In this document: piece after piece, positions 1 through 64,000 of the stretch | Layout of the letters: every line of letters starts with the position of its first letter | Position numbering within the stretch: position 1 is the first letter of the stretch | The notes under the pieces: generated by a model | Databases searched by the model: none | The model's input: the letters and a program-made list of their open reading frames with translations, nothing else | Told to the model about the DNA's origin: nothing | NCBI GenBank assembly: GCA_016699695.1 | Contig: CP065006.1 | Location: 2,494,562 to 2,558,561 of the forward strand | DNA from: Bacteroidota bacterium | Lineage (GTDB): Bacteria > Bacteroidota > Bacteroidia > Bacteroidales > UBA10428 | Direction of reading: 5' to 3' | DNA length: 64,000 nt | Translations under genes and position numbers: made by a program

Positions 1-287
1 ACTTCAAATTTTTCGAATTTATTGACCGTACGCCCCGACTTGTATCCAAATGTGCCTATAGTATCACGATCGGCATCCTGCTTTAAAACCGAAATGGAGA
101 AGGCTCCAGTAGCCGCAATAAGTCCGGCGGTAAAATTGTCTTTATTGCAGCAGGCAGCAATCTGGGGTGGTTCGGCGGTTACCTGAAAAACCGAATTGCT
201 GATAAACCCGTTACCACTTTCCTTGGTACCTGAAGATACCACGTACATACCATAACTTAATTTGAAGAGCGCATTAAAGTCTATCAT
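1..287 (-). CDS. Flavin reductase-like (FMN-binding) domain protein, N-terminal part; the 3' end lies outside the window
   Basis: Manual translation of the minus strand from ATG at 287..285 stays open to the window edge: MIDFNALFKLSYGMYVVSSGTKESGNGFISNSVFQVTAEPPQIAACCNKDNFTAGLI... This resembles flavin reductase family N-termini. It is absent from the ORF track because it is truncated. Confidence 0.55.
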   Translation of the reverse strand, partial: MIDFNALFKLSYGMYVVSSGTKESGNGFISNSVFQVTAEPPQIAACCNKDNFTAGLIAATGAFSISVLKQDADRDTIGTFGYKSGRTVNKFEKFE

Positions 288-523
288 TTTTTTGCTTTTA
301 TATGATGGGGATTAAAAATATGAATGTTTAGTGGCGATAAAAAGTAAGACCCTCTATTTAAAGGCATTCTAAATAATACTTATGAAAAGTCTATTATGAT
401 TCAATGAGCGTAACCTACAAAAAGAATAGGATAAGTAGTTAAAAAATTGTTAATGCGTTTGTTTTGTAGGGATGTTTGCCGAAAAGCCACTTAATTTGCA
501 TGATACAAAACAGATTATCTGCT

Positions 524-973
524 ATGAAAAACATTGTTTGCCCTATTTCATCCGAACGTATTCCTGAGCATCTACCCCGCATTACTGCCTTGTTTGTTAT
601 AAGCTTATTGCTAATTTATGTGGCTACCGGTTACACCCTTATTCTGGTATTTTTGCTGGCCGATTTCTTTGCAAGGGGATTTGGTTATGGGCGATTCAGT
701 TTGTTGAGCCATGCATCACGTGCCTTTTCCGATCGATTTGGTTTTAAGAGTAACCTGATTGACAAAGCACCTAAAATTTTTGCAGCCCGCCTGGGTTTAG
801 TGATGATAGCTGCAGCCTTGCTGCTGGCTCTAATCAACATTCAATCCGCTTCCTTTGCCATTGGAGCCATGCTTATATTTTTTGCCGGCCTCGAATGTGT
901 ATTTAATTTTTGTGTAGGCTGCTACGTGTATAGTTTATTTGTTTTGCCTTTTTTCACGAAACTAAACGATTAG
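524..973 (+). CDS. Small multi-pass membrane protein, DUF4395-like
   Basis: ORF 476..973. About four hydrophobic helices and a C-terminal Cys motif FNFCVGCYVY. ATG at 524 (MKNIVCPISSE...) is preferred over the TTG at 476. Confidence 0.6.
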   Translation: MKNIVCPISSERIPEHLPRITALFVISLLLIYVATGYTLILVFLLADFFARGFGYGRFSLLSHASRAFSDRFGFKSNLIDKAPKIFAARLGLVMIAAALLLALINIQSASFAIGAMLIFFAGLECVFNFCVGCYVYSLFVLPFFTKLND

Positions 974-1040
974 GTTTACAAACCACTGCGAATTCTATCT
1001 GATTCAACACCATCGACGAAGAAATTGTTCCAGTGAATTA

Positions 1041-1067
1041 CCCGGTTCGAGCAACCGGGTTTTTTTG
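1041..1067 (+). terminator. Rho-independent terminator
   Basis: cccggtt-cgagc-aaccggg hairpin followed by a T7 run. Confidence 0.75.
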
Positions 1068-1145
1068 TTATTAAAAACAGGAGTTCATCGGTGCAGGCAT
1101 TCTTAAAATCACTTTTCTTTGCAGCATAGAAATGATTTTTACTGT

Positions 1146-2120
1146 ATGAAAAAAATACTGGCGGTTGTTACAGGAGGAAACTCATCGGAGTATGTGATTT
1201 CGGTGAAGAGTGCCGATACCATCATGGAAAACATCAACAAGAACCGTTTTGAGGCCTACCGGGTTGAGATTAAAGGTTCCGACTGGCAGGTGCTCACAAC
1301 AAATGGGCTTATGGTTTCTGTTGATAAGAATGACTTTTCTTTTACTACAAGCCAACAAAAAGTCAGGTTCGATGCCGCCCTGATCATGATCCACGGCGAC
1401 CCGGGCGAAGACGGGAAACTACAGGGCTATTTCGATATGCTTGGCATCCCCTATACTTCCTCTAATCTGCTAAGCTCAGCTGCAACTTTTAGCAAACACT
1501 TTACAAAACAATACCTGAAGAGTTACGGAATTCTCTCGGCCGACTGGATCCTGCTAAGTCAGAGCCTGGGCTACAAACTCGAAGAAATTCCGGTAAATAT
1601 TGGCTTCCCCTGTTTTGTGAAGCCTAACAATGCGGGTTCCAGTTTTGGAGTGAGTAAAGTAAATAGTTTTGATCAACTACAGGATGCCGTGCAAAAAGCC
1701 ATGACCGAAGACGATGAGGTTTTGGTTGAAAAGATGATTACCGGTACAGAAATTACCTGTGGGGTGTTACGCACCTCAAAATCGGCCTACACTTTTCCGA
1801 TAACAGAAATAGTGAGCAAAAACGGATTTTTCGATTACGAAGCCAAATACACCGATGGCCTGGCCGAAGAGATTATTCCTGCACGCATTGACAAAGAGAT
1901 TGCGCAACGCTGCCAACAACTCTCGTTGCGTATTTACGATTTATTTCATTGTAAATGGTTTGCCCGTGTCGATTATATCATTTCCGGTGAAGAGCTTTAT
2001 TTGCTCGAAATCAACACTATACCCGGAATGAGTAAGCAAAGTATAATACCCAAAATGGTGCGTGCCCAAGGTCTTGATTTGAAGGAAATAATGGAAGAGA
2101 TTTTGTCTGACCTTTTTTAA
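1146..2120 (+). CDS. ddl: D-alanine--D-alanine ligase
   Basis: ORF 1119..2120. ATG at 1146 gives MKKILAVVTGGNSSEYVISVKSA. ATP-grasp motifs present (CFVKPNNAGSSFGVSKV, LLEINTIPGMS). Confidence 0.9.
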   Translation: MKKILAVVTGGNSSEYVISVKSADTIMENINKNRFEAYRVEIKGSDWQVLTTNGLMVSVDKNDFSFTTSQQKVRFDAALIMIHGDPGEDGKLQGYFDMLGIPYTSSNLLSSAATFSKHFTKQYLKSYGILSADWILLSQSLGYKLEEIPVNIGFPCFVKPNNAGSSFGVSKVNSFDQLQDAVQKAMTEDDEVLVEKMITGTEITCGVLRTSKSAYTFPITEIVSKNGFFDYEAKYTDGLAEEIIPARIDKEIAQRCQQLSLRIYDLFHCKWFARVDYIISGEELYLLEINTIPGMSKQSIIPKMVRAQGLDLKEIMEEILSDLF

Positions 2121-2218
2121 CACTATTTGCCGGAAAGGTTTGATTTTTCAAACTTTACACCTAACTTCAAAATCCTTAAGTTGCGGAGGCCTTCAATTCA
2201 TTCCGGAAATAGAATCAC

Positions 2219-5143
2219 ATGCTTTTGTACAGACTGAAATTTCTGGTCATTATTCTAGCGGTTGTCTATCCGCAATGCTCCTTTGCACAAAAGGTAAAAA
2301 TCGAAACTTTGCTGGAGCAGGGAAACCGGTTGTTGAACAACACGGACAATGCACAATCCAGAGCCAAATACGATAGTGCATTCATCCTGGCTAAAGAGGG
2401 CAATTTTTCTCATTATCAGATTTTAAGTCATTATAAGTCCGGTTACAGTTATTTGCAGCAAGATATGGCATTTCTTGCTCTGGCGCATTTTTCCGATTTA
2501 TTGATGAGCAATAGTCCTGCCACAGCGGCCGACTCTGCCTTGTATGCACTTGCCAGCCTCGAAGAAATGGCAATTACACGAGTGGCAATTGTGTATCCCG
2601 AGAAATATTATCAATTGATAAGGGACTTTTCGTCTACTTTCCAGTTCCTTAAAGGAAGTGAACTAAGGAGAAAGGTATTTCTTTGTGGTGAAATCGAATT
2701 TCATCAGCTCAATTACGAACAGGCTCGTCTTCATTACCGAAAGGCACTCGAAATAAATTCGACCGATACCTATCTCGAAGAGATGCTTTGGTTCAAATTA
2801 AGTCTGGTTTATACCAAATTGTACGATACCGACAGGGCAAGAGAATGCCTCGATTTCCTTCTCTCCAGGAAATCAAAGTTTCTGAATCAATCGAAGATCT
2901 ATTACAATGCGGGTATGCTGCAATACAACAACCAACAGTTTACGGAGGCAATCAAATACCTTCAGAACGGTCTGCTGTTTACACTCGATCCAAATGCGCG
3001 AATATCGATGCTCCTTATTCTGGGGCACTCGTATATGGAACTCAAGAATTCCTCTAAAGCAAAAAGCTATTATAATCGTGCAATGCAGGAGTTAAATAAA
3101 AAAGGGGTATTGCAGGAATATAAACTCTCGGTACTTAATTCCTTCGGATGGTATTACAGTGAAATGAACGATGCTGATTCACTTCTCTATTATTACAAAA
3201 ATGCATCTGGTTTTGCGCTGGAAGACAATTCCTTGGCGGAGTACCAGGCTTATACAGTCAAGGGACTTAACGAATACTATTTAGCCAATGGGATGTATCA
3301 AAAATCTCTTGCAACGATTGAAAATTTTCTGTATGCCCGAAATAGCGAAAACTATCACTATTTGCAGAAACTCAATATTCAGTTGCTCAACCAAATATTG
3401 GCTGATGAGGCAACTGCCAATTTTAAGCTATGGATGGAAGATTCTGAAAAGATCAAACCACTTTTAAATTCATACAAGCTAATCAACCAGGTTGTAAGAA
3501 ACACTGTAAAATCTTACAATGCTTTAACAGAAGATAAAACAAAACTGGTATACCTTTCGCACTTAAGGTTTTACCTCGATGGGGCGTATACGATTGGATA
3601 TGAATTGTTTTCGACCACTGGAGAAAAAAAATACCTCGAGGAACTTATCCATCTTTCTGAATTGAACAAGGCTATTGTGCTTAAGGCAAACTCGCAAAGA
3701 ACCCAGGCAATTAAGCTTGTTGACATGCCTGAATCCTTGCGAAGTTTTGAGTCGGATCTCAGAAAAAAAATTATACGGCTCGAATATTACCTGGGCGGTC
3801 AAAAAGAAACACCTCTGGATTCGTTGTTGAGTAACGAAATCAGAATTCAACTAACTATTCTTCGTACCAGGTATGACTCCCTGAATCATATACTTGAGGA
3901 GAGATTTCCAGGGATACTTTCCAACAAGCTGAAGGAGAGGAATTTTGATTTATCACAATTGCAAGAGTCGTTGGAATCCAACCAATTGGTGATTAGTTAT
4001 TTTTTTTCCAATTACCAGGGTAAAAGATTATACATTCAGAGTATAAGCCAGGATACTCTGGCCGTTAGTGAAGTTAAAGATGTCGAAGGCTTGGGTCAGG
4101 ATATTCTTGAATTCAGAAGTCATTTGCTAGAAACCCATCCGGGATATTCGCGGGAGACTAATATGGATGAATTCGTTGATCGGTCATTTGGTATTTATGC
4201 TATTATCTTGGAGCCAATAAAGAAGCTGATTGGTGAAAAAAGGTTAGTGATTCTTCCCGATGCCGAATTGCATCTGGTACCATTCGATCTTCTCCTTACC
4301 CAAAAAGAAACTACAACCGGAAAGGGTTATAAGGATTTGCCTTATTTAATGAAAAGTTGCCCGATAACCTACCTAAATACCCTTGAACAGCTATTGGTTT
4401 CACCCGGGCAGATTTCCAGACGAAGTACGCTGGTAGGTTTTGCTCCTGAATATTCGAATAAGCTTGCAGATTCAAACTCTTTTTCCCTATGCCCATTACC
4501 CGGAGCCGAAGAAGAAATTTCTTATGCCAGAGGCTTTTTTAAGGGTCGGAAATTCAGTAAAACCAAAGCAAGTAAAGAAAATTTTTTCAAAAAAGCTCCC
4601 CAGGGCCAACTTCTTCATCTGGCATTGCATACGGAGGTTTCTGATATCGATCCTATGTATAGCCGAATGTACTTCAGCGGATCAGAAAGAGATTCGACTA
4701 ATCAAATGTTTAGTTATGAGCTTTATGGCAGGGCTTTCAATTCTAAACTTGTGGTGTTAAGCGGATGCAATACAGGTTCGGGAAACCTTGTTACTGGCGA
4801 AGGACTGATGAATATGTCAAGGGCTTTTTTCAATATGGGGGTGTTAAACCTTATAGTTACTCAATGGGCCGTAGCTGACAGGTCGAGTGCCCGTCTGATG
4901 TATTATTATTACCGCGCACTTTCGAAGGGTAGTTCCAGCGACAGGGCCTTGCAGCAGGCTAAAATTGATTTTTTAAACTACGAAGATCCCCTTTTTCACC
5001 ACCCATATTATTGGGCTGGGTACGTTTCTTTAGGTAATCCTGTAGTATATAAGGGGTTAAATATCCGATTAATTGGGTGGATCACCCCACTTGTTTTTTT
5101 GTTGTTGCTACTTCTTCTAATTCGCTGGCATCTGCGCAGGTAA
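2219..5143 (+). CDS. Signal-peptide TPR-repeat / CHAT domain (caspase-like) protein with a C-terminal membrane anchor
   Basis: 974 aa. N-terminal signal peptide MLLYRLKFLVIILAVVYPQCSFA/QK and a long TPR-like helical repeat region. CHAT His/Cys dyad context LHLALHTEV ... VLSGCNTGSG. C-terminal TM LIGWITPLVFLLLLLLLIRW. Confidence 0.85.
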   Translation: MLLYRLKFLVIILAVVYPQCSFAQKVKIETLLEQGNRLLNNTDNAQSRAKYDSAFILAKEGNFSHYQILSHYKSGYSYLQQDMAFLALAHFSDLLMSNSPATAADSALYALASLEEMAITRVAIVYPEKYYQLIRDFSSTFQFLKGSELRRKVFLCGEIEFHQLNYEQARLHYRKALEINSTDTYLEEMLWFKLSLVYTKLYDTDRARECLDFLLSRKSKFLNQSKIYYNAGMLQYNNQQFTEAIKYLQNGLLFTLDPNARISMLLILGHSYMELKNSSKAKSYYNRAMQELNKKGVLQEYKLSVLNSFGWYYSEMNDADSLLYYYKNASGFALEDNSLAEYQAYTVKGLNEYYLANGMYQKSLATIENFLYARNSENYHYLQKLNIQLLNQILADEATANFKLWMEDSEKIKPLLNSYKLINQVVRNTVKSYNALTEDKTKLVYLSHLRFYLDGAYTIGYELFSTTGEKKYLEELIHLSELNKAIVLKANSQRTQAIKLVDMPESLRSFESDLRKKIIRLEYYLGGQKETPLDSLLSNEIRIQLTILRTRYDSLNHILEERFPGILSNKLKERNFDLSQLQESLESNQLVISYFFSNYQGKRLYIQSISQDTLAVSEVKDVEGLGQDILEFRSHLLETHPGYSRETNMDEFVDRSFGIYAIILEPIKKLIGEKRLVILPDAELHLVPFDLLLTQKETTTGKGYKDLPYLMKSCPITYLNTLEQLLVSPGQISRRSTLVGFAPEYSNKLADSNSFSLCPLPGAEEEISYARGFFKGRKFSKTKASKENFFKKAPQGQLLHLALHTEVSDIDPMYSRMYFSGSERDSTNQMFSYELYGRAFNSKLVVLSGCNTGSGNLVTGEGLMNMSRAFFNMGVLNLIVTQWAVADRSSARLMYYYYRALSKGSSSDRALQQAKIDFLNYEDPLFHHPYYWAGYVSLGNPVVYKGLNIRLIGWITPLVFLLLLLLLIRWHLRR

Positions 5144-5162
5144 GGATTAATGCCTGGTGTTA

Positions 5163-5876
5163 TCAGAAATACCTGCTCAATATTTTTTCCGATCGTTCAG
5201 TGTAAAAATTGGTCGATGAAGAAAGGATATTTAAATAGGGTTTGGCAAGATAGGGCTTGTTAGCTTTTAGGTAGAGCAAACTTAAGTACCATTTGGCATG
5301 CATCGAGTAGGCATAATCTCCTTCCTGGTCTATTATCAATAGCAATTCTTCTGCTTGTTGCGGTTTGTTAAGCTCAAGTGCACAAAGTGCTTGGTAGAAA
5401 ATGCCGATAGAATGGTTACATACTTCTTTGTTGTAGTTTTCGAGCATGGAAAAGGCAAATTGATAATCGCCATTGGCATAAAGCTGAATTCCGAGGTCGA
5501 GTCCGCTCATTTGATTGGCATGTGCAGAACGCGTTGAAAGATCGATTGCATAGGGTGTATAGTATTTGTTAAAAGCTTTTTCTAATTTGTTGCCAGAAGT
5601 GAGTGCGACAATACTAAAAAGTAAAACCAAAGAGGCAGCAGCGGCTATCGCCATTCGTGTGAAATGCTTTCTTTTTGAGCCTTGGGTTATCAGGTGTCTT
5701 AATTGTTCTCTCAAGGAATTAGCATCTTCGTCTCGAATGCTTTCATTCACCTCACTCACAAAGGCAGCCTCTTGAGCCAGTTTTTCATTCTTTTTAAGTT
5801 CTGCTTTAAACACTTCTTTTTGGTCCTCGTGAAGGGTGCCATCAAGAAAATCTTCAATTGTTTCAAAATTTTTCAT
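5163..5876 (-). CDS. Putative anti-sigma factor: single-pass membrane protein with a periplasmic TPR-like domain
   Basis: 237 aa. Its start overlaps the stop of the upstream sigma gene by 14 nt. Charged cytoplasmic N-terminus, one TM (MAIAAAASLVLLFSIVALT), TPR-like C-terminal half. There is no zf-HC2 cysteine motif, so the function is inferred from position and topology. Confidence 0.55.
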   Translation of the reverse strand: MKNFETIEDFLDGTLHEDQKEVFKAELKKNEKLAQEAAFVSEVNESIRDEDANSLREQLRHLITQGSKRKHFTRMAIAAAASLVLLFSIVALTSGNKLEKAFNKYYTPYAIDLSTRSAHANQMSGLDLGIQLYANGDYQFAFSMLENYNKEVCNHSIGIFYQALCALELNKPQQAEELLLIIDQEGDYAYSMHAKWYLSLLYLKANKPYLAKPYLNILSSSTNFYTERSEKILSRYF

Positions 5877-6447
5877 AACCTAATTCCCGGAATTGATTTG
5901 AATTTCTAATTTTTTCTAACAACGCATTCTTGCAAGTATATTTTTTTTTCTTGGTATAATCGTCTGAGCCATAACCCATAAATCTGGTTATTTCGCTCAT
6001 TGGGGTTCCCTGGTAAAAGAGTCTCAATACTTTTTTGCAATCTTCCCCTAATTCATCAAATTTGCTACGATACAGTCTTAATCTATCGTTTTTTTCAATG
6101 GTATAAAGAATATTGCTGTGTTCATCAATTGTATCGTAACTTTCGGCATAAATAGGTTTCAACCTTCTGTTTTCAAGCTCTTTCAACCACATTAGTTTTG
6201 CAATGGAATATACAAATGTAGTAAGAGAACTGGTAAGTATAAACCCAGGTTCCTGAACCTTTCTGAACAGTACAATAATCGACTCTTGTATAATATCGTT
6301 GGCATCGTCCAGCGTACCGTTGTTGCAAATAACATAATGCTTTACCGGTTTCGAACACTGATCAAGAATATACTTCAATACCTTATTGTTCTTTTCTTGT
6401 AAGCCAAGTAGAAGGGATTCGTTGGTATATTCTTTTTTTGTGCCCAA
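5863..6447 (-). CDS. RNA polymerase sigma-70 family (ECF-type) sigma factor
   Basis: 194 aa. Region 2-like DIIQESIIVLFRKV...FVYSIAKLMWLKELENRR and region 4 HTH LRLFYQGTPMSEITRFMGY. Confidence 0.8.
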   Translation of the reverse strand: MGTKKEYTNESLLLGLQEKNNKVLKYILDQCSKPVKHYVICNNGTLDDANDIIQESIIVLFRKVQEPGFILTSSLTTFVYSIAKLMWLKELENRRLKPIYAESYDTIDEHSNILYTIEKNDRLRLYRSKFDELGEDCKKVLRLFYQGTPMSEITRFMGYGSDDYTKKKKYTCKNALLEKIRNSNQFRELGYEKF

Positions 6448-6522
6448 TGGATTAATTCTGAATAAGCAAAGAAAGTAACCTTTTTTAGGCTACTTTCTTC
6501 AATATGAGCTAAAAATAATACC

Positions 6523-9387
6523 TTATTTCGAATATTCCAGAGGAGAAGGACAGGTACATATCAAATTGCGGTCGCCATAGGCATCGTCGATGCGTGCTAC
6601 CGACGACCAAAATTTATTCTCTTTCAGCCAGGGTAAAGGAAAGGCAGCTTTCTCTCTTGAATACCTGTGACTCCATGCATCGGCGGTGACTTCATCTTGT
6701 GTGTGAGGGGCATTCACCAGTGGGTTGTCGGGGTTGCTGTCACCGGCAGCATCCTGTATTTCGTGGTAAATACTTACCAGTGCTTCAATAAAACGATCCA
6801 GCTCTTCTTTCGATTCACTTTCGGTAGGTTCTATCATGAGGGTGCCGTGCACAGGGAATGATAGGGTAGGTGCATGAAAGCCGTAATCAATAAGCCTTTT
6901 GGCTATGTCGGTTTCAGTGATTTGGCTCGAGGATTTAAATCCACGGCAATCGAGTATCATTTCATGAGCTACATAGCCTGTTGTACCCGTATACAGTACC
7001 GGATAGTATGGTTTTAATTTTGTCGCAAGGTAATTGGCATTTAATATGGCTATTTTCGTAGAAAGTGTCAAACCATCGCCACCAAGCAAATGGCAATATG
7101 CGTGCGAGATTGTCAAGATACTGGCACTGCCGTATGGAGCTGAAGCTACAGCCTTTATGCCGTTTACTCCACCCGTTTGTACAACGGGGTGTGTAGGCAG
7201 AAATTCTACAAGGTGGCTGGCAACGCAGATAGGCCCCATTCCGGGTCCGCCGCCACCATGCGGAATAGCAAAAGTTTTATGCAGGTTCAAATGGCAAACG
7301 TCGGCTCCAATTGCGGCCGGACTTGTTAGCCCAACTTGAGCGTTCATATTGGCACCATCCATATATACCTGACCTCCATGCTGGTGAACCAGTTTGATCA
7401 TCTCTTTGATGGTAGGCTCGAAAACACCATGCGTTGAAGGATAGGTAATCATAATACCTGCCAGCTTTTCGCTGTACTCCAGCACTCTGTTACTTAAATC
7501 GTTTTGGTCAATGTTTCCCTGTTCGTCGCACTTTACAACAATTACTTCCATACCTGCCATTACTGCGCTGGCAGGGTTGGTGCCGTGTGCCGAAGAAGGG
7601 ATTAGCATGATGTTTCGATACCCCTGTTTATTGGCCTGATGGTATTTCCGAATTACAAGCAATCCTGCATATTCACCGGCTGCTCCGGAGTTAGGTTGAA
7701 ATGAAATGGCTTCGAATCCGGTAATTTTTAGCAACATTTTGCCAAGTTCGTGAAACAACTGTTGGTATCCTTCGGTCTGGTCGATGGGGGCAAAGGGATG
7801 GATTTCGCCAAATTCCGGCCAGCTCAAGGGAAGCATTTCTACGGCTGCATTCAGTTTCATAGTGCAGGAGCCAAGCGATATCATAGAATGAGTGAGCGAA
7901 ATATCGCGACGCTCGAGTTTTTTGATGTATCGCATCAATTGGGTTTCGGAACGGTATTGGTTAAAGACAGGCTGCTGCATGTAATTGTCTGTGCGCAGGA
8001 ATTCTTTCGAAAGCCAGGTTTTATTTTCGAATTCCTGAATATTTCCGAACTTCTTCTTCTTAGTGGCAGCAAATACCTCCAACAGGTTGTTCAGATCGGC
8101 TATACTGGTGGTTTCATCGAGACTTATACCCACATCTCCATTTTCAAAATAGCGAAGGTTTATTTCTTGTTCAAGGGCATGAATCCTTATGTCTTTTTGG
8201 GTAATTCCTTGTGTAAGCCTTATCCGCAAAGTATCGAAATAGTTAGTGTATACGTTGATGAAACCCAGCTCAATAAGTCTGGAGCAAAGGGTGCCGGCGG
8301 CCTGGTGGCAATGAAGGGCAATACGTTTAAGACCTTCGGGCCCATGGTATATTGTGTACATCCCAGCCATGGTGGCCAAGAGTGCCTGTGCAGTACATAT
8401 ATTCGAAGTAGCTCTCTCTCTCTTAATGTGTTGTTCGCGCGTTTGAAGCGCCATGCGTAAGGCTGTTTTTCCACTTTTATCTTTCGACACCCCAATAATT
8501 CTTCCGGGCATAAAGCGTTTAAATTCATCTTTTGTTGCAAAATAGGCAGCATGTGGACCTCCAAAACCCATCGGGATACCAAATCGCTGTGTCGAACCCA
8601 CTGCCACATCAGCACCTAAATCAGCAGGCGAACGCAGCAATACAAGGCTCATGCAGTCTGCAGCCAGCACCACGCGTGCTCCAAAAGCATGCATCTGGTT
8701 GATAAAATCTTCGTAATTAATTACCTCACCATCGCCCGAGGGGTATTGAAGAAAAGCCCCAAATAGTTTTGGTGTTGGCGTGAAGGTCTGGAAGTTGCCT
8801 ACAATTATTTTAATACCGAGGGGTTCTGCCCTGCTTTCGAGCACAGCCAGGTTTTGCGGAAATATATTTTTATCGACAAAAAATTCATTGTAATCTTCCT
8901 GCATCATTTTTCGTGGCCGTGCGTTATGGAGCATAATCATGGCTTCGGCAACGGCAGTAGCTTCGTCGAGCAAGGAGGCATTGGCTATTTCAAAACCGGT
9001 AAGTTCAGTAATGGCAGTTTGAAAATTTAACAATGCTTCCAGCCGGCCTTGCGATATCTCTGCCTGGTAAGGTGTGTAAGATGTGTACCAGCTTGGATTC
9101 TCGAGAATATTTCGCTGTATGGCCGCAGGGAAAACGGTGTGGTGGTATCCGGTGCCTATGTATGATTTGAATACTTTATTCTTCGAAGCAAGTTTTTTTA
9201 TGCTTTTAAAATACTCGTATTCGTTTACACCTTTAGGTAAGTCTAGCGGGCCTTTTAAACGAATAGTGGCGGGTATGATTTTTTCAATGAGTTGGTCGAG
9301 AGACTTAAGACCCATTTCACCAAGCATTTGGTCTACATCCCATTCACGTGGCCCTAAATGCCGATGAACAAAATTTTCTGCTGCCAT
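6523..9387 (-). CDS. gcvP: Glycine dehydrogenase (aminomethyl-transferring), single-chain P-protein
   Basis: 954 aa full-length P-protein. PLP-lysine motif HLNLHKTFAIPHGGGGPG. Confidence 0.95.
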   Translation of the reverse strand: MAAENFVHRHLGPREWDVDQMLGEMGLKSLDQLIEKIIPATIRLKGPLDLPKGVNEYEYFKSIKKLASKNKVFKSYIGTGYHHTVFPAAIQRNILENPSWYTSYTPYQAEISQGRLEALLNFQTAITELTGFEIANASLLDEATAVAEAMIMLHNARPRKMMQEDYNEFFVDKNIFPQNLAVLESRAEPLGIKIIVGNFQTFTPTPKLFGAFLQYPSGDGEVINYEDFINQMHAFGARVVLAADCMSLVLLRSPADLGADVAVGSTQRFGIPMGFGGPHAAYFATKDEFKRFMPGRIIGVSKDKSGKTALRMALQTREQHIKRERATSNICTAQALLATMAGMYTIYHGPEGLKRIALHCHQAAGTLCSRLIELGFINVYTNYFDTLRIRLTQGITQKDIRIHALEQEINLRYFENGDVGISLDETTSIADLNNLLEVFAATKKKKFGNIQEFENKTWLSKEFLRTDNYMQQPVFNQYRSETQLMRYIKKLERRDISLTHSMISLGSCTMKLNAAVEMLPLSWPEFGEIHPFAPIDQTEGYQQLFHELGKMLLKITGFEAISFQPNSGAAGEYAGLLVIRKYHQANKQGYRNIMLIPSSAHGTNPASAVMAGMEVIVVKCDEQGNIDQNDLSNRVLEYSEKLAGIMITYPSTHGVFEPTIKEMIKLVHQHGGQVYMDGANMNAQVGLTSPAAIGADVCHLNLHKTFAIPHGGGGPGMGPICVASHLVEFLPTHPVVQTGGVNGIKAVASAPYGSASILTISHAYCHLLGGDGLTLSTKIAILNANYLATKLKPYYPVLYTGTTGYVAHEMILDCRGFKSSSQITETDIAKRLIDYGFHAPTLSFPVHGTLMIEPTESESKEELDRFIEALVSIYHEIQDAAGDSNPDNPLVNAPHTQDEVTADAWSHRYSREKAAFPLPWLKENKFWSSVARIDDAYGDRNLICTCPSPLEYSK

Positions 9388-9430
9388 TTTAGTTTTATCA
9401 GTTATATGTCGACAAATTTTTTAATTATTC

Positions 9431-10069
9431 TCAGATGAGGAAAGGATTTGTATCATGTTCTGCTCCAATTGTGGTGCTTGGGCCATGTCCGCTGTAAACA
9501 TTCGTTTCGGGTGGCAGGGTAAGTAGTTTTTGTTTAATGCCACTAATCAAACTATCGTAATCTCCTCCAGGCAAATCGGTTCGTCCGATAGAACTTCTAA
9601 ATAAAATATCGCCCACAATAACAAATTTATCCGCCGCCGAATAAAATGCCAATCCACCAGGTGAATGACCAGGTATATGCATCACCTGCAATGTATGCTT
9701 TCCGATTTCAATCCGGTCCGACTCATCAATGTATTGGTTAATTACCGGAGTTTCGTCAAAAGCGAGACCAAACATTTCGGCAGTAATCCGGGCCGAAGAA
9801 AGCAACAACTCCTCATTACGATGCATTTTGAAAGGGATTTTAAGATCCTTTACCATGCGGCTTACACCAAGGAGGTGATCCACATGCCCATGTGTATTTA
9901 CAACAGCGGTGAGTTTTATTTTTTTTTCCTTCAGATAAGCCTTCAGTTGTGCGTATTCCGTTTCTGTTTCGAAAGAGGGGTCAATTATAATACCTGTACC
10001 AGTTTCATCGGTAAGCAGATAGGTATTTACCTGAAAACTATTGAAAACAAAATATTTGAGTGTAATCAT
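9431..10069 (-). CDS. MBL-fold metallo-hydrolase (glyoxalase II-like)
   Basis: 212 aa with the HGHVDH metal-binding motif and downstream His/Asp ligands. Confidence 0.85.
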   Translation of the reverse strand: MITLKYFVFNSFQVNTYLLTDETGTGIIIDPSFETETEYAQLKAYLKEKKIKLTAVVNTHGHVDHLLGVSRMVKDLKIPFKMHRNEELLLSSARITAEMFGLAFDETPVINQYIDESDRIEIGKHTLQVMHIPGHSPGGLAFYSAADKFVIVGDILFRSSIGRTDLPGGDYDSLISGIKQKLLTLPPETNVYSGHGPSTTIGAEHDTNPFLI

Positions 10070-10081
10070 ATTGTTATTGGA

Positions 10082-10723
10082 TTATGACCTTCCTTTTAGC
10101 ATAGGAACAAATAAAAAATCGCCATGTTCGGTACAGGTAGTTTTTTCTGCTTCGGTTTTAATTATAAGATTCATTACCTGTTTGTGATTGTCGCCTACCG
10201 GAATAATCATGCGTCCGCCTGGTTTAAGTTGAGTAACCAGGGCATCAGGAACTTCGGGTGCGCCAGCTGTTACAATAATTTTGTCGAAAGGGGCATAGGT
10301 AGGCAATCCTTTAAAGCCATCGCCGTAAAAAAATTGTGGAGAATAGCCCAATTCAAGTAATAACTTTTGCGCACCCAGACTTAAAACTTTATGTCTCTCA
10401 ATAGTAAATACCTGGGCACCTAACTCTACTAAAATAGCCGATTGATACCCTGAACCGGTGCCAATTTCAAGCACTTTATCACCTTTCTTAATTTCCAGCA
10501 TCTGGGTTTGGTAGGCCACCGTATAGGGTTGCGATATGGTTTGGTTGGCAGCAATCGGGAAGGCTTTGTCTTTATAAGCGAAATGAATAAATCCACTGTC
10601 CATAAAAAAGTGTCGCGGCACCTTATTAATAGCAGCCAACACATTTTCGTCTGTGATGCCTTTACTTCTAATCTCTTCAACGAGTCTACGCCGAAGCCCC
10701 TTGTGCAAAAAACTATCTTCCAT
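10082..10723 (-). CDS. pcm: Protein-L-isoaspartate O-methyltransferase
   Basis: ORF 10082..10774. The internal ATG at 10723 gives MEDSFLHKGLRRRLVEEI. SAM motif VLEIGTGSGYQSA and ISQPYTVA present. Confidence 0.88.
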   Translation of the reverse strand: MEDSFLHKGLRRRLVEEIRSKGITDENVLAAINKVPRHFFMDSGFIHFAYKDKAFPIAANQTISQPYTVAYQTQMLEIKKGDKVLEIGTGSGYQSAILVELGAQVFTIERHKVLSLGAQKLLLELGYSPQFFYGDGFKGLPTYAPFDKIIVTAGAPEVPDALVTQLKPGGRMIIPVGDNHKQVMNLIIKTEAEKTTCTEHGDFLFVPMLKGRS

Positions 10724-10935
10724 CAGGCTAATTTCTCCGTTTGGGGCAAAAGTAAAACTTATATTATAACCCAATCCAAATAATTATTAGGCATTGAATG
10801 TTAATAAGTATTCTATCAAAAGTCACTTTTTCGCTGGTTTGATCAACAAAGTTCTCTTTACTGATTAAGATTTTGTTGAGCCAACGCCAATATTTCTATA
10901 TTTGTGGTCAAGTATAATGCTACTCCTAATTTTGA

Positions 10936-12351
10936 ATGAACTCCAGAAATCAATTTCTTAAATACCTGATTAGTGATTACATCACGGCTATTGCTGCCTG
11001 GGTTTTATTCTATGTATACCGAAAAACACAGGTCGAACCATTGCATTTTGGTCATTCAGTGCCTATTGCATTGAACAACAAGTTTTTCATTGGAGTTGCT
11101 ATTATACCCTTGGCTTGGATATTACTTTATTTTGCTTCGGGTTATTATCGCGAAGTAATACGAAAATCGCGCCTGGCCGAACTCTGGTATACAATGCGGA
11201 TGACCTTGCTTGGGGTAGTGATAATCTTTTTTGGTTTGGTGCTCGACGATGTGGTTGAGAGCTATTCGAATTATTACCGCTTGTTTGGTGTTTTGTTTAT
11301 GCTTCAGTTTAGCCTTACTTATCTGCCCCGGCTTATTATTAGTACCCAAATGGCCAATCGCATTCACAGAGGCGAGGTTGGTTTTAATACCTTAATTATT
11401 GGAAGCAACGAAAAAGCAGTGAATGTCTATAACGAAATTCTGTCACAACCCTATAGCACTGGTAACCGCATTGTAGGCTTTATTTCGGTTAACAATGGAA
11501 ATGAACATCCCCTATCGGTTCAATTACCCCTTCTTGGTAACCTTAAAAATATCAAGCAAATTATAATTGAATTTGCTGTTGAAGAGGTTATTATTGCTAT
11601 TGAATACAGCGAACATAATATCATTGAAAAAATTCTGCATGTTTTAATTGATAGCAATGTATCTGTAAAAGCCATTCCGGGCATGTACGAGATTATAACT
11701 GGTAAGGTAAAAATGTCAGCCATTATGGGCATTCCTCTGGTTGAAATTTCTCATCAATTAATTCCTCCCTGGCAGGAAAACCTTAAGTATTTTTTAGATA
11801 TCCTTTTTTCTTTAATGGCATTAATCTTTTTATTTCCACTCATTGTATTTTTAATTATTGGAGTGAGGCTTTCTTCCAAAGGGCCAATTCTTTACAGGCA
11901 GGAGCGCTTGGGTAAAAACGGGAAAATATTTACCATACTTAAATTCAGGTCAATGTATACTGATTCCGAAAAAAATGGTCCGGAATTGTCTTCGGAAAAC
12001 GATATGCGAACTACACCCTTTGGACGATTCATGCGCCGCTCGCGACTAGATGAGATACCTAATTTTATCAATGTGCTGAAGGGAGATATGTCTTTAGTGG
12101 GGCCAAGACCAGAGCGCAAATATTATGTCGATCAGATTGTGCAAAAAGCACCTCAGTTTATCCAATTGCTAAAGGTCAGACCGGGTATTACCAGCTGGGG
12201 TCAGGTTAAATATGGTTATGCCAGAAACATCGATGAGATGATTCGTCGTATGAAGTACGACTTGATATACCTCGATAACATGTCGCTCTATGTCGATTTT
12301 AAAATAATGATCTACACCCTCAATACCATTCTGAAGCGCAAAGGGATGTAG
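10936..12351 (+). CDS. Polyprenyl-phosphate sugar phosphotransferase (WbaP/WcaJ-like initiating sugar transferase)
   Basis: 471 aa. N-terminal TM bundle plus a C-terminal bacterial sugar transferase domain (ILKFRSM, DEIPNFINVLKGDMSLVGPRPE). Confidence 0.88.
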   Translation: MNSRNQFLKYLISDYITAIAAWVLFYVYRKTQVEPLHFGHSVPIALNNKFFIGVAIIPLAWILLYFASGYYREVIRKSRLAELWYTMRMTLLGVVIIFFGLVLDDVVESYSNYYRLFGVLFMLQFSLTYLPRLIISTQMANRIHRGEVGFNTLIIGSNEKAVNVYNEILSQPYSTGNRIVGFISVNNGNEHPLSVQLPLLGNLKNIKQIIIEFAVEEVIIAIEYSEHNIIEKILHVLIDSNVSVKAIPGMYEIITGKVKMSAIMGIPLVEISHQLIPPWQENLKYFLDILFSLMALIFLFPLIVFLIIGVRLSSKGPILYRQERLGKNGKIFTILKFRSMYTDSEKNGPELSSENDMRTTPFGRFMRRSRLDEIPNFINVLKGDMSLVGPRPERKYYVDQIVQKAPQFIQLLKVRPGITSWGQVKYGYARNIDEMIRRMKYDLIYLDNMSLYVDFKIMIYTLNTILKRKGM

Positions 12352-12353
12352 TA

Positions 12354-12911
12354 TCATCTCAATTCATGCCGGTTGAGAATGACATACCTGGCGCCGGTTT
12401 TATCAAGTATACTTTCATAAAGACAAATCTCTTTAACGATCTGAGGTCCGAATGCCACATTATGTTTTACCTGTACATTTAAAATTGCTTCATAAGTGGT
12501 TGATTTATTGATTCTCCCTAAAGTAATGTGGGGCATTATTTTTGATTCGTTTTGCTTAAATCCCAGATTGTTAATCACTTCGTTTACGTTTAAGTAAAGC
12601 TTGTCCAGTTCAGGGGTTGGTTTGATGCCCATCCAAAGTACCTTAGGCTGCATGCCGCCAAAGATTCCCAGACCGTGCAATTGTATCTCGAAAGGATGAA
12701 AACAACTTGCTGTGTGTTCTAAAACTTTGTTGAGTGGATCAATCAGATTGGGCGGTGTATTTCCTAAAAAGCGAAGGGTGATATGGAAATACTCTGGTAG
12801 CATCCACTTCACACGATACTCCTCAAGTTCCTTTATTAGTGATAAATAGAAATTCTGAATGGCTCTGGTAGGTTCTACCTCAATGGCTATAAAAAGCCTG
12901 CGGTTGGCCAT
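12354..12911 (-). CDS. thpR: RNA 2',3'-cyclic phosphodiesterase (2H phosphoesterase, ThpR/LigT)
   Basis: Two HxT motifs (HITLRF, HITLGR). ATG at 12911 (MANRRLFIAIEV) avoids overlap with the upstream gene. Confidence 0.8.
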   Translation of the reverse strand: MANRRLFIAIEVEPTRAIQNFYLSLIKELEEYRVKWMLPEYFHITLRFLGNTPPNLIDPLNKVLEHTASCFHPFEIQLHGLGIFGGMQPKVLWMGIKPTPELDKLYLNVNEVINNLGFKQNESKIMPHITLGRINKSTTYEAILNVQVKHNVAFGPQIVKEICLYESILDKTGARYVILNRHELR

Positions 12912-12921
12912 TGCAAATGCA

Positions 12922-13521
12922 TCAGAGCTGACCATTTTCAATTAGCATCACAATCTCATTAATCAACTTATCTTCTCCCTCGGCATCGAAAGTTGTTTTC
13001 AGGTTATGTCCAAACACACGGGCAAGGGTTTGCCAGAAAAAAGCCGAGAAGTTCCCTTTGAGTTCTTTTAATAAGTCATATGATGTCTCACCGATTTCCC
13101 TATCAATCAATTTAATCAGAATGGTACCCTGCGAGATTGTGAGTTTTTTTAGTTCACCCTCAAATTCTTCTTTCAACTCTACTTCAACCTGGTCCATGTA
13201 TTTCCTTTTTTCCTTTTCAGTATTTAAAGTTGAAAGTTTCACAGCTACTTCATCGTACTTGTTTTTTGCCATTTTTGCGTAAGGGTAAACTTTTTTCACA
13301 TTTCGCACCAATTTCTGGTACCTGCGCATATCTCTTGGCGAGTTAAAGGTGCGCATTGGAAGTATGTATACCTCTTTAATAGAAGCAACCAGAATGGTAT
13401 CTCCATCGACAACTATTCCGTAGAGTACATTCTCACCCTTTGCAGCCAGTGTGTCCTGTGCATGCAGGTTTGCACCAAATAATAAAATAAAGGATAATAT
13501 GCTAAGGATTTTTTGCATCAT
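12922..13521 (-). CDS. DUF4294-like secreted protein
   Basis: 199 aa with a signal peptide (MMQKILSILSFILLFGANLHA/Q). Conserved-looking block KLVRNVKKVYPYAK...LTISQGTILIKLIDRE...FFWQTLARVFG. The family name is recalled, not searched. Confidence 0.6.
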   Translation of the reverse strand: MMQKILSILSFILLFGANLHAQDTLAAKGENVLYGIVVDGDTILVASIKEVYILPMRTFNSPRDMRRYQKLVRNVKKVYPYAKMAKNKYDEVAVKLSTLNTEKEKRKYMDQVEVELKEEFEGELKKLTISQGTILIKLIDREIGETSYDLLKELKGNFSAFFWQTLARVFGHNLKTTFDAEGEDKLINEIVMLIENGQL

Positions 13522-13676
13522 ACCGGTATATCACAATATTCATACCATTCGCAAAACGCATGTCTAAAAAAAAGGACAAATTTTCGAGATTTTGTTGCTC
13601 AATGCTTAAACGAAATTATAAAATTTATGTTCTACCTTTGATATGATTAGGGTGAAAAATTTAAGCTGGCGAATGA

Positions 13677-14141
13677 ATGGAAGAGAATAACAGGGAATAT
13701 ACCAATGGTGAAATAACCGTTTACTGGCGTCCGAAAGAATGCGTGCATGCAACTACTTGCTTTAGGGAATTGCGCTCGGTATTCGATCCCGGGAAGCGAC
13801 CCTGGGTAAATATGAAGGGAGCCTCGACAGAAGAGATAATTCGAATTGTAAACCTTTGCCCTACGGATGCACTTACCTATAAATATAACCAGGTAACTGC
13901 AAAACCCGCCGCATCACAGCAAATCCATATGGAGGAAAAAAATGATAGTAGCCCACTGTCAGTAGAAGTTCGGGTAATGCGCGATGGTCCTTTGGTAGTA
14001 AAGGGTGAATTTAAAGTTACCGGTGCCGATGGCCAGGAAATGAAAAAAATGAGAATTGCGTCCTTCTGCCGTTGTGGCCATTCGAACAATATGCCTTATT
14101 GCGATGGTACCCACCGTAAGATTGGCTGGGCAAGCGATTAA
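13677..14141 (+). CDS. Fe-S protein: divergent 4Fe-4S mono-cluster-like N-domain fused to a CDGSH-type domain
   Basis: 154 aa. The C-terminal CRCGHSNNMPYCDGTH matches the C-x-C-x2-(S/T)-x3-P-x-C-D-G-(S/A/T)-H CDGSH signature. The N-terminal ITVYWRPKECVHATTC...CPTDAL is ferredoxin-like. Confidence 0.75.
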   Translation: MEENNREYTNGEITVYWRPKECVHATTCFRELRSVFDPGKRPWVNMKGASTEEIIRIVNLCPTDALTYKYNQVTAKPAASQQIHMEEKNDSSPLSVEVRVMRDGPLVVKGEFKVTGADGQEMKKMRIASFCRCGHSNNMPYCDGTHRKIGWASD

Positions 14142-14173
14142 AGGCGTTAATTTTTCAATCTCAAAGAAACATC

Positions 14174-15409
14174 ATGCTACAAGCTGGAATTTTTTCTGAA
14201 ACATCTAAACTCGAAACAGTTATTATTCATCAACCAGGTGCCGAGGTAGAGAATATGACACCCGAAACTGCCGAGCGGGCACTTTATAGCGATATACTTA
14301 ATTTGCCTATTGCGCAACAGGAATACATTGAATTTAAAGGGGTTCTGCAAAAAGTGGCAGAAGTTATAGAGGTAAAGGACCTTTTGTCCAAAGCCATAAA
14401 AAATCCTGGAGCCCGTGGCGAGATAATTGACAACCTGGTATATTACTCGCAGCAACCACAGCTTCGGGTAGAGTTTAATCAGAAAAGCGATGAGGAGCTC
14501 ATTGTTTCGCTAATCGAAGGTGTGCCTATGCCGCAGTTATCGCTTTCGAACTTTTTACGCAACGATAAATTTGCCATCAATCCTTTGCATAACATGTTTT
14601 TCATGCGCGATGCATCTTTTACCATTGGCCAAAATGTGTTTATCAGTTCCATGGCCAGCGCCATTCGTAAACCTGAAGCCAGAATGATGGAAATTATTTA
14701 CAAGAATACACTTGCTCCAGGTCACAATGTGGTGTACCTCAATGAGCTTGAATCAGAGCTCATTACCATCGAAGGTGGCGATGTGCTGGTTGTTTCTCCC
14801 GAAATTCTGATGGTTGGCATTGGTCTGCGCACAAGCCCTGAAGCGGTAGATACCCTGATTCGAAAGGTGGCAACCTATCAGCCCCTAAAGTATGTGCTGG
14901 TACAGGAGTTACCTCGTAAACCAGAGTCCTTTATTCATCTCGACATGGTTTTTACTTTCTTATCCGATCACGAGTGCATGGTATACCGGCCTGTTATTAT
15001 CGACGAATCGCATTATCATTCTATTCTGATTAAGGTTGAGAATGGAGAGACTAAGGAGATTACCTACATCCGTGATCTGATTGACGGATTGAAGATTTTA
15101 GGGTTTGACTATAAGCCAATTTTTTGTGGAGGGGGTGATAAAATGTTTCAGGAAAGAGAACAATGGCATAGCGGCGCTAATTTTTTTGCATTTGCCCCAG
15201 GAAAGATTATGGGTTACGCCCGCAATATCCATACGGCTGATGCGCTGAATAGGGCAGGATATCATATTCTCACTGCCGAAGATGTAATGAATGGTCTGGT
15301 AACCATCGAAAAGCACGAAAAATGTCTGGTGACCATCGATGGTTCAGAACTTGCCCGGGGAGGAGGAGGAGCACGGTGCATGACCATGCCTCTTCGCCGG
15401 AGTTTTTAA
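14174..15409 (+). CDS. Arginine deiminase family protein (guanidino-group modifying enzyme)
   Basis: 411 aa. N-terminal SETSKLETVIIHQPG and C-terminal catalytic Cys motif GGGGARCMTMP. Confidence 0.8.
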   Translation: MLQAGIFSETSKLETVIIHQPGAEVENMTPETAERALYSDILNLPIAQQEYIEFKGVLQKVAEVIEVKDLLSKAIKNPGARGEIIDNLVYYSQQPQLRVEFNQKSDEELIVSLIEGVPMPQLSLSNFLRNDKFAINPLHNMFFMRDASFTIGQNVFISSMASAIRKPEARMMEIIYKNTLAPGHNVVYLNELESELITIEGGDVLVVSPEILMVGIGLRTSPEAVDTLIRKVATYQPLKYVLVQELPRKPESFIHLDMVFTFLSDHECMVYRPVIIDESHYHSILIKVENGETKEITYIRDLIDGLKILGFDYKPIFCGGGDKMFQEREQWHSGANFFAFAPGKIMGYARNIHTADALNRAGYHILTAEDVMNGLVTIEKHEKCLVTIDGSELARGGGGARCMTMPLRRSF

Positions 15410-15465
15410 TACTTTACAGGAGAAGGAAAGGCTTAAGAAGATTTCGGATTTCTGTTTACTCATTT

Positions 15466-16656
15466 TTAATTAAAAACAGCTTTTACCTTATCTGCTGCCT
15501 CCTGAAGTGTAATGGCCGAAAGAACTTTTAAGCCCGATTTATCGATTAATTCTTTTGCCAGTTCGGCATTGGTACCCTGCAATCTGACGATTACCGGCAC
15601 TCTTATCGATCCGATGGCCTTGTAGGCTTCTATCACACCTTCTGCCACTCGGTCGCAACGCACTATGCCACCAAATATGTTAATCAGAATCGCTTTTACA
15701 TTGGCATCTTTTAATATTATTCTAAATCCTGCCTCTACAGTAGTGGCATTGGCTGCACCCCCTACATCAAGAAAATTGGCTGGCTCACCTCCGGAGAGTT
15801 TTATGATATCCATGGTAGCCATGGCCAAACCCGCCCCATTCACCATGCATCCTACGTTTCCATCGAGTTTAACAAAATTTAGGTTGTATTTCGAAGCCTC
15901 CACTTCTGCGGCGTCTTCTTCTGAGAGGTCACGAAAATCGAGGTATTGTTTGTGACGGTAGAGAGCATTGTCGTCCAGCGTTACTTTGGCATCTGCAGCC
16001 ATTACCTGGTTGTCGGATGTCTTAAAAACAGGATTTATTTCGAATAGTGTTGCATCGCAGGCCAGATAGGCATTATAAAGTGCGCTCACAAAAGAGGTCA
16101 TTTCAACAAAGGCTTTTCCCGACAAACCTAGGTTAAAGGCGATGCGTCGTGCCTGAAAAGCTAGCAATCCAATTAAGGGGTCAATCTCCTCTTGAAAAAT
16201 AAGGTGTGGTGTTTTCTCAGCTACTGATTCAATGTCCATTCCTCCTTCGGTAGAATACATGAGGATAGGTTTTCCGGTCGCCCGGTTGAGTAGCAAACTC
16301 ATATAAAATTCCGAAACTTCACTTTCGCCCGGATAATAGATTCCTTGTTCAATCAGGATTTTATTAACTTTCTTTCCTTCCGGGCCTGTTTGGTGAGTTA
16401 CAAGAGTCATTCCTAAAATTGCACGTGCATAGGTTTCAACATCGGCCAGAGATTTGGCAATTTTTACACCACCACCTTTCCCTCTTCCTCCGGCATGTAT
16501 TTGTGCTTTCACAGCCAGGGCCATGGCTCCTGTTTCGTGCATGATCTTTTTGGCTGCATCAACGGCTTCCTGGGGTGTAAAGGCCACAATTCCCATGGGT
16601 GCTTTAACTCCATGCGTTCTTAAGATGCTTTTACCCTGATATTCGTGAATATTCAT
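15466..16656 (-). CDS. sucC: Succinate--CoA ligase (ADP-forming) subunit beta
   Basis: 396 aa, MNIHEYQGKSILRTHGV N-terminus, ATP-grasp and CoA-ligase domains. Confidence 0.95.
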   Translation of the reverse strand: MNIHEYQGKSILRTHGVKAPMGIVAFTPQEAVDAAKKIMHETGAMALAVKAQIHAGGRGKGGGVKIAKSLADVETYARAILGMTLVTHQTGPEGKKVNKILIEQGIYYPGESEVSEFYMSLLLNRATGKPILMYSTEGGMDIESVAEKTPHLIFQEEIDPLIGLLAFQARRIAFNLGLSGKAFVEMTSFVSALYNAYLACDATLFEINPVFKTSDNQVMAADAKVTLDDNALYRHKQYLDFRDLSEEDAAEVEASKYNLNFVKLDGNVGCMVNGAGLAMATMDIIKLSGGEPANFLDVGGAANATTVEAGFRIILKDANVKAILINIFGGIVRCDRVAEGVIEAYKAIGSIRVPVIVRLQGTNAELAKELIDKSGLKVLSAITLQEAADKVKAVFN

Positions 16657-16733
16657 GACTATTTTTTTACTATAGCTTACTAATGTATTTATTTTTTCTT
16701 TAATTCGCGAATGTTCTTTCTTAGCTTAAGTCT

Positions 16734-17267
16734 ATGCGCAAATTATACAACCATGAGTTAAACAGATTAACACCGGAAGAGTTTCGTGCAAGCCGAAAGA
16801 TTCCTGTGGCTGTGGTGCTTGATAATGTGCGAAGCATGAATAACATTGGCTCGGTATTTCGCACTGCAGATGCTTTTCTTATAGAGAAGCTGTATCTGTG
16901 TGGTATAACGGCTACACCACCACAAAACGAAATTCACAAAACAGCGCTGGGTGCTACCGAAACAGTAAGCTGGGTGTATGAAGCTGATACTCTAAAGGTT
17001 TTAGAAAACCTTAAAAAATCAGGTTATTGGCTATTGGCCATCGAACAAGCTGAAAATAGTATAAAACTTGGCAGCATAGCATTTGAACCAGAACTGAAAA
17101 TAGCTTTGGTATTTGGCCACGAAGTGCGTGGAGTGCAGCAAAAGGTTATAGATCTTTGCGATGCCGTGCTCGAAGTACCTCAGTTTGGTACCAAACACTC
17201 CATCAATGTTTCGGTGTGTGCCGGAATTGTTTTATGGGAGATTTCGAAGAACTACCTGATTCAGTAA
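16734..17267 (+). CDS. TrmH/SpoU family RNA 2'-O-methyltransferase
   Basis: 177 aa with SpoU motifs (NIGSVFRTADAF, LVFGHEVRGV, NVSVCAGIVLWE). Confidence 0.85.
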   Translation: MRKLYNHELNRLTPEEFRASRKIPVAVVLDNVRSMNNIGSVFRTADAFLIEKLYLCGITATPPQNEIHKTALGATETVSWVYEADTLKVLENLKKSGYWLLAIEQAENSIKLGSIAFEPELKIALVFGHEVRGVQQKVIDLCDAVLEVPQFGTKHSINVSVCAGIVLWEISKNYLIQ

Positions 17268-17282
17268 AGCAGGTATAAAAAC

Positions 17283-17318
17283 AAAAAAAGCGGAGCAATT
17301 AAATCTCCGCTTTTTTTT
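17283..17318. terminator. Bidirectional rho-independent terminator
   Basis: gcggag-N9-ctccgc hairpin flanked by A7 upstream and T8 downstream, between convergent genes. Confidence 0.8.
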
Positions 17319-17334
17319 ATGTTGTATTCAAATA

Positions 17335-19053
17335 TTATTTTACAAGGGCAGCAAAGCCTTCGCTTGCAACAAATTTACTGAATTCAGCATCTTTGATAGC
17401 ATAAGCTTTCCAGGCACCGTCGAGTTCGATAGCACGACGAAGGTTGTTGATAACCTCTTCTTCGCGACCAGCACGTGCACCAGCAACAGCTTTAAGGTAG
17501 TAGTTTATGGCTACTTCACCTTCAACTTGTCCAATGGTATTTTGTGCTTTTTCGGTTTCGCCGTTCAGCAATTGAGCAAGAGCAGAGTTAAAAGATACCT
17601 GGTTGCCGAGGTAGCTTACTGCAGCTTTATAATCGCCTTGTTGAATTTTAATGATACCAAGGTTGGCATTAACTGCATCGCCTGCGCCCATGGCTGAGGT
17701 AAAGAGTTGTTCGGCAGTTGCCATGTCGCCTTCGAGCATCGCAATTACGCCAAGGTTGTTTTTCACTACATCAATTTCTTTAATGGCTTTTGCAGCTTCG
17801 AAAGCGGCTTTGGCTTCGGCTACATTGCCAAGTTGAATCTGAACATATCCAACATTGTTGTGTGCTCTTACGCAATCAGGATATTTTTGAGCAGCTTTTT
17901 GATATACAGCTAGTTTTGCGCTATTATCGGCAATAAGAGTAGCGGCATAAAGAAGTTCCTCAAGATTTAGAGTGTCGATATTTGATTGTGTTAGTGCAAC
18001 GAGTTCTTCATCAGAATAACCTACTTTTTCAACATCAATAATCATTTGTGACCGGCGCAATTCTGGAAGAATAGTTTCTGCAATTTCGTTGTAAGCTGCA
18101 GCAATGTTTTTAATTTCTTTTTCTCTTACCGCTGGATCAGAGTGCATAGAAAGAACACGAAGGATGAGTTCTTTGTCTTTTATGTTCGAAGCTTCCATAG
18201 CAGTTTTGAAACCATCCCAGTCTTCTGCAGTAGATACTACTTTCAGGAATTCAGCGCTTTCTGCTTCTGTAACTTTAAGTTTCTTCATGGTTTGTTTCAG
18301 GTAGTTTTCGGCTGATTTACCACGGTTTTCAGAAAGTTTGGTGTTCAAATCAACTTCACCATCTGGAGAGGCATAAGCTGAAATTTTTGCTCCTTTAAGC
18401 TGAATTCTTTCGTTGGCTTGTGCTTCTTCGATTTTTTTGTTCAGTTCGGCAACTTCGGCTTTAGAAAGTTCAGTTTTTCTTACATCATATTTATTAATCA
18501 CATAAAGTATCTGAGCATTGTAGCTCTCTGGAGAAATGCGTTGGTATTTGTCACCCATCATAATTGCCTGAGGAGTAATTTGCACCAGTGTTGGTGTAGC
18601 TATAACGCCAATTGCAACAGGAATGCCAGGGATTTCTACTGGAGTTTTGTCTCCAATCTGAGCACTCATTTCAACTACAAGCTGAGATTTAAGCATTTCG
18701 GCTTTGTAAGGAATTTTACCGGTGTAGGTGTAGTTTCCACCAGCGTAAGGAATCACCTTGTTGTTGGCCTCAACGCTTTCGCCTTGTAAAATAGTAGCTT
18801 CGAATTCTGTCTGTCCACCTTCGTATTTCAATACTGGGGTTGCAGTAACAGTAGCCTTTTTGTTAAAATATTTTTCGGGGAAGGTAACGGTCATTGTTAC
18901 ATCAACTTGACCGCCGTGAGTTTCAAGTGGCGATGGAACTACCTGGTATTTTACTGTGTTTGAGTTTTCAACCATCTTGCTTAAGCCACCGCAGCTATTC
19001 AGAACTATTGTTGCTGCTGCAATTAATAGAAGGTTTAGTTTTAAATTTTTCAT
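17335..19053 (-). CDS. TPR-repeat lipoprotein, function unknown
   Basis: 572 aa. Lipobox IVLNSC|GG, C-terminal TPR-like repeats, and a central ASPDGEVDLNTKLSENRGKSAENYL segment reminiscent of OmpA-like motifs. Confidence 0.75.
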   Translation of the reverse strand: MKNLKLNLLLIAAATIVLNSCGGLSKMVENSNTVKYQVVPSPLETHGGQVDVTMTVTFPEKYFNKKATVTATPVLKYEGGQTEFEATILQGESVEANNKVIPYAGGNYTYTGKIPYKAEMLKSQLVVEMSAQIGDKTPVEIPGIPVAIGVIATPTLVQITPQAIMMGDKYQRISPESYNAQILYVINKYDVRKTELSKAEVAELNKKIEEAQANERIQLKGAKISAYASPDGEVDLNTKLSENRGKSAENYLKQTMKKLKVTEAESAEFLKVVSTAEDWDGFKTAMEASNIKDKELILRVLSMHSDPAVREKEIKNIAAAYNEIAETILPELRRSQMIIDVEKVGYSDEELVALTQSNIDTLNLEELLYAATLIADNSAKLAVYQKAAQKYPDCVRAHNNVGYVQIQLGNVAEAKAAFEAAKAIKEIDVVKNNLGVIAMLEGDMATAEQLFTSAMGAGDAVNANLGIIKIQQGDYKAAVSYLGNQVSFNSALAQLLNGETEKAQNTIGQVEGEVAINYYLKAVAGARAGREEEVINNLRRAIELDGAWKAYAIKDAEFSKFVASEGFAALVK

Positions 19054-19357
19054 AATTCAGAATAATTATTTGATTTACAATTTAGTTTTGCTGGTTACTT
19101 GTGTAATAGTTACTTACAAACATACTAATAGTTTAATAAAAAAAAAATCATTCCCCTCGAAAAGATATCAAAAAGAGTATGATTTTCTGCATGGTCACCT
19201 TGAATTTAGTGCTCGAAACCTATTCATATTATTTGCAAGTGGTTAGAAATCTTTGCTGATAAACTAAAATTAAGGATAATTTATTTTGGTCTCTTTGTTT
19301 GATCCGTCCTTGGTCTCGATTGACTGCCTGTTTTCTATGAATAAGCATCTTAAAGAG

Positions 19358-19385
19358 TCAAGGCTCCAAATCAATGGAGCCTTGA
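19358..19385 (-). terminator. Hairpin just downstream of pnp (terminator-like, weak T tract)
   Basis: 10-bp stem tcaaggctcc / ggagccttga with an 8-nt loop, 8 nt after the pnp stop. The U tract is poor. Confidence 0.45.
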
Positions 19386-19392
19386 TGCTATC

Positions 19393-21546
19393 TTATTCCT
19401 GACTTTTTTCTTTTTCACTACGCTCAGGTTTTGGCAGGAGTACTTTTCTCGAAAGCTTGAGTTTTCCTGATTTTTCATCGATATCAATCAGTTTAACTTC
19501 TATTTCTTCCCCAACTTTTAGGGCCTCTTCGACTTTTTCGAGACGTTTCCATTCAATCTCGCTAATATGCAGTAGTCCGTCTTTGTTCGGCAGAATTTCC
19601 ACAAAGGCTCCAAAAGCCACTATTGACTTAACTTTACCGATGTATACTTTACCAATTTCCGGAACTTCCACAATACCTTTTATCATACGCATGGCAGTAT
19701 TGATGCTTTCGCGGTCTTTGGCAAAAACATCCACAACACCTCCAACTCCTTCCACTTCTTCAATCACCACTGTAGCTCCAGATTTTGCCTGGATGTCCTG
19801 AATAATCTTACCTCCAGGTCCGATTACAGCACCAATCATTTCTTTGGGAATGATAATTTTTTCAATGCGTGGTGCATGTGGTTTAAGGTCGGCACGCGGT
19901 TCGGTAAGGGTTTCCATAATTTTACCCATAATATGTAACCGACCTTGTCTTGCCTGCTCGAGGGCTTTGGCTAAAACTTCGTAAGAGAGGCCATCCACTT
20001 TAATATCCATTTGGGTGGCTGTGATGCCATCGACTGTTCCTGTTACTTTAAAGTCCATATCACCCAGGTGATCCTCGTCGCCTAAAATATCAGAAAGCAC
20101 GGCATAACGACTTGCGCCTGTATCGGTAATAAGGCCCATGGCAATTCCGGCTACAGGTTTTTTAATCTGAATGCCTGCATCCATCAGCGCAAGGGTGCCG
20201 GCGCAAACAGTAGCCATAGAAGAAGATCCGTTCGATTCGAGGATATCCGATACCACACGAATAGCATAACGGGAATCGTCCGGTATCATGCGTTTTAAAG
20301 CTCTGTGCGCCAGGTTTCCATGTCCCACTTCGCGGCGGCTTAAGCCCCTTGAGGCACGTGCATCTCCTGTGGAAAATGGAGGGAAGTTATAGTGCAGTAC
20401 AAATTTCTCGGTTCCTTTGGTCAATACCTGGTCGATCATTTTTTCGTCCATCCTGGTACCCAGTGTTACGGTAGTAAGCGATTGGGTTTCGCCACGGGTA
20501 AAAACGGCCGAACCATGTGCAGCAGGCAGGTAGTCTACTTCGCTCCAGATGGGACGTATTTCGTCTGTTTTCCGTCCATCGATGCGTATTTTTTCGTCCA
20601 GAATCAAATTGCGCATGGCTTTTTTCTCTACATCGTGGAAATACCGGTTGATCAGGGATTTATTGGCGGCAACACCCTCGGCAAGTGAGGCATTATATTC
20701 TTCTACAAATTGTGCTTTTATGGCATCGATTTTATCGTGGCGTTCATGTTTGCCCGGTGTGTTTTTTACAGCCTCGTAAACTGGCTTGTAAAGTTTTTCG
20801 TTCATCAGACTGCGAAGTTCTTCGTCGTTTACTTCGTGCGAATATGTCCGTTTTACTGTTTTTCCTACCTCGGCCATCAGTTCAAGTTGGGCCTGGCAAT
20901 GTTTTTTAATTTCAGTATGTGCAAATTTCAATGCTTCCAGCATATCTGCTTCCGATACTTCGCTCATTTCGCCTTCTACCATCATAATGTTGTCAATGGT
21001 GGCACCTACCATAATGTCGAGATCGGCTTTTTGTAATTCTGTGAATGTAGGATTGATAATGAGTTTTCCGTTTACCCTGCCAACACGTACTTCGGAAATT
21101 GGTCCGTTAAAAGGAATATCTGAAACTGCAAGGGCGGCAGATGCTGCAAGACCGGCAAGCGCATCGGGTATAATGTCGGCTTCGGCTGAAATGAGTTGAA
21201 CTGTAACAAAAGTTTCAGCATGAAAATCATCGGGGAAAAGAGGACGAAGCACACGGTCGACCAAACGCGAAACAAGAATTTCATAATCACCTGAGCGGCC
21301 TTCTCTTTTCATAAATCCACCAGGGAAACGCCCCGCAGCAGCATATTTTTCTTGATATTCTACAGAAAGGGGCATAAAGTCCACATCTTCTTTGGCTTCT
21401 TTGGCGCAGGTTACAGTAGCTAAAAGCATGGTTTGTCCCATCTTTACCACCACAGCTCCGTCTGCTTGTTTGGCCAGTTTCCCGGTTTCTATTTCAATTG
21501 TTCTACCATCTTCCAGGTCGATTTTTTTTACTGACAATTTGTACAT
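19393..21546 (-). CDS. pnp: Polyribonucleotide nucleotidyltransferase (PNPase)
   Basis: 717 aa with two RNase PH domains, KH, and S1 ([15 protein letters not shown]). Confidence 0.97.
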
Positions 21547-21619
21547 CTTTACTATTGTTTTTATATGTTGTGAAGGGATTAAAGTTATTTATTTTTTTTA
21601 TTCCCCTTTTTGTTAAATG

Positions 21620-21657
21620 AAAAAAGGCAATTGACTGTCAATTGCCTTTTGTTTTTT
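21620..21657 (-). terminator. rpsO-pnp intergenic hairpin (terminator/attenuator)
   Basis: 10-bp perfect palindrome ggcaattgac/gtcaattgcc flanked by A6 (T6 on the minus strand) and T-rich sequence. It lies between the rpsO stop and the pnp start. Confidence 0.7.
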
Positions 21658-21925
21658 ACCGACGCAAATTAAGGTCTTTAATGATTGCCCGATACCTTTC
21701 GATATCGTTATGTTTTAAATAATCTAGTAATCTCCTGCGCTTACCAACCAACTTTAAAAGGGCACGCTGCGTGCTGAAGTCTTTTTTATTTAGCTTCAGG
21801 TGCTCTGTCAAGTGATTGATACGGTAGGAAAATAAGGCAATCTGGCTTTCGGGTGATCCAGTGTCTTCATTAGACTTTCCGTACTGACCGAAAATTTCGG
21901 TTTTCTTTACAGCTGTTAAATACAT
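21656..21925 (-). CDS. rpsO: 30S ribosomal protein S15
   Basis: 89 aa, [48 protein letters not shown]. Confidence 0.97.
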
Positions 21926-21965
21926 AAAAATTAGTTTAATTCACTACGCAACTTTTGCGAGCCTG

Positions 21966-21995
21966 CAAAGATAGGTATTTTTTATTACGAGGCAA
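21966..21995 (-). promoter_or_regulatory. Bacteroidota-type promoter for rpsO (TTG-N19-TATCTTTG)
   Basis: The minus strand reads TTG (21995..21993), a 19-nt spacer, then TATCTTTG (21973..21966). This matches the TTG / TAnnTTTG consensus and sits 41 nt upstream of the ATG. Confidence 0.6.
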
Positions 21996-22112
21996 CAAGT
22001 GCCTTTCAAAAAAAACGGAAGCTTCGAATCAATTCTTTTCTGCCTCGGAATATTTTAAGTTAAACTGCTATTTTTCTTAATATTTAATTAAAGACTAGGA
22101 TGATAACACCAT

Positions 22113-23393
22113 TTAGTTAGTCTGAAAAGATTGAAGTAAAATACTGTTTCCGACCTGGCAATACAAGCATTTTCTCTCGGTACAGTATTTTTTGCTTAGT
22201 TGAATCAGTGCCTGACTTTGTGCTGCGTTTGCTGCATGTATCTGAAGCTTTTCCCAGTGTTTGGTAACAGCGTTTTTTTCGGCCGGCAGGGTCTCCAGTA
22301 GTTCGAGGCTGCGCTGGCATAGTACAGGCCTTGCGGTTTCTTTGCCATAGACAAACAGAAAAGGAATGAAGGCATTTATGAGTAGAATATTGGAACTTTC
22401 TGTACTAATCGATTTGGTGGACGATTTGCCCTCTTTGCCAAAGGTGTAATGGTTTTTCCAATATTCGCTAACCGGATATTGGAAAATTTTCTGCAGATTT
22501 TGAAGCTTGTCACAGTCGGTTAAACTGGAAACAAGATGATCTGTGTGATGAAGAAAAGTGGCAAATTGTGCCAGCCGGATGGTTGGGAAATTTCCTGGCC
22601 TTAACCGCATAAAGCGCCATAAATGTTTATCTATGCTTTTTAGTCCATGAAGTTTTTGAAGGTATTGGTATTCAGCAGTAAGCTTCTGCATATAAGTATC
22701 TGCTGGTTTTTCATGCAGAAATCCGGCTTGACCATAAAGCAGGGCTTCGAGCTGGAAAAGATTCTCGTAATATTTGCTGACGAGTTGATAAGGTGTTAGC
22801 CTGGCCAGCATCTCGAAGGGCAATGAGTTGGTGTTGAACCCAAAACTTCTGGCAATCATTTGATAAAGACAATCTTCCCAGTTTTGTTGATTTTGGCTTA
22901 ATAGCGAGTAGACGAATTCTGATTTTTCTTCGAGCCGTTCGATGCACATGCGGTCAAGCCACATTTTCCATTCGATTGGGGCAGCAATATGCTGTTTGCC
23001 GCTGCAAGGAATTTTACCCGAGGCTGACATTAAATTTTTAAAGCTGTCTTCCAGATTTTTTGGTACAGGCAGAATAAAGGTAGGTATGATTTCTCCCCGT
23101 GTGTTGCTTGCATTGGCGTTGTGGTTTGCAACTACATGGAGTACAACGTTGTCGTAAGCTTTATTTTTATGGTGCCCATGCTTGGTCCATTGTGTCGAGT
23201 CGCAATGAATTTCTATGTTTCCTGCCCATATAATGTTGTTGAGCTTAATGCGGGCATTCAGAAAATCGGGTCCGGCATCGGTATTGTGTGTGCCAGGAGT
23301 AATGATTTCGAGTGCTTGGTTCTGAACGGTTCGCAGATCTTCCTGAAGAAAAAGCTGGTTTTTCCATAAATGATGAAGGAATTCCTCGTGCAT
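22113..23393 (-). CDS. DUF2851 family protein
   Basis: ORF 22113..23510. ATG at 23393 gives MHEEFLHHLWKNQLF...GPDFLNARIKL...GNIEIHCDSTQWTKHGHH, the typical DUF2851 N-terminus. The family name is recalled, not searched. Confidence 0.65.
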   Translation of the reverse strand: MHEEFLHHLWKNQLFLQEDLRTVQNQALEIITPGTHNTDAGPDFLNARIKLNNIIWAGNIEIHCDSTQWTKHGHHKNKAYDNVVLHVVANHNANASNTRGEIIPTFILPVPKNLEDSFKNLMSASGKIPCSGKQHIAAPIEWKMWLDRMCIERLEEKSEFVYSLLSQNQQNWEDCLYQMIARSFGFNTNSLPFEMLARLTPYQLVSKYYENLFQLEALLYGQAGFLHEKPADTYMQKLTAEYQYLQKLHGLKSIDKHLWRFMRLRPGNFPTIRLAQFATFLHHTDHLVSSLTDCDKLQNLQKIFQYPVSEYWKNHYTFGKEGKSSTKSISTESSNILLINAFIPFLFVYGKETARPVLCQRSLELLETLPAEKNAVTKHWEKLQIHAANAAQSQALIQLSKKYCTERKCLYCQVGNSILLQSFQTN

Positions 23394-23564
23394 GGTGTTT
23401 GGTTTAGAATAAGGTATTGGTATCCTTGACCAACCGACAGGTATGGGACCCCAAAATTGCCTGATGTTTAATAAATAATTTATACAGTCATAACGTAAAG
23501 CAATGAGCAATTGACTTATATTGCTGTTGGTTATTTAGAACGACTTTTTGGAATGAGACTTTTT

Positions 23565-23573
23565 ACAAAACAA
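23565..23573. repeat. Left copy of the 9-bp target-site duplication (aaacaatat)
   Basis: Identical 9-mer directly abutting both IS termini (23565..23573 and 24887..24895). Confidence 0.75.
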
Positions 23574-24886
23574 TATCATTAGTGGGCACTTAAAACCCAC
23601 TGATTTTTAATTGTTTAACTTGAAGTTCTTTGACATATTTGTAATCGCATTTTGTAAGTATCTCTCTTACAGGCGTTTTATCGAGTAGAGAAATGCTGAA
23701 TATTTGTAATATTTCGTAGATTGGACGGTCAACTTTCAGTTTGTTTCCAATTATGGCGACTAAACAGTAAGCAATGATCCCACAATATATTTGGATCTTA
23801 ACAGCATTCATTGAATTTCCCCAAAAGGATTTAATCTTTAAGTGTTGTTTCATCCATTTGAAAAATAGTTCAACTTCCCAGCGTTTCTTATACAACATGG
23901 CGATCTCTTTGGCTTCTAACTCGGTATTATTGGTTAAGAAAACAAGTTCATTTTTACTTTCCTGATCATAATACTTTATTCTGCGAAGTTTATCGGGATA
24001 TTCCTTTTTCGAATAGTGTGTTTCTAGCTTTCCAACCTGATCATATTGTACTCCTTTTGTTTTGTCAACAACTCTGGAATATAGTCGCCTAAAACGCATA
24101 TTTTCTTTGGCTCTTGTTACAAAATATGCGCCTTGAGAATGCAATCTATGCAAACGACGGAAGTCAATATATGCTTTATCAACCACATAAAAACTTCCAG
24201 CTTCAAATTGGATGAGATCAAGTATATTGACATCATGGACACTTGCTTTGGTGATATGTAAAAAGCTTGGGATGGATGTCTTCACATCATATAAGGTGTG
24301 AAGTTTTATGCCTCCCTTTGCCTTTCGGAACTCAGCCCACCAAAAAACACTCAAACATAGATCAATAGTTGTGGAATCTAATGCATAAACGTTACCGTCT
24401 ACCTTGACTTCGAAATCGGTTTTGTAGCAACTCCTTCTGGCCTGCTCAATTAAAACGTAAGCAAACTCTTCAAATATTCTATAACTGCGTTTTGCATTTG
24501 AAGTGCCTAGATTTCGTCGGGATACTGAAGGCCCAAATCCAAGGTGATAATATTTGGGTTGATGTGCTTCCAAACTAAGCATTAGATCACGCATACTGTC
24601 TCTTGAAGTTAGCTGTCCAAAGACCATGCAAAGCATCTGATTCCAACAAGTGAATGTTCTAACATACTTATTCCCTTCATGATTTTGAACAATCCGATCA
24701 AAAACCCTGCGGGGTAAAAAATCTGTAAGTTGTGCGAAGATAATTTACCTTGATTCATAGAATTTGCTTGTTTTGAAGCAAATATCTAACTATTCAATTC
24801 AAATCGTCACGCTATCAAAAAACGCTACAACTGCGATGTACAAAGAATTTCAAAGAACGTAACTTAATTTATAATGCCCACTAGTG
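23574..24886 (-). mobile_element. IS4-family insertion sequence, 1313 bp
   Basis: Terminal inverted repeats cattagtgggca (23574..23585) and tgcccactagtg (24875..24886) match 11/12. The element is flanked by the 9-bp direct repeat aaacaatat. It has a single DDE transposase gene with the Y(2)R(3)E(6)K signature. Confidence 0.85.
23590..24758 (-). pseudogene. IS4-family DDE transposase (DUF4372-like N-terminus), frameshifted after codon 5
   Basis: The ORF-track piece is 23590..24636. The same frame stays open upstream to 24744 (IIFAQLTDFLPRRVFDRIVQNHEGNKYVRTFTCWNQ). The only plausible ATG (24758, MNQGK) is in another frame, and the two frames meet at GGTAAATT. DDE context VYALDSTTIDL, FYVVDKAYIDF, YKKRWEVELFFKWMK. 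Confidence 0.7.
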
Positions 24887-24895
24887 AAACAATAT
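24887..24895. repeat. Right copy of the 9-bp target-site duplication (aaacaatat)
   Basis: See the left copy. Confidence 0.75.
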
Positions 24896-24986
24896 TAGTT
24901 GTAAATTAGAATATTTTCTTCACAGATAGCGTTTTAAGTAAGCAATATTTGCAATATTTTTTAACCACAATTCTAAACCACAAACT

Positions 24987-26663
24987 ATGGCATCTCTAGC
25001 TGAGTTTACAAACCAGTTGGGTTCTGCAATGGCTGCGCATTTGCTTCGGCGTAGTACTTTCGGCCCTACGGTTGATCAAATCAACACTTTTTCTGGCCTT
25101 ACTCCGGCTCAGGCGGTCGATCTGCTTTTTCCGGCCAACCCCGATTTGGTCCCAGTTCCTCTTCCACCTATCGATCCTGCCACAGGTAGCTCATGGGTTA
25201 ATCCGCCTGCTTACCCGAAGGCAATTGCCGATGTGAATAGCGAACAGGATACCTTAATAAATTACTTCCGTGCCTGGCACAGCGATGTAATGATAAAATC
25301 AGAATTAAATGTGGTGGAACGCATAACCTGGTTCTACCATACACACTTACCGGTAGCATGGACTGAAGTGAACTCAAGCGAGGCTATTTATTACCAGAAT
25401 GCTGTGTTCAGGTACTATGCTCTTCGAAGTTTTAAGGAACTTTTTAAGAAAATCTGTATCGACAATGCCATGCTGAAATACCTCGATGGGTATACCAACC
25501 ACCGCAACAGTCCAAACGAAAACTTTGCCCGCGAAATGCTTGAGCTATACAGCATTGGCAAAGGTCCCCAGCTTGAAGAAGGAAATTATACCAATTATAC
25601 CGAGCTTGATATCAGAGAAGCAACCAAAGTACTTACTGGTTGGTTGTTCGATGATACTTTTACTACCCTCGATGCCGACCATAGCTGGCCAAGCGGTAAA
25701 TTACAAAGTGTCGGAAATCAGGCTACCGCCCACGATTTTTCTCCAAAAACCTTTAGTGCTGCATTCAGCAACCAAAGCATTCAACCTGCAGAGTTGGATG
25801 GTGGATATGCTACCCTCGCTGCTGCCCGCCAGGAGCTGAGCGACATGATAGATATGATTTTTGATGAAATAGAAACAGCCCGGTTTATTGTACGCAAACT
25901 CTACCGGTTTTTTGTGTACCATTTTATATCCGAAGAGGTCGAGAACGATATTATTGTACCGCTTGCCAATACCCTTTCTGCCAACAATTACGAGATACAG
26001 GCTGTGCTAAAGCAATTATTCAAGAGCCAGCATTTTTACGATGCCGACGATGCGCTTACCTCCAACAACAACATAGGTGGGGTGATTAAGTCGCCGGTAG
26101 ATTTATGTGTAGGGCTTCTGCGTTTTTTTGAAACTGTGCTGCCCGACCGAGATACACAAACTACAGCTTTTTACAACGACTTTATAAACGGCATTCTTCC
26201 GCGATTTGTGGAGCAGGGGCTGAATTTTTACGAACCCTTTGAGGTTGCTGGTTTTCCGGCTTTTCATCAAATGCCGGGGTTTGGCCGGAATTGGGTGATG
26301 CCAACCGAACTTGCCAGACGCTATCAGGTAGGTGAAGTGTTTATGAAACGCATTGGAGGTACTGAGGGCTTTAGCTTTCGCATGGATGTATTTGGTTGGG
26401 TTGAAAATTCGGGACATATCTCAGACCCGGGCGATGCAAATGAGCTGGTGACTTTTTTCACTACTCACTTGCTGGCTGTCCAAATCAATACCGAGCGGTA
26501 CGAATACTTCCTGAACACCGTATTTCTTGATACCCTTACTGCTGCCTCATGGAGAAACGAATGGGGAGTCTACAAAGGTGGTGGCAGTGATACGGTGGTG
26601 CGGGAACGCATCGAATACCTGGTTTCTAAATTAATTCAAACACCCGAATTTCAACTCCTATAG
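24987..26663 (+). CDS. DUF1800 domain-containing protein
   Basis: 558 aa. N-terminal AAHLLRRSTFGP motif typical of DUF1800. Immediately followed (3-nt gap) by a DUF1501 gene, the usual pairing. No signal peptide seen. Confidence 0.7.
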   Translation: MASLAEFTNQLGSAMAAHLLRRSTFGPTVDQINTFSGLTPAQAVDLLFPANPDLVPVPLPPIDPATGSSWVNPPAYPKAIADVNSEQDTLINYFRAWHSDVMIKSELNVVERITWFYHTHLPVAWTEVNSSEAIYYQNAVFRYYALRSFKELFKKICIDNAMLKYLDGYTNHRNSPNENFAREMLELYSIGKGPQLEEGNYTNYTELDIREATKVLTGWLFDDTFTTLDADHSWPSGKLQSVGNQATAHDFSPKTFSAAFSNQSIQPAELDGGYATLAAARQELSDMIDMIFDEIETARFIVRKLYRFFVYHFISEEVENDIIVPLANTLSANNYEIQAVLKQLFKSQHFYDADDALTSNNNIGGVIKSPVDLCVGLLRFFETVLPDRDTQTTAFYNDFINGILPRFVEQGLNFYEPFEVAGFPAFHQMPGFGRNWVMPTELARRYQVGEVFMKRIGGTEGFSFRMDVFGWVENSGHISDPGDANELVTFFTTHLLAVQINTERYEYFLNTVFLDTLTAASWRNEWGVYKGGGSDTVVRERIEYLVSKLIQTPEFQLL

Positions 26664-26666
26664 ATT

Positions 26667-28310
26667 ATGAAAAGAAGAGATTTTATACGACGTCTTTCCT
26701 ATACTAGCGCAGGCGCCATGGTATTAGGTGGTGTGCCGGTCAACGCAATGAAAGGAAATGGACTTTTCCAGCTGGCAGCCGCCTCGGCGAACAGCGATAA
26801 GGTGCTTATTTTTATTCAACTTCACGGCGGAAACGATGCCCTGAATACGCTCATTCCGGTGGCTCAATACGACCGGTATTACGAATTACGGCCCAACCTG
26901 GCTATTTTGCAATCGGGCGACAGAGGTTACAAAGAACTCGATTCAAGCCTGGGCGATGAATACCGAGTAGGGGCACACCCCGAAATGATTGCCCTGAAAG
27001 AAATGTACGATGAGGGGAAGGTTGCCCTGGTGCAAAATGTGGGTTATCCCGAAATGAACCTTTCTCATTTCCGTGGTACCGACATTGTTTTTATGGGTGG
27101 AGATGCTCAAAGCGATTACGAATCGGGTTGGATGGGTCGCTACCTCGAGTATACCTATCCGGGTTATCCAGATGCTTATCCAAACAGCACTATGCCTGAC
27201 CCTCTCGGCATAGAATTAAGCGGGGCTCAATCGCTTGCCTTTCATACCGAAACAGGAATTCCTAACGGATTAAGCTTTTATAGTCCCGAAGGTTTTTATG
27301 AATTGATAAACAGCGTAGGAAACTATACCACCCAACCCCCCATTGTTTACCCCGACAGCCATGCAGGCGATGAGCTGCGATACATTATGGAGTTTGAGGC
27401 TAAAAACAATCAGTATGCACCCAGGTTAAAGGCTGTTTACGAAGCTGGTACAAACTCCTCTACAGTATATCCCGATGCATACCCCCGTTATGCACCAAAA
27501 GCTTATATCAACAACCAGCTGGCACCTCAATTAAGGTTAATTGCCCGACTGCTTAGCGGAGGAATTAAAACAAAGATTTTCCTGGTGCGTATTGGTGGTT
27601 TCGATACGCATGGTGAACAGGTAGTGGCCGGTGAGCCTTCATTGGGTATGCATGCAGCATTGCTTTATCACCTTTCCGAAGGGGTTAAAGCATTTTTTAA
27701 CGACCTGAAGGCACTGAACCTGGATCATAAGGTGATGGCGATGACCTTTACAGAATTTGGCCGACGTGCTTATTCCAACAACAGTTATGGCACAGACCAT
27801 GGTACCTCTACTCCGGTAATTTTATTTGGAACTGGACTGAATGCAGGCGTTCATGGGGTGAACCCAGATTTGAACGACTTGGAAAATGGCAACCTCAAAT
27901 ACAATATCGATTACCGACAGATTTATACTTCGGTGGTTCAGGATTGGCTGGGCGCAAGCGATGAGGCCTTGATAGCTACAGGTTTCGACGAATGGGTTGG
28001 CAATAAAATCGACCTGATTGGCACAACCAACACCAGGGATCTGATGGGTTCAGCAGATAGAAGTCAGCTGAAGGTATTTCCCAATCCGGTAAAGAGCTTA
28101 TTTACGGCCGAATTTTATCTTACTGGTCCGGGTTTGTACCAGGTAATTTTTTTTAACCTCGAAGGCAAACAGGTATTTACTCAACAAGGTAACGGTCTTT
28201 ATGGCACCAATAAATTCGAAATGAATGCTTCGGGCCTCGATGCAGGCAAATACATTGCTCAGGTAAGGGCAGGAAAGAAAGTGTTTGTGTCGGCATTTAT
28301 TAAGCAGTAA
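26667..28310 (+). CDS. DUF1501 (sulfatase/alkaline-phosphatase-like) protein with a Tat signal and a T9SS C-terminal sorting domain
   Basis: 547 aa. MKRRDFIRRLSYTSAGAMVLGG is a twin-arginine signal. FDTHG and GTDHGT motifs present. The last ~80 aa (LKVFPNPVKSLFTAEFYL...LDAGKYIAQVRAGKKVFVSAFIKQ) look like a type A T9SS sorting domain. Confidence 0.75.
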   Translation: MKRRDFIRRLSYTSAGAMVLGGVPVNAMKGNGLFQLAAASANSDKVLIFIQLHGGNDALNTLIPVAQYDRYYELRPNLAILQSGDRGYKELDSSLGDEYRVGAHPEMIALKEMYDEGKVALVQNVGYPEMNLSHFRGTDIVFMGGDAQSDYESGWMGRYLEYTYPGYPDAYPNSTMPDPLGIELSGAQSLAFHTETGIPNGLSFYSPEGFYELINSVGNYTTQPPIVYPDSHAGDELRYIMEFEAKNNQYAPRLKAVYEAGTNSSTVYPDAYPRYAPKAYINNQLAPQLRLIARLLSGGIKTKIFLVRIGGFDTHGEQVVAGEPSLGMHAALLYHLSEGVKAFFNDLKALNLDHKVMAMTFTEFGRRAYSNNSYGTDHGTSTPVILFGTGLNAGVHGVNPDLNDLENGNLKYNIDYRQIYTSVVQDWLGASDEALIATGFDEWVGNKIDLIGTTNTRDLMGSADRSQLKVFPNPVKSLFTAEFYLTGPGLYQVIFFNLEGKQVFTQQGNGLYGTNKFEMNASGLDAGKYIAQVRAGKKVFVSAFIKQ

Positions 28311-28322
28311 CGAGAGTACCAT

Positions 28323-28361
28323 AAAAAAAGCGGGAGGTCACACATGATCTCCCGTTTTTTT
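28323..28361. terminator. Bidirectional rho-independent terminator
   Basis: cgggag...ctcccg hairpin flanked by A7 and T8, between convergent genes. Confidence 0.8.
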
Positions 28362-28374
28362 ATGCTGTAAAGTG

Positions 28375-29556
28375 TTAAAAATCGCGTTTTGGAATTTTTA
28401 TCAAAACCGGTCTCAGGTATCGGCCGGTAACAAAATGGTGAGCTAAGAGTATGATACCTTCATCCGAGGGGTCTTGTATGATAGCTCTTACTTCTATATT
28501 GTAGGCAAAACTCACCTCTACTTCTTTGAGTAGTTCATCGTTTTCAAGGCTATACTTAAAAATAACAATGGAGTTGGAGTTGGTGGTACTGGCAAAAAGC
28601 AGGTAGTCGGTATTGTCAAAGGTAGCCCGAATTGCTTCGACTTTGGCATCGGGTACAATTTCCGGTATTGGATTTTGAGTGGAATCGTTAAAGTTTTGCA
28701 AAGAGGTTACATCCACCTCCACTGTGGAATTGAGGTAATTCTTCCGGTTAAAATAGCGGGTCATACCATATAAATTGCCTTCTTTATGGAGCAGGGAGCT
28801 TACAGCATTCTCAATTTGGTGGGAATAAATCCAACCTCCAGTAGAATTTCCGTCGGATGTAAAAAAGCGCACACCAAGGGTGTAGTTTGATAAACAGTTC
28901 ACAAAAAAACCACTAAGGCTTTCGTTTTGCCAATCGCCAAAGAAGAAAGGGAATTGGGTATCTGCTTTGTTCAGATGTTTTTGAACAGGAACAACCAGGT
29001 CGTCGCCAACAAAAAGGTTCACGGAATTCAGTAAAGTAAAGGAAGGTGAAAAAAGAGAAATTACGGAGCTCCACGAGACATAATCGTAACTAAGTATAGC
29101 CAGGTTCCCATCGCTGTTGACAAAAGCAGCCAAAGGCATTTTGAGGTTCAGCGCCTGGCTGGACAGGCTACCGTTTTCGATATTTACTTCCACAAAATAA
29201 GCATCTTCGGAGGCGTTCATTGCCACAAAACCTGTGGCACCATTAAATGTAAGCAGGTTCGAAACCGGAGCTCTCCATTCAGATTCATTGCTCCAGCTAA
29301 CTTCACCCAGGCTATTTGTTCTGATAAGCGATGTGGTGGGATATTCGTTCAGATTGTCGTTGTAGTTTTTTATTCCCGACAGGATTAAATAACCATCGGC
29401 AAGCTGGAGCACACTTTCGGCATAAAAAGCCAGATTTTCGTCGGGATGGTTGTATATTTTGACAAAATTGTCGGTTGGGCTTATATCTTTCTGGTTTAAT
29501 TCGCAGGAAGAAAGTGTTCCTGCCAATAGAATAAGGGAAAATATATGTGTTTTCAT
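28375..29556 (-). CDS. Lipoprotein, function unknown (probable beta-rich fold)
   Basis: ORF 28375..29616. ATG at 29556 gives MKTHIFSLILLAGTLSSC (lipobox) and sits 2 nt after the upstream gene's stop. Confidence 0.7.
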   Translation of the reverse strand: MKTHIFSLILLAGTLSSCELNQKDISPTDNFVKIYNHPDENLAFYAESVLQLADGYLILSGIKNYNDNLNEYPTTSLIRTNSLGEVSWSNESEWRAPVSNLLTFNGATGFVAMNASEDAYFVEVNIENGSLSSQALNLKMPLAAFVNSDGNLAILSYDYVSWSSVISLFSPSFTLLNSVNLFVGDDLVVPVQKHLNKADTQFPFFFGDWQNESLSGFFVNCLSNYTLGVRFFTSDGNSTGGWIYSHQIENAVSSLLHKEGNLYGMTRYFNRKNYLNSTVEVDVTSLQNFNDSTQNPIPEIVPDAKVEAIRATFDNTDYLLFASTTNSNSIVIFKYSLENDELLKEVEVSFAYNIEVRAIIQDPSDEGIILLAHHFVTGRYLRPVLIKIPKRDF

Positions 29557-29558
29557 TC

Positions 29559-30332
29559 TTATTTTCTGTTTTTTGGTTTCGGTTGCTTTTGTTTGGCTTG
29601 TCCGGGTGCCGGACAATCAAGGGCACCTTTCGATTCGGATTGATCCAAATAAAACAACACCGACAAACTGATTGATAGATCGTTTAGCTTTATATCGCTT
29701 TGCGAATAGGGTGTGTCGGAATCGGTCATGAAGCGTTCATCTTTTCCGGTAATACTATGCATGCCTAAATTATAGGCGCCGGTAAGCACGAGTTCGAATG
29801 ATGTAAAGGAATAATGCGCACCGCCAATGGGGGCCACACTTATTTTAGGACGAATAAACGAATGTGTGGCATTACCACCTTGCTGAAGCAGGTGTCCGTA
29901 ACTGGCTGCACCTCCAATAAAGGGTTTTAGCTTGGCATTTCCCAGCATGTATTTAATTTCTAAAGGAATCTGAAGGTAACGCAACAGGTAGGTGTTTGTT
30001 TGTTCAACTGGTTCGGTAATAAAATCAATCTGGTCTGTTTTGCTGAACCGAAAGGTATAGAAGCCAGGTTTTAAGGCGATTACAAAATGTTTAAATACAA
30101 TCTCGCCATGAAAAAAAAACTGGTTTCCAAGATTGGAAAACAACCCTGAATAATTGCTTGAGTAAGGGTTACCGGTAAGGTCTTCGTACAGGGAATAAGA
30201 ATTTACTTCGCTGATTTGTGCGAAGTTGATTCCGCCTCCAAAACCATACTTAAAATTGGGCTGAGAAAAAACAGTTTGTGCGTAAGTTGCCAGTATCATG
30301 GCGAATGATGCAAAGAAAAATCTCTTTGTCAT
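29559..30332 (-). CDS. Outer-membrane beta-barrel protein (porin/PorT-like family) with a basic C-terminal tail
   Basis: 257 aa. Signal peptide MTKRFFFASFAMILATYAQTVFS/Q and alternating beta-strand pattern. A barrel-like end (LSVLFYL) is followed by DQSESKGALDCPAPGQAKQKQPKPKNRK. Confidence 0.7.
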   Translation of the reverse strand: MTKRFFFASFAMILATYAQTVFSQPNFKYGFGGGINFAQISEVNSYSLYEDLTGNPYSSNYSGLFSNLGNQFFFHGEIVFKHFVIALKPGFYTFRFSKTDQIDFITEPVEQTNTYLLRYLQIPLEIKYMLGNAKLKPFIGGAASYGHLLQQGGNATHSFIRPKISVAPIGGAHYSFTSFELVLTGAYNLGMHSITGKDERFMTDSDTPYSQSDIKLNDLSISLSVLFYLDQSESKGALDCPAPGQAKQKQPKPKNRK

Positions 30333-30506
30333 GGTGTGGTAGTTTTGTGTTCTTATTTAACGATATTTCATTTGATTGGGTATGCATTTGTTGAAATTTT
30401 TAATTTCTTTTAAATGCCTAAACCCGGTTCAAACTTGCTATCCTTTAAATAGAATAAACCAATAACCTCCTAAAAAGTTTCTTTCGAAGAAAAAAATTGC
30501 TGCCGT

Positions 30507-31334
30507 TTAGGTAGTATATGTTTTTAATAATTCAGCCATTTCAGATTGCATGTTTTGTGCTTCTCTGGCAGAAGCCTCTGCAAATTGCTCACCCTTACCG
30601 GCGAATAAAATGGAACGAGAGGCATTGACAATTAATCCGCAATTATTTGTCATGCCATATTTGGCTACTTCCTGAAGCGAACCACCCTGGGCCCCGACAC
30701 CCGGAACAAGCAAAAAATTATTGGGTGCATATTCCCTGATGTGTGAGAGCATAGAGGCTTTGGTAGCTCCTACCACAAACATTAAATTTTCAGGGGTACC
30801 CCAGTTGCTGGATTTCTTAATAACTTCGGTAAAAAGCGGAATGTTCTCGCGGTTGCTGAAGTATTGAAAATCAGCCGCACTTTCGTTCGAAGTGAGTGCA
30901 AGCAGAATGACAAATTTGTTCTTGAATGCCAGAAATGGTTTTACGGAATCGGCACCCATGTATGGTGCTACGGTAACTGAATCGAAGGGCATTTGCTTAA
31001 AAAAAGCTTCGGCATACATACCCGATGTATTTCCGATATCGCCACGTTTGGCATCGGCAATCAGAAAAATTTCGGGATAATGAGTTTTAATGTAGTTGGC
31101 AGTAAGTTCCAGATCAATCCATCCTTCGGCTCCCCGCGATTCATAAAAGGCAGTGTTGGGTTTGTATGCAATGGAATAGGGAGCAGTGGCATCGATAATG
31201 GCCTTGTTAAACTCAAAAACAGGTCTTTTGTGCGATAAAAGCTGTGTGGGTATTTTTTCAAGATCGCTGTCGAGGCCAACACACAAAAAGCTTTGTTTTT
31301 TTTTAATCTGTTCAACCAGATGTTTTAAGTCCAT
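30507..31334 (-). CDS. pyrF: Orotidine-5'-phosphate decarboxylase (type 2)
   Basis: 275 aa, LCVGLDSD and DAKRGDIGNTS motifs. Confidence 0.9.
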   Translation of the reverse strand: MDLKHLVEQIKKKQSFLCVGLDSDLEKIPTQLLSHKRPVFEFNKAIIDATAPYSIAYKPNTAFYESRGAEGWIDLELTANYIKTHYPEIFLIADAKRGDIGNTSGMYAEAFFKQMPFDSVTVAPYMGADSVKPFLAFKNKFVILLALTSNESAADFQYFSNRENIPLFTEVIKKSSNWGTPENLMFVVGATKASMLSHIREYAPNNFLLVPGVGAQGGSLQEVAKYGMTNNCGLIVNASRSILFAGKGEQFAEASAREAQNMQSEMAELLKTYTT

Positions 31335-31421
31335 AGTTGCCTGTTTTGAGTTTACAATCTCCTTGGTTCAAAATAAACTGTTTCTGTAGAAGTTTTTTTT
31401 CTTTCAATGGTTAATTTCTGC

Positions 31422-32510
31422 TTAAGCCATACCACTTTCCTTAAGGCGCTCGGAGTTTTCAGCCATCTGCAATTTGTCGATTATTTCCTGAATGTCGCCA
31501 TTAACAACCGCTTGAAGGTTATAAAGCGTTAGGTTAATTCGGTGGTCGGTTACCCTTCCTTGAGGATAATTATAGGTTCTGATTTTTGCCGAACGGTCGC
31601 CGGTCGATACCAGAGTTTTCCGCTTGGCAGCTATTTCATCCATACGTTTTTGATACTCGAGGTTATAAAGCCGGGTGCGGAGTTCTTTCATGGCCTTTTC
31701 GAGGTTTTTAAGCTTCGATTTCTGGTCCTGGCAGGTTACAACAACACCAGTTGGAATGTGTGTCAGACGAATGGCTGAATAAGTGGTGTTAACAGATTGG
31801 CCGCCAGGTCCTGACGAACAATATTCGTCGCGCTTGATGTCTTCGTTTTTTAGTTCGATATCAAACTCATCTGCTTCGGGCAAAGCGGCCACAGTAGCTG
31901 CCGAAGTGTGAATGCGTCCCTGGGTTTCGGTTTGCGGAACCCTTTGTACCCTGTGCACTCCCGATTCGTATTTGAGTGTGCCATAAACCTTCAGCCCTGA
32001 AACATTGAGTATAATCTCTTTATAGCCGCCGGATGTACCCTCGCTAAAGCTAATTACTTCTGATTTCCAACCTTTCGATTCGCAGTATTTGTTGTACATA
32101 CGCAATAAATCGCCGGCAAAAATACTGGCCTCATCACCTCCTGTGCCTGCCCTTATTTCGAGCGTAACATTGCGCGAGTCTTCCGGGTCAGATGGAAGCA
32201 GTAGTATTTTAATTTCTTCCTCAATAGGTTCTACCTGTTGTTGCAAAGCTTCGAGTTCGGCTTTGGCCATTTCACGCATTTCTTCATCCTTTTCGGAATT
32301 TAATATCTCGCGTGCATCGGCTATATTACTCAACAGATTTTCGAATTTTTTGTACGCCTCAATAATCGGTTCAAGGTCTTTATATTCTTTATTGAGTTTG
32401 ACATAGCGTTGCATGTCTGAAACAATATCAGGTTGGGTAATTAAATCGCCAACCTCAATAAAACGTTGATTAATTCCTCTAAGTTTTTCTAAAATAAAAT
32501 TCTCGCTCAT
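31422..32510 (-). CDS. prfA: Peptide chain release factor 1
   Basis: ORF 31422..32573. ATG at 32510 ([10 protein letters not shown]). GGQ motif [11 protein letters not shown] and RF1-type tripeptide region [14 protein letters not shown]. Confidence 0.93.
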
Positions 32511-32606
32511 TTTTCCTGTTTTGGAAATTATTGGTTTGTATTCGCTAAAATAAAAAAGAGCGATAACAGCCATGCTGCTTCACTCTTCCACAATATCGCA
32601 AAGGCA

Positions 32607-33773
32607 CTAATATTCAAAAGTGCCAAATTCGCTGCTAATGGTTAGTTTTTTTTCTGTTGCCGCTTCCACACGCCCAACTATTTGCGCATCTACCTGAAAA
32701 GACTTAGAAATGTCGATTACACTTTGGGCATATTGTTCAGGTAAGTAGATCTCGAAACGATGCCCCATGTTGTATACTTCGTACATCTCCGACCAGTCGG
32801 TGCCGGATTGTTTTTGTAACATTCTGAATAGCGGTGGTACTTCAAACATATTATCCTTGATGATGTGCAGCTTGTCTACAAATTTTAACACTTTCGTTTG
32901 CGCACCGCCGGAGCAATGAATCATTCCGTGTATATGAGGTCTTAATTTTTCAAGTACCAATTTGATAATTGGTGCATAGGTGCGGGTAGGAGAGAGTACC
33001 AATTGTCCGGCATCGACTCCTAAGCTGGGTATGTCATCTGTCAAATCGAATTTTCCAGTATACACAAGCGATTGGGGCAACAGGTCGTCGTAACTTTCGG
33101 GGTATTTCAGTGCCAGATGGTTTTTAAACATATCGTGACGGGCCGAAGTAAGTCCGTTGCTGCCAATACCGCCGTTGTATTGTTTTTCATAGGAGGCTTG
33201 TCCGAAAGAAGAAAGCCCTACAATCACATCTCCTGGCTGTATATTGTTTACAACCACATCTTTCCGTGGCATACGGCAAGCGACTGTTGAATCGACAATG
33301 ATGGTGCGCACAAGGTCTCCTACGTCGGCTGTTTCGCCTCCGGTAAGGTGCAGGTGTACACCATGTTTGGCCAGTTCTTTAATCAGTTCGTCATAACCCT
33401 TTAAGATGTGCATAATTACAGAGCCGGGTATTTTTAGCTTATTACGGCCTATGGTCGATGAAAGTAAAATGTTGTTGGTGGCACCTACGCACAAAAGATC
33501 GTCGAGGTTCATGATTACCGAATCGTGGGCAATTCCTTTCCAGACCGAAAAGTCGCTCGTTTCGCGCCAATAAATATAGGCTAAAGATGATTTTGTTCCG
33601 GCCCCATCGGCATGCATCACAATACAATAATCGGGATCGTTGGTAAGGTAGTCGGGCAGAATTTTGCAGAAAGCATTGGGGTACAAACCGCTGTCTATGT
33701 CAGCAATGGCCGAATGCACATCTTCTTTTTGTGTCGAAACTCCTCTGCTGCCGTAACGTTCTGCTTTGCTCAT
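32607..33773 (-). CDS. purM: Phosphoribosylformylglycinamidine cyclo-ligase (AIR synthase), long Bacteroidota form
   Basis: 388 aa, AIR-synthase N and C domains (DGAGTK, LTGGETAD, HCSGGAQTK). Confidence 0.82.
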   Translation of the reverse strand: MSKAERYGSRGVSTQKEDVHSAIADIDSGLYPNAFCKILPDYLTNDPDYCIVMHADGAGTKSSLAYIYWRETSDFSVWKGIAHDSVIMNLDDLLCVGATNNILLSSTIGRNKLKIPGSVIMHILKGYDELIKELAKHGVHLHLTGGETADVGDLVRTIIVDSTVACRMPRKDVVVNNIQPGDVIVGLSSFGQASYEKQYNGGIGSNGLTSARHDMFKNHLALKYPESYDDLLPQSLVYTGKFDLTDDIPSLGVDAGQLVLSPTRTYAPIIKLVLEKLRPHIHGMIHCSGGAQTKVLKFVDKLHIIKDNMFEVPPLFRMLQKQSGTDWSEMYEVYNMGHRFEIYLPEQYAQSVIDISKSFQVDAQIVGRVEAATEKKLTISSEFGTFEY

Positions 33774-33884
33774 ACCTTTGGTTTATTTCTGGTGCAAAAA
33801 TAATAAAACTTATTGACTCACGGAACTGATTTGTGGCCACCACTATGGTGGTGGCCTGCAAACTCCTGTTGAAGGGGATTTCAA

Positions 33885-33913
33885 CAAAAAACCACCTTAA
33901 AACTTAAGGTGGT
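33885..33913 (-). terminator. Rho-independent terminator after folE
   Basis: accaccttaa-aac-ttaaggtggt hairpin. The minus strand is followed by T6 (A6 at 33886..33891 on plus). Confidence 0.75.
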
Positions 33914-33940
33914 AATTTGGTTTTGTATGTTGTTTTGTGG

Positions 33941-34648
33941 TTATGCTTGTTTGACCTGATCGAGAAACTCCCGCCGGTATTCCGGTTCTTTAAATTTGCC
34001 ATGAAAGCTACTGGTATAGGTCGAGCTGTCCTGGTCTTTTATTCCACGCAGGGTAACACACATATGGTCGGCTGTTATCACCACTGCTACATCTTCGGTT
34101 TGAAGAGCTTTTTTAAGTTCTTCGGCTATTTGCACAGTCAGGCGTTCCTGCACCTGTGGCCTGCGGCTGAAGAAATCGACAATACGGTTAATTTTCGATA
34201 ATCCAATTACTTTACCGTTCGAAATGTAAGCTACATGGGCTTTGCCTATGATTGGAACGAAGTGATGTTCGCAATACGAATGTACCTTCACGTTTTTCTC
34301 AATCAGCATTTCGTTGTAATTGTAACTGTTGTCGAATAATGTGACACTCGGTTTGTTGGCAGGGTTTAACCCGCTAAAAACTTCGTTGACATACATTTTC
34401 GCTACTCTTTTGGGTGTGTCGCGCAAACTCTCGTCTTCCAGGTCAAGACCCAATAGTCGCATAATCTCGGCAAAGTGATTTGATATCAGATTGATGCGGG
34501 TTTCAGTATCTTGCATCTCTGTGTCGAGATGTAAATCGTTTCGGTCGAGTTTGGGTTCGTCAGAAGGGGAGATAATCTTTAAAAATTCGCGCGAGCGTAT
34601 CGATTCGGTATTTTCTGCATATACCGTGGTTTTATTTTGTGCATTCAT
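33941..34648 (-). CDS. folE: GTP cyclohydrolase I
   Basis: 235 aa, CEHHFVPI and ITADHMC motifs. The start is 12 nt downstream of the sigma gene's stop. Confidence 0.9.
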
Positions 34649-34660
34649 GGTGTGTACTGT

Positions 34661-35167
34661 TTAGTAAGCGTAATCTTGTAATTTCTCCATCAACTTTTTG
34701 CGGGTAAAAAAGATGCGACTTTTCACTGTGCCAATCTTAAGGTCGAGCTCATCTGCAATTTCTTTGTATTTAAAACCTTGGGTGTGCATTAAAAAAGGGA
34801 TACGAAATTCGTCTTCCAATTCGCTGATGGCTTTGTTTATCTCCTTGGCTGATATTTCGCTTTCGGGCGTTTCGGAACGGCTTTCGCGGTTCAGGTTAAG
34901 GTAGAACAAATCGTCGGTGTTGTCAAAAGTGGTGTTTGCTTTCGATGCCCTGCGGTAATTGTTGATGAAGGTGTTCTTCATGATGGTAAAGGTCCATGCC
35001 TTCAGGTTGGTATTGTCGATGTATTTATCGCGGTATGAAATTGCTTTAGCAAAGGTTTCCTGCAGCAAATCTTTGGCATCTTCTTTATTCGAAGTAAGGC
35101 TTAGAGCAAAACGCTGCAAGTTGTCGCTCAGGCTTGTCAATTGATAATTAAATTCTATGGCTGTCAT
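34661..35167 (-). CDS. ECF-type RNA polymerase sigma-70 family factor
   Basis: 168 aa, region 2 (DAKDLLQETFAKAISYRDKY...AWTFTIMKNTFINNYRR) and region 4 (GFKYKEIADELDLKIGTVKSRIF). Confidence 0.85.
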   Translation of the reverse strand: MTAIEFNYQLTSLSDNLQRFALSLTSNKEDAKDLLQETFAKAISYRDKYIDNTNLKAWTFTIMKNTFINNYRRASKANTTFDNTDDLFYLNLNRESRSETPESEISAKEINKAISELEDEFRIPFLMHTQGFKYKEIADELDLKIGTVKSRIFFTRKKLMEKLQDYAY

Positions 35168-35465
35168 GGCTGTATGTTTTAATTAAATTGTTTAACGAAG
35201 GTATGAAACGATTAAACACAATGCAAATCTGTTTCGTTTTTTGACCCTGAATTCTAACTCAATTAAATTTTATGTATACATATAATCACCACAAAAACAA
35301 TCAATTATAGATTAGAATTCTAAATAGCTAAAAAATCTTAAAATGTTTAACGTAAAATGCTAAACATTAAACAATATATTTCAGAAGGATTAAACAAAAC
35401 TAAACGGATGCACTGTAAAAAACAGTGAATGAATAGTTTAATTGCAAGAAACTAAGAAGGAGGTA
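35168..35465 (-). promoter_or_regulatory. Repeat-rich control region between the B12/MerR regulator and the ECF sigma gene
   Basis: 298-bp AT-rich spacer. It contains attaaaca x3 (35211, 35366, 35389), tgtttaacg x2 (35189, 35344), gaattctaa x2 (35249, 35315), and the hairpin cactgt-aaaaa-acagtg (35411..35427). Confidence 0.5.
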
Positions 35466-36350
35466 TTAGGCGCTGAGTTTATCAATTATCTTAATGAAGT
35501 CATTTACGGATGCCACTACTTTTATGTTCTTCGGACTTTTCTTGAGACTTTGGGCCTGATGTCCGGTAAAGAAGATGGTGGTATCTTTAAACTCCTTTGC
35601 CAATTCCTGGGAGTATTCCTGAAGTTCGTCCTCTTCCATGGAGCCTACCACAGAGGTTACCAGGTAATCGGTTGGTTTTAATTTTTGCATCGAAACCAGG
35701 CTGCTAAGTGGCAACATAGCGCCAAGGTAAATAACCCTGTGACCTCTTTTACGGAGCAGGTAACTTAAAAAAAGTAATCCAAGTTCGTGGAGTTCCTTCT
35801 CTGGAAGATAGAGGATAAAGGTTTTTGATACCGGCGAATAGTTAGGCACCACACTGTCAATAGCTACAATAAATTTTTGGCGTACAAGGTTGGAAATAAA
35901 ATGCTCCTGGGCAGGTGTGATGGTGCCTGCCTGCCACATAACTCCCATTCGCTTAAAGAAGGGATAGAGTAATTGCAAAACCATCTGCTCAAATCCCATT
36001 TGTATGGTTGCTCGCGAAAGCAGCTTCTCGAAAAGGCTTTCGTCCATATCAATCATGGCAATGTAAAGGCTTTCGATCTGACTATCCTGGTCGGTAGGGT
36101 TTTCGGTAAGCTTTAAAACCAAACTGGCAATTTCTTCGCCAGATAATTCGGCTATCTTCGAAATTTTTAAGCCATGCCTGTTTAATATCGAAATATTTAA
36201 GATTTTTTTGAGTTCCAGGTCACAATAAGAACGGATGTTGGTGGAGGTTCGGTCAGGTTCAATCATCCCGTAACGTTTTTCCCAAATTCTGATGGTATGG
36301 GCTTTAATACCCGAAAGTCGCTCAAGATCTTTAATGGAATAGGTACCCAT
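35466..36350 (-). CDS. MerR-family transcriptional regulator with a cobalamin-binding domain (CarH/LitR-type photoreceptor)
   Basis: 294 aa. N-terminal MerR HTH (YSIKDLERLSGIKAHTIRIWEKRYG). W139-x9-E149-H150 (MWQAGTITPAQEH) and the E-x-H-x-x-G lower-ligand motif (ELHELG, H188) followed by a Rossmann-like domain. Confidence 0.8.
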   Translation of the reverse strand: MGTYSIKDLERLSGIKAHTIRIWEKRYGMIEPDRTSTNIRSYCDLELKKILNISILNRHGLKISKIAELSGEEIASLVLKLTENPTDQDSQIESLYIAMIDMDESLFEKLLSRATIQMGFEQMVLQLLYPFFKRMGVMWQAGTITPAQEHFISNLVRQKFIVAIDSVVPNYSPVSKTFILYLPEKELHELGLLFLSYLLRKRGHRVIYLGAMLPLSSLVSMQKLKPTDYLVTSVVGSMEEDELQEYSQELAKEFKDTTIFFTGHQAQSLKKSPKNIKVVASVNDFIKIIDKLSA

Positions 36351-36450
36351 GGACAGTAATTGTAATTTTGTTATTGTCTATAACAAATCGTATTGACGAT
36401 AGTTTAATGTATTGTTAAATAATTTTATTCGATGTTTAAACAAACTTGAG

Positions 36451-37089
36451 TTAAAGTTTGCGTATAATGCTGATTCCATCTCGCAGAGGAAGCATTAGAA
36501 CCTCCACCCTTGCATCGGTAACTAACTTCTGGTTGAAATCCATGATGGCTTTTGTGTCGGCATCAGGGTTCAGATCTGCGTTTAATACCTTGCCATCCCA
36601 AAGTACATTGTCGACAAGTATTGTTGAGCCGCTTCGTGTTTTTTCGAGGCAAAGTTCAAAATACTGCAAGTACTCCTGCTTGTTGGCATCGATAAATACC
36701 AGATCGTATATTTCATCGAGTTTCGGAATAATTTCCAGGGCATTACCAGTAATCAGGGTGATGTTGGACTCAAGTCCCGCTTTTTTAAAGTACTTTTTTG
36801 GTATGCGGACAATTTCATCGTTGCATTCGATGGTATGAAGGTGTCCGCCATTTTTTAATCCTCTTGCCAGACAAATGGTGGAGTAGCCGGTGTAGGTGCC
36901 TATTTCAAGTATGCGCAAAGGTTGAATCATTCTGCTGATATACTCAAGAAGCTTTCCTTGAAGGTGTCCTGATAACATTCGAGGGTTAATAGCTTTCAGG
37001 TGGGTCTCGCGGCTGAGTTCTTTAAGCAGCGGATCCTCCTGACTACTATGCTGGACTAGGTAATCTTCCAAAGGCCTATTTACTATCAT
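36451..37089 (-). CDS. Class I SAM-dependent O-methyltransferase (family 3, caffeoyl-CoA OMT-like)
   Basis: 212 aa, ILEIGTYTGYST SAM motif, FIDANKQEY. Confidence 0.85.
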   Translation of the reverse strand: MIVNRPLEDYLVQHSSQEDPLLKELSRETHLKAINPRMLSGHLQGKLLEYISRMIQPLRILEIGTYTGYSTICLARGLKNGGHLHTIECNDEIVRIPKKYFKKAGLESNITLITGNALEIIPKLDEIYDLVFIDANKQEYLQYFELCLEKTRSGSTILVDNVLWDGKVLNADLNPDADTKAIMDFNQKLVTDARVEVLMLPLRDGISIIRKL

Positions 37090-37096
37090 GCGCTTA

Positions 37097-38323
37097 TTAT
37101 TTAAATACCAACACCGAAAGATTTTTTTCGTCGAAAATTTCGTTGGCTACTTCCATAATCTGAGAGGCTGTGATCTGCTCTATTTTTTTACATACTTCTT
37201 CCAGTTCGTCTACCTTATTATATACCAGCAGACTTTTTGCGATGGAAAGCATCTGGTTTTCGTTGTTTTCGGCCGACATGGCTATTTGGCCGATCAATTG
37301 GCGCTTGGTTCTTTGCAGTTGGTTTGGACCAAGGCATTTGTTGCGTAAGGCTGCCAGTTCGCGATGTGTCAGTGCCAGGCTTTTTTTTAAATCTTTTTCA
37401 TCGGTGCCAAAATAAATGCTCACAATGCCTGTGTCGGAATAGGTTGTGTAATTGGCTTCGACATTATAGGCATAGCCTCTTTTTTCGCGCAGACTCAGGT
37501 TGAGTTTCGAATTTAGTCCTGGTCCACCTAGGTAATTGTTTAAAAGGTGTAGTATCAGCCTTTTTTCGTCGTTAAAACTATAAGCCGGCCCTCCTACAAT
37601 GCAATGGGTTTGGTGAGTATCTTTATCAACCTGCAAAAATGAAGCTTGATAGTTTTTAACCTGAAATTCACTTCTTGGGTTGGTGGCAGCGCGGGTTGGG
37701 ATATCGGAAAAATGTTTTTCGAAATAATGCTTGACTTTTTTAAAATCAAGCTTTCCAACAGAGGCAATCACCATTTGTTGGGTTGAGTAGTTTTGCTGAT
37801 AGAATTTTAAAATGTCATTACGGGTAATGCTTTGCATACTTTCGGCTGATCCAAGTATGTTGTTGGCCATGGGATGTCCTTTGTAAACCAATTCTTCAAA
37901 ATCGTCGAAAATCAGTTCGAGAGGCGAATCCTTGTAGGAGTTAATTTCGTCAATTACTACTTCTTTTTCTTTAATGATTTCCTTCTCCGGAAAAACGGAG
38001 TTGAATACGATGTCGCGAAGCAGTTCGAAAGCCCTTGAATAATAATTATTGAAAAAACTGGTGTGGATGCAGGTTTCTTCTTTGGTGGTAAATGCATTCA
38101 GCTCACCACCCACATCTTCCATGCAGCTGAGAATATGATAGGCTTTACGTTTACGTGTTCCTTTAAATATAAGGTGTTCGATTAGGTGGGTAATCCCAAA
38201 CTCCGAATCCTTTTCGTCGCGCGAACCGGTATTAATCATCAATCCACAATGTGCTACCGGCGAATCGGTTTGCTTGTGAATGAGTTTTATGCCATTTCCC
38301 AATTCATATATGCTACCCTCCAT
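37097..38323 (-). CDS. M16 family (pitrilysin-like) zinc peptidase
   Basis: 408 aa with the inverted zinc motif HLIEHLIFKGT (HxxEH). Confidence 0.85.
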   Translation of the reverse strand: MEGSIYELGNGIKLIHKQTDSPVAHCGLMINTGSRDEKDSEFGITHLIEHLIFKGTRKRKAYHILSCMEDVGGELNAFTTKEETCIHTSFFNNYYSRAFELLRDIVFNSVFPEKEIIKEKEVVIDEINSYKDSPLELIFDDFEELVYKGHPMANNILGSAESMQSITRNDILKFYQQNYSTQQMVIASVGKLDFKKVKHYFEKHFSDIPTRAATNPRSEFQVKNYQASFLQVDKDTHQTHCIVGGPAYSFNDEKRLILHLLNNYLGGPGLNSKLNLSLREKRGYAYNVEANYTTYSDTGIVSIYFGTDEKDLKKSLALTHRELAALRNKCLGPNQLQRTKRQLIGQIAMSAENNENQMLSIAKSLLVYNKVDELEEVCKKIEQITASQIMEVANEIFDEKNLSVLVFK

Positions 38324-38460
38324 AGTCCCTTATTTTATAGGCTACAAATGTATAAATTCCAAGTCATTTTCTGCTTCAAGCTAAACGCTTGATATTCAAG
38401 GTAAAATACTTGATTCGTTGCTTACTTTCTACTTAACCTACAAAAATGAAGCTTGTGTTT

Positions 38461-38489
38461 TTGTAGATTCATTTTTTTATTTACATTTG
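38461..38489 (+). promoter_or_regulatory. Bacteroidota-type promoter for tRNA-Phe (TTG-N18-TACATTTG)
   Basis: TTG at 38461..38463 and TACATTTG at 38482..38489, 17 nt upstream of the tRNA 5' end. Confidence 0.55.
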
Positions 38490-38506
38490 CACCGCTGTTT
38501 TAGCAA

Positions 38507-38579
38507 GGTACCATAGCTCAGTTGGTAGAGCACAGGACTGAAAATCCTGGTGTCCCTGGTTCGATCCCGGGTGGTACCA
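38507..38579 (+). tRNA. tRNA-Phe (anticodon GAA)
   Basis: Cloverleaf read by eye. Acceptor ggtacca/tggtacc, D-loop agctcagttggtagagc, anticodon loop cuGAAaa, T-arm cctgg-ttcgatc-ccggg, discriminator A. CCA is not encoded. Confidence 0.95.
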
Positions 38580-38585
38580 CAAACA

Positions 38586-38612
38586 AAACCTCCTCAATCA
38601 GGAGGTTTTTTT
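38586..38612 (+). terminator. Rho-independent terminator after tRNA-Phe
   Basis: cctcc-tcaatca-ggagg hairpin followed by T7. Confidence 0.8.
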
Positions 38613-38843
38613 GTTTCCATCAGTTTGTATCCGGACTGCCAGGCTTCAGTGTAAAGGGCAGCGGTAAGATTTCACATTCTCATTACCTCAAACTGAATTC
38701 GGCTATGCTTCAGTTTTCTTCATCCCTGAATGTGCTGTTCACACTTTTTAATTGCAATCACTTTTGGTTAACTTTGTGTTAATTGCCTTTACGTTTGCCA
38801 AGGCAACAGACTTATTCTATTATCTTGCAAAAAAACTTTCATT

Positions 38844-39662
38844 TTGTTAAACAAGGCACTTTCTTGCGAAGCCCTATTAAAAGATTGGTTCAAGGAGCAT
38901 CCCAGGGTACTTGTGGCGCTTTCTGGTGGGGTCGATTCCTGCCTGTTAAGTTACCTGGCCAGAAAATATTGCGGCAAGCAAAATGCAGTGGCGCTTATTG
39001 GGGTTTCTCCTAGTTTAAAACAACGCGAACTCGAAAATGCAAAGCATTTTTGCAATAATCACGATATTGTTTTGCAGGAAATCTTTCCTGATGAGCTATC
39101 CGATCCTAATTATGCCGCCAACCCGGTTAACCGATGTTACTTCTGCAAGCATGCACTCTTTACTACCATGCATTCCGTAAGGCAGTATCAATACCCTGAT
39201 TTTGAGTTGATAAATGGTAGCAACCTGAACGATTTGGGTGATTTTCGGCCAGGATTAGCTGCAGCTCAGGAGTTGCAGGCCTTAAGTCCACTAATTTTGT
39301 GTGGTTTCGATAAAGAATCAATCCGTATTCTCGCTCAGCATTACCAATTAGAGGTTTGGGACAAACCAGCCAGTCCTTGTTTAAGCAGTCGCTTCCCTTA
39401 TGGCGAATCCATTACCGTAGAGAAGTTAAAGATGGTGGAAAAGGCTGAAGATTTATTGTTGGACAAGGGTTTTAGCTCGGTGCGTGTTCGCTATATCCAA
39501 TCCGCAGCCAGAATTGAGGTGCCGCTTAGCGAACTCGAAAAATTGAATTTGTTGAAGACTGAACTGCAGGATTCTTTCAAGTCCATTGGCTTTTATCATC
39601 TCGAAATCGACCAGGAAGGACTTGTTTCGGGTAAGCTGAACAAAGAAATTAATCGATTGTAA
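38844..39662 (+). CDS. larE: PP-loop ATP pyrophosphatase, LarE-like sulfur transferase (TIGR00268 family)
   Basis: 272 aa. PP-loop ALSGGVDS and the LarE-type WDKPASPCLSSRFPYG block (C179), plus C98-x2-C101. The only available start is TTG at 38844. Confidence 0.72.
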   Translation: MLNKALSCEALLKDWFKEHPRVLVALSGGVDSCLLSYLARKYCGKQNAVALIGVSPSLKQRELENAKHFCNNHDIVLQEIFPDELSDPNYAANPVNRCYFCKHALFTTMHSVRQYQYPDFELINGSNLNDLGDFRPGLAAAQELQALSPLILCGFDKESIRILAQHYQLEVWDKPASPCLSSRFPYGESITVEKLKMVEKAEDLLLDKGFSSVRVRYIQSAARIEVPLSELEKLNLLKTELQDSFKSIGFYHLEIDQEGLVSGKLNKEINRL

Positions 39663-39730
39663 ATAATTTTTCCTACAAAAAAGCAAAATCATATTACCTT
39701 TCATTCTGAAATAGAAAGAAAGAAATAAGC

Positions 39731-40042
39731 ATGTCTGTTTTGCTTGAATTTGCCATGTTCCCTACCGACAAGGGAGAAAGTGTGAGTACCTATGTAAGCC
39801 GTATCATAAAAATGATTGACGAGAGTGGGGAGAGTTATCAACTCACTCCTATGGGTACCATTGTCGAAACTCAAAACCTGCAACAGGCGCTTGAACTTGT
39901 ACACAAAGCCTATATGCTTCTTGAGCCGGATTGCAAGCGGATTTATTCATCACTTAAGCTCGATATACGTCAGGGACCAGAAGGGCGATTGGCAGGGAAA
40001 ATACTTTCGATCGAAGAAAAGATAGGGAGTGTAAAAAAGTAA
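39731..40042 (+). CDS. MTH1187/YkoF family (UPF0045) thiamine-binding-like protein
   Basis: 103 aa, MSVLLEFAMFPTDKGESVSTYVSRIIKMIDESGESYQLTPMGTIVET is typical of the family. Confidence 0.72.
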   Translation: MSVLLEFAMFPTDKGESVSTYVSRIIKMIDESGESYQLTPMGTIVETQNLQQALELVHKAYMLLEPDCKRIYSSLKLDIRQGPEGRLAGKILSIEEKIGSVKK

Positions 40043-40072
40043 AACCAGTCAAGCTTGGAGCTGACTGGTTTT
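40042..40072 (+). terminator. Terminator-like hairpin (T tract partly inside the stem)
   Basis: 10-bp stem aaaccagtca / tgactggttt starting at the stop codon. The trailing U tract is weak. Confidence 0.5.
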
Positions 40073-40077
40073 AACAT

Positions 40078-40103
40078 CACTTAATAACGGGCGTTATTAA
40101 GTG
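40078..40103. repeat. Perfect 11-bp inverted repeat hairpin
   Basis: cacttaataac-gggc-gttattaagtg, 6 nt after the preceding hairpin. Confidence 0.6.
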
Positions 40104-40291
40104 CCTCATTCCCTTAAGTCGATGTAAAGTTATGAAATAATTGTAAAACCAATGCAAATGAAATGTTAAATTATTTTGTTTTTTTTCAAGCTTCATTTGA
40201 GATCAAAGAAATTGAACACATGGCTTAAAACTACAGATTGCGTTGATATGCCTAAATGGCAAAAGTCAAATAAAAACTCAAATCGGATTAA

Positions 40292-41509
40292 ATGCTTACA
40301 AGTTTTGCTTTTATTGTATTGTTGGCACTGATGCTGAATTATCTCTTCAGAAAAATCGGTTTGCCGGGACTTATCGGAATGATAATGGCTGGAATTCTTC
40401 TAGGACCTTCGGTTCTTAATCTGGTTGACAATCATGTAATCGATCTTTTAGGTGAACTAAAAACCGTGGCACTCATTGTCATTCTAATCCGGGCAGGTCT
40501 GGGTATTAATCGTGATACTTTAAATAAGATTGGAAAACCTGCCATTCGTATGAGTTTTATTCCCGGAACCATCGAGGGAACTACAATTATGGTTGTTGCG
40601 CATTATTTGCTTGACCTAAGCTGGATCGAAGGCGGATTGCTTGGCTTCATTTTCGCGGCAGTTTCGCCAGCTGTGGTTGTGCCGGCTATGCTCAATTTAA
40701 AAGATAACAAATTTGGTAAAAAGAAGGAGATACCGACGCTTATTCTTGCAGGTGCTTCGGTCGATGATGTATTTGCAATAACCATTTTTGGGGTGTTTAT
40801 TGGACTTGCCAGTGGGAATGCGATCAATGTTCCTTACCTGCTATTTTCGGTGCCGGTTGGAATACTTGCCGGAGCATTAATTGGGGCGGGATTGGGTTAT
40901 TTGTTAATGCTTTACTTTCGGAAGGTACACATCCGCGATACAAAGAAAGTGATCATTTTCATGGTAGTTTCGATTTTGTTTTATGAGTTTACGGAAACTC
41001 CATACATTAAGCAACACATTCAAATAGCTGGATTATTGGGTATTATGGCAATTGGTTTTGTGCTGCTGGAGAAATATTCGTCAGTGGCAGGTCGTTTAGC
41101 TATTAAATTTGATAAAGTATGGGTTTTGGCAGAAATTCTTCTGTTTGTTTACATTGGTACCCAGATCGAAATCGCGGCATTAAAAAGTAAGTTGTTGCTT
41201 TCGGGATTAATCATACTTCTGGTGGGTTTATTGTTCAGAGGCTTTGGCGTATGGTTGTCGCTACTGGGCTCGAAGCTGAATGGTAAAGAAAAACTCTTCT
41301 GCATGATAGCCTATATACCAAAGGCTACGGTACAGGCTGCAATTGGAGCGGTACCTCTTTCACTAATTCAGTCAGGCACTATCACTAGTATTTCCGAAAC
41401 AAACGGACAGGCAATTCTTGCCCTTGCTGTGCTAAGTATTGTAATAACCGCTCCACTGGGGGCTGTCGGAATTAATTATTACGGGCCACGCCTATTAAGT
41501 AAGGATTAA
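40292..41509 (+). CDS. Cation:proton antiporter (Na+/H+ exchanger family)
   Basis: 405 aa, about 11-12 TM helices, N-terminal LPGLIGMIMAGILLGPSVLN typical of CPA transporters. Confidence 0.85.
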   Translation: MLTSFAFIVLLALMLNYLFRKIGLPGLIGMIMAGILLGPSVLNLVDNHVIDLLGELKTVALIVILIRAGLGINRDTLNKIGKPAIRMSFIPGTIEGTTIMVVAHYLLDLSWIEGGLLGFIFAAVSPAVVVPAMLNLKDNKFGKKKEIPTLILAGASVDDVFAITIFGVFIGLASGNAINVPYLLFSVPVGILAGALIGAGLGYLLMLYFRKVHIRDTKKVIIFMVVSILFYEFTETPYIKQHIQIAGLLGIMAIGFVLLEKYSSVAGRLAIKFDKVWVLAEILLFVYIGTQIEIAALKSKLLLSGLIILLVGLLFRGFGVWLSLLGSKLNGKEKLFCMIAYIPKATVQAAIGAVPLSLIQSGTITSISETNGQAILALAVLSIVITAPLGAVGINYYGPRLLSKD

Positions 41510-41545
41510 AAAACCCGGTTCATGAAAGAAATGAACCGGGTTTTT
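41510..41545. terminator. Bidirectional rho-independent terminator
   Basis: cccggttcat-gaaagaa-atgaaccggg hairpin flanked by an A run and T5, between convergent genes. Confidence 0.8.
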
Positions 41546-41563
41546 CTGGATTTCTATTCCTTA

Positions 41564-43228
41564 TTATTTGATGGATAGCAGGACAATGTCGAAAACGGTA
41601 TTGATTTTTACTTTATCATCGATTACCTGAACTTCCATGCCTGAATAGTGATCGGTAAGCATGCTTCCTTCAGCAAACACTCCGTTTATTGGTAGGGTTT
41701 TCTCTCCTTTATTCAGATCGAGTCCGACAAGCACTTTATCCTGAAGCGATGCAGAACTATATTCACGCAAAAATATTAGAGGTTTTGAAGAAATTGTGGT
41801 GTGAATTCCAGCCCCAACCGCCGGGTGAGCCTGGCGAAATCGACCCAGTTTTTGCCAATGCATCAGCACATCCTGAATCTTATATCCGTTTCTTTCGAGG
41901 TTACTCTCAAGTTCGTCCCAGTTCATAAACGATCGAAGATTGGCATCGCCTTCTTCTCCTTCCACTATTAGCTTTCGAGCAGTTTCGTCGCCATAATATA
42001 CTTGCACAGCTCCGGGAGTAAGCATAAGTTTGGTGCCTGCTACAATAGGATTTTTTCTTTCTTTATCAAAGCTATGCCAATCGTCGTGGGAGCTAATGTA
42101 GTTCATTACCCAGTTGCCGTCCATGCATTTCAGGTAATTGGAATATACTGTAAACAGTTCATTGTAGCTTCTGTGGGCATCGCCCTTAAAGCTAAAATTG
42201 ATAAGGCTGTTAAACCCATAATCGAAATAGTTTACCACAGTGTCGCTGAAAAAGTAGTTATTTGCCGACTGGATGTTGTAGCCATATACTTCCCCAACGA
42301 TATAAAATTCAGTGTTGTCCAGCACTTTTGTTGGGTTTGCTTCTTTCCATTCTTCAAAGGCTTTAAGCGCTTCTGTATTTAATGCTTGCCAAACCGATTC
42401 TTCCACATGTTTTACGGTATCAATTCTAAATCCATCGATACCATACTTTCGAATAAAATCGGTAAGCCATTTTATAAAATAGTAACGGGGGGTTCTGGGA
42501 TAGCCAGTTTTGCTAAAGAATGAATCCAGCGAAGCCATTTCAGATTCGAGTCGGCCTTCGGCTTTCCATTTTTCTTTTAAAAACAGAGGCACTTCAACTT
42601 CCTCATTGCTCTCGGTTTTTATATCTGGTAAATTCTCCACAAGGGTGCATGTGATTGTCGACTCATAATCCTGGTAACTGCACTGGGGCGAGGTACGCAC
42701 CCATTCGTCGGGCCATACCGGATCTATGCTTGTGACCGGACCTGTTTGATTGATTACAACATCGAGCACGATACGAATCCCTTTTGCATGAGCTGTTTCT
42801 ACAAGCTTTTTAAAGTCCTCTTCCGATCCAAAATTGGGCTCGAAGGCAGTCCAGTCTTTTGCCCAATATCCATGATAACCATAAGTGTTTCCATGTCCTT
42901 CATCTACCGCACCGTGAATTTGTTCTACCACTGGTGTAAGCCAAATGGCATCAATACCCAGGTTTGTAAAATAATTCTCTTCCAGTTTCTGAATGATGCC
43001 TTTAATATCGCCCCCCATGAAACCTCTTGTAGGTTTGGTTTCGGCGGTTCTTCCGAAATTCAGATCATTCAGTGTATCGCCATTCGAAAAACGGTCGGTA
43101 AGCAAAAAATAGACGGTGGCATTTTCCCAAATAAATTCCTTGCCCGAAGCATTGTCGGCTTTGCTGGTGCAACGGATTGAAAAAAATGCTGTAGTTACTA
43201 AAAGATAAATGATTATGACATTCTTCAT
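41564..43228 (-). CDS. Alpha-amylase family glycoside hydrolase (GH13), secreted
   Basis: 554 aa with an N-terminal signal. GH13 regions DVVINQT, GFRIDTVKH, IVGEVYG, YISSHDD. Confidence 0.9.
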   Translation of the reverse strand: MKNVIIIYLLVTTAFFSIRCTSKADNASGKEFIWENATVYFLLTDRFSNGDTLNDLNFGRTAETKPTRGFMGGDIKGIIQKLEENYFTNLGIDAIWLTPVVEQIHGAVDEGHGNTYGYHGYWAKDWTAFEPNFGSEEDFKKLVETAHAKGIRIVLDVVINQTGPVTSIDPVWPDEWVRTSPQCSYQDYESTITCTLVENLPDIKTESNEEVEVPLFLKEKWKAEGRLESEMASLDSFFSKTGYPRTPRYYFIKWLTDFIRKYGIDGFRIDTVKHVEESVWQALNTEALKAFEEWKEANPTKVLDNTEFYIVGEVYGYNIQSANNYFFSDTVVNYFDYGFNSLINFSFKGDAHRSYNELFTVYSNYLKCMDGNWVMNYISSHDDWHSFDKERKNPIVAGTKLMLTPGAVQVYYGDETARKLIVEGEEGDANLRSFMNWDELESNLERNGYKIQDVLMHWQKLGRFRQAHPAVGAGIHTTISSKPLIFLREYSSASLQDKVLVGLDLNKGEKTLPINGVFAEGSMLTDHYSGMEVQVIDDKVKINTVFDIVLLSIK

Positions 43229-43451
43229 TGGGTTAAAAATATTTGTTTTTACTATATGGCTTCTTTTTTCTCACAAACTCAACTGAAAGAAGCTGCTATA
43301 TTGTGATTCTCTATTTTTCCGGAAAGCCATTTGCAAATGTAAAACAATCGATATAGCGCCACAAATATTTTATTTCATTGGCAGGTTTATCGATTCACAA
43401 TACAGCTTTTTAAGTATCAAGGCGAATTTTTAAGTGGATATGGTTAAAAAC

Positions 43452-43484
43452 AAAAAAGAGGAGAGAATGGTTTTTCTCTCCTCT
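43452..43484 (-). terminator. Strong orphan rho-independent terminator (minus strand) with no annotated gene upstream
   Basis: 11-bp stem agaggagagaa / ttctctcctct (43457..43467 / 43474..43484). The minus strand is followed by T6 (A6 at 43452..43457). Confidence 0.7.
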
Positions 43485-43988
43485 TCAGCTACCAGCCCTA
43501 AGTTTGAAGCTTAATTAGCAATTTGTGTTACTTTTCGATTGAAAGTGCGTACACTTCCGGTTTATACAAAATGTAAGGTAGAAAAATACATATACCCAGG
43601 TCAAGTGCATTTTGACGAATTCATCTGTTTGAGCGGAAGAATACGTTGATCTAAAGGATAGATCAACGATTTGCCACATGCCAAACGTTAGATACGAAGC
43701 GAAAATTCAAAATAAAAATTACTTCTCCTTTAATCAATTGTTCCTCTTTTTTGTTATTTTCTTGGTAAGCTATTCTACTGATAAAGATCAGCTTGGAAAA
43801 AGCGATATGCTGTGCGAAGATTAGTTTCAATTTCTTACTTTTATTAAAAATAAGCACCAATGAAATCATGCTGAATGGTTGCCTTGTTTTATTATTAAGA
43901 GCAATCTTCTTTTGGTTTTTAAATTCATTCTGAACCAGACTTGAAGGAAATTTGAAGGGAAACGGATAAATACTTAAACTATAAATTC

Positions 43989-45350
43989 ATGGAAACTATT
44001 AACCAGTATATTGAGAAAAACAAGCAACGATTTATCGATGAACTATTTAAGTTTATAGAACTTCCTTCGGTTAGTTCCAAAAAGGATAATAAGGATATAA
44101 TGTACAAAACGGCTGCTCATGTAGCTGATTCGTTGTTGAAAGCAGGTGCCGACAAAGCCGAAATACACGATACGGATGGTTGGCCAGTTGTTTTTGGGCA
44201 AAAAATTGTGAATGAAAAACTACCTACAGTGCTGGTTTACGGGCATTACGATGTTCAACCTGCTGAGCCTCTCGAACTCTGGGAATCGCCGCCTTTTAAA
44301 CCTGAAATCCGGAACGAAAAAATTTATGCCCGTGGAGCCGATGACGACAAAGGTCAGCTTTTTATGCATGTAAAGGCCTTTGAATATATGGTGAGTGAAA
44401 ACAAACTACCCTGTAACATCAAATTTTTAATCGAAGGTGAAGAAGAAGTTGGATCTTCTTCGCTCGAATCGTTTTGTGTGAAGAATAAGGAAATATTAAA
44501 GGCCGATGTGATTCTTGTTTCCGACACCTCTATGCTTTCACTGTCTAATCCCTCCATAACCACAGGTTTGCGGGGGTTAGCTTATTTCGAAGTGGAACTT
44601 ACAGGACAGAACCGCGATTTGCATTCAGGACTTTATGGAGGTTCGGTAAAAAATCCCTGTATGGTTTTATGCAGCATCATCGACAAACTCATCGACCAAA
44701 ATGGTGTGATTACCATTCCGGGTTTTTACGATGATATTTTAAAACTCTCAGCAGAAGAACGCAAGCAGTTGAATGCTGCGCCTTTTAGTGAGAAGGATTT
44801 TTTTAATTCCATAGGGCTAAAAGAGGGCTTTGGTGAAAAAGATTATTCGGTAATCGAACGCCTTGGGGCTCGTCCTACTTGCGATGTAAATGGAATTTGG
44901 GGCGGACATACCGCTGAAGGTGCAAAAACAGTATTGCCGGCCAAGGCGTTTGCTAAGATCAGTATGCGTCTGGTTCCAAACCAAACTCCAGCACGCGTGG
45001 TCGAACAGTTTAAAACCTATCTGAATAAGATTATTCCTGACGGGTTTACAATTAAAGTAGAATACCTGCATGGCGGCACTCCCTACTTGCTCCCGTTTGA
45101 AAGCAAAGAGCTGGATGCTGCAAAAAAGGCTATTCAGAAAACATTTGGAAAGATTCCCTTTCCAGTGCGCAGTGGGGGTAGTATTCCGGTGATATCAACT
45201 TTCGAAAAGGTGTTAGGCATTAAATCCGTGCTGCTTGGTTTTGGACTTGAAACGGATGCTATTCATGCCCCGAATGAGAATTATCCTTTAGCCAATTTTT
45301 ACAAGGGCATTGAAACTATCCCATGGTTTTACCATTACTATGCCTTCTGA
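43989..45350 (+). CDS. M20 family dipeptidase / metallo-hydrolase
   Basis: 453 aa, GHYDVQPA, RGADDDKGQ, EGEEEVGS motifs. Confidence 0.85.
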   Translation: METINQYIEKNKQRFIDELFKFIELPSVSSKKDNKDIMYKTAAHVADSLLKAGADKAEIHDTDGWPVVFGQKIVNEKLPTVLVYGHYDVQPAEPLELWESPPFKPEIRNEKIYARGADDDKGQLFMHVKAFEYMVSENKLPCNIKFLIEGEEEVGSSSLESFCVKNKEILKADVILVSDTSMLSLSNPSITTGLRGLAYFEVELTGQNRDLHSGLYGGSVKNPCMVLCSIIDKLIDQNGVITIPGFYDDILKLSAEERKQLNAAPFSEKDFFNSIGLKEGFGEKDYSVIERLGARPTCDVNGIWGGHTAEGAKTVLPAKAFAKISMRLVPNQTPARVVEQFKTYLNKIIPDGFTIKVEYLHGGTPYLLPFESKELDAAKKAIQKTFGKIPFPVRSGGSIPVISTFEKVLGIKSVLLGFGLETDAIHAPNENYPLANFYKGIETIPWFYHYYAF

Positions 45351-45368
45351 TAGTATTTTTACCTTGAA

Positions 45369-45400
45369 CGGCAGGATCGCAATCCTGCCGGTTTTGTTTT
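45369..45400 (+). terminator. Rho-independent terminator
   Basis: cggcaggat-cgca-atcctgccg hairpin followed by gttttgtttt. Confidence 0.8.
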
Positions 45401-45457
45401 CTTGATGCTTGTGAACAAGCCCTAATGAGTCGAATAGAGAATTGTTCAGATTCTCAT

Positions 45458-45465
45458 TATATTTG
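45458..45465 (+). promoter_or_regulatory. TAnnTTTG (-7) promoter box upstream of glnN
   Basis: TATATTTG lies 26 nt upstream of the ATG at 45491. No well-spaced TTG -33 element was seen. Its position inside the longer ORF (45425) argues for the 45491 start. Confidence 0.4.
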
Positions 45466-45490
45466 TATCAAACCAATTTGCAGATATCCA

Positions 45491-47677
45491 ATGGCACAGA
45501 TAAGATTTTTTGCCCTTCAGGAGGCTCAAAGCCGCAAACACGTGCACATCGAGTACCCTACCAAAAAAACCTCTGATTATTTTGGTATCAATGTATTCGA
45601 TAAGAAAAAAATGCAGGAATATCTCTCAGAGGCAGCCTTTCAGGGAGTAATGGATTCTATTATCGAAGGAGTTCGGATTGATCGAAAGTTGGCTGAACAG
45701 GTTGCCGTTGGAATGAAAGCATGGGCACTAGACATGGGGGCTACTTACTATACCCATTGGTTCAGTCCATTAACGGATGGTACAGCCGAAAAGCACGATG
45801 CTTTTATCCAATTTAATAATTCTGGTGGTGTGATGGAAAGCTTCTCGGGAAGTCTTTTGGCTCAGCAAGAACCTGATGCCAGTAGTTTTCCGAGCGGAGG
45901 TATACGTAATACTTTTGAGGCCCGCGGGTATACTGCCTGGGATCCTTCCTCGCCAGCATTTATTCTCGATCGGACACTTTGTATCCCTACTATTTTTGTT
46001 TCTTACACAGGCGAAGCACTCGACCACAAAACGCCTTTACTAAAAGCCTTGTCGGCTGTAGATAAGGCAGCTACGGCAATTTGTGAGTATTTCGATAAAA
46101 ACGTTAGCAAAGTCTTTTCTACCTTGGGTTGGGAGCAGGAATACTTTTTAATCGATGAGGCCCTTTTTAATGCCAGGCCCGACCTGGTAGCCTGCGACCG
46201 AACCCTTGTTGGGCATCAAGCACCAAAAGATCAGCAACTCGACGATCAGTATTTCAGCTCAATTCCCGAAAGAGTAAGTTCTTTTATGCGTGAACTGGAA
46301 ATAGAAGGTTATAAGCTCGGTATTCCAATAAAAACAAGGCATAATGAAGTAGCTCCGAATCAATACGAACTGGCACCTATTTTTGAAGAATGTAACCTGG
46401 CTGTCGATCATAACATGCTTCTAATGGATATTATGAAGAAAATAGCCAGAAGACATAATTTCAGAGTGATTTTTCATGAAAAACCTTTCAAAGGAGTGAA
46501 TGGAAGTGGAAAGCACAACAACTGGTCATTGATGACTGATACCGGCGTGAACCTGCTTTCTCCGGGTGCTAAACCAAAAACCAATATGCAATTCTTAAGT
46601 TTTTTGGTATGTACACTGAATGCAGTTTATAAACACCAGGACCTGCTAAGGGCCTCAATTGTATCGGCTGGAAATGCTCATCGGCTGGGTGCCAACGAAG
46701 CTCCACCACTCATCATGTCGGCCTTTGTTGGAAAGCAAATCAGCGAAATGCTCGATGACCTGGAGACAAGAGTGACCAATAAGAAAATGACGCCGGACGA
46801 AAAAACAGAAATTAAACTCGATGTAGGAAAGATTCCAGAGATTTTATTGGATAATACCGACCGAAACCGTACTTCGCCTTTTGCATTTACAGGAAACCGT
46901 TTCGAGTTTAGGGCGGTGGGTGCTTCGGCGAATTCTGCAGCTGCTATGACTGTGCTCAATACAGCGGTAGCGCAGGAACTAAAGGAGTTTGCGCGCGATG
47001 TGAATAAATTGATCGAAAAAGGAGTGAAAAAAGACGAAGCCCTTTTTCAGGTAATTCGTGAGTTTATTATCAAATCAAAAAAAATACGTTTCGAAGGGAA
47101 TAGTTACAGCGAAGAATGGCATAAAGAAGCTGCAAAAAGAAAACTTACCAATATCAGCAACATAGTGGAGGCACTTGATGCTTATCTTGCGCCAGAATCT
47201 ATCAAATTATTTACTTCGAATAAAATTTTTACAGAGAAAGAATTACGTGCCCGCACCGAAGTGCGTTACGAAAATTATTTGAAACGGATTCAAATCGAAT
47301 CGCGCGTGCTGGCAAATATTGCCATTAATCAAATTGTTCCCACGGCCATTGCCTACCAAACAACGCTTATTGAAAATGTAAAAGGCTTAAAAGAAATTTT
47401 TGGAGATGAGTTTAAATCTATCGCCAGTGGAAGGCTTGAAATGATCAGACAGATTTCGGAACATACCACTACCATTAAAGTCAAAGTGAACGAGATGACC
47501 GAGGCAAGGAAAAGGGCCAATTCTATTGAGAATGTCCGCGAGAGAGCGCATGATTATTCAATAACCATTACACCATACCTCGAAGAAATTCGTTACCAGA
47601 TCGATCGACTTGAACGCATAGTCGACAATGAAATGTGGCCTTTGCCAAAATACAGCGAGATGCTATTTACTCGGTGA
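45491..47677 (+). CDS. glnN: Glutamine synthetase type III
   Basis: ORF 45425..47677. ATG at 45491 gives a ~728-aa product (MAQIRFFALQEAQSRK...), the size and N-terminus of GSIII. HNEVAPNQYELAPIF and NGSGKHNNWS motifs present. Confidence 0.9.
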   Translation: MAQIRFFALQEAQSRKHVHIEYPTKKTSDYFGINVFDKKKMQEYLSEAAFQGVMDSIIEGVRIDRKLAEQVAVGMKAWALDMGATYYTHWFSPLTDGTAEKHDAFIQFNNSGGVMESFSGSLLAQQEPDASSFPSGGIRNTFEARGYTAWDPSSPAFILDRTLCIPTIFVSYTGEALDHKTPLLKALSAVDKAATAICEYFDKNVSKVFSTLGWEQEYFLIDEALFNARPDLVACDRTLVGHQAPKDQQLDDQYFSSIPERVSSFMRELEIEGYKLGIPIKTRHNEVAPNQYELAPIFEECNLAVDHNMLLMDIMKKIARRHNFRVIFHEKPFKGVNGSGKHNNWSLMTDTGVNLLSPGAKPKTNMQFLSFLVCTLNAVYKHQDLLRASIVSAGNAHRLGANEAPPLIMSAFVGKQISEMLDDLETRVTNKKMTPDEKTEIKLDVGKIPEILLDNTDRNRTSPFAFTGNRFEFRAVGASANSAAAMTVLNTAVAQELKEFARDVNKLIEKGVKKDEALFQVIREFIIKSKKIRFEGNSYSEEWHKEAAKRKLTNISNIVEALDAYLAPESIKLFTSNKIFTEKELRARTEVRYENYLKRIQIESRVLANIAINQIVPTAIAYQTTLIENVKGLKEIFGDEFKSIASGRLEMIRQISEHTTTIKVKVNEMTEARKRANSIENVRERAHDYSITITPYLEEIRYQIDRLERIVDNEMWPLPKYSEMLFTR

Positions 47678-47803
47678 GAATTTGCTTGAGGCTTTTAATC
47701 AGCAGCTTCCTTTGTTTTTGATTTGTTTAAATAATAGAAAGCTTAAGCAAAAAATGGGAAATTGTCGATTTGGATTGAAATATTAATGTGGGCTATAAAG
47801 AAA

Positions 47804-47831
47804 CTACCTGCCTTTTTTAAAAGGCAGGTAG
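47804..47831. terminator. Bidirectional rho-independent terminator
   Basis: ctacctgcc-ttttttaaaa-ggcaggtag between convergent glnN and the GOGAT-domain gene. Confidence 0.75.
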
Positions 47832-47850
47832 TGTATAATAATTGAATCGA

Positions 47851-49491
47851 TTAAGCATTTAGTATTTGAAGAGCCTCATCATTGAGTGCTTCTGTCATAA
47901 ATGGTAAGCCAGTTACTTCTGCTGTTTCCCGGTTAGCGCTTATAAGGTCGCTTCGTTTGATTTCGTTCAGCCTGAATTTCCTCGCCCCTGCCATAAACTG
48001 TTGCAAGCCACCGGCAAGCTTGTCGGCATAACCGCACATGGCAACAGCTCCAAAAGGAATATTCTTCATTTCGTCTACTCCAACTTTGTTTTTTACCCAT
48101 TCCCATTCCGAAAAAATCTCTTCAGGATATTTACCATATTCGGTAACTGTAGGTGGAAGACTCTCCCAGTGGCCGCTCAATTCTGCTTTCCGATCAGGAT
48201 TTAGCACTGCTTCGATGTTACTACCCAGAAAACCTGCTATCATAGGGGCACGGCCCAGACAAACCAGTTTCGTATAAGGGGCTCCGAGAGCAAGCGCTTT
48301 AAAAATATGATCCTCACGGGCAAACCCTCCGGCAAAGGACAGATCCGGAACTTTTAACCCTCTTTTCTCCAGAATACAAGCATATTCGTATGCTTTCGAG
48401 TGGAGTGCAAGAGAAGGAATACCCCAATGCTGCATCATGTTCCAGGGACTCATACCCGTTCCGCCACCTGCACCGTCAATGGTTAGTAGGTCCATTTTGG
48501 CTTCAGCAGAAAAGCGCATAGCCATGGCCAGTCCTTCCATACCATAAGCACCTGTTTTAAGTGTAAGCCTTTTATAACCAAGGCTGCGCAGATAGCCCAC
48601 TGATTTCATAAATTCATCGTGTACTTCTTGTACAGTGTGTGCATGGGTCGAACCTAACCGACTATGTCTGGCAAAGGAAGTTACCGCTCGATTTTTATAT
48701 TTGGTCATTACCACAGGATCGTATGGATCTGGATCAACAATGTATCCTCTATCTTTTAAAAATTGGGCATATTCAATATCATTTACCTGAATTTCTCCAC
48801 CAATGTCTTTTGCTCCCTGCCCCCATTTAAGCTCGAGAATAACTTTATTTCCATACTTTTCTATCAGGTACTCGGCTACTCCATTTCGGGTATCTTCAAC
48901 ATTCATTTGTATAATGATAGCACCATAACCGTCGTAATAGCGCATGAAATATTCAATACGTCTTTCGAGTTCGGGGGCACTGGTAATTCGACCATTTTTA
49001 ATGACCGATTGTTTGTCGACACCTACTACATTTTCGCCGATTACGATGGGTATTCCTGCCAGAGCAGCACCAACAGCAAATGAAGGCCAGTATCGGGCAG
49101 CTATAAATGTTGATCCAAGAGCTCCGGTCATGATTGGTATTCGACATTTTGTTACAATCTCTCTTCCGAAAGCAGATTCAACGTTTACATTGGTAAAGGT
49201 GCAATCATCAGAATCTGTTGACATTCTCTCTGAAATCCCTGATGATCCATAAGGATATCCTTGAATTCGGATGGCATGATAGCCTAAACCTGTGGCTGTT
49301 AAATGATTTGCTCCAGAGGTAGAGTATCCAAATCGTCTAGGATACAACATTTTTCTGCCTTCCAGACATGATAACCATGTTTCACATTTTCCTTTACATG
49401 ATGAATCGCACAAGGTGCATAATCCAGATTCGCAGGGTACACCTCTGTTTGTTGCGCCCAGAGCATCGTTATTTTTTACCCAATTGATCAT
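47851..49491 (-). CDS. FMN-binding glutamate synthase family protein (stand-alone GltB FMN domain) with a Cys-rich N-terminus
   Basis: 546 aa. Central TIM-barrel GOGAT domain (LKWGQGAKDIGGE, IDGAGGGTG, FAGGFARED). N-terminal C20-x4-C-x2-C-x3-C-x3-C-x5-C42. Confidence 0.8.
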   Translation of the reverse strand: MINWVKNNDALGATNRGVPCESGLCTLCDSSCKGKCETWLSCLEGRKMLYPRRFGYSTSGANHLTATGLGYHAIRIQGYPYGSSGISERMSTDSDDCTFTNVNVESAFGREIVTKCRIPIMTGALGSTFIAARYWPSFAVGAALAGIPIVIGENVVGVDKQSVIKNGRITSAPELERRIEYFMRYYDGYGAIIIQMNVEDTRNGVAEYLIEKYGNKVILELKWGQGAKDIGGEIQVNDIEYAQFLKDRGYIVDPDPYDPVVMTKYKNRAVTSFARHSRLGSTHAHTVQEVHDEFMKSVGYLRSLGYKRLTLKTGAYGMEGLAMAMRFSAEAKMDLLTIDGAGGGTGMSPWNMMQHWGIPSLALHSKAYEYACILEKRGLKVPDLSFAGGFAREDHIFKALALGAPYTKLVCLGRAPMIAGFLGSNIEAVLNPDRKAELSGHWESLPPTVTEYGKYPEEIFSEWEWVKNKVGVDEMKNIPFGAVAMCGYADKLAGGLQQFMAGARKFRLNEIKRSDLISANRETAEVTGLPFMTEALNDEALQILNA

Positions 49492-49685
49492 AATAGTTTA
49501 ATGTTTTAGGTGTGCATTTATTTTAAAATCGAAAGCATAATTATACAATAAATCAATGAAAAGCAATTTTTTACTTACAGTTTTTTTTTTGGGCGCAAAA
49601 TCATGGAATCATTTTATAGTTATAATTTGGTGTTAGTATTCATGGGATTGAGCATTCTTTTCAAGGCATTTTATCTTTTGTTTGC

Positions 49686-49718
49686 AAAAAAAAAGCCTCC
49701 CATTTGGGAGGCTTTTTT
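49686..49718 (-). terminator. Rho-independent terminator after the GSII-type gene
   Basis: gcctccc-attt-gggaggc hairpin flanked by A9 and T6. Confidence 0.8.
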
Positions 49719-49749
49719 CAGTATTGCAATAGCTTCTAAAAGCAAAGTA

Positions 49750-50763
49750 TTAATTTTTAAGTGCGCTCTTTACTGTTTTCACGATGCGCGAGGCTACTTT
49801 GTATGGATCTGCATTCGATGCAGGACGACGATCTTCCAGACGACCTTTCCATCCATTTTCAACAGTGCTGATCGGAATACGGATAGAAGCACCACGGTCA
49901 GAAACGCCAAAGCTGAAGCGGTCGATCGATTGTGTTTCATGGCGACCGGTAAGTCTTTTTTCATTGTCGGCACCATACACTTCAATATGCTCTTTAATGA
50001 ATTTTCCAAATTCATTGCAGATTTTAGTGAAAACTTTTTCGTCACCGCAAGTTCTCATCAAGCCGTTTGAGAAGTTGGCATGCATACCCGATCCGTTCCA
50101 GTCACCATCTACTGGCTTTGGGTGGAGGTTAACACGTACACCATATTTTTCTCCAACGCGCTCTGCCAGATAACGGCCGATCCATGTCTGGTCGCCGGCG
50201 GCTTTCGCACCTTTGGCAAAAATCTGGTATTCCCACTGTCCTTTTAATACTTCAGCATTGATACCTTCGATGTTTAATCCGGCTTCGATGCAAGCATCAA
50301 GGTGTTCTTCAACAATGTTGCGGCCTACGTTAAATTCAGCACCTACCGAGCAATAAAATGGTCCTTGTGGGGGAGGATAATAACCTGGAGCAGGGAATCC
50401 AAGTGGGGTGTGGTGATCAAGGTCCCACAATACATATTCCTGTTCGAAACCAAACCAGAAATCTTCATCGTTGTCGTCGATGGTAGCACGTCCATTGCTG
50501 GAGTGGGGCGATCCATCGGGGTTTAATACTTCAGTCATTACCAAGTAACCGTCTTTACGTTGCGGATCAACGCAGATAAATACAGGTTTCAACAGGCAAT
50601 CTGAACTGTGACCATCGGCCTGGCCGGTGGATGAACCATCGAACGACCACATTGGGCAATCCTCTAATTTTCCGCTGAAATCAGACACAACCAGGGTCTT
50701 GCTCCTCATTGTCTGTGTTGGTTTATAACCATCCAGCCAGATGTACTCTAATTTTGCTTTCAT
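49750..50763 (-). CDS. Glutamine synthetase, short type II-like form
   Basis: 337 aa, MKAKLEYIWLDGYKPTQTMRSKT N-terminus and GS catalytic-domain blocks (FGFEQEY, GSGMHANFS). Confidence 0.85.
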   Translation of the reverse strand: MKAKLEYIWLDGYKPTQTMRSKTLVVSDFSGKLEDCPMWSFDGSSTGQADGHSSDCLLKPVFICVDPQRKDGYLVMTEVLNPDGSPHSSNGRATIDDNDEDFWFGFEQEYVLWDLDHHTPLGFPAPGYYPPPQGPFYCSVGAEFNVGRNIVEEHLDACIEAGLNIEGINAEVLKGQWEYQIFAKGAKAAGDQTWIGRYLAERVGEKYGVRVNLHPKPVDGDWNGSGMHANFSNGLMRTCGDEKVFTKICNEFGKFIKEHIEVYGADNEKRLTGRHETQSIDRFSFGVSDRGASIRIPISTVENGWKGRLEDRRPASNADPYKVASRIVKTVKSALKN

Positions 50764-51206
50764 CTCGAACTAATTATAAGTTATAAATTATAAATTTTGA
50801 TAATCTGCGACAAATATATAACTATTTCTTAAAAAGTAAAAGAAAAATAAGTCTATATATAAAAAAATAATATTTATTTGAATAATATGTGTAATATAGG
50901 AAGTATGGGGGTAATAAATAGGGGGGGTATTGTTAAAAAGAATATAATTCGATGGAATTTCTATTTTGAAAGCTTTTTCATTCAGCATCTTTTTTTTACA
51001 ATTTGGAAATAATATTGGGTTCTTACTTTTATTTGAAATAGACTAAACTTCAATTCTTTGGTTTAAAGTGTAGTTTTATTTCTGGAATTTTTTCGATTCC
51101 ATAATAAAATCGATCTATTTCGGTTTTTTTACAGATGGTTAATAACAAAGCAGTTATTTTGTTCAAAAACCTTTAAATTTACTCCATCATAAAAAGATTT
51201 AAACCT

Positions 51207-53195
51207 ATGAGGTTATTTGCATTGCTCTTTATTTATGGCTTCTTTTTATTAGCGGCAGCGCCTGTCAATGCCCAGAACAAAGCCTATATCAAAGCATATG
51301 AGGCATACAATGCCGGTGAGTACAACAAGGCCATCGATTTATTTAAAGAGGCTTATGAGCGCATTACCGATAAAGAAGAGAAATCGAAAATAGTTTTTCA
51401 CATTGCCGAATGTTACCGTCGCACCAATAATCCGAAACAAGCTGCGCTATGGTACAGCAAGGCAATCTCTAAAGACAACTCAAACCCTATTGCCTACCTG
51501 TATTTTGCCGATATGCTTAAAATGAATGGGGATTACGAAGAAGCAAAGGTGCAATACAATGCCTATAAGGAGCTTGTTCCTTCCGACTCAAGAGGTACCG
51601 AAGGAATTAAATCCTGCAACATGGCTATCGAGTGGATGGAATACCCCAACGGCTATAATGTAACTGAAATGCGCTTCATTAATTCCAAGTTCAACGATTT
51701 TTCACCAGCCTTTTATACTGAAGATTATCGTGGAATAGTTTTTACCTCTTCGAGAGAAGAGGTAACCGGTAAAAAGGATCATGGTGGCACCGGACAAGGA
51801 TTCACCGATATTTTTGTAACTACACAGGACCGCAAAGGAAAATGGAGCACACCAGTTCCTCTGGGAGCAGAAGTAAATACCGATTTTGAGGAAGGAAGCC
51901 CTGTATTAAACAACAACTATTCGGTAATGTATTTTTCACGTTGCCAGGTTAGCAGTAACAAAACTTTAGGTTGCGCAATTTATGAGGCATCATTAAAGAA
52001 CGAAGAATGGACGAAAGTTAAATCGCTCGAGTTGGCTGACGATAGCGTGCTTATTACCCACCCTGCAATTTCTGCCGATGAATTGTCTCTTTTTTTTGTT
52101 TCTGATATGAAGGGAAGTATGGTCGGAGACAATGGCAAACCCAGTACTGATATCTGGATGGTAAGCCGTAGCTCGATAGACGATAAATGGAGTGAACCGG
52201 TCAATTTAGGTGAACGCATTAATACCAATGCTACAGAAGCCTTTCCTTATATGCACCCCGATGGTACGCTTTATTTTTCATCCAACGGCCATCCTGGTAT
52301 GGGGGGGCTGGATATTTTTAAGGCCAAAAAGAGCACAGACGGCAAATGGGAAATAGAAAATATGCGTTATCCCATCAACAGCTCATCAGATGATTTTGGT
52401 ATCTGTTTCGAACGTGATCGGGAAGCTGGGTACCTGAGTTCGACCCGAAAGGGAAAGGTAGACGATATCTATGCATTTGTCCTGCCTCCTCTGAAATTTT
52501 CAATTACCGGAGTTGTAAAAGACGAAAAAACCGATAACCCTATCAATGGCGCTAAGGTTAAATCGATTGGTAGTGATGGACTTACTGTCGAAGCCACTAC
52601 CTCATCCGATGGTTCGTTCAAGTTTATGCTGAAACCAGCTACCGATTATGTGTTTGTGGCCAAGCAGAATGGATACCTGCAGGGCAAAGAACGAGAAACC
52701 ACCAAGAATCTGGAAGGTAGTACCGATTTTACTACCGTGATTTATCTGGCTCCTATCGACAAACCAATTACTGTTGAAAACATATTCTTCGACTTTGCAA
52801 GTGCCGATTTGCGGCCGGAATCTATGGTCTCGCTTGATAAGCTGGTTGAAACCCTGAATGATAACCCTACCATCATTATCGAGCTAAGCTCCCATACCGA
52901 CTCACGTGGTAACGATCAGTTTAATCTTGATTTATCGCAACAAAGAGCACAATCGGTAGTGAATTACCTTATCTCGAAAAATATCAAACCAGAACGTCTT
53001 GTGGCAAAAGGTTATGGCGAAACTCAACCCAAAGTAGTCGATCGCCGCGATAACGAGGCTTATCCCTTCTTAAACGAAGGCCAGGTAATTACCGATGAAC
53101 TTATTTCTACTATAAGCGATGAGGATTTGCAGGAAGTAGCTCATTTTCTCAATCGCCGTACCGAGTTTAAGGTTTTGCGTACCGATTTTAAATAG
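51207..53195 (+). CDS. OmpA family protein with TPR, TolB-like beta-propeller and CarboxypepD_reg-like domains
   Basis: 662 aa with a signal peptide. C-terminal OmpA motif NIFFDFASADL...SSHTDSRGNDQFNLDLSQQRAQSVVNYL. Confidence 0.85.
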   Translation: MRLFALLFIYGFFLLAAAPVNAQNKAYIKAYEAYNAGEYNKAIDLFKEAYERITDKEEKSKIVFHIAECYRRTNNPKQAALWYSKAISKDNSNPIAYLYFADMLKMNGDYEEAKVQYNAYKELVPSDSRGTEGIKSCNMAIEWMEYPNGYNVTEMRFINSKFNDFSPAFYTEDYRGIVFTSSREEVTGKKDHGGTGQGFTDIFVTTQDRKGKWSTPVPLGAEVNTDFEEGSPVLNNNYSVMYFSRCQVSSNKTLGCAIYEASLKNEEWTKVKSLELADDSVLITHPAISADELSLFFVSDMKGSMVGDNGKPSTDIWMVSRSSIDDKWSEPVNLGERINTNATEAFPYMHPDGTLYFSSNGHPGMGGLDIFKAKKSTDGKWEIENMRYPINSSSDDFGICFERDREAGYLSSTRKGKVDDIYAFVLPPLKFSITGVVKDEKTDNPINGAKVKSIGSDGLTVEATTSSDGSFKFMLKPATDYVFVAKQNGYLQGKERETTKNLEGSTDFTTVIYLAPIDKPITVENIFFDFASADLRPESMVSLDKLVETLNDNPTIIIELSSHTDSRGNDQFNLDLSQQRAQSVVNYLISKNIKPERLVAKGYGETQPKVVDRRDNEAYPFLNEGQVITDELISTISDEDLQEVAHFLNRRTEFKVLRTDFK

Positions 53196-53218
53196 CGGGC
53201 ATTTTTCTTTCAGCCAGG

Positions 53219-55366
53219 CTAAAAGGAATAGCTTAAAACAACAAAAAGCTTTTGTGTGTAATCTATTATTCCTTTGTCTGCAAACCTGTTAAGGGTGGTA
53301 ACCGGATAATGGATTTCGGAATTGAGCACATTCGTGCAACGAAGGTTTAGCATCATATTCTTTACAGGTAAATCGCTGAGAATTATGCCTGCATCCAGAA
53401 ACCCCGAAGCTTTTGTTTGTTCACCCAGCCAGGTGTTGGTTCTATGATCGTAATCGGAATACATAGCACCGATGGCATTTCCGGTTACATATAATGCAAT
53501 TTTTGGAGCAAAAGCATAGGATATAGTCATGTATCCACAATAGTCCGGTGAATAGGGAACGGGCACTTTTGTCAGGCCTGGCGTTTCGTTTTCCGAGTTT
53601 TGCACTAATCCACTTAAAATAATTGTCATGTTTCTGATGGGTTCTGCTCTTAACGAGAATTCGCCCCCTGTAGTTTTAATCTTTCCTTTGTTCGAAGTAT
53701 AGTAAACAGTGATGCTGTCAGAGACACCAAGAAAATATTGAGATATGAGGTTGGAAAGATCGTTATAGAAAAGACTGAGTTGTAAAGAGAATTTCTCGAA
53801 ATAGATGCCAGAGTAGTTTATTTCTAGGGTTTTAATTTCCGAGGGAACTAAAAGAGGAAAATTCGCCAGTGTATCCTGGCTGTCGGAGAAAAGTATATCG
53901 GCGAGCTGTCCCATAGGTGGATAGCGTAATGCTTCTCCATAAAGCATTTTTATGGTATGCTTTTCGAAAGGCTTGATAAGAATTGCCAGGCTTGGAATAG
54001 TATGGATTTTTTCTTCCTTGTACGAATTTTCATAATGTTCCCTGCCATTGCTTATCAGAGGATCGCCGCCTGAAACTTCGTAATTGTAGGGAACCATATA
54101 TTGCAACCGTATTCCTGCAACCAGAGTTACAGGCTTGAAGGGTGAATAACTAAGTTGTGTATAACCCGCATAGTCAATCATGCGAGAATCGATTTCCAGC
54201 CTCGAAAGATGGTTACCATAAGGAATACCCCAGACGGCTTCCATTTCGGCAGGGTTGGTGGCATGAAAAACATTTCGTTGTACCAATCCGAATGTAATGT
54301 CGAGCTGAGGAGTTGGTTGTATGAATGATAACAATTCGAGCTCGTACGCATCGGAATTATATCCAAATGTGAGGTAAGAGTTTTTTTCATTTACAAAATA
54401 GTGCGACATGGCACTGGTAGTAAGGTAGCTAAATTTTAGTTTGGCCGATATCAGGTCGTTAAAGCTATGCTGATACGAAGCTCCAAAATTGGTGCTATGT
54501 CTTTTCGAGGGCGAATACTCCACGGTCGGTTGCACTAAAAATCCCCCTCGCTCCACCTCGCTGTGCGCCATGTCTATATTCAAACCCTTAAAGGCTGCAT
54601 TCATATTAAAATATACTTGTTTGTCTTTGAGCATTCCTTCTGTTGTCGATTGTGGATTTAAACCCCAGGCTGAAAGTTTGGAAGGGTCCGACATCATTTT
54701 ATTGTATGGTACATTCATGCCCTCAGTTTGATATACTGATCCGGTGATGCCGATCTGCAACTCTTCGGCAGTGTGATTGAGTTGAGTGGTGAATTTTTTT
54801 GTTTGATTACTACCTATCATGAGGGATGCAATATTTTCAGAATTCGATTCCTGGTCGTCTGTAATAATATTTATGACGCCAAAAAAAGCTCCGCTACCAT
54901 ATAATACCGACATGGGGCCCCGTATAACTTCAATACGGTCAATGGCCTCCACAGGCACTGCAACCTTGGTAAGCAGGTATTCGTTGTAAACACCTTCTAC
55001 CTGATTTATTCCATTCACTAAAATGATAATGTTGTCTGAACTGGTATATCCCCTTACTCCAATGTTAATCCGGCCTCTCACATGATAATCGTCCCAAAGG
55101 TATAGACCTGGCACTTGGTTAAGCACTTCTTTAAGTGTGGTGTACCCGAACTTTTGTATATCCTGGCGTGTAATAATTACCACACTGGCAGGTATGCTTT
55201 CAATTTTTTGTTCTTTTTTTCCAGCAGCTTGTACCTTGATTGCAGCCAGGTCGTTAAGCGATAGATCGAATATCTGGCTTAACATGAGGCTGTCTGTATC
55301 CTGGCTTTTGCCTGCTGTTTGAATATATAGCAGGATAAGAATCAGAAGCAAATGTTGGAGTTTCAT
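53219..55366 (-). CDS. TonB-dependent receptor
   Basis: 715 aa. Signal peptide, plug domain (IEVIRGPMSVLYGSGAFFGVINIIT), and a long beta-barrel ending in ...VLSYSF. Confidence 0.85.
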   Translation of the reverse strand: MKLQHLLLILILLYIQTAGKSQDTDSLMLSQIFDLSLNDLAAIKVQAAGKKEQKIESIPASVVIITRQDIQKFGYTTLKEVLNQVPGLYLWDDYHVRGRINIGVRGYTSSDNIIILVNGINQVEGVYNEYLLTKVAVPVEAIDRIEVIRGPMSVLYGSGAFFGVINIITDDQESNSENIASLMIGSNQTKKFTTQLNHTAEELQIGITGSVYQTEGMNVPYNKMMSDPSKLSAWGLNPQSTTEGMLKDKQVYFNMNAAFKGLNIDMAHSEVERGGFLVQPTVEYSPSKRHSTNFGASYQHSFNDLISAKLKFSYLTTSAMSHYFVNEKNSYLTFGYNSDAYELELLSFIQPTPQLDITFGLVQRNVFHATNPAEMEAVWGIPYGNHLSRLEIDSRMIDYAGYTQLSYSPFKPVTLVAGIRLQYMVPYNYEVSGGDPLISNGREHYENSYKEEKIHTIPSLAILIKPFEKHTIKMLYGEALRYPPMGQLADILFSDSQDTLANFPLLVPSEIKTLEINYSGIYFEKFSLQLSLFYNDLSNLISQYFLGVSDSITVYYTSNKGKIKTTGGEFSLRAEPIRNMTIILSGLVQNSENETPGLTKVPVPYSPDYCGYMTISYAFAPKIALYVTGNAIGAMYSDYDHRTNTWLGEQTKASGFLDAGIILSDLPVKNMMLNLRCTNVLNSEIHYPVTTLNRFADKGIIDYTQKLFVVLSYSF

Positions 55367-55488
55367 AGCAGAGAGGCTTAATTACTCATAAGTTACAAAA
55401 TTATTTTGTTTGCCTAATTGGACCTCCGCCTTTTTTAAAATTTTAAATGATCGAATTAATGTTTAGGTTGAAGCATTTATTGATGCAA

Positions 55489-55995
55489 TCAAAATACCGA
55501 TAGAGTTTTTATTCCGGCCGCTTCAATTACATTTTTTAGAATGTTCTGATGTAGTGGATTTGAAAGGCTATTGGAAAGTATCAGTGTTACATGCTCAGGT
55601 TTTTTGTGAAAGATAAAGCGTAAAACCTTATTGATATTGGGTTCGCTAAGAGAGAGGTGGATAGTTCCTTCAGGTGTGATGTATTCCTCAACCTCAAAAA
55701 TAGAATCATTGAATTGCGGAATCAGCCTTGAGATAATTTCTTTGCATCCTTTTGTTGTAATAATTACTTGTTTCTGCAGGGCGGGTTGCTTTTCAGAGAA
55801 GGATTCAGGAAAAACAAGACAATGCCGACGGTGCTTAAAACCTTTATTAAGGAAAAAAATCAACTCAGAGGAGGGAACTGCTGTTTGCGAAAAACTTTTC
55901 CACGCAATTTTTTCACCTTTTCGAGTAAAATGACAATAGTACCATTTCAGTTTATCCTGTTTCAGAATAATATCAGGCAATTTTTCTGATTCCAT
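55489..55995 (-). CDS. Hypothetical protein, no recognisable domain
   Basis: 168-aa ORF, the longest in this interval, on the same strand as the TonB-dependent receptor and 122 nt upstream of it. No signal peptide or TM. Confidence 0.5.
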   Translation of the reverse strand: MESEKLPDIILKQDKLKWYYCHFTRKGEKIAWKSFSQTAVPSSELIFFLNKGFKHRRHCLVFPESFSEKQPALQKQVIITTKGCKEIISRLIPQFNDSIFEVEEYITPEGTIHLSLSEPNINKVLRFIFHKKPEHVTLILSNSLSNPLHQNILKNVIEAAGIKTLSVF

Positions 55996-56157
55996 AAAGC
56001 GAGGTTTCTATATCAAGGCAACAACGATAAATAAAGTTAAACAATCTGTTGCAGAACTATTCAAATCTGTTGGTTGTTTGAGATTTTAACTGTAACAAAT
56101 GTTGTATTCTCTGCTGGTTTTTTGTACCTTATCCTAACCTTATAAAACCAAAATACT

Positions 56158-57156
56158 ATGAAAAATAATACAACACACCTTCTGATTCTATTCCTTGCGG
56201 TTTTGTTATTTTCAGCTTGTGAAAGAACTGTAAAGGTAGGCTTTTTAATGGATGAGTCGGTTACCGGCAGATGGGCAAAGGACAAGGAATTGTTTACCAG
56301 GTATATTCAGGAGCAAGGTGCAGAGGTAATCTGCATGGCTGCAGAAATGGATATGGAGAAGCAGTATCAGCTTGCGCAGGAAATGCTTGATATGGATATT
56401 GATGTACTCGTGTTGGTTCCTACCGATATGAACGAGGCTGCCAAAATTGTTTTACTGGCACATAAAAAGGGCATTCGGGTTATTTCCTACGATAGGCTTA
56501 CCAAAAACTGTGGTCTGGACTATTACATTTCTTTCGACCATGTGAATGTTGGTGAAATACAAGCCGAATACCTTACTTCAGCTTGCCCTAAGGGTAAATA
56601 TGCCTTGTTGGGGGGCGCACAAAATGACAATAATTCAATGTTACTTCGGCTTGGGCAGTTGAATGTGCTTCAACCTCTTATTGATAAAGGGGATATTCAA
56701 ATTACCTATGACAATTATGCAAATTCATGGACAATTGAAGAAGGTTACCGGATGATGAAAGAGTGCCTTAAAGTATCGCCTGACGTGACAGCTGTGATTG
56801 CTGCGAACGATCGCTTAGCTACAGGGGCAAATCTGGCTCTTGCTGAGTTAAGAAAAGAAAAAAACGTATGCCTGGCGGGCATGGATGCTGATTTGGAAGC
56901 GTGCCAGCGGATTATTGCAGGTACCCAAAATATGACGGTATATAAACCCATAGAAGCCATTGCTTTTAAAGCCGCTGAGGTGGCTCTTCAAATAGCCAGC
57001 GAAGACAATGCCCCTAACATGAATCTCTCGGTGAATAATGGGTTTAAGCAAGTTCCTTCGATTTTATTGCCTGCTATGGCCGTGAGCCTGGAAACCATTG
57101 AACTAACAGTAGTGGCAGATGGATATCTTCAACAAAATAATCTTTGGAAAAAATAA
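56158..57156 (+). CDS. Periplasmic sugar-binding lipoprotein, XylF (D-xylose-binding protein)-like
   Basis: 332 aa with lipobox LLFSAC. Collinear similarity by eye to E. coli XylF blocks (ERWxKD, DVLVxxP, YDRL, DYYISFD, VGExQA, GGxxxDNN, AANDxxAxGA, GxDADL, RIxAGTQxMTVYKPI). Confidence 0.8.
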   Translation: MKNNTTHLLILFLAVLLFSACERTVKVGFLMDESVTGRWAKDKELFTRYIQEQGAEVICMAAEMDMEKQYQLAQEMLDMDIDVLVLVPTDMNEAAKIVLLAHKKGIRVISYDRLTKNCGLDYYISFDHVNVGEIQAEYLTSACPKGKYALLGGAQNDNNSMLLRLGQLNVLQPLIDKGDIQITYDNYANSWTIEEGYRMMKECLKVSPDVTAVIAANDRLATGANLALAELRKEKNVCLAGMDADLEACQRIIAGTQNMTVYKPIEAIAFKAAEVALQIASEDNAPNMNLSVNNGFKQVPSILLPAMAVSLETIELTVVADGYLQQNNLWKK

Positions 57157-57181
57157 ATTCTTGCTTGTTGTGACAAACAAA

Positions 57182-57217
57182 ACACCCCGTTAGTAGGACC
57201 TATCGGGGTGTTTTTTT
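57182..57217. terminator. Bidirectional rho-independent terminator
   Basis: acaccccg-N14-cggggtgt followed by T7. It lies between convergent genes, and the T tract overlaps the nadE stop codon. Confidence 0.8.
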
Positions 57218-58877
57218 ATTCTTCGTGACGCGCTACTAACGGCATTCGGCGACCCAACCCAAAGGCTTTCGAAGAAACTCTTAGTATGGGGGGTGTTTGA
57301 AATCGTTTGTATTCGTTAAAATTGATTAAACGGATGGTTTTTTGCACTACTTCTTTTTCAAATCCAAGTTGAATAATTTCTTTTCCGGAAAGTCGAAGTT
57401 CGATGTAATGGAAAAGAATTCGATCGAGTACATCGTATTCAGGCAGTGAATCGGAATCTTTCTGGTCGGGACGGAGTTCGGCCGAAGGAGGTTTAAGAAT
57501 GGTATTTACCGGAATTATTTCTTCTTTTCGGTTCATAAAATGTGCTAGTGCATAAACGTCAGTTTTATACACATCGCCTAATACGGAAATCCCTCCGTTC
57601 ATATCGCCATAGAGGGTGCCATAACCCACTGCGGCCTCGCTTTTGTTGGAAGTATTCAGTAGAATGGATCCAAATTTATTCGAAAGAGCCATAAGCAAGG
57701 TGCCTCGAATGCGTGCCTGGAGGTTTTCTTCAGTAATATCAGCAGGCAATCCCCTGAATACAGGAGTTAGGAGACTCTCGTAACAATCGGTTAGGGGTTG
57801 TATCCCAAGCTGGGAGTATTGAATTCCAAGGTTTTTGGCCAAAGCAATTGCATCGCTTACCGAATGGTCCGATGAGTATTTCGAAGGCAACAACAAGGCG
57901 CTTACATTTTCTTTTCCTAGGGCTTTTGCAGCAATGACTAGAGTTACTGCTGAATCAATGCCGCCAGAGAGCCCTAATATGGCTTTCTTTAGCCCACTTT
58001 TTTTGAAATAGTCGCGTACTCCCAATACCAGCGCATTGTGTATTTTTTCTATTCGTTCGGCTATCGGAAAGTTTTCGGAACCTGATTGGTTTTCAAGAAT
58101 ATCTTCCAACTGGTAGCTGCGTAAGGATTCTTCAAAGAAAGGCATGCGGTCGTATATAGCTCCATTTTTGGTCAGTACCCTCGAGCCACCGTCGAATATT
58201 ATTTCTGTCTGGGCTCCCACCTGGTTGACATAAAAGATTGGTAACTGATATTTCTTTGCATTGTTCATCAGAATCTCGCGTTTTACCTGATCGTGGTTAT
58301 AGGCAAAAGGAGAAGCGGCTATGTTAATGATAAAATCGGGTTTTAATTCCATCAGCTTATCAAGGGGATTCAAGGAATAAAGCTTTTCTTTCCCAAAATC
58401 GGTAAGTATAGGCTGCTCATACCAGAGGTCTTCGCAAATAGTGAGGGCTATCTTTTTTCCCTGGTGGCGAATGATTTCAAAAGAATTATTGGGCTCAAAA
58501 TATCGGTATTCATCAAATACATCATAGGTAGGCAGGAGCGTTTTTTTTATTGTTTGCTGCACCTTCCCCTGGTAACAATAGAGAGCAGCATTGAACAAAT
58601 TCTTGCCATTTTGAGAGTGATTGACTACAGGCGCACCAATGATAATACCTATAGTCTGGCTCTCCTGTGCAATCAATTCTACTGCTTCCTCGGTTTTCTC
58701 GATAAAGTAGCGGTGTTCCAGCATATCGAGCGGGGGATATCCACATACCGATAGCTCACTGAAAACAACAAGGTCAGACTTTTCTTGCCTTGCCAATTGA
58801 ACCGTCTGAAGGATTTTCTGGGTATTTCCTGTGAAATCACCAATAATATAGTTGATTTGTGCGAGGGTAATTTTCAC
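57216..58877 (-). CDS. nadE: Glutamine-dependent NAD+ synthase
   Basis: 553 aa, N-terminal CN-hydrolase domain plus a C-terminal NAD synthetase PP-loop (GLSGGIDS). Confidence 0.92.
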   Translation of the reverse strand: MKITLAQINYIIGDFTGNTQKILQTVQLARQEKSDLVVFSELSVCGYPPLDMLEHRYFIEKTEEAVELIAQESQTIGIIIGAPVVNHSQNGKNLFNAALYCYQGKVQQTIKKTLLPTYDVFDEYRYFEPNNSFEIIRHQGKKIALTICEDLWYEQPILTDFGKEKLYSLNPLDKLMELKPDFIINIAASPFAYNHDQVKREILMNNAKKYQLPIFYVNQVGAQTEIIFDGGSRVLTKNGAIYDRMPFFEESLRSYQLEDILENQSGSENFPIAERIEKIHNALVLGVRDYFKKSGLKKAILGLSGGIDSAVTLVIAAKALGKENVSALLLPSKYSSDHSVSDAIALAKNLGIQYSQLGIQPLTDCYESLLTPVFRGLPADITEENLQARIRGTLLMALSNKFGSILLNTSNKSEAAVGYGTLYGDMNGGISVLGDVYKTDVYALAHFMNRKEEIIPVNTILKPPSAELRPDQKDSDSLPEYDVLDRILFHYIELRLSGKEIIQLGFEKEVVQKTIRLINFNEYKRFQTPPILRVSSKAFGLGRRMPLVARHEE

Positions 58878-58895
58878 TTTTTCGTATTCCTTAAG

Positions 58896-59552
58896 TTAAA
58901 AATTGATGCCTACCCGCAAGCCTAAACCCCGGGTGTTGGTTGGGGGATTATTTTTCAGGATGTCGATGAAGCCATTGTCATAGACGATGGTAAAAAACAG
59001 CGAGGTATCTTCGCCAAGGGCATAGTCAATACCTCCGCCAAAATAATAGCCCAGATTATAATTTGCCAGCGATTCGCGGATCGAATCGTCCTGAAAAGCA
59101 TTGTCAGTCTCGTCGGTACCTTTGGCTTTGAGTAAAAATTGGTTTTGGAAACCTAACACCACATGAAAACGCATGTATCCTATTTCGTTACTCCTAAGTT
59201 TAAGCCCAAGCGGCAGGCTCAGGTAATGGAGCTGGTATTTTACCGATTTCCCGGCCATGGCATAAGTTGAATCGTATACCTGCAGAGTGCGCGATGAGGA
59301 TCCATCGTACAAAAGGTATCCGCCCTGACTACCAATAGCCAAACCTGTTGAGAAAGCATAATTTTTGGCAAAATAGCGGTCAATTGCCAATCCACCCGAT
59401 ATTCTTAAAAGGTTGCCATTCGATTGCACATCTTTGGCCTCCGGTAGCAGCCAGGAAACTTGTGGGGCCAGATAAACGCCGAATTTTAGTTCCTGAGTAT
59501 AGGCCTGGAAGCTTAATGAGATAAATATGAATGCAAAGGCTAATTGTTTCAT
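58896..59552 (-). CDS. Outer-membrane beta-barrel protein (porin family)
   Basis: 218 aa, signal peptide MKQLAFAFIFISLSFQAYT/Q, alternating strands, terminal ...LRVGINF. Confidence 0.7.
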   Translation of the reverse strand: MKQLAFAFIFISLSFQAYTQELKFGVYLAPQVSWLLPEAKDVQSNGNLLRISGGLAIDRYFAKNYAFSTGLAIGSQGGYLLYDGSSSRTLQVYDSTYAMAGKSVKYQLHYLSLPLGLKLRSNEIGYMRFHVVLGFQNQFLLKAKGTDETDNAFQDDSIRESLANYNLGYYFGGGIDYALGEDTSLFFTIVYDNGFIDILKNNPPTNTRGLGLRVGINF

Positions 59553-59672
59553 GTTTCTTTTTTACCAAAAATACAGATGTTCCTTTGTTGTGCCAAACCA
59601 ATGTCTCAATTCTTTCTAACAAGCAAATCAGGCATTGTTATCAAATATTTCCGTGCCGGATTGATTAAGAGT

Positions 59673-60302
59673 TTAGCTGCGTTTTTCGAAAAGGTGAATC
59701 AACTTTTTTGTTTCGAAAAAAGGATCGGTAAAATATTCTGAGAGATCGATTGCAACATACCTTTCTGCAAAAGACATCAATTCTTCCTCAAGGTTGCCAC
59801 CTTTTAAGTAGAGAATGCCATTGGGAACCTCATGCTTCCAATCGGAAGAAATGTTTTTTCGCACCCAGCTATAAAAATCAGGCATATTGGTAACCGCCCG
59901 GCTCACAATGAAATCGAATTTTTGATTGACCTCTTCTGCCCGAATTACTTTAGCTGCGCAATTGTTTAGCCCAATTTTTTCGATAATGTCGTTGACAACC
60001 TTAATCTTTTTCGCTATGGAATCGATGAGCAGAAAATTGGATTGTGGGAACATGATGGCAAGGGGGATGCCCGGGAACCCACCACCTGTGCCCACATCCA
60101 TAATTTTGCTTACCGGTAAGAATTGAATGTGTTTGGCTATTGCCAGACTATGCAATACATGCCGGACATACAATTGGTCGATGTCTTTTCGCGATACCAA
60201 GTTAATCTGGGCATTCCAAAAATGATACAAGTCGGAAAGTTGCGCAAATTGCTGTTTTTGATGTGCAGAAAGACCAGGAAAATAACGAAGAATCTCCTCC
60301 AT
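59673..60302 (-). CDS. rsmG: 16S rRNA (guanine527-N7)-methyltransferase
   Basis: 209 aa, DVGTGGGFPGIPLAI SAM motif. The ATG overlaps the upstream stop (TAATG). Confidence 0.9.
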   Translation of the reverse strand: MEEILRYFPGLSAHQKQQFAQLSDLYHFWNAQINLVSRKDIDQLYVRHVLHSLAIAKHIQFLPVSKIMDVGTGGGFPGIPLAIMFPQSNFLLIDSIAKKIKVVNDIIEKIGLNNCAAKVIRAEEVNQKFDFIVSRAVTNMPDFYSWVRKNISSDWKHEVPNGILYLKGGNLEEELMSFAERYVAIDLSEYFTDPFFETKKLIHLFEKRS

Positions 60303-60901
60303 TAAATGTGATGGGTTGTATTACGCAGGATATTGAAAAGTAGTTCGCGCGCCCTGAATAGTTGGGCTTTCACAGTTCCGATCGGCAACTCAAGTTCTTC
60401 TGATATTTCTTCGTAAGAGTATTCGTTGAAGTAGCGAAGCTCGATTAGTTTCCGATAGCGCGGTTTCAGGCGAGAAACTAGTGATCGCATAATTTTAAGC
60501 TTCTGCTCTTTGATCATCGTTTCTTCCGGATCTAACACGGAGGCCATAATATCAGGCGACGACTTTTCGTTGTCTTCGTCGGTAATATCCAGCGAAACAG
60601 TGTTGGCCTTCTTTTTTCGAATAAAATCGATGCAGTTGTTGGTGGCAATTTTAAATAGCCAGGTGCTGAAAGCAAAATTTGGGGTGTATTGTTCAAGGTT
60701 TTTAAACGCCTTGCCAAAAGCTTCGATGGTAAGGTCTTCGGCATCGCTGGCATTGTTTACCATTTTTAACAGCATAAAGTAGATGGCGTCTTTATACCTG
60801 TCGAGCAGCTCGGTATAAGCCTTCTGTTCGCCTTGTATGGCTCGCTGCACCAGCAAAAAATCACGCTGTGCCTTTTCGGAAAGGTTGTTTGCTACTTCCA
60901 T
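60302..60901 (-). CDS. ECF-type RNA polymerase sigma-70 family factor
   Basis: 199 aa, region 2 (DAEDLTIEAFGKAF...FSTWLFKIATNNCIDFIRKKK) and region 4 (YSYEEISEELELPIGTVKAQLFRAR). Confidence 0.85.
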   Translation of the reverse strand: MEVANNLSEKAQRDFLLVQRAIQGEQKAYTELLDRYKDAIYFMLLKMVNNASDAEDLTIEAFGKAFKNLEQYTPNFAFSTWLFKIATNNCIDFIRKKKANTVSLDITDEDNEKSSPDIMASVLDPEETMIKEQKLKIMRSLVSRLKPRYRKLIELRYFNEYSYEEISEELELPIGTVKAQLFRARELLFNILRNTTHHI

Positions 60902-62028
60902 GTTTGATGCCTGCGACGAATGGTTAATGCAAAGTAAGCCAAAAAATTAATAAGCAGCGAAGCTATGTCGAATATAATAAAGCTTAAGAAAATATTTCTC
61001 TCTCCAAACTTACGTTGTGCCTTCAGGTAAATTGTAATCTGCACAACCAATCGAAAACTGACCATGGCCAGTGTGGCAATAAAGAATGTGTCACTCAATA
61101 GGTTGAGAGGTAATAGTAAGTAGTACCAGGCACGGCTGACAGGTTCCATTCCAATGCGAAATAGATTCACAGGTTTGTAGGCTGAAGCAGTGGATAAATG
61201 CCTTATTTTTTGCTTGTAAAAGCCTGACCAACTTGTATTGGCTTTCGAAAGCGTAATGGCATCATGATCGATGACCACAGCAGTATTTGTGGAAGTGGAG
61301 GTTTCGCTGATAAAAAGATCATCATCTCCCGACAGAATTCCATAATGGTTGGCAAAACCCTTGTTCCTGAAAAATAACTCACGCATGTAAGCTAGATTTC
61401 GGCCTACACCCATATAGGGTTTTTTAATAAGAGCATACCCCAGATACATGAGTGCATTGCTCAGGGTATCGTATCGAATGTAGTTGTTGAGCAGCCCCTT
61501 TTGATATTCGTAACCTCCATAACCGAGTACAATTTCTTTGTCTTTACAACCTTTCTGTAAAGTGGTAAGCCAGTTGGGCGAAACCGGCCAACAGTCGGCA
61601 TCGGTAAACACAACCCAATCGTATTGTGCTGCTTTAATACCTACAGTGATGGCCAACTTCTTTCCATGAGTGAATTTTGGGTCAACCATACTTGGCAGAG
61701 AAGTCGTTTTTAGGTGTTTATAGCGTGCCAGTAACTCACCAATTACCTCAGCTGTATCGTCGGTCGAGGCATCGTTTACCACTATTACCTCATATTTCGG
61801 GTGATTTTGTTCAAGAATAAATGGAAGGTTCTTCCTCAAATTATCGGCTTCGTTTTTTGCACAGATAACTACTGAAACCGGCAGATTCTCCGGATAGTTT
61901 GTATTTTTGTATAACAAAACCGGAAAGTAAATTCGCAGGTAATAATAAATCTGAATGGCAAAGAATAAAGCAAAAGCAACAAAAAGAACCAGTTCTATGC
62001 TGCTGAAATAGTGGTTGTAGTTAAACAC
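60892..62028 (-). CDS. Family 2 glycosyltransferase with flanking TM segments
   Basis: 378 aa, VSVVICAKNEADNL, VVNDASTDDT, FTDADC motifs, N- and C-terminal TM helices. Confidence 0.85.
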   Translation of the reverse strand: MFNYNHYFSSIELVLFVAFALFFAIQIYYYLRIYFPVLLYKNTNYPENLPVSVVICAKNEADNLRKNLPFILEQNHPKYEVIVVNDASTDDTAEVIGELLARYKHLKTTSLPSMVDPKFTHGKKLAITVGIKAAQYDWVVFTDADCWPVSPNWLTTLQKGCKDKEIVLGYGGYEYQKGLLNNYIRYDTLSNALMYLGYALIKKPYMGVGRNLAYMRELFFRNKGFANHYGILSGDDDLFISETSTSTNTAVVIDHDAITLSKANTSWSGFYKQKIRHLSTASAYKPVNLFRIGMEPVSRAWYYLLLPLNLLSDTFFIATLAMVSFRLVVQITIYLKAQRKFGERNIFLSFIIFDIASLLINFLAYFALTIRRRHQTWK

Positions 62029-62261
62029 AAATGTGGTTTTAATTCAATTCAAACAAAGGTATCCAGGGGGGATTTCATTTGCAAGCCCTAATGGGCATAA
62101 TTATCCACAAGCTAAAGAAGTTGGATTACTAAATTGATGTAATTTCTAAACTGATGAATAAGATGCAATCATTTTTTTATTAAAATCATAGAGAATAAGA
62201 ACGAAATCAAAGGAACAAATTTTTTAACCCTAACAATAAAAACCAAGCAAGTTTGGCAATA

Positions 62262-62792
62262 TTACTTTGTATGGCTAATGTTTGGTTCCCAATGGTTTAA
62301 TTCGCAATTGACCTTGTATTGCAATTCAAAGCTAGAGTAACTAGGATTCTTTATATAACAATCGATGCAGATGTATTTGAGAGAGTCGGTATCATTGGCT
62401 TTTACTGAATGCAAAGTTTGAGGCGGGATCCTCACTACTTCGCCTGGCGCTATAAGGTAAACAGTTTTATTTTCCCCAATGAACAACCAACCCTGACCTT
62501 CGAGTATATAAAATATCTGCTCAAGATCTTCGTGTTGATGGTGAATAACAGCTTTGCCAGGTTCGACCAGCACCTTATAAATTTCTGATTTTTTGGAATC
62601 GGCACGATCAACGATGAGTTCGTTAAAATGTGTAGGAAATTCGTATCGTGTTAAATGGTCTGTGTGAAAAACATATTGTTCGTTATTGTTTTCCACAACC
62701 CCTGGTGGCTCGTGAGGGTTTTCGGTGCAGCCATAAAATGTTCCAAGAATGGACAACACGAGTGAAGTGATTATTCTGCAATGTGTTTTCAT
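62262..62792 (-). CDS. Cupin domain lipoprotein
   Basis: ORF 62262..62987. ATG at 62792 gives MKTHCRIITSLVLSILGTFYGC (lipobox). Cupin motifs HHQHEDLEQIFYILEGQG and GEVVRIPPQTLHS. Confidence 0.7.
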   Translation of the reverse strand: MKTHCRIITSLVLSILGTFYGCTENPHEPPGVVENNNEQYVFHTDHLTRYEFPTHFNELIVDRADSKKSEIYKVLVEPGKAVIHHQHEDLEQIFYILEGQGWLFIGENKTVYLIAPGEVVRIPPQTLHSVKANDTDSLKYICIDCYIKNPSYSSFELQYKVNCELNHWEPNISHTK

Positions 62793-63064
62793 CCTAATTG
62801 TTCGCTTCAGGATCAAATTATTTGCAATTCTTAACCAAAAATAATCGATTTTAACGCAAAATAGTGTTAAAAGAAGTTTTATTTGAAAATTTGTTTTGCG
62901 TGTCAACATATAATTATGGTCGTCTTCACTGCCCGTTTTTTTTCTGATTATGGCAGCTAGAGATGGGTTTTCTAAAAACTTCCTCATCCGGCATCAGAAC
63001 ATGCAGGCATCTTGTTTATATTTGTGCCCCGATAAGGGTCCAATAGAAACAGATATGCCAGCCT

Positions 63065-64000
63065 ATGTTTTTTAAAATAGAATCGACCGATATTCGCTCC
63101 AGGGCCCGGGCCGGTGTGCTTTCAACCGGCCATGGAACTATTGAAACTCCCATTTTTATGCCGGTAGGTACTGGTGGTACTGTTAAGGGTGTTCATCAAC
63201 GCGAACTGGATCAGGATATCAAGGCACAAATTATTCTGGGAAATACTTACCATTTGTATCTGCGCCCGGGCTTGGAGGTAATTCAAAAAGCCGGAGGCCT
63301 GCACAGGTTTATGAATTGGGAGAAGCCAATATTAACCGATAGTGGAGGTTACCAGGTTTTTTCTTTGGCCGATAACCGCAAATTAAAAGAAGACGGAGCC
63401 CATTTTCAGTCGCATATCGATGGGTCGCGGCATTTGTTTACCCCGGAAAATATTGTGGAAATTCAGCGTGCCATTGGCGCCGATATTGTAATGGCTTTCG
63501 ACGAATGTACCCCTTATCCGTGTGAATACGCTGAGGCCCGCAAATCGATGGAACTTACCCATCGGTGGTTGGAAAGAGGGGTGGAACACTTCCTAAAAAC
63601 AAGTCCGCTTTACGGATACGAACAGGTTTACTTTCCTATTGTACAGGGCAGTGTTTACTCCGATTTGCGAAAAATTTCCGCTGAAAAGATTGCCTCTTTC
63701 AATATGCCCGGAAATGCCATTGGTGGCTTGTCGGTAGGCGAACCCATCGAAGACATGTATGCCATGCTCGATGAGGTAACCCAAATTTTGCCTGCAGACA
63801 AACCACGCTACCTGATGGGCGTTGGAACTCCTGTCAACCTGCTCGAGGGCATTGCCATGGGAGTGGATATGTTCGATTGTGTGATGCCTACCCGTAATGG
63901 CCGTAATGGGATGCTTTTTACCAGTGAGGGAATAATCAATATCAAAAATAAAAAATGGGAAGCCGACCTTAGTCTACTCGATAGCCAGGGCGAATGTTTT
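63065..64000 (+). CDS. tgt: Queuine tRNA-ribosyltransferase, N-terminal 312 codons (runs off the window)
   Basis: Manual translation from ATG 63065: MFFKIESTDIRSRARAGVLSTGHGTIETPIFMPVGTGGTVKG...LTDSGGYQVFSL...AFDECTPYP. The frame is open to position 64000. Confidence 0.92.
   Translation, partial: MFFKIESTDIRSRARAGVLSTGHGTIETPIFMPVGTGGTVKGVHQRELDQDIKAQIILGNTYHLYLRPGLEVIQKAGGLHRFMNWEKPILTDSGGYQVFSLADNRKLKEDGAHFQSHIDGSRHLFTPENIVEIQRAIGADIVMAFDECTPYPCEYAEARKSMELTHRWLERGVEHFLKTSPLYGYEQVYFPIVQGSVYSDLRKISAEKIASFNMPGNAIGGLSVGEPIEDMYAMLDEVTQILPADKPRYLMGVGTPVNLLEGIAMGVDMFDCVMPTRNGRNGMLFTSEGIINIKNKKWEADLSLLDSQGECF

Follow-up and report, generated by a model that had tools for sequence, protein, structure and literature searches.

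A gene module kept across many Bacteroidota suggests that a membrane-anchored CHAT protease cleaves an inhibitor to turn on an ECF-like sigma factor

Introduction

DdvA of Myxococcus xanthus is an anti-sigma factor that carries, in the periplasm, a TPR-CHAT domain which has been proposed to be its own site-1 protease; mutants of its catalytic dyad exhibit no phenotype in the tested conditions, autoproteolysis has never been observed, and DdvA-like fusions are reported in Myxococcota and one Comamonas only (PMC11506125). The cytoplasmic TPR-CHAT protease Csx29, in turn, cuts Csx30, the inhibitor of an ECF-type sigma factor (PMC10028731).

The locus described here lies in a stretch of Bacteroidota DNA of 64,000 nucleotides, henceforth the window. 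It shares with DdvA an ECF-type sigma factor whose single-pass anti-sigma factor is genetically tied to a periplasmic TPR-CHAT protein with intact His/Cys dyad, and in both systems the CHAT domain is proposed to act as site-1 protease on the juxtamembrane linker, ahead of RseP-type cleavage. While DdvA unites anti-sigma domain, transmembrane (TM) segment and TPR-CHAT in a single polypeptide, which would cut itself within a dimer, the window system consists of separate, usually convergent genes for a 237-aa anti-sigma factor with a small TPR domain of its own and a 974-aa protease with its own signal peptide and anchor. Furthermore, DdvA possesses a CHCC zinc site, whereas the N-terminus of the window anti-sigma factor is devoid of a zinc motif, and DdvS governs a CBASS/CRISPR defence island, whereas neither defence genes nor PADLOC matches are present at the window locus, which also belongs to a different phylum.

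As in type III-E craspase (Cas7-11 with Csx29; PDB 8EEY), a TPR-CHAT protein acts in trans on a separate inhibitor of an ECF-like sigma factor (Csx30/CASP-sigma), which for the window is a proposal, and Csx29 ranks first among the structural matches to the CHAT protein of the window (Foldseek E=1.9e-16). Craspase, however, is cytoplasmic, CRISPR-encoded and activated by RNA-guided target binding, while the window protein is exported, anchored and located outside any CRISPR context; Csx30, unlike the window anti-sigma factor, is not a membrane protein. The architecture of a TPR-like superhelix followed by CHAT also recurs in separase, which, unlike the window protein, is eukaryotic, cytoplasmic or nuclear, much larger and free of a membrane anchor. 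To extend this parallel to a securin-like inhibitor in the window system would be speculative.

In classical RIP (DegS/RseP acting on RseA; PrsW/RasP on RsiW) a near-membrane periplasmic site-1 cut licenses the site-2 protease, and the single-pass anti-sigma factor is, as in the window, co-transcribed with its ECF sigma factor. To our knowledge, site-1 proteases described so far belong to the serine proteases or metalloproteases, and none of them is a dedicated partner encoded with the sigma operon. The candidate in the window differs: it is a cysteine protease of clan CD that carries a TPR sensor array and is dedicated to a single sigma pair.

In the literature searched we found no description of such a protease and anti-sigma factor as separate membrane proteins. 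The window system represents a widespread, uncharacterised variant, split into separate proteins and proposed to act in trans, of an idea which itself has precedents in DdvA (fused) and craspase (cytoplasmic). The view in an earlier note on this DNA that such a route had not been described experimentally was overstated given DdvA (PMC11506125) and Csx29/Csx30 (PMC10028731) and holds for the split membrane arrangement.

Results

Layout of the locus

2219-5143, plus strand: TPR-CHAT gene, 974 aa, exported, with C-terminal membrane anchor (ORF and Pfam)
5144-5162, no strand: tail-to-tail spacer of 19 nt without terminator, separating the two convergent stop codons
5163-5876, minus strand: anti-sigma-like gene, 237 aa, single-pass (ORF)
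5863-6447, minus strand: ECF-like sigma gene, 194 aa, divergent, TTG start (ORF)

The sigma and anti-sigma genes overlap by 14 nt (ATGAAAAATTTTGA). Between the CHAT and anti-sigma genes no terminator-like hairpin is present, the sole candidates lying inside the coding sequence of CHAT, no more frequent than expected by chance. Inspection of the sequence hence bears out the open reading frames, the 19-bp convergent gap, the 14-nt overlap and the missing hairpin as the earlier note had given them. In related convergent pairs (n=55) the median spacing amounts to -4 nt, and the 3' ends overlap in 33 cases.

The TPR-CHAT protease

2219-2287, plus strand: predicted Sec signal peptide spanning aa 1-23, with its cut site behind SFA (sequence layout)
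2282-3973, plus strand: all-alpha TPR superhelix, about aa 22-585 (AF2 secondary structure and Pfam TPR)
3983-5038, plus strand: CHAT caspase-like domain, aa 589-940 (Pfam, and AF2 alpha/beta fold from aa 589)
4628-4630, plus strand: catalytic His804 of CHAT
4766-4768, plus strand: catalytic Cys850 of CHAT
5063-5137, plus strand: C-terminal TM anchor, aa 949-973 (AF2 helix), after which comes a basic cytoplasmic tail, RWHLRR

The 974-aa protein matches Pfam CHAT at aa 659-940 well past the cut-off (E=2.4e-48) as well as Pfam TPR_1/2/8/12, and contains both dyad motifs, LHLALHTEV (His804) and VLSGCNTGSG (Cys850). Its N-terminus (MLLYRLKFLVIILAVVYPQCSFA, with QK following the putative cut) displays the n/h/c pattern of a cleavable signal peptide; a lipobox is absent from the protein. 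Together with the AF2 model (pLDDT 81, pTM 0.77), these data corroborate the architecture assigned earlier, namely TPR repeats, CHAT domain with dyad, signal peptide and C-terminal TM segment. Comparison of 48 full-length orthologues reveals that His800, His804 and Cys850 are invariant (48/48), so that the dyad is conserved as the earlier note had asked to be checked. The hydrophobic C-terminus with its basic tail is equally present in all 48, and a hydrophobic N-terminal segment in 46, the two exceptions being truncated or having a mis-called start.

In the AF2 model the stretch between CHAT domain and membrane helix is only ~9 residues long, in agreement with the previous assignment of a membrane-tethered protease domain outside the cytoplasm. 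This location, which is the one required of a site-1 protease acting on a single-pass anti-sigma factor, is supported. The best Foldseek matches of the model are, besides Csx29, separase (E=4.7e-13) and DdvA (E=1.5e-11).

The anti-sigma-like protein

within 5163-5876, minus strand: predicted topology, with aa 1-70 in the cytoplasm, a TM segment at aa 75-94 and aa 95-237 in the periplasm
5166-5504, minus strand: periplasmic TPR domain of 3.5 repeats, aa 125-237 (AF2 pLDDT about 90)
5526-5531, minus strand: Arg116-Ser117 codons, candidate cleavage site within the juxtamembrane motif LF..YY.PY..D...RS

The 237-aa protein matches no Pfam family. Its N-terminal motif IE.YLDG.L...E...FE..L is anti-sigma-like, and a basic stretch (KRKHFTR) precedes the TM segment; for this N-terminus, modelled at pLDDT 42-81, Foldseek returned no match to an anti-sigma-domain fold. 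The family is kept at 78 of 80 sigma loci, and a profile search with it retrieved 1,156 clusters at E<=1e-30. That the extracytoplasmic half is TPR-like, as previously claimed, is confirmed by the confident AF2 model and by Foldseek, which finds the peptide-binding modules Hop TPR2A and IpgC and also the YbgF TPR (TM-score 0.66-0.85, target-normalised), at E values of 0.01-0.03 with none below 0.001.

According to the AF2 model, Arg116 resides in a low-confidence, predictedly disordered loop (residues 115-121) connecting the juxtamembrane helix to the TPR domain, ~20-21 residues off the membrane. The position is occupied by Arg in 68 of 70 family members. This near-invariant Arg fits the example of separase, which cuts after Arg, as do other clan CD proteases, and the candidate site at which the anti-sigma factor would be cleaved is Arg116-Ser117. 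Twelve of 66 sigma/anti-sigma loci lack an adjoining CHAT gene and still retain the loop Arg; in these genomes either the CHAT protein is encoded elsewhere or the Arg serves another role.

The sigma factor and its upstream element

6450-6482, minus strand: conserved promoter-like element AAGGTTACTTTCTTTGCTTATTCAGAATTAATC, directly 5' of the sigma gene (PWM 26.9 bits)

The 194-aa protein falls below the curated cut-offs for Sigma70_r2 (Pfam; 13.6 vs 24 bits) and TIGR02937 (NCBIfam; 38.3 vs 42.9). The HMM search suggested earlier thus succeeded for CHAT and TPR and fell short for the sigma factor. The family profile, in contrast, finds ECF sigma factors in the PDB at E=1.7e-5, and hhalign covers both domains, sigma-2 and sigma-4, collinearly with a probability of 58%. 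Judged from its sequence, the protein is ECF-like but atypical, its sigma-2 and sigma-4 regions being visible by family profile only; the assignment as ECF-type stands with this qualification.

The upstream element (family consensus A-GGGTTACTTTTT-N11-GwATTAA) is the sole PWM match of >=10 bits across the 64-kb window. At 57 related loci the sigma gene is preceded by it, against just 7 other matches in the 2 Mb scanned, and it presumably acts as promoter. It is absent 5' of the CHAT gene, in the window as well as at 45 orthologous loci.

Linkage across Bacteroidota

A survey from the sigma side comprised 80 genomes with a relative of the sigma factor, 66 of whose loci extend at least 2.5 kb downstream. 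A CHAT gene is found at 54 of these 66, and at 13 of the 17 with unrelated flanks, i.e. those lacking gcvP, the neighbour typical of the lineage. The three genes remain together in five gene orders: SIG>ANTI><CHAT; SIG>ANTI>CHAT in single operons with overlaps of 1-4 nt (loci L104 and L105); CHAT>SIG>ANTI (Spirosoma, L061); a divergent order (L074, L102); and SIG><CHAT..ANTI (L072). The linkage persists in Saprospiraceae, Chitinophagales and Cytophagales, and at least 20 different gene families occupy the far flank of CHAT. The synteny check set beforehand in the earlier note thus finds the three genes together over Bacteroidota orders and families, through rearrangements and in unrelated flanks. 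At 52 of 80 loci the wider neighbourhood (gcvP, genes for an MBL-fold hydrolase and a PCMT methyltransferase, and others) is likewise kept, and a large share of the raw synteny stems from those Bacteroidales genomes that conserve this neighbourhood as a whole.

From the CHAT side, the 80 closest metagenomic relatives were surveyed. A sigma/anti-sigma pair adjoins 24 of 34 anchored CHAT relatives vs 2 of 31 without C-terminal anchor (Fisher p=1e-7, the sequences not being phylogenetically independent); the other 10 anchored relatives have no sigma pair nearby. At about 30 related loci, though not in the window, a small gene for an acidic Pro-rich or GG-leader peptide lies beside the CHAT gene.

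Discussion

The two-sided linkage, taken together with the conserved dyad, signal peptide and anchor, the fold and the loop Arg, renders a functional coupling of sigma factor, anti-sigma factor and CHAT protein well supported. Physical contact, the cleavage itself and its site, as well as the signal and the regulon, are what we infer beyond this. The reading which we tentatively favour, and to which we give slightly less than an even chance, is that of a single envelope signalling module made up of the three genes, in which CHAT cuts the anti-sigma factor in trans and frees the sigma factor. At rest, the 237-aa protein, co-translated with the sigma factor, would use its cytoplasmic N-terminus to keep the latter inactive at the inner membrane, with the CHAT domain placed by its C-terminal helix directly on the outer face of this membrane and the TPR superhelix reaching into the periplasm. 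A periplasmic cue, perceived by the protease through its TPR array, by the anti-sigma factor through its small TPR domain, or by both, would activate the His804/Cys850 site. The protease would then make the site-1 cut in the exposed juxtamembrane loop, most likely after Arg116, and intramembrane and cytoplasmic proteolysis of the remaining stub would release the sigma factor, which may use the conserved upstream element to transcribe its own operon at the least.

The gene linkage would serve equally well a rather less probable, though serious, alternative in which the three proteins cooperate without the anti-sigma factor being the substrate. CHAT would instead process another envelope target, e.g. 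a peptide that is exported or a protein that is damaged or foreign, and the TPR domain of the anti-sigma factor would sense CHAT, its product or its occupancy, for instance in a hold of the securin-separase kind, sigma release following from a conformational change or a different site-1 protease. The resemblance of this domain to three-repeat TPR modules for short peptides (Hop TPR2A with MEEVD, IpgC), the peptide genes beside CHAT at related loci and the loop Arg kept where no CHAT gene is adjacent are all in line with this alternative. Yet the window is devoid of such a peptide gene, no other substrate is conserved family-wide, and the pinning of CHAT to the membrane surface favours a membrane-proximal substrate.

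It is improbable that CHAT is the output, i.e. an envelope protease controlled by the sigma factor, with the overlapping convergent transcripts acting, for example, by antisense or transcriptional interference. ECF regulons often take in neighbouring genes, and the 3' ends are tightly convergent, often overlapping and without terminator; the sigma-associated element, however, does not occur upstream of CHAT, the translationally coupled three-gene operon of L104 and L105 fits partners better than regulator and target, and the specificity for the membrane-anchored form points to action at the membrane. Finally, the conserved wider neighbourhood could indicate that adjacency merely reflects the inherited gene order of one lineage, with no functional link. 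This explanation is largely refuted and very improbable indeed: the genes stay linked where the flanks are unrelated, in five gene orders (operon fusions among them) and in Saprospiraceae, Chitinophagales and Cytophagales, what lies on the far side of CHAT varies, and the association is seen from both sides, with specificity for the anchored form of CHAT.

Layout and linkage of the three genes

The module consists of the following genes:

2219-5143, forward strand: 974-aa TPR-CHAT protein (open reading frame; Pfam CHAT and several TPR families)
5163-5876, reverse strand: 237-aa anti-sigma-like protein (open reading frame; no curated family)
5863-6447, reverse strand: 194-aa ECF-like sigma factor (open reading frame; TTG start codon at 6447)

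All three reading frames and their layout are exactly as an earlier note on this DNA had described them. The genes of the sigma factor and the 237-aa protein overlap by 14 nt, the latter and the convergent CHAT gene end 19 nt apart, and no terminator-like hairpin was found between these two gene ends.

Scanning an alignment of the sigma family over one genome per species yielded 169 relatives, the best 80 loci of which were taken for ORF calling and clustering. The anti-sigma-like gene comes after the sigma gene in 78 of these best 80 loci, and a CHAT gene is present at 54 of the 66 loci which comprise at least 2.5 kb of downstream sequence. Since gcvP, an MBL-fold hydrolase, a PCMT methyltransferase and other genes of the surroundings are also conserved in 52 of the 80 loci, part of the observed synteny is simple inheritance within Bacteroidales. 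Yet the CHAT gene is still present at 13 of 17 loci with unrelated upstream genes, the gene beyond its far side belongs to at least 20 different families, and the union of the three genes is kept through rearrangements, so that the linkage is real beyond inheritance. In the common order the sigma and anti-sigma genes run towards a CHAT gene of opposite direction, the two 3' ends lying a median of -4 nt apart and overlapping in 33 of 55 pairs. Loci L104 and L105 carry all three genes in one direction (sigma, anti-sigma, CHAT) with overlaps of 1-4 nt, while in Spirosoma fluviale (L061) CHAT precedes sigma and anti-sigma. Divergent arrangements occur in L074 and L102, and in L072 the sigma gene converges with CHAT and the anti-sigma gene lies further away. 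The earlier note had declared beforehand that its proposal would fall if the genes were not kept together in relatives; they are, across loci as well as through these rearrangements.

The linkage was also approached from the CHAT side by scanning an alignment of 24 CHAT orthologues over metagenome contigs and examining the 80 closest relatives. Among these, a sigma/anti-sigma pair adjoins 24 of the 34 proteins with a C-terminal anchor, whereas only 2 of the 31 anchorless ones were scored as linked (Fisher p=1e-7, uncorrected for relatedness), both being weak matches to generic ECF sigma factors devoid of an anti-sigma. Hence, the association specifically concerns the protease in its membrane-anchored form. 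The generic ECF-like sigma genes (E ~1e-10) near anchorless CHAT relatives, which lack any member of the anti-sigma family, concern L123 1625-3121 and L153 8271-8858; other CHAT-sigma associations may exist.

An alternative partner was sought at the 12 sigma loci without CHAT, where the neighbours turned out to be unrelated (GcpE, lactonase, glycoside hydrolases, M43 peptidases, DUF362 and others). In the window, the sigma gene is immediately preceded, at a distance of 75 nt and in the same direction, by gcvP (glycine dehydrogenase; 6523-9387, reverse strand). It occupies this position in 52 of the 80 related loci (L004-L065) within a longer conserved block which also includes a sugar transferase, and its adjacency probably reflects lineage synteny rather than function.

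The TPR-CHAT protein

Pfam CHAT (PF12770) matches residues 659-940 of the 974-aa protein with E=2.4e-48 and 165.5 bits (cut-off 24). The N-terminus, MLLYRLKFLVIILAVVYPQCSFA/QK, has the layout of a signal peptide, and the C-terminus consists of a hydrophobic helix followed by RWHLRR. The AlphaFold2 model (mean pLDDT 81, pTM 0.77) comprises an all-alpha superhelix from about residue 22 to 585, an alpha/beta CHAT domain (589-940) and a terminal helix (949-973). In this model, the protease domain would accordingly be held about nine residues from the membrane. While a sequence search against the PDB returned designed TPR proteins only, making a structure comparison necessary, Foldseek ranks Csx29 first (E=1.9e-16), followed by separases (4.7e-13) and the Myxococcus anti-sigma DdvA (8ROT; E=1.5e-11). 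The modelled protein thus displays the TPR-CHAT fold of the separase/craspase kind.

Because a word-indexed homologue search gave mostly generic TPR-CHAT proteins, orthologues were collected by locus scans instead. The predicted catalytic dyad, His804 and Cys850, is found unchanged in every one of the 48 full-length orthologues, as is His800, which bears out the dyad conservation that the earlier note had called for. The C-terminal hydrophobic helix with its basic tail is likewise kept in 48/48, and the N-terminal hydrophobic signal in all but two, which are truncated or have mis-called starts. From the signal peptide, the C-terminal anchor and the basic tail we infer a periplasmic TPR-CHAT protein with an intact dyad. 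The window stems from a Bacteroidota metagenome-assembled genome, and NCBI names the identical proteins “hypothetical protein IPM71_10550” and “CHAT domain-containing protein”.

The anti-sigma-like protein

Within the 237-aa protein (AlphaFold2, overall pLDDT 74) four helices are predicted for residues 2-68, with a pLDDT of 42-81 only. A transmembrane helix (75-94) is preceded by KRKHFTR, which places the N-terminus inside and the C-terminus outside of this single helix. There follow, in the model, a short juxtamembrane helix, a low-confidence loop (115-121) and a confident TPR domain of 3.5 repeats (125-237). According to Foldseek, this TPR domain resembles small TPR modules, among them Hop TPR2A and IpgC, which bind peptides, and the YbgF TPR; the search with the 237-aa model matched the TPR part alone and returned no anti-sigma domain.

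The family shares a conserved N-terminal motif, IE.YLDG.L...E...FE..L..D..L, without zinc ligands, the first part of which (IE.YLDG.L...E...FE..L) resembles helix 1 of an anti-sigma domain (ASD). Residues 1-70 of the window protein contain no Cys or His motif of the HxxxCxxC type (ZAS). As non-zinc ASDs exist, this rules out the ZAS subgroup only. The other best-conserved parts are the TPR helices and a juxtamembrane motif, LF..YY.PY..D...R-S, whose Arg (Arg116 in the window protein) is present in 68 of 70 family sequences and retained also at loci without an adjacent CHAT gene. In the model, some 21 residues separate Arg116 from the membrane, and the loop which holds it is predicted to be flexible. 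Clan CD proteases other than separase, e.g. metacaspases and gingipain R, also cleave after Arg. Separase itself does so as well (PMC11506125). Considering the conserved loop Arg, the Arg-cutting habit of separase and clan CD, and a membrane-pinned protease which would be well placed to reach the loop, we propose the bond between Arg116 and Ser117 as the putative site-1 cut position.

A word-indexed search gave 6 anti-sigma relatives only, a misleading count, and gave way to locus scans together with a full HMMER scan, the latter of which puts the family at 1,156 clusters at 50% identity (E<=1e-30). P0005, a TPR protein with 22% identity, has no sigma or CHAT gene close by and was not considered an orthologue. 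Doubled forms with a length of about 500 aa occur in L051 (8569-10068), L054 (8569-10068), L090 (2602-4092), in the related proteins P0092 and P0094, and in others; the family profile fits their C-terminal half, with further partial matches before it.

The ECF-like sigma factor and its upstream element

The 194-aa protein matches TIGR02937 over residues 24-153 with E=9.8e-10 and 38.3 bits, which is below the cut-off of 42.9, and Pfam Sigma70_r2 with 13.6 bits (cut-off 24), while region-4 models give no match to it. A profile of 31 family members, however, matches solved ECF sigma factors in the PDB (E=1.7e-5, sigma-2 part), and hhalign aligns the family profile collinearly with a canonical ECF sigma of the window over sigma-2 and sigma-4 (probability 58%, E=1e-4). 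Since two ordinary ECF sigma factors elsewhere in the window easily pass the models which the 194-aa protein fails, the latter is truly divergent.

These canonical ECF sigma genes (60302-60901 and 34661-35167, both reverse strand), which pass Pfam region 2 as well as region 4, have no obvious adjacent anti-sigma gene; the genes downstream of them are gidB/rsmG and GTP cyclohydrolase I. Within the predicted sigma-4 region of the 194-aa protein, C137 and C172 are invariant in the 31 family members (EDCKKVL, Y.CK), a cysteine pair unusual for ECF sigma factors. No group linked to CHAT is mentioned in the main text of the ECF reclassification (PMC7826278).

A conserved element stands immediately before the sigma gene:

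6450-6482, reverse strand: A-GGGTTACTTTTT-N11-G(A/T)ATTAA (26.9 bits), abutting the TTG start codon at 6447

It is the single match in the whole 64-kb window. Across the 2 Mb scanned, the element precedes the sigma gene at 57 related loci and matches at only 7 other places. The element ends 0-14 nt before the called sigma start codon. It could be a promoter, in which case its position at the start codon would render the mRNA leaderless or nearly so, or a -7-type box with a short leader. In L090 (4926-5040, forward strand), a second copy of 18.3 bits points away from the sigma gene. Behind it come about 70 nt and then a GC-rich hairpin with a T-run, but no ORF, so that a small RNA could be encoded here.

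Small peptide genes beside CHAT in related loci

Extra copies of the element led us to small ORFs with double-glycine (GG) leader motifs which are divergent from the CHAT start. At the equivalent position, Bacteroidales loci carry an ORF of 27-45 aa, in which a short leader is followed by a tail rich in Pro, Asp and Glu, e.g. MTSKLLYLKRMPGPDPDDDDPPPPPPGLGK.

Small ORFs beside CHAT in related loci
L049 13167-13379 and 13388-13585: GG-leader ORFs, two element copies
L054 13232-13390; L051 13233 to end; L072 5861-6013; L084 170-262 and 3-95: GG-leader ORFs, one or two element copies each
L087 1034-1258: GG-leader ORF, element absent
L082 7583-7747: GG-leader ORF adjoining the sigma gene
L018 12503-12595; L036 6750-6863; L048 5452-5577; L056 12669-12788: examples of the Pro/Asp/Glu-tailed ORFs of L015-L060

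Several of the GG-leader genes are preceded by the sigma-type element at 17-30 bits, and the encoded peptides have acidic or Pro-rich cores. Two of them match the Bacteroidota GG-leader model TIGR04149 below threshold (E=0.013 and 0.075), as does the L084 peptide the bacteriocin-leader model NF047798 (E=0.0024). In L049 the two ORFs are followed by an ABC transporter whose N-terminus bears a C39-peptidase-like sequence motif. L071 (13707-15224) has an HlyD-family protein (Pfam) and an ABC-type gene nearby.

A blind six-frame compositional scan of 1.0 Mb of genome loci returned 25 ORFs of the Pro/Asp/Glu type, all 25 of them inside the module: 24, all in Bacteroidales loci, lie divergently at most 700 nt upstream of the CHAT start, and the 25th (L005 1373-1462) between anti-sigma and CHAT. 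A weaker one is situated between these same two genes in L014 (~9400-9500). The Pro/Asp/Glu-tailed ORFs match no curated family. Comparison of two close pairs, in which the numbers are small, shows differences clustered at the third positions of codons and a faster divergence of the ORF than of the region preceding it. The sigma-type element is absent upstream of these genes, where other, clade-specific motifs are found. Applied to more distant metagenomic loci, the strict scan gave no Pro/Asp/Glu-type ORF, and looser inspection turned up two peptides, one of the GG type in L087 and a weak case of the Pro-rich type in L091.

Altogether, a peptide gene of either type stands next to CHAT in about 30 related loci, which suggests that an exported acidic peptide is part of the system in many lineages. 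For the window this is context only: even with relaxed criteria, its 64 kb contain no small ORF of the Pro/Asp/Glu-rich or GG-leader type, and both here and in the closest relative, L004, there is no room for a peptide gene as ddl ends 98 nt upstream of CHAT.

Comparison with known systems

In DdvA/DdvS of Myxococcus xanthus the anti-sigma itself carries a periplasmic TPR-CHAT part; its self-cleavage in trans within a dimer was proposed, not observed, and the authors found DdvA-like fusions in Myxococcota and one Comamonas only (PMC11506125). The type III-E craspase contains a cytoplasmic TPR-CHAT protein, Csx29, which cleaves Csx30, a binder and inhibitor of an ECF-like sigma (PMC10028731). 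Given these two precedents, the earlier note went too far in calling sigma activation by way of CHAT undescribed (PMC11506125; PMC10028731). For Bacteroidota, linkage between a CHAT gene and an ECF pair is described in none of the literature that we searched.

The present module shares with DdvA the TPR-CHAT part with an intact dyad and, as predicted from the sequence, its periplasmic location. In contrast to DdvA, a single polypeptide of anti-sigma domain, transmembrane helix and TPR-CHAT, the components come from two separate genes, both in the window and at each of the 54+24 linked loci, and none of the 150 best anti-sigma relatives (maximum length about 515 aa) is a fusion with TPR-CHAT. 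Furthermore, the DdvA type controls an adjacent anti-phage defence island, whereas the module studied here is located among ddl, gcvP and other housekeeping genes: ddl and gcvP are its immediate neighbours, and in the close relative L001 every gene called within 10 kb is of the housekeeping kind. PADLOC returned no match for any of the three proteins, and a known defence system is accordingly rejected. Lacking both the single-polypeptide feature and the defence context, the module is not a member of the DdvA family, although its mode of action appears to be that of a split DdvA. Unlike Csx29, which is cytoplasmic and tied to Cas7-11/gRAMP, the CHAT protein carries export and anchor signals.

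Proposed mechanism and alternatives

Bacterial signalling relies to a large extent on pairs of ECF sigma and anti-sigma factors, which rank among its main devices. To our knowledge, neither the signal nor the first protease is known for most ECF groups. That the three genes are functionally coupled is very probable. The interpretation of the earlier note is partly supported, in that the three genes are strongly linked, whereas cleavage by CHAT is at the level of a proposal. In the mechanism which the data support best and which we tentatively put forward, the sigma factor would be sequestered by the anti-sigma-like protein. The anchored periplasmic TPR-CHAT protease, acting as dedicated sensor and site-1 protease, would cut the juxtamembrane loop of the latter, and intramembrane proteolysis would then set the sigma factor free. 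We judge this direction and mechanism to be possible, with a likelihood slightly short of even.

The main alternative retains the partnership but makes something other than the anti-sigma, for instance an exported peptide or envelope proteins, the substrate of CHAT, the small TPR domain of the anti-sigma-like protein, being of a peptide-binding type, reading the state or the product of the protease; this we regard as rather unlikely, though to be taken seriously. Were CHAT an output of the sigma factor, the upstream element might be expected before its gene; neither the window nor any of 45 loci has it there. This speaks against a simple regulon membership of CHAT, and we regard the output reading as improbable. 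Mere inherited adjacency of the three genes finds some backing in the wider neighbourhood conserved in 52 loci, and is nevertheless most improbable in view of the 13/17 loci with unrelated flanks, the 20 or more far-flank families and the several gene orders.

Site-1 cleavage by CHAT might in addition be gated by the exported peptides, which would act as ligands or as securin-like pseudosubstrate inhibitors and be read by the periplasmic TPR domains, making the module a peptide-gated caspase-like switch; in the window lineage the peptide gene would then reside elsewhere in the genome or have been lost. We consider this version unlikely. If true, it would constitute a self-reinforcing peptide-sensing circuit (quorum or kin recognition) built on an ECF sigma in Bacteroidota.

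DdvA raised the idea of a caspase-like CHAT domain as first protease in sigma release, which cannot be tested in DdvA itself since protease and substrate reside in one protein and the trigger is unknown. Here they are separate, so that cleavage can be reconstituted and the dyad and the invariant Arg mutated independently, and relatives encode candidate peptide ligands nearby. The main value of the module lies in this split of protease and substrate, through which the proposed site-1 cleavage by CHAT becomes open to direct test. The family spans several Bacteroidota orders and the module is widespread in environmental Bacteroidota, being annotated so far only as “hypothetical protein” and “CHAT domain-containing protein”. 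If the mechanism is true, a separase/caspase-type protease gains a bacterial extracytoplasmic role outside phage defence.

Other genes of the window

A 662-aa protein with TPR, PD40, CarboxypepD_reg and OmpA domains (51207-53195, forward strand) is weakly matched by the profiles of the CHAT and anti-sigma families, solely on account of its TPRs. Its gene is convergent with that of a TonB-dependent receptor (53219-55366, reverse strand).

Follow-up and report, generated by a model that had tools for sequence, protein, structure and literature searches.

The analysed window is a 64-kb stretch of DNA from an uncultured Bacteroidales bacterium, in which the ORF listing places three genes on the minus strand in the order litR, ECF sigma factor gene and folE. 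Their coordinates and strand, the 298-bp spacer between litR and the sigma gene (35168..35465) and the 12-nt gap ahead of folE agree with those given in a preliminary description of this DNA. The genes and the sequence elements associated with them are, in the direction of transcription:

36413..36442, unstranded: third palindrome resembling the operators (one mismatch), within the 100 bp ahead of litR (mismatch search)
36378..36408, minus strand: "type II" element TTAAAC-N17-GTTAT, an everted repeat of the operator core (xAACA-N15-TGTTx) (PWM)
35466..36350, minus strand: litR/carH-like gene, 294 aa, MerR family, with B12-binding four-helix bundle and Rossmann domain (Pfam, motifs, fold)
35408..35430, minus strand: short CACTGT-ttttt-ACAGTG hairpin with an adjoining T-rich stretch, just past the litR stop (inverted repeat search)
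35390..35396, unstranded feature: additional single half-site, reading TGTTTAA on the minus strand, upstream of O2 (repeat search, alignment of relatives)
35344..35373, unstranded: candidate distal operator O2, second exact TGTTTAA-N16-TTAAACA, 155 bp upstream of O1 (exact match)
35196..35227, minus strand: sigma-A-type promoter, with the -33 element TTTG at 35227..35224, a 20-nt spacer and the -7 box TACCTTCG at 35203..35196 (alignment)
35189..35218, unstranded: candidate promoter-proximal operator O1, TGTTTAA-N16-TTAAACA, 51 nt upstream of the sigma ATG (exact match)
34661..35167, minus strand: ECF-type sigma factor gene, 168 aa (Sigma70_r2, Sigma70_r4_2, TIGR02937)
33941..34648, minus strand: folE, GTP cyclohydrolase I, 235 aa, starting 12 nt past the sigma stop (NCBIfam NF006824)
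33891..33913, minus strand: hairpin resembling a terminator (10-bp stem, then a T-run), 28 nt past the folE stop (hairpin search)

Judged from its sequence and modelled fold, the 294-aa LitR is a divergent class I CarH/LitR homologue. It matches the Pfam families MerR_1 (45 bits; cut-off 21.6) and B12-binding_2 (44.5 bits; cut-off 23), and the two cobalamin-related domain models proposed earlier for an HMM check gave a divided result, as the Rossmann-type B12-binding model (PF02310) scored 22.8 bits, under its gathering threshold of 32.1. The NCBIfam CarH equivalog model NF052513 was matched with 96.6 bits at a cut-off of 400, which marks the protein as a homologue and not as an equivalog of the curated CarH set; together, the two sub-threshold scores assign LitR to a divergent subfamily. 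Both photoreceptor signatures that had been claimed were found, W139-x9-E149-H150 as MWQAGTITPAQEH at residues 138-150 and ExHxxG as ELHELG at residues 186-191 including H188, and W139, E149, H150, E186 and H188 are invariant among 20 homologues of 55-90 % identity. The MerR recognition helix R21-I-W-E-K-R-Y27, of the RxWE(R/K)RY type, is likewise invariant across 20 homologues. The Rossmann module reads E186xH188xxG191-x41-S233xV235-x27-G263, with spacings exactly those of D/ExHxxG-x41-SxT/V-x22-27-GG and His264 in place of the second glycine of the GG motif.

The best PDB sequence match is Thermus CarH (E~1e-17), to whose residues W131, E141, H142 and H177 the two LitR motifs align. Full-length Thermus CarH (TtCarH) is also the top PDB fold match (E 1.5e-15) of the LitR AlphaFold model (pLDDT 84.5), the modelled domain superimposing on the TtCarH cobalamin-binding domain with a TM-score of about 0.8. 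This Thermus thermophilus protein (PDB 5C8D/5C8E), the structurally defined AdoB12 photoreceptor repressor, shares with LitR the three-domain layout, the W-x9-EH cap, the ExHxxG lower-ligand motif and the RxWE(R/K)RY recognition helix; identity, however, is only about 23 %, and the residue following the Trp is His in Thermus and Gln (Q140) in LitR as well as in 18 of 20 aligned sequences. In Thermus CarH this His forms the bis-His adduct of the light state; it is frequent in the CarH/LitR family and not universal. We infer that LitR is a repressor dependent on adenosylcobalamin, which would bind the cofactor and respond to light.

The sigma factor exceeds the cut-off of the ECF superfamily (TIGR02937, 79.3 bits; cut-off 42.9) and consists solely of regions 2 and 4. 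No subfamily threshold was reached, the highest score being that for the GFO_1088/PG0214 family (89 versus 130 bits required). The protein is better conserved than the regulator, with identities of 99, 91 and 80 % compared to 90, 76 and 57 % for LitR. No anti-sigma gene adjoins the sigma gene, and 3' of it no gene family is conserved across loci except crtI or lineage-specific genes. Since an adjacent anti-sigma factor is lacking, the sigma factor would be controlled through its own synthesis. The same has been described for Streptomyces, where the gene of a B12-type LitR adjoins that of the ECF sigma factor LitS without an obvious anti-sigma factor (PMC11519972). The likeness, a class I LitR with an adjacent ECF sigma factor, is one of gene arrangement: LitS belongs to another phylum and drives light-induced carotenoid genes, whereas the partner here is folE and no crt gene is nearby.

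The designation of the litR-sigma spacer as repeat-rich proved genuine and not attributable to chance. The 64-kb window contains two exact copies of the 30-bp palindrome TGTTTAA-N16-TTAAACA, where 0.01 are expected, and both (O1 and O2) are located in the spacer. A mobile or tandem repeat was rejected as explanation, because the element is unique to the locus within the window and its position is conserved phylum-wide, O1 being kept at the same position in 46 loci across Bacteroidota. Among 64 litR-sigma spacers, 70 matches show the N16 spacing and every other spacing accounts for at most nine. The related loci, 1.16 Mb in total, contain 85 palindrome sites, of which 82 are intergenic and 57 lie upstream of sigma genes; a further 20 precede litR, a gene ahead of litR, or one of the isoprenoid and carotenoid genes crtI, crtZ and ispH. 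The lone half-site at 35390..35396 is aligned and kept in relatives. The O1-O2 offset of 155 bp recurs in the related loci L081/82, L083/84, L085 and L087 and is replaced by 62-64 bp in Cytophagales-type loci. Overall, the offsets of operator pairs (155, 153, 181, 100, 62-64 and 45 bp) are conserved within clades and do not uniformly correspond to whole helical turns, and strict helical phasing was accordingly dropped as evidence for looping. No known RNA or riboswitch was retained in the long spacer or near folE, an Rfam search over 33600..36700 yielding no matches at E<=1.

When 11 related spacers are aligned, the TTTG and TAnnTT(T/C)G columns show no or almost no variation and fit the Bacteroidetes sigma-A consensus TTTG / TAnnTTTG (PMC7366714), which favours a housekeeping promoter over an ECF-type one; an autoregulatory ECF promoter upstream of the sigma gene, suggested by eye (GAAAC-N20-CGTTT), was rejected, as relatives do not conserve the GAAAC. 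The promoter spacer (TTTG-N20-TAccTTcG) contains the left half of O1, whose right half adjoins the -7 box, and by this overlap RNA polymerase would be kept off the promoter when O1 is bound. The hairpin at 35408..35430 may act as a weak putative terminator between litR and this promoter.

The CarH proteins characterised to date recognise 11-bp direct repeats arranged in tandem (nnnnTnnACAn). The Thermus operator is composed of three such repeats, overlaps a housekeeping promoter as at the present locus and controls crt genes directly; here, an inverted pair of TnnACA half-sites, 24 bp apart from centre to centre, is usually present in two copies, overlaps the promoter and has the sigma gene as target. 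The half-site TAAACA fits the experimentally defined CarH repeat core TnnACA, and the operator design of the family is known to be plastic, as CarA binds inverted repeats at -35 and operators overlap sigma-A -35/-10 elements (PMC9304148). The present half-site geometry (24 bp, pairs 155 or about 63 bp apart) is not described for CarH/CarA of Myxococcales or CarH of Bacillus megaterium.

Upstream of litR, the one-mismatch palindrome at 36413..36442 is the only operator-like site besides O1 and O2 detected in the 64-kb window at up to two mismatches, and in other loci palindromes are likewise found upstream of litR or of the gene preceding it. Next to it, the type II element is the top PWM match of the whole window, all remaining matches scoring at shuffle level. 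From this palindrome and the related everted repeat, LitR probably regulates its own gene. Alternatively, the element, in the form GAAC/TAAAC-N17-GTT, could be the promoter of the adjacent ECF sigma factor and not a second type of LitR operator; the sigma factor would then activate litR and, through read-through, its own gene in a feedback loop. In favour of this, the motif looks like a generic ECF promoter with an AAC-containing -35 and a GTT -10 element, is located 25-40 nt ahead of the ATG, is far more frequent ahead of litR genes (59 of 87 regions, at -95..-40) than in control upstream regions (31 of 555) and scores higher on the forward than on the reverse strand (18.9 versus 11.0 bits). 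Reverse-strand scores are, however, far above random (11 versus -11 bits), several sites being equal on both strands, and the partial two-fold symmetry is that of an everted repeat of the operator half-site core (xAACA...TGTTx). Furthermore, the element also precedes litR genes that no sigma gene adjoins and has no clear occurrence upstream of crt or photolyase genes (two photolyase matches only). A plain ECF promoter was therefore not adopted, and a sigma-dependent role of the element is regarded as possible but on the whole unlikely. No unambiguous promoter motif of the sigma factor was found elsewhere, the sole candidate being this one upstream of litR, possibly an operator.

The folE product is assigned to GTP cyclohydrolase I, which catalyses the first step of pterin and folate synthesis, by NF006824 (280.7 bits; cut-off 202), TIGR00063 (235.5 bits; cut-off 181.6) and Pfam GTP_cyclohydroI (PF01227; 222.8 bits). 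Across 26 loci the gap between sigma gene and folE amounts to 2-125 nt, with at most 25 nt in 17 of them, and the sigma-A -7 box TAnnTTTG is absent within 220 nt upstream of folE in 26 of 26; an internal housekeeping promoter inside the sigma gene was rejected on these grounds. The short gap and the missing box leave folE without a visible promoter of its own, and the hairpin at 33891..33913 would terminate a bicistronic sigma-folE transcript ahead of the purM-like gene. Co-transcribed with the sigma gene in this manner, folE is most likely a direct target of LitR and not of the sigma factor. This refines the LitR-to-sigma cascade of the preliminary description, in which folE was the first operon-linked output. 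All computationally testable parts of that interpretation hold.

The comparison set comprises about 150 related loci, the close relatives being MAGs labelled only as Bacteroidales. Of 80 genome loci, 55 have the sigma gene as the next gene after litR, with crtI-crtB following in 20 of them, and all eight close relatives share the litR-sigma order; it is in aerobic Bacteroidota that the LitR-sigma pair precedes crtI-crtB. The linkage of regulator, sigma factor and folE, the absence of which from orthologous loci had been named as a refutation of the proposed cascade, is kept in all sampled relatives at 62-90 % LitR identity, in another 16 metagenome loci and in L002. Pairing of the sigma gene with folE is limited to a single Bacteroidales lineage, in which it arose once, with loss in some sister lineages. 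In other Bacteroidota, clusters of the type sigma-crtI-crtB-idi-PTPS-folE-photolyase occur, in which folE recurs independently; according to the tree, folE has become associated with the LitR-sigma module independently three times or more.

These distributions bear on whether the position of folE has a regulatory meaning at all. The functional module could be the regulator-sigma pair only, with folE as a housekeeping gene in a syntenic housekeeping block (purM-like, prfA, pyrF). Indeed, the entire block M16-OMT-LitR-sigma-folE-purM-prfA-pyrF is syntenic, so that shared ancestry alone would explain conservation within the lineage; sigma-adjacent folE genes fall, all but one, into a single clade, pointing to one origin of the arrangement; and at this position folE is missing from two loci (L004, L024) and reduced to a remnant in a third (L001). 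A chance adjacency is nonetheless considered improbable in view of the gap of 2-25 nt in 17 of 26 loci without a sigma-A -7 box upstream, and of the terminator-like hairpin, which is located between folE and purM and not between sigma and folE. In addition, folE has joined the module independently in other orders (with crt, PTPS and photolyase genes) and in L132. Light-induced folE is moreover documented in Pseudomonas, where class II LitR proteins (PplR/PmlR with short LOV photoreceptors) are associated with light-induced folE, folM, folX, phrB and cryB (PMC9758184), so that pterin and folate synthesis is already established as an output of light. The Pseudomonas regulators differ from the present one in lacking the Rossmann B12 domain, in needing a LOV partner, in operating without an ECF sigma factor and in gene order.

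In evolutionary terms, the locus is best explained as the remainder of a light-protection cluster that occurs across Bacteroidota, LitR-sigma-crtI-crtB-idi-(PTPS-folE)-photolyase. An output of pterins in place of carotenoids had been proposed; the pterin output is upheld, yet it does not constitute a replacement, as pterin synthesis is what survives of the larger cluster, whose module elsewhere in the phylum normally heads carotenoid operons. In accordance with the earlier statement that crt and photolyase genes are missing from the window, tblastn searches of the 64 kb with crtI, crtB, crtZ, idi, lycopene cyclase and photolyase queries returned zero matches at E<=1e-3, and no cryptochrome gene is present there either; a consumer of a pterin antenna in this organism is thus not demonstrable from the window.

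Taken together, it is probable that AdoB12-dependent LitR represses the sigma-folE operon in the dark via O1 and O2 and that light derepresses both genes. In the dark, an oligomer of B12-bound LitR would occupy the two palindromes and exclude RNA polymerase from the sigma-A promoter TTTG-N20-TAccTTcG. In the light, photolysis of the cofactor would cause the oligomer to fall apart and free the promoter, and a single transcript of sigma and folE, ending at the hairpin 33891..33913, would be formed. FolE would then raise the supply of pterins and folates, e.g., for the MTHF antenna of photolyases and cryptochromes, and the sigma factor would activate unlinked genes.

The same components could serve mainly to sense cobalamin supply instead of light. 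AdoB12 would then effect repression of sigma-folE and lack of the cofactor its release, coupling B12 status to folate and pterin synthesis and to the sigma regulon in bacteria that are rarely lit. Such a role would suit the biochemical link between B12 and folate metabolism through methionine synthase, the origin of the locus relatives from MAGs of uncultured Bacteroidales, the lack of carotenoid and photolyase genes in the window and the Gln at the position of the Thermus His. CarH-type proteins, moreover, require the cofactor to oligomerise and bind DNA, so that B12 scarcity should also derepress (PMC9304148). We nevertheless judge it unlikely that cobalamin sensing is the main function, since the photoreceptor signature W-x9-EH is invariant and since orthologous regulator, sigma factor and operator head carotenoid/photolyase clusters, i.e., light defences, in other Bacteroidota, with folE adjoining the photolyase gene. 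Little probability is likewise given to the farther-reaching proposal that, in carotenoid-less Bacteroidales, a CarH-type regulator reads AdoB12 availability and binds paired 30-bp inverted-TnnACA palindromes bridged by a tetramer, a mode that would be new for the family.

To our knowledge, B12-based photoreceptors have been characterised in a few bacteria only (Thermus, Myxococcus, Bacillus and Streptomyces). A literature search retrieved no described LitR-sigma system from Bacteroidota, which is no proof that none exists. The present locus and about 150 related ones suggest one conserved circuit throughout this phylum, in which a CarH-type repressor and a recognisable palindromic operator go together with an ECF sigma factor, with GTP cyclohydrolase I, often together with PTPS and beside photolyase, as a recurrent output alongside carotenoids. 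The 30-bp candidate site offers a concrete object for testing, its geometry being unlike that of the tandem-repeat operators so far known. Retention of the circuit in carotenoid-less, probably anaerobic Bacteroidales raises the question of the role a "light" sensor plays there. Beyond this organism, the pair of operator and regulator may allow light/B12 regulons to be annotated in Bacteroidota genomes and could provide an optogenetic part for these genetically hard-to-manipulate bacteria.

The regulator, sigma and GTP cyclohydrolase I genes follow one another on the minus strand, separated by the 298-bp spacer (35168..35465) and by 12 nt between the sigma stop codon and the folE ATG, exactly as in the preliminary description:

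35466..36350, minus strand: litR, encoding the 294-aa regulator LitR (MerR_1 and B12-binding_2 domains, Pfam/NCBIfam)
34661..35167, minus strand: gene of a 168-aa ECF-type sigma factor (regions 2 and 4; TIGR02937 above threshold)
33941..34648, minus strand: folE, encoding a 235-aa GTP cyclohydrolase I (280.7 bits vs the 202-bit cut-off, NCBIfam)

No photolyase or carotenoid genes were detectable in the 64-kb window, as had likewise been described. A second ECF-type sigma gene (60302..60901, minus strand, 199 aa), with no relation to the one linked to LitR, directly precedes a GidB/RsmG methyltransferase gene. Further elements comprise a tRNA-Phe (GAA) gene (38507..38580, plus strand) between an M16 peptidase and a PP-loop ATPase gene, the mechanically called ORF 38522..38782 being rejected as read-through of this tRNA, and a DUF1800-DUF1501 gene pair (24987..28310, plus strand). 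At its C-terminus, the DUF1501 protein carries a Por_Secre_tail sorting domain for type IX secretion, which fits a Bacteroidota origin. An IS4-type DDE transposase gene (23590..24636, minus strand; DDE_Tnp_1, 108.7 bits) adjoins a DUF2851 gene and may be 5'-truncated, since its DUF4372 N-terminal match is partial. This site is a possible synteny break point; in the related locus L085 the DUF2851 gene lies much nearer the pyrF end of the block.

Both signatures previously noted in LitR, W139-x9-E149-H150 and ELHELG with H188, were located at these residues and align with CarH residues capping and ligating adenosylcobalamin. The spacing ExHxxG-x41-SxV-x27-G following E186-L-H188-E-L-G191 is exact, though the terminal GG has His instead of Gly as its second residue. 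HMM searches recovered the anticipated B12 domains in part, matching B12-binding_2 and leaving the Rossmann B12-binding model at 22.8 bits, below its 32.1-bit threshold. The nearest solved structures by sequence are 3WHP and 5C8D of the photoreceptor repressor CarH of Thermus thermophilus (TtCarH; E about 1e-17, residues 2-233). With 20 homologues as input, AlphaFold gave a model of mean pLDDT 84.5, whose top fold matches in the PDB are TtCarH at full length (E 1.5e-15) and the TtCarH cobalamin-binding domain (TM about 0.8 on target). Across 20 homologues of 55-90 % identity, most of the recognition helix (R21-x-W-E-K-R-Y27) is invariant, as are W139, E149, H150, E186 and H188. LitR differs from characterised CarH proteins, however, in a Gln where His follows Trp, reaches only 96.6 bits against the 400-bit cut-off of the NCBIfam CarH equivalog, and shares about 23 % identity with TtCarH; it was therefore filed as divergent. 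By motif and predicted fold, LitR is placed, as a divergent member, in class I of the CarH/LitR family; it would bind the cofactor and share the working mode of CarH from Thermus, Bacillus and Myxococcus.

The spacer, already described as rich in repeats, contains the only two exact copies of the palindrome TGTTTAA-N16-TTAAACA in the window, 35189..35218 (O1, nearer the sigma gene) and 35344..35373 (O2), compared to 0.01 expected by chance; with up to two mismatches, one further site appears at 36413..36442, upstream of litR. An alignment of the spacers of 11 related loci revealed a conserved block before the sigma ATG, consisting of TTTG, about 5 nt, TGTTTAA, 16 nt ending in TAnnTT(T/C)G, and TTAAACA. 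The consensus of the Bacteroidetes primary sigma factor is TTTG at -33 and TAnnTTTG at -7 (PMC7366714), and conserved columns together with this consensus delimit the following element:

35227..35224 (TTTG) and 35203..35196 (-7 box), minus strand: predicted sigma-A-type promoter with a 20-nt spacer

The left half-site of O1 lies within the promoter spacer, and the right one adjoins the -7 box and spans the expected start site, an arrangement typical of operators bound by repressors. TAAACA occurs in each half-site, in agreement with TnnACA, the core of the 11-bp repeats that CarH proteins bind (PMC9304148); CarH operators are, however, tandem repeats, whereas the putative LitR operator is an inverted pair 24 bp apart and often duplicated. 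No Rfam family matched the litR-sigma-folE region, and the spacer is predicted to be a regulatory region. Between the two operators, a TTATTTAGAA motif is conserved in relatives (alignment columns about 245-262; window 35240..35330, minus strand), with two direct copies in L002, L004 and L024; the window has a GAATTCTAA/TTAGAATTC inverted pair at 35249..35257 and 35312..35320. This motif may bind another factor or help to bend the DNA.

Scanning a genome collection with the LitR alignment yielded 80 loci (44-57 % identity) from Bacteroidales, Cytophagales, Chitinophagales, Flavobacteriales and relatives. In 55 of them the gene directly downstream of litR encodes a sigma factor, several others end less than 1 kb from litR, and one locus has litR directly before crtI. 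In 20 loci crtI-crtB come next after the sigma gene, with idi, lycopene cyclase, crtZ or ispH behind them. Cultured genera with the general module include Carboxylicivirga, Adhaeribacter and Pontibacter. The sigma factor is more conserved than LitR (99, 91 and 80 % identity where LitR has 90, 76 and 57 %), and no conserved anti-sigma gene was found beside it among the genome loci compared. The N16 spacing accounts for 70 palindrome matches in 64 litR-sigma spacers (at most one mismatch), any other spacing for at most 9. One copy commonly lies 30-70 nt before the sigma ATG, and a second often 62-64 bp (Cytophagales type) or 153-155 bp (lineage of the window) upstream. Across 1.16 Mb of related loci, 82 of 85 palindromes are intergenic; 57 precede the sigma gene and 20 more precede litR, a gene before litR, or the isoprenoid/carotenoid genes crtI, crtZ and ispH. 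The module is wired differently in six Marinilabiliaceae-type loci (L028, L029, L051, L061, L069, L073), where no sigma gene adjoins litR and the gene before litR, headed by the palindrome, encodes an unannotated protein of about 450 aa (family F17).

A separate motif, T(G/A)AACa-N16/17-tTGTT(T/A)A, is found at -95..-40 before 59 of 87 litR genes vs 31 of 555 regions upstream of other genes. The window holds one such element before litR:

36378..36408, minus strand: litR-upstream element, the top PWM match in all 64 kb

The motif resembles an ECF promoter, and its sites score higher on the forward strand (18.9 bits) than on the reverse (11 bits). It also contains the operator core as an everted repeat (xAACA...TGTTx), reverse-strand scores far exceed those of random sequence (-11 bits), and some sites score equally on both strands. 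The element may be an autoregulatory operator or, rather less probably, a promoter used by the sigma factor; LitR is likely to regulate its own promoter. A weak match to this element (14.8 bits; 30453..30483, minus strand), 121 nt before the gene of a 257-aa outer-membrane beta-barrel protein (29559..30332), is probably due to chance, shuffled sequence reaching such scores too.

The regulator-sigma-folE linkage is retained in orthologous loci: the order M16 peptidase - O-methyltransferase - LitR - sigma - folE - purM-like - prfA - pyrF was found in all six contigs traced (62-90 % LitR identity), and identically in L002 (57 %). L004 and L024 keep the flanks and are missing folE, and in the sister-lineage MAG locus L001 folE has shrunk to its final 65 codons behind the sigma gene (L001:9942-10136; 68 % identity), indicating decay of sigma-linked folE in some lineages. 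Searching metagenomes with FolE brought in 16 more loci in which the sigma gene lies directly before folE. The sigma-folE gap is 2-125 nt in all 26 loci (at most 25 nt in 17), none of which has a TAnnTTTG box within 220 nt upstream of folE, and a hairpin (10-bp stem and T-run) starts 28 nt past folE in the window. Together these features speak for co-transcription of the sigma gene and folE as a bicistronic unit from the promoter presumed to be under LitR control, which would make folE a direct LitR target. In a neighbour-joining tree the sigma-adjacent folE genes fall, with one exception, into a single clade, pointing to one origin of the arrangement, so that conservation within the lineage is weak evidence taken alone and would also suit an adjacency of folE without regulatory meaning. 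Stronger evidence for the link comes from independent arrangements elsewhere in Bacteroidota, and mere adjacency is considered improbable. These include sigma-crtI-crtB-idi-PTPS-folE-photolyase (L139, L147/148), the same order with a short-chain dehydrogenase (SDR) and a flavin-reductase-domain protein before the photolyase (L112/113, L130), crtI-crtB-idi-PTPS-folE-crtZ (L168), a LitR/TspO pair divergent from folE (L150) and a separate LitR-sigma-folE arrangement (L132). In L112, L113 and L130 the short-chain dehydrogenase would, with FolE and PTPS, complete a tetrahydrobiopterin-like pathway within a carotenoid/photolyase cluster. The TspO/MBR family gene of L150, of photo-oxidative-stress type, lies between the litR homologue and folE, beside crtI. 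In FolE of the window, about 45-55 extra N-terminal residues precede the Pfam GTP_cyclohydroI domain (residues 56-232); several sigma-linked FolE share this extension (tblastn matches from residue 1 in L089, L091 and L098), whereas in most other FolE loci sampled the match starts only at residues 39-58.

The pairing of LitR with a sigma factor parallels LitR-LitS of Streptomyces (PMC11519972). Light-induced folE occurs alongside phrB and cryB in class II LitR regulons of Pseudomonas (PMC9758184), so pterin synthesis as a light output is not new in kind; the Bacteroidota circuit, its operator and the folE/PTPS linkage were not found described in the literature searched, which is not proof of absence. 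In the proposed mechanism, AdoB12-bound LitR would sit on O1 and O2 in the dark and block the sigma-A promoter, and light or a missing cofactor would free it from the DNA, allowing sigma-folE transcription. Release on cofactor loss would also serve a sensor of B12 availability in dark habitats, a role regarded as quite unlikely; the repressor explanation as a whole, from dark block and light release to sigma-folE output, is held to be probable. With the promoter freed, FolE would boost pterin/folate supply and the sigma factor would turn on unlinked genes. The analysis establishes gene identities, motifs and fold, where the operators lie and how far they are conserved, and gene orders; cofactor binding, light response, repression, co-transcription and the part folE plays in physiology are inferred. 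The LitR-sigma cascade with pterin output put forward initially is supported and refined in three respects, folE being a presumed direct target, the locus apparently a pared-down version of a carotenoid/photolyase cluster that occurs across the phylum, and light-induced folE having a precedent. The varied gene orders around folE indicate that pterin synthesis genes joined this light-protection module several times.
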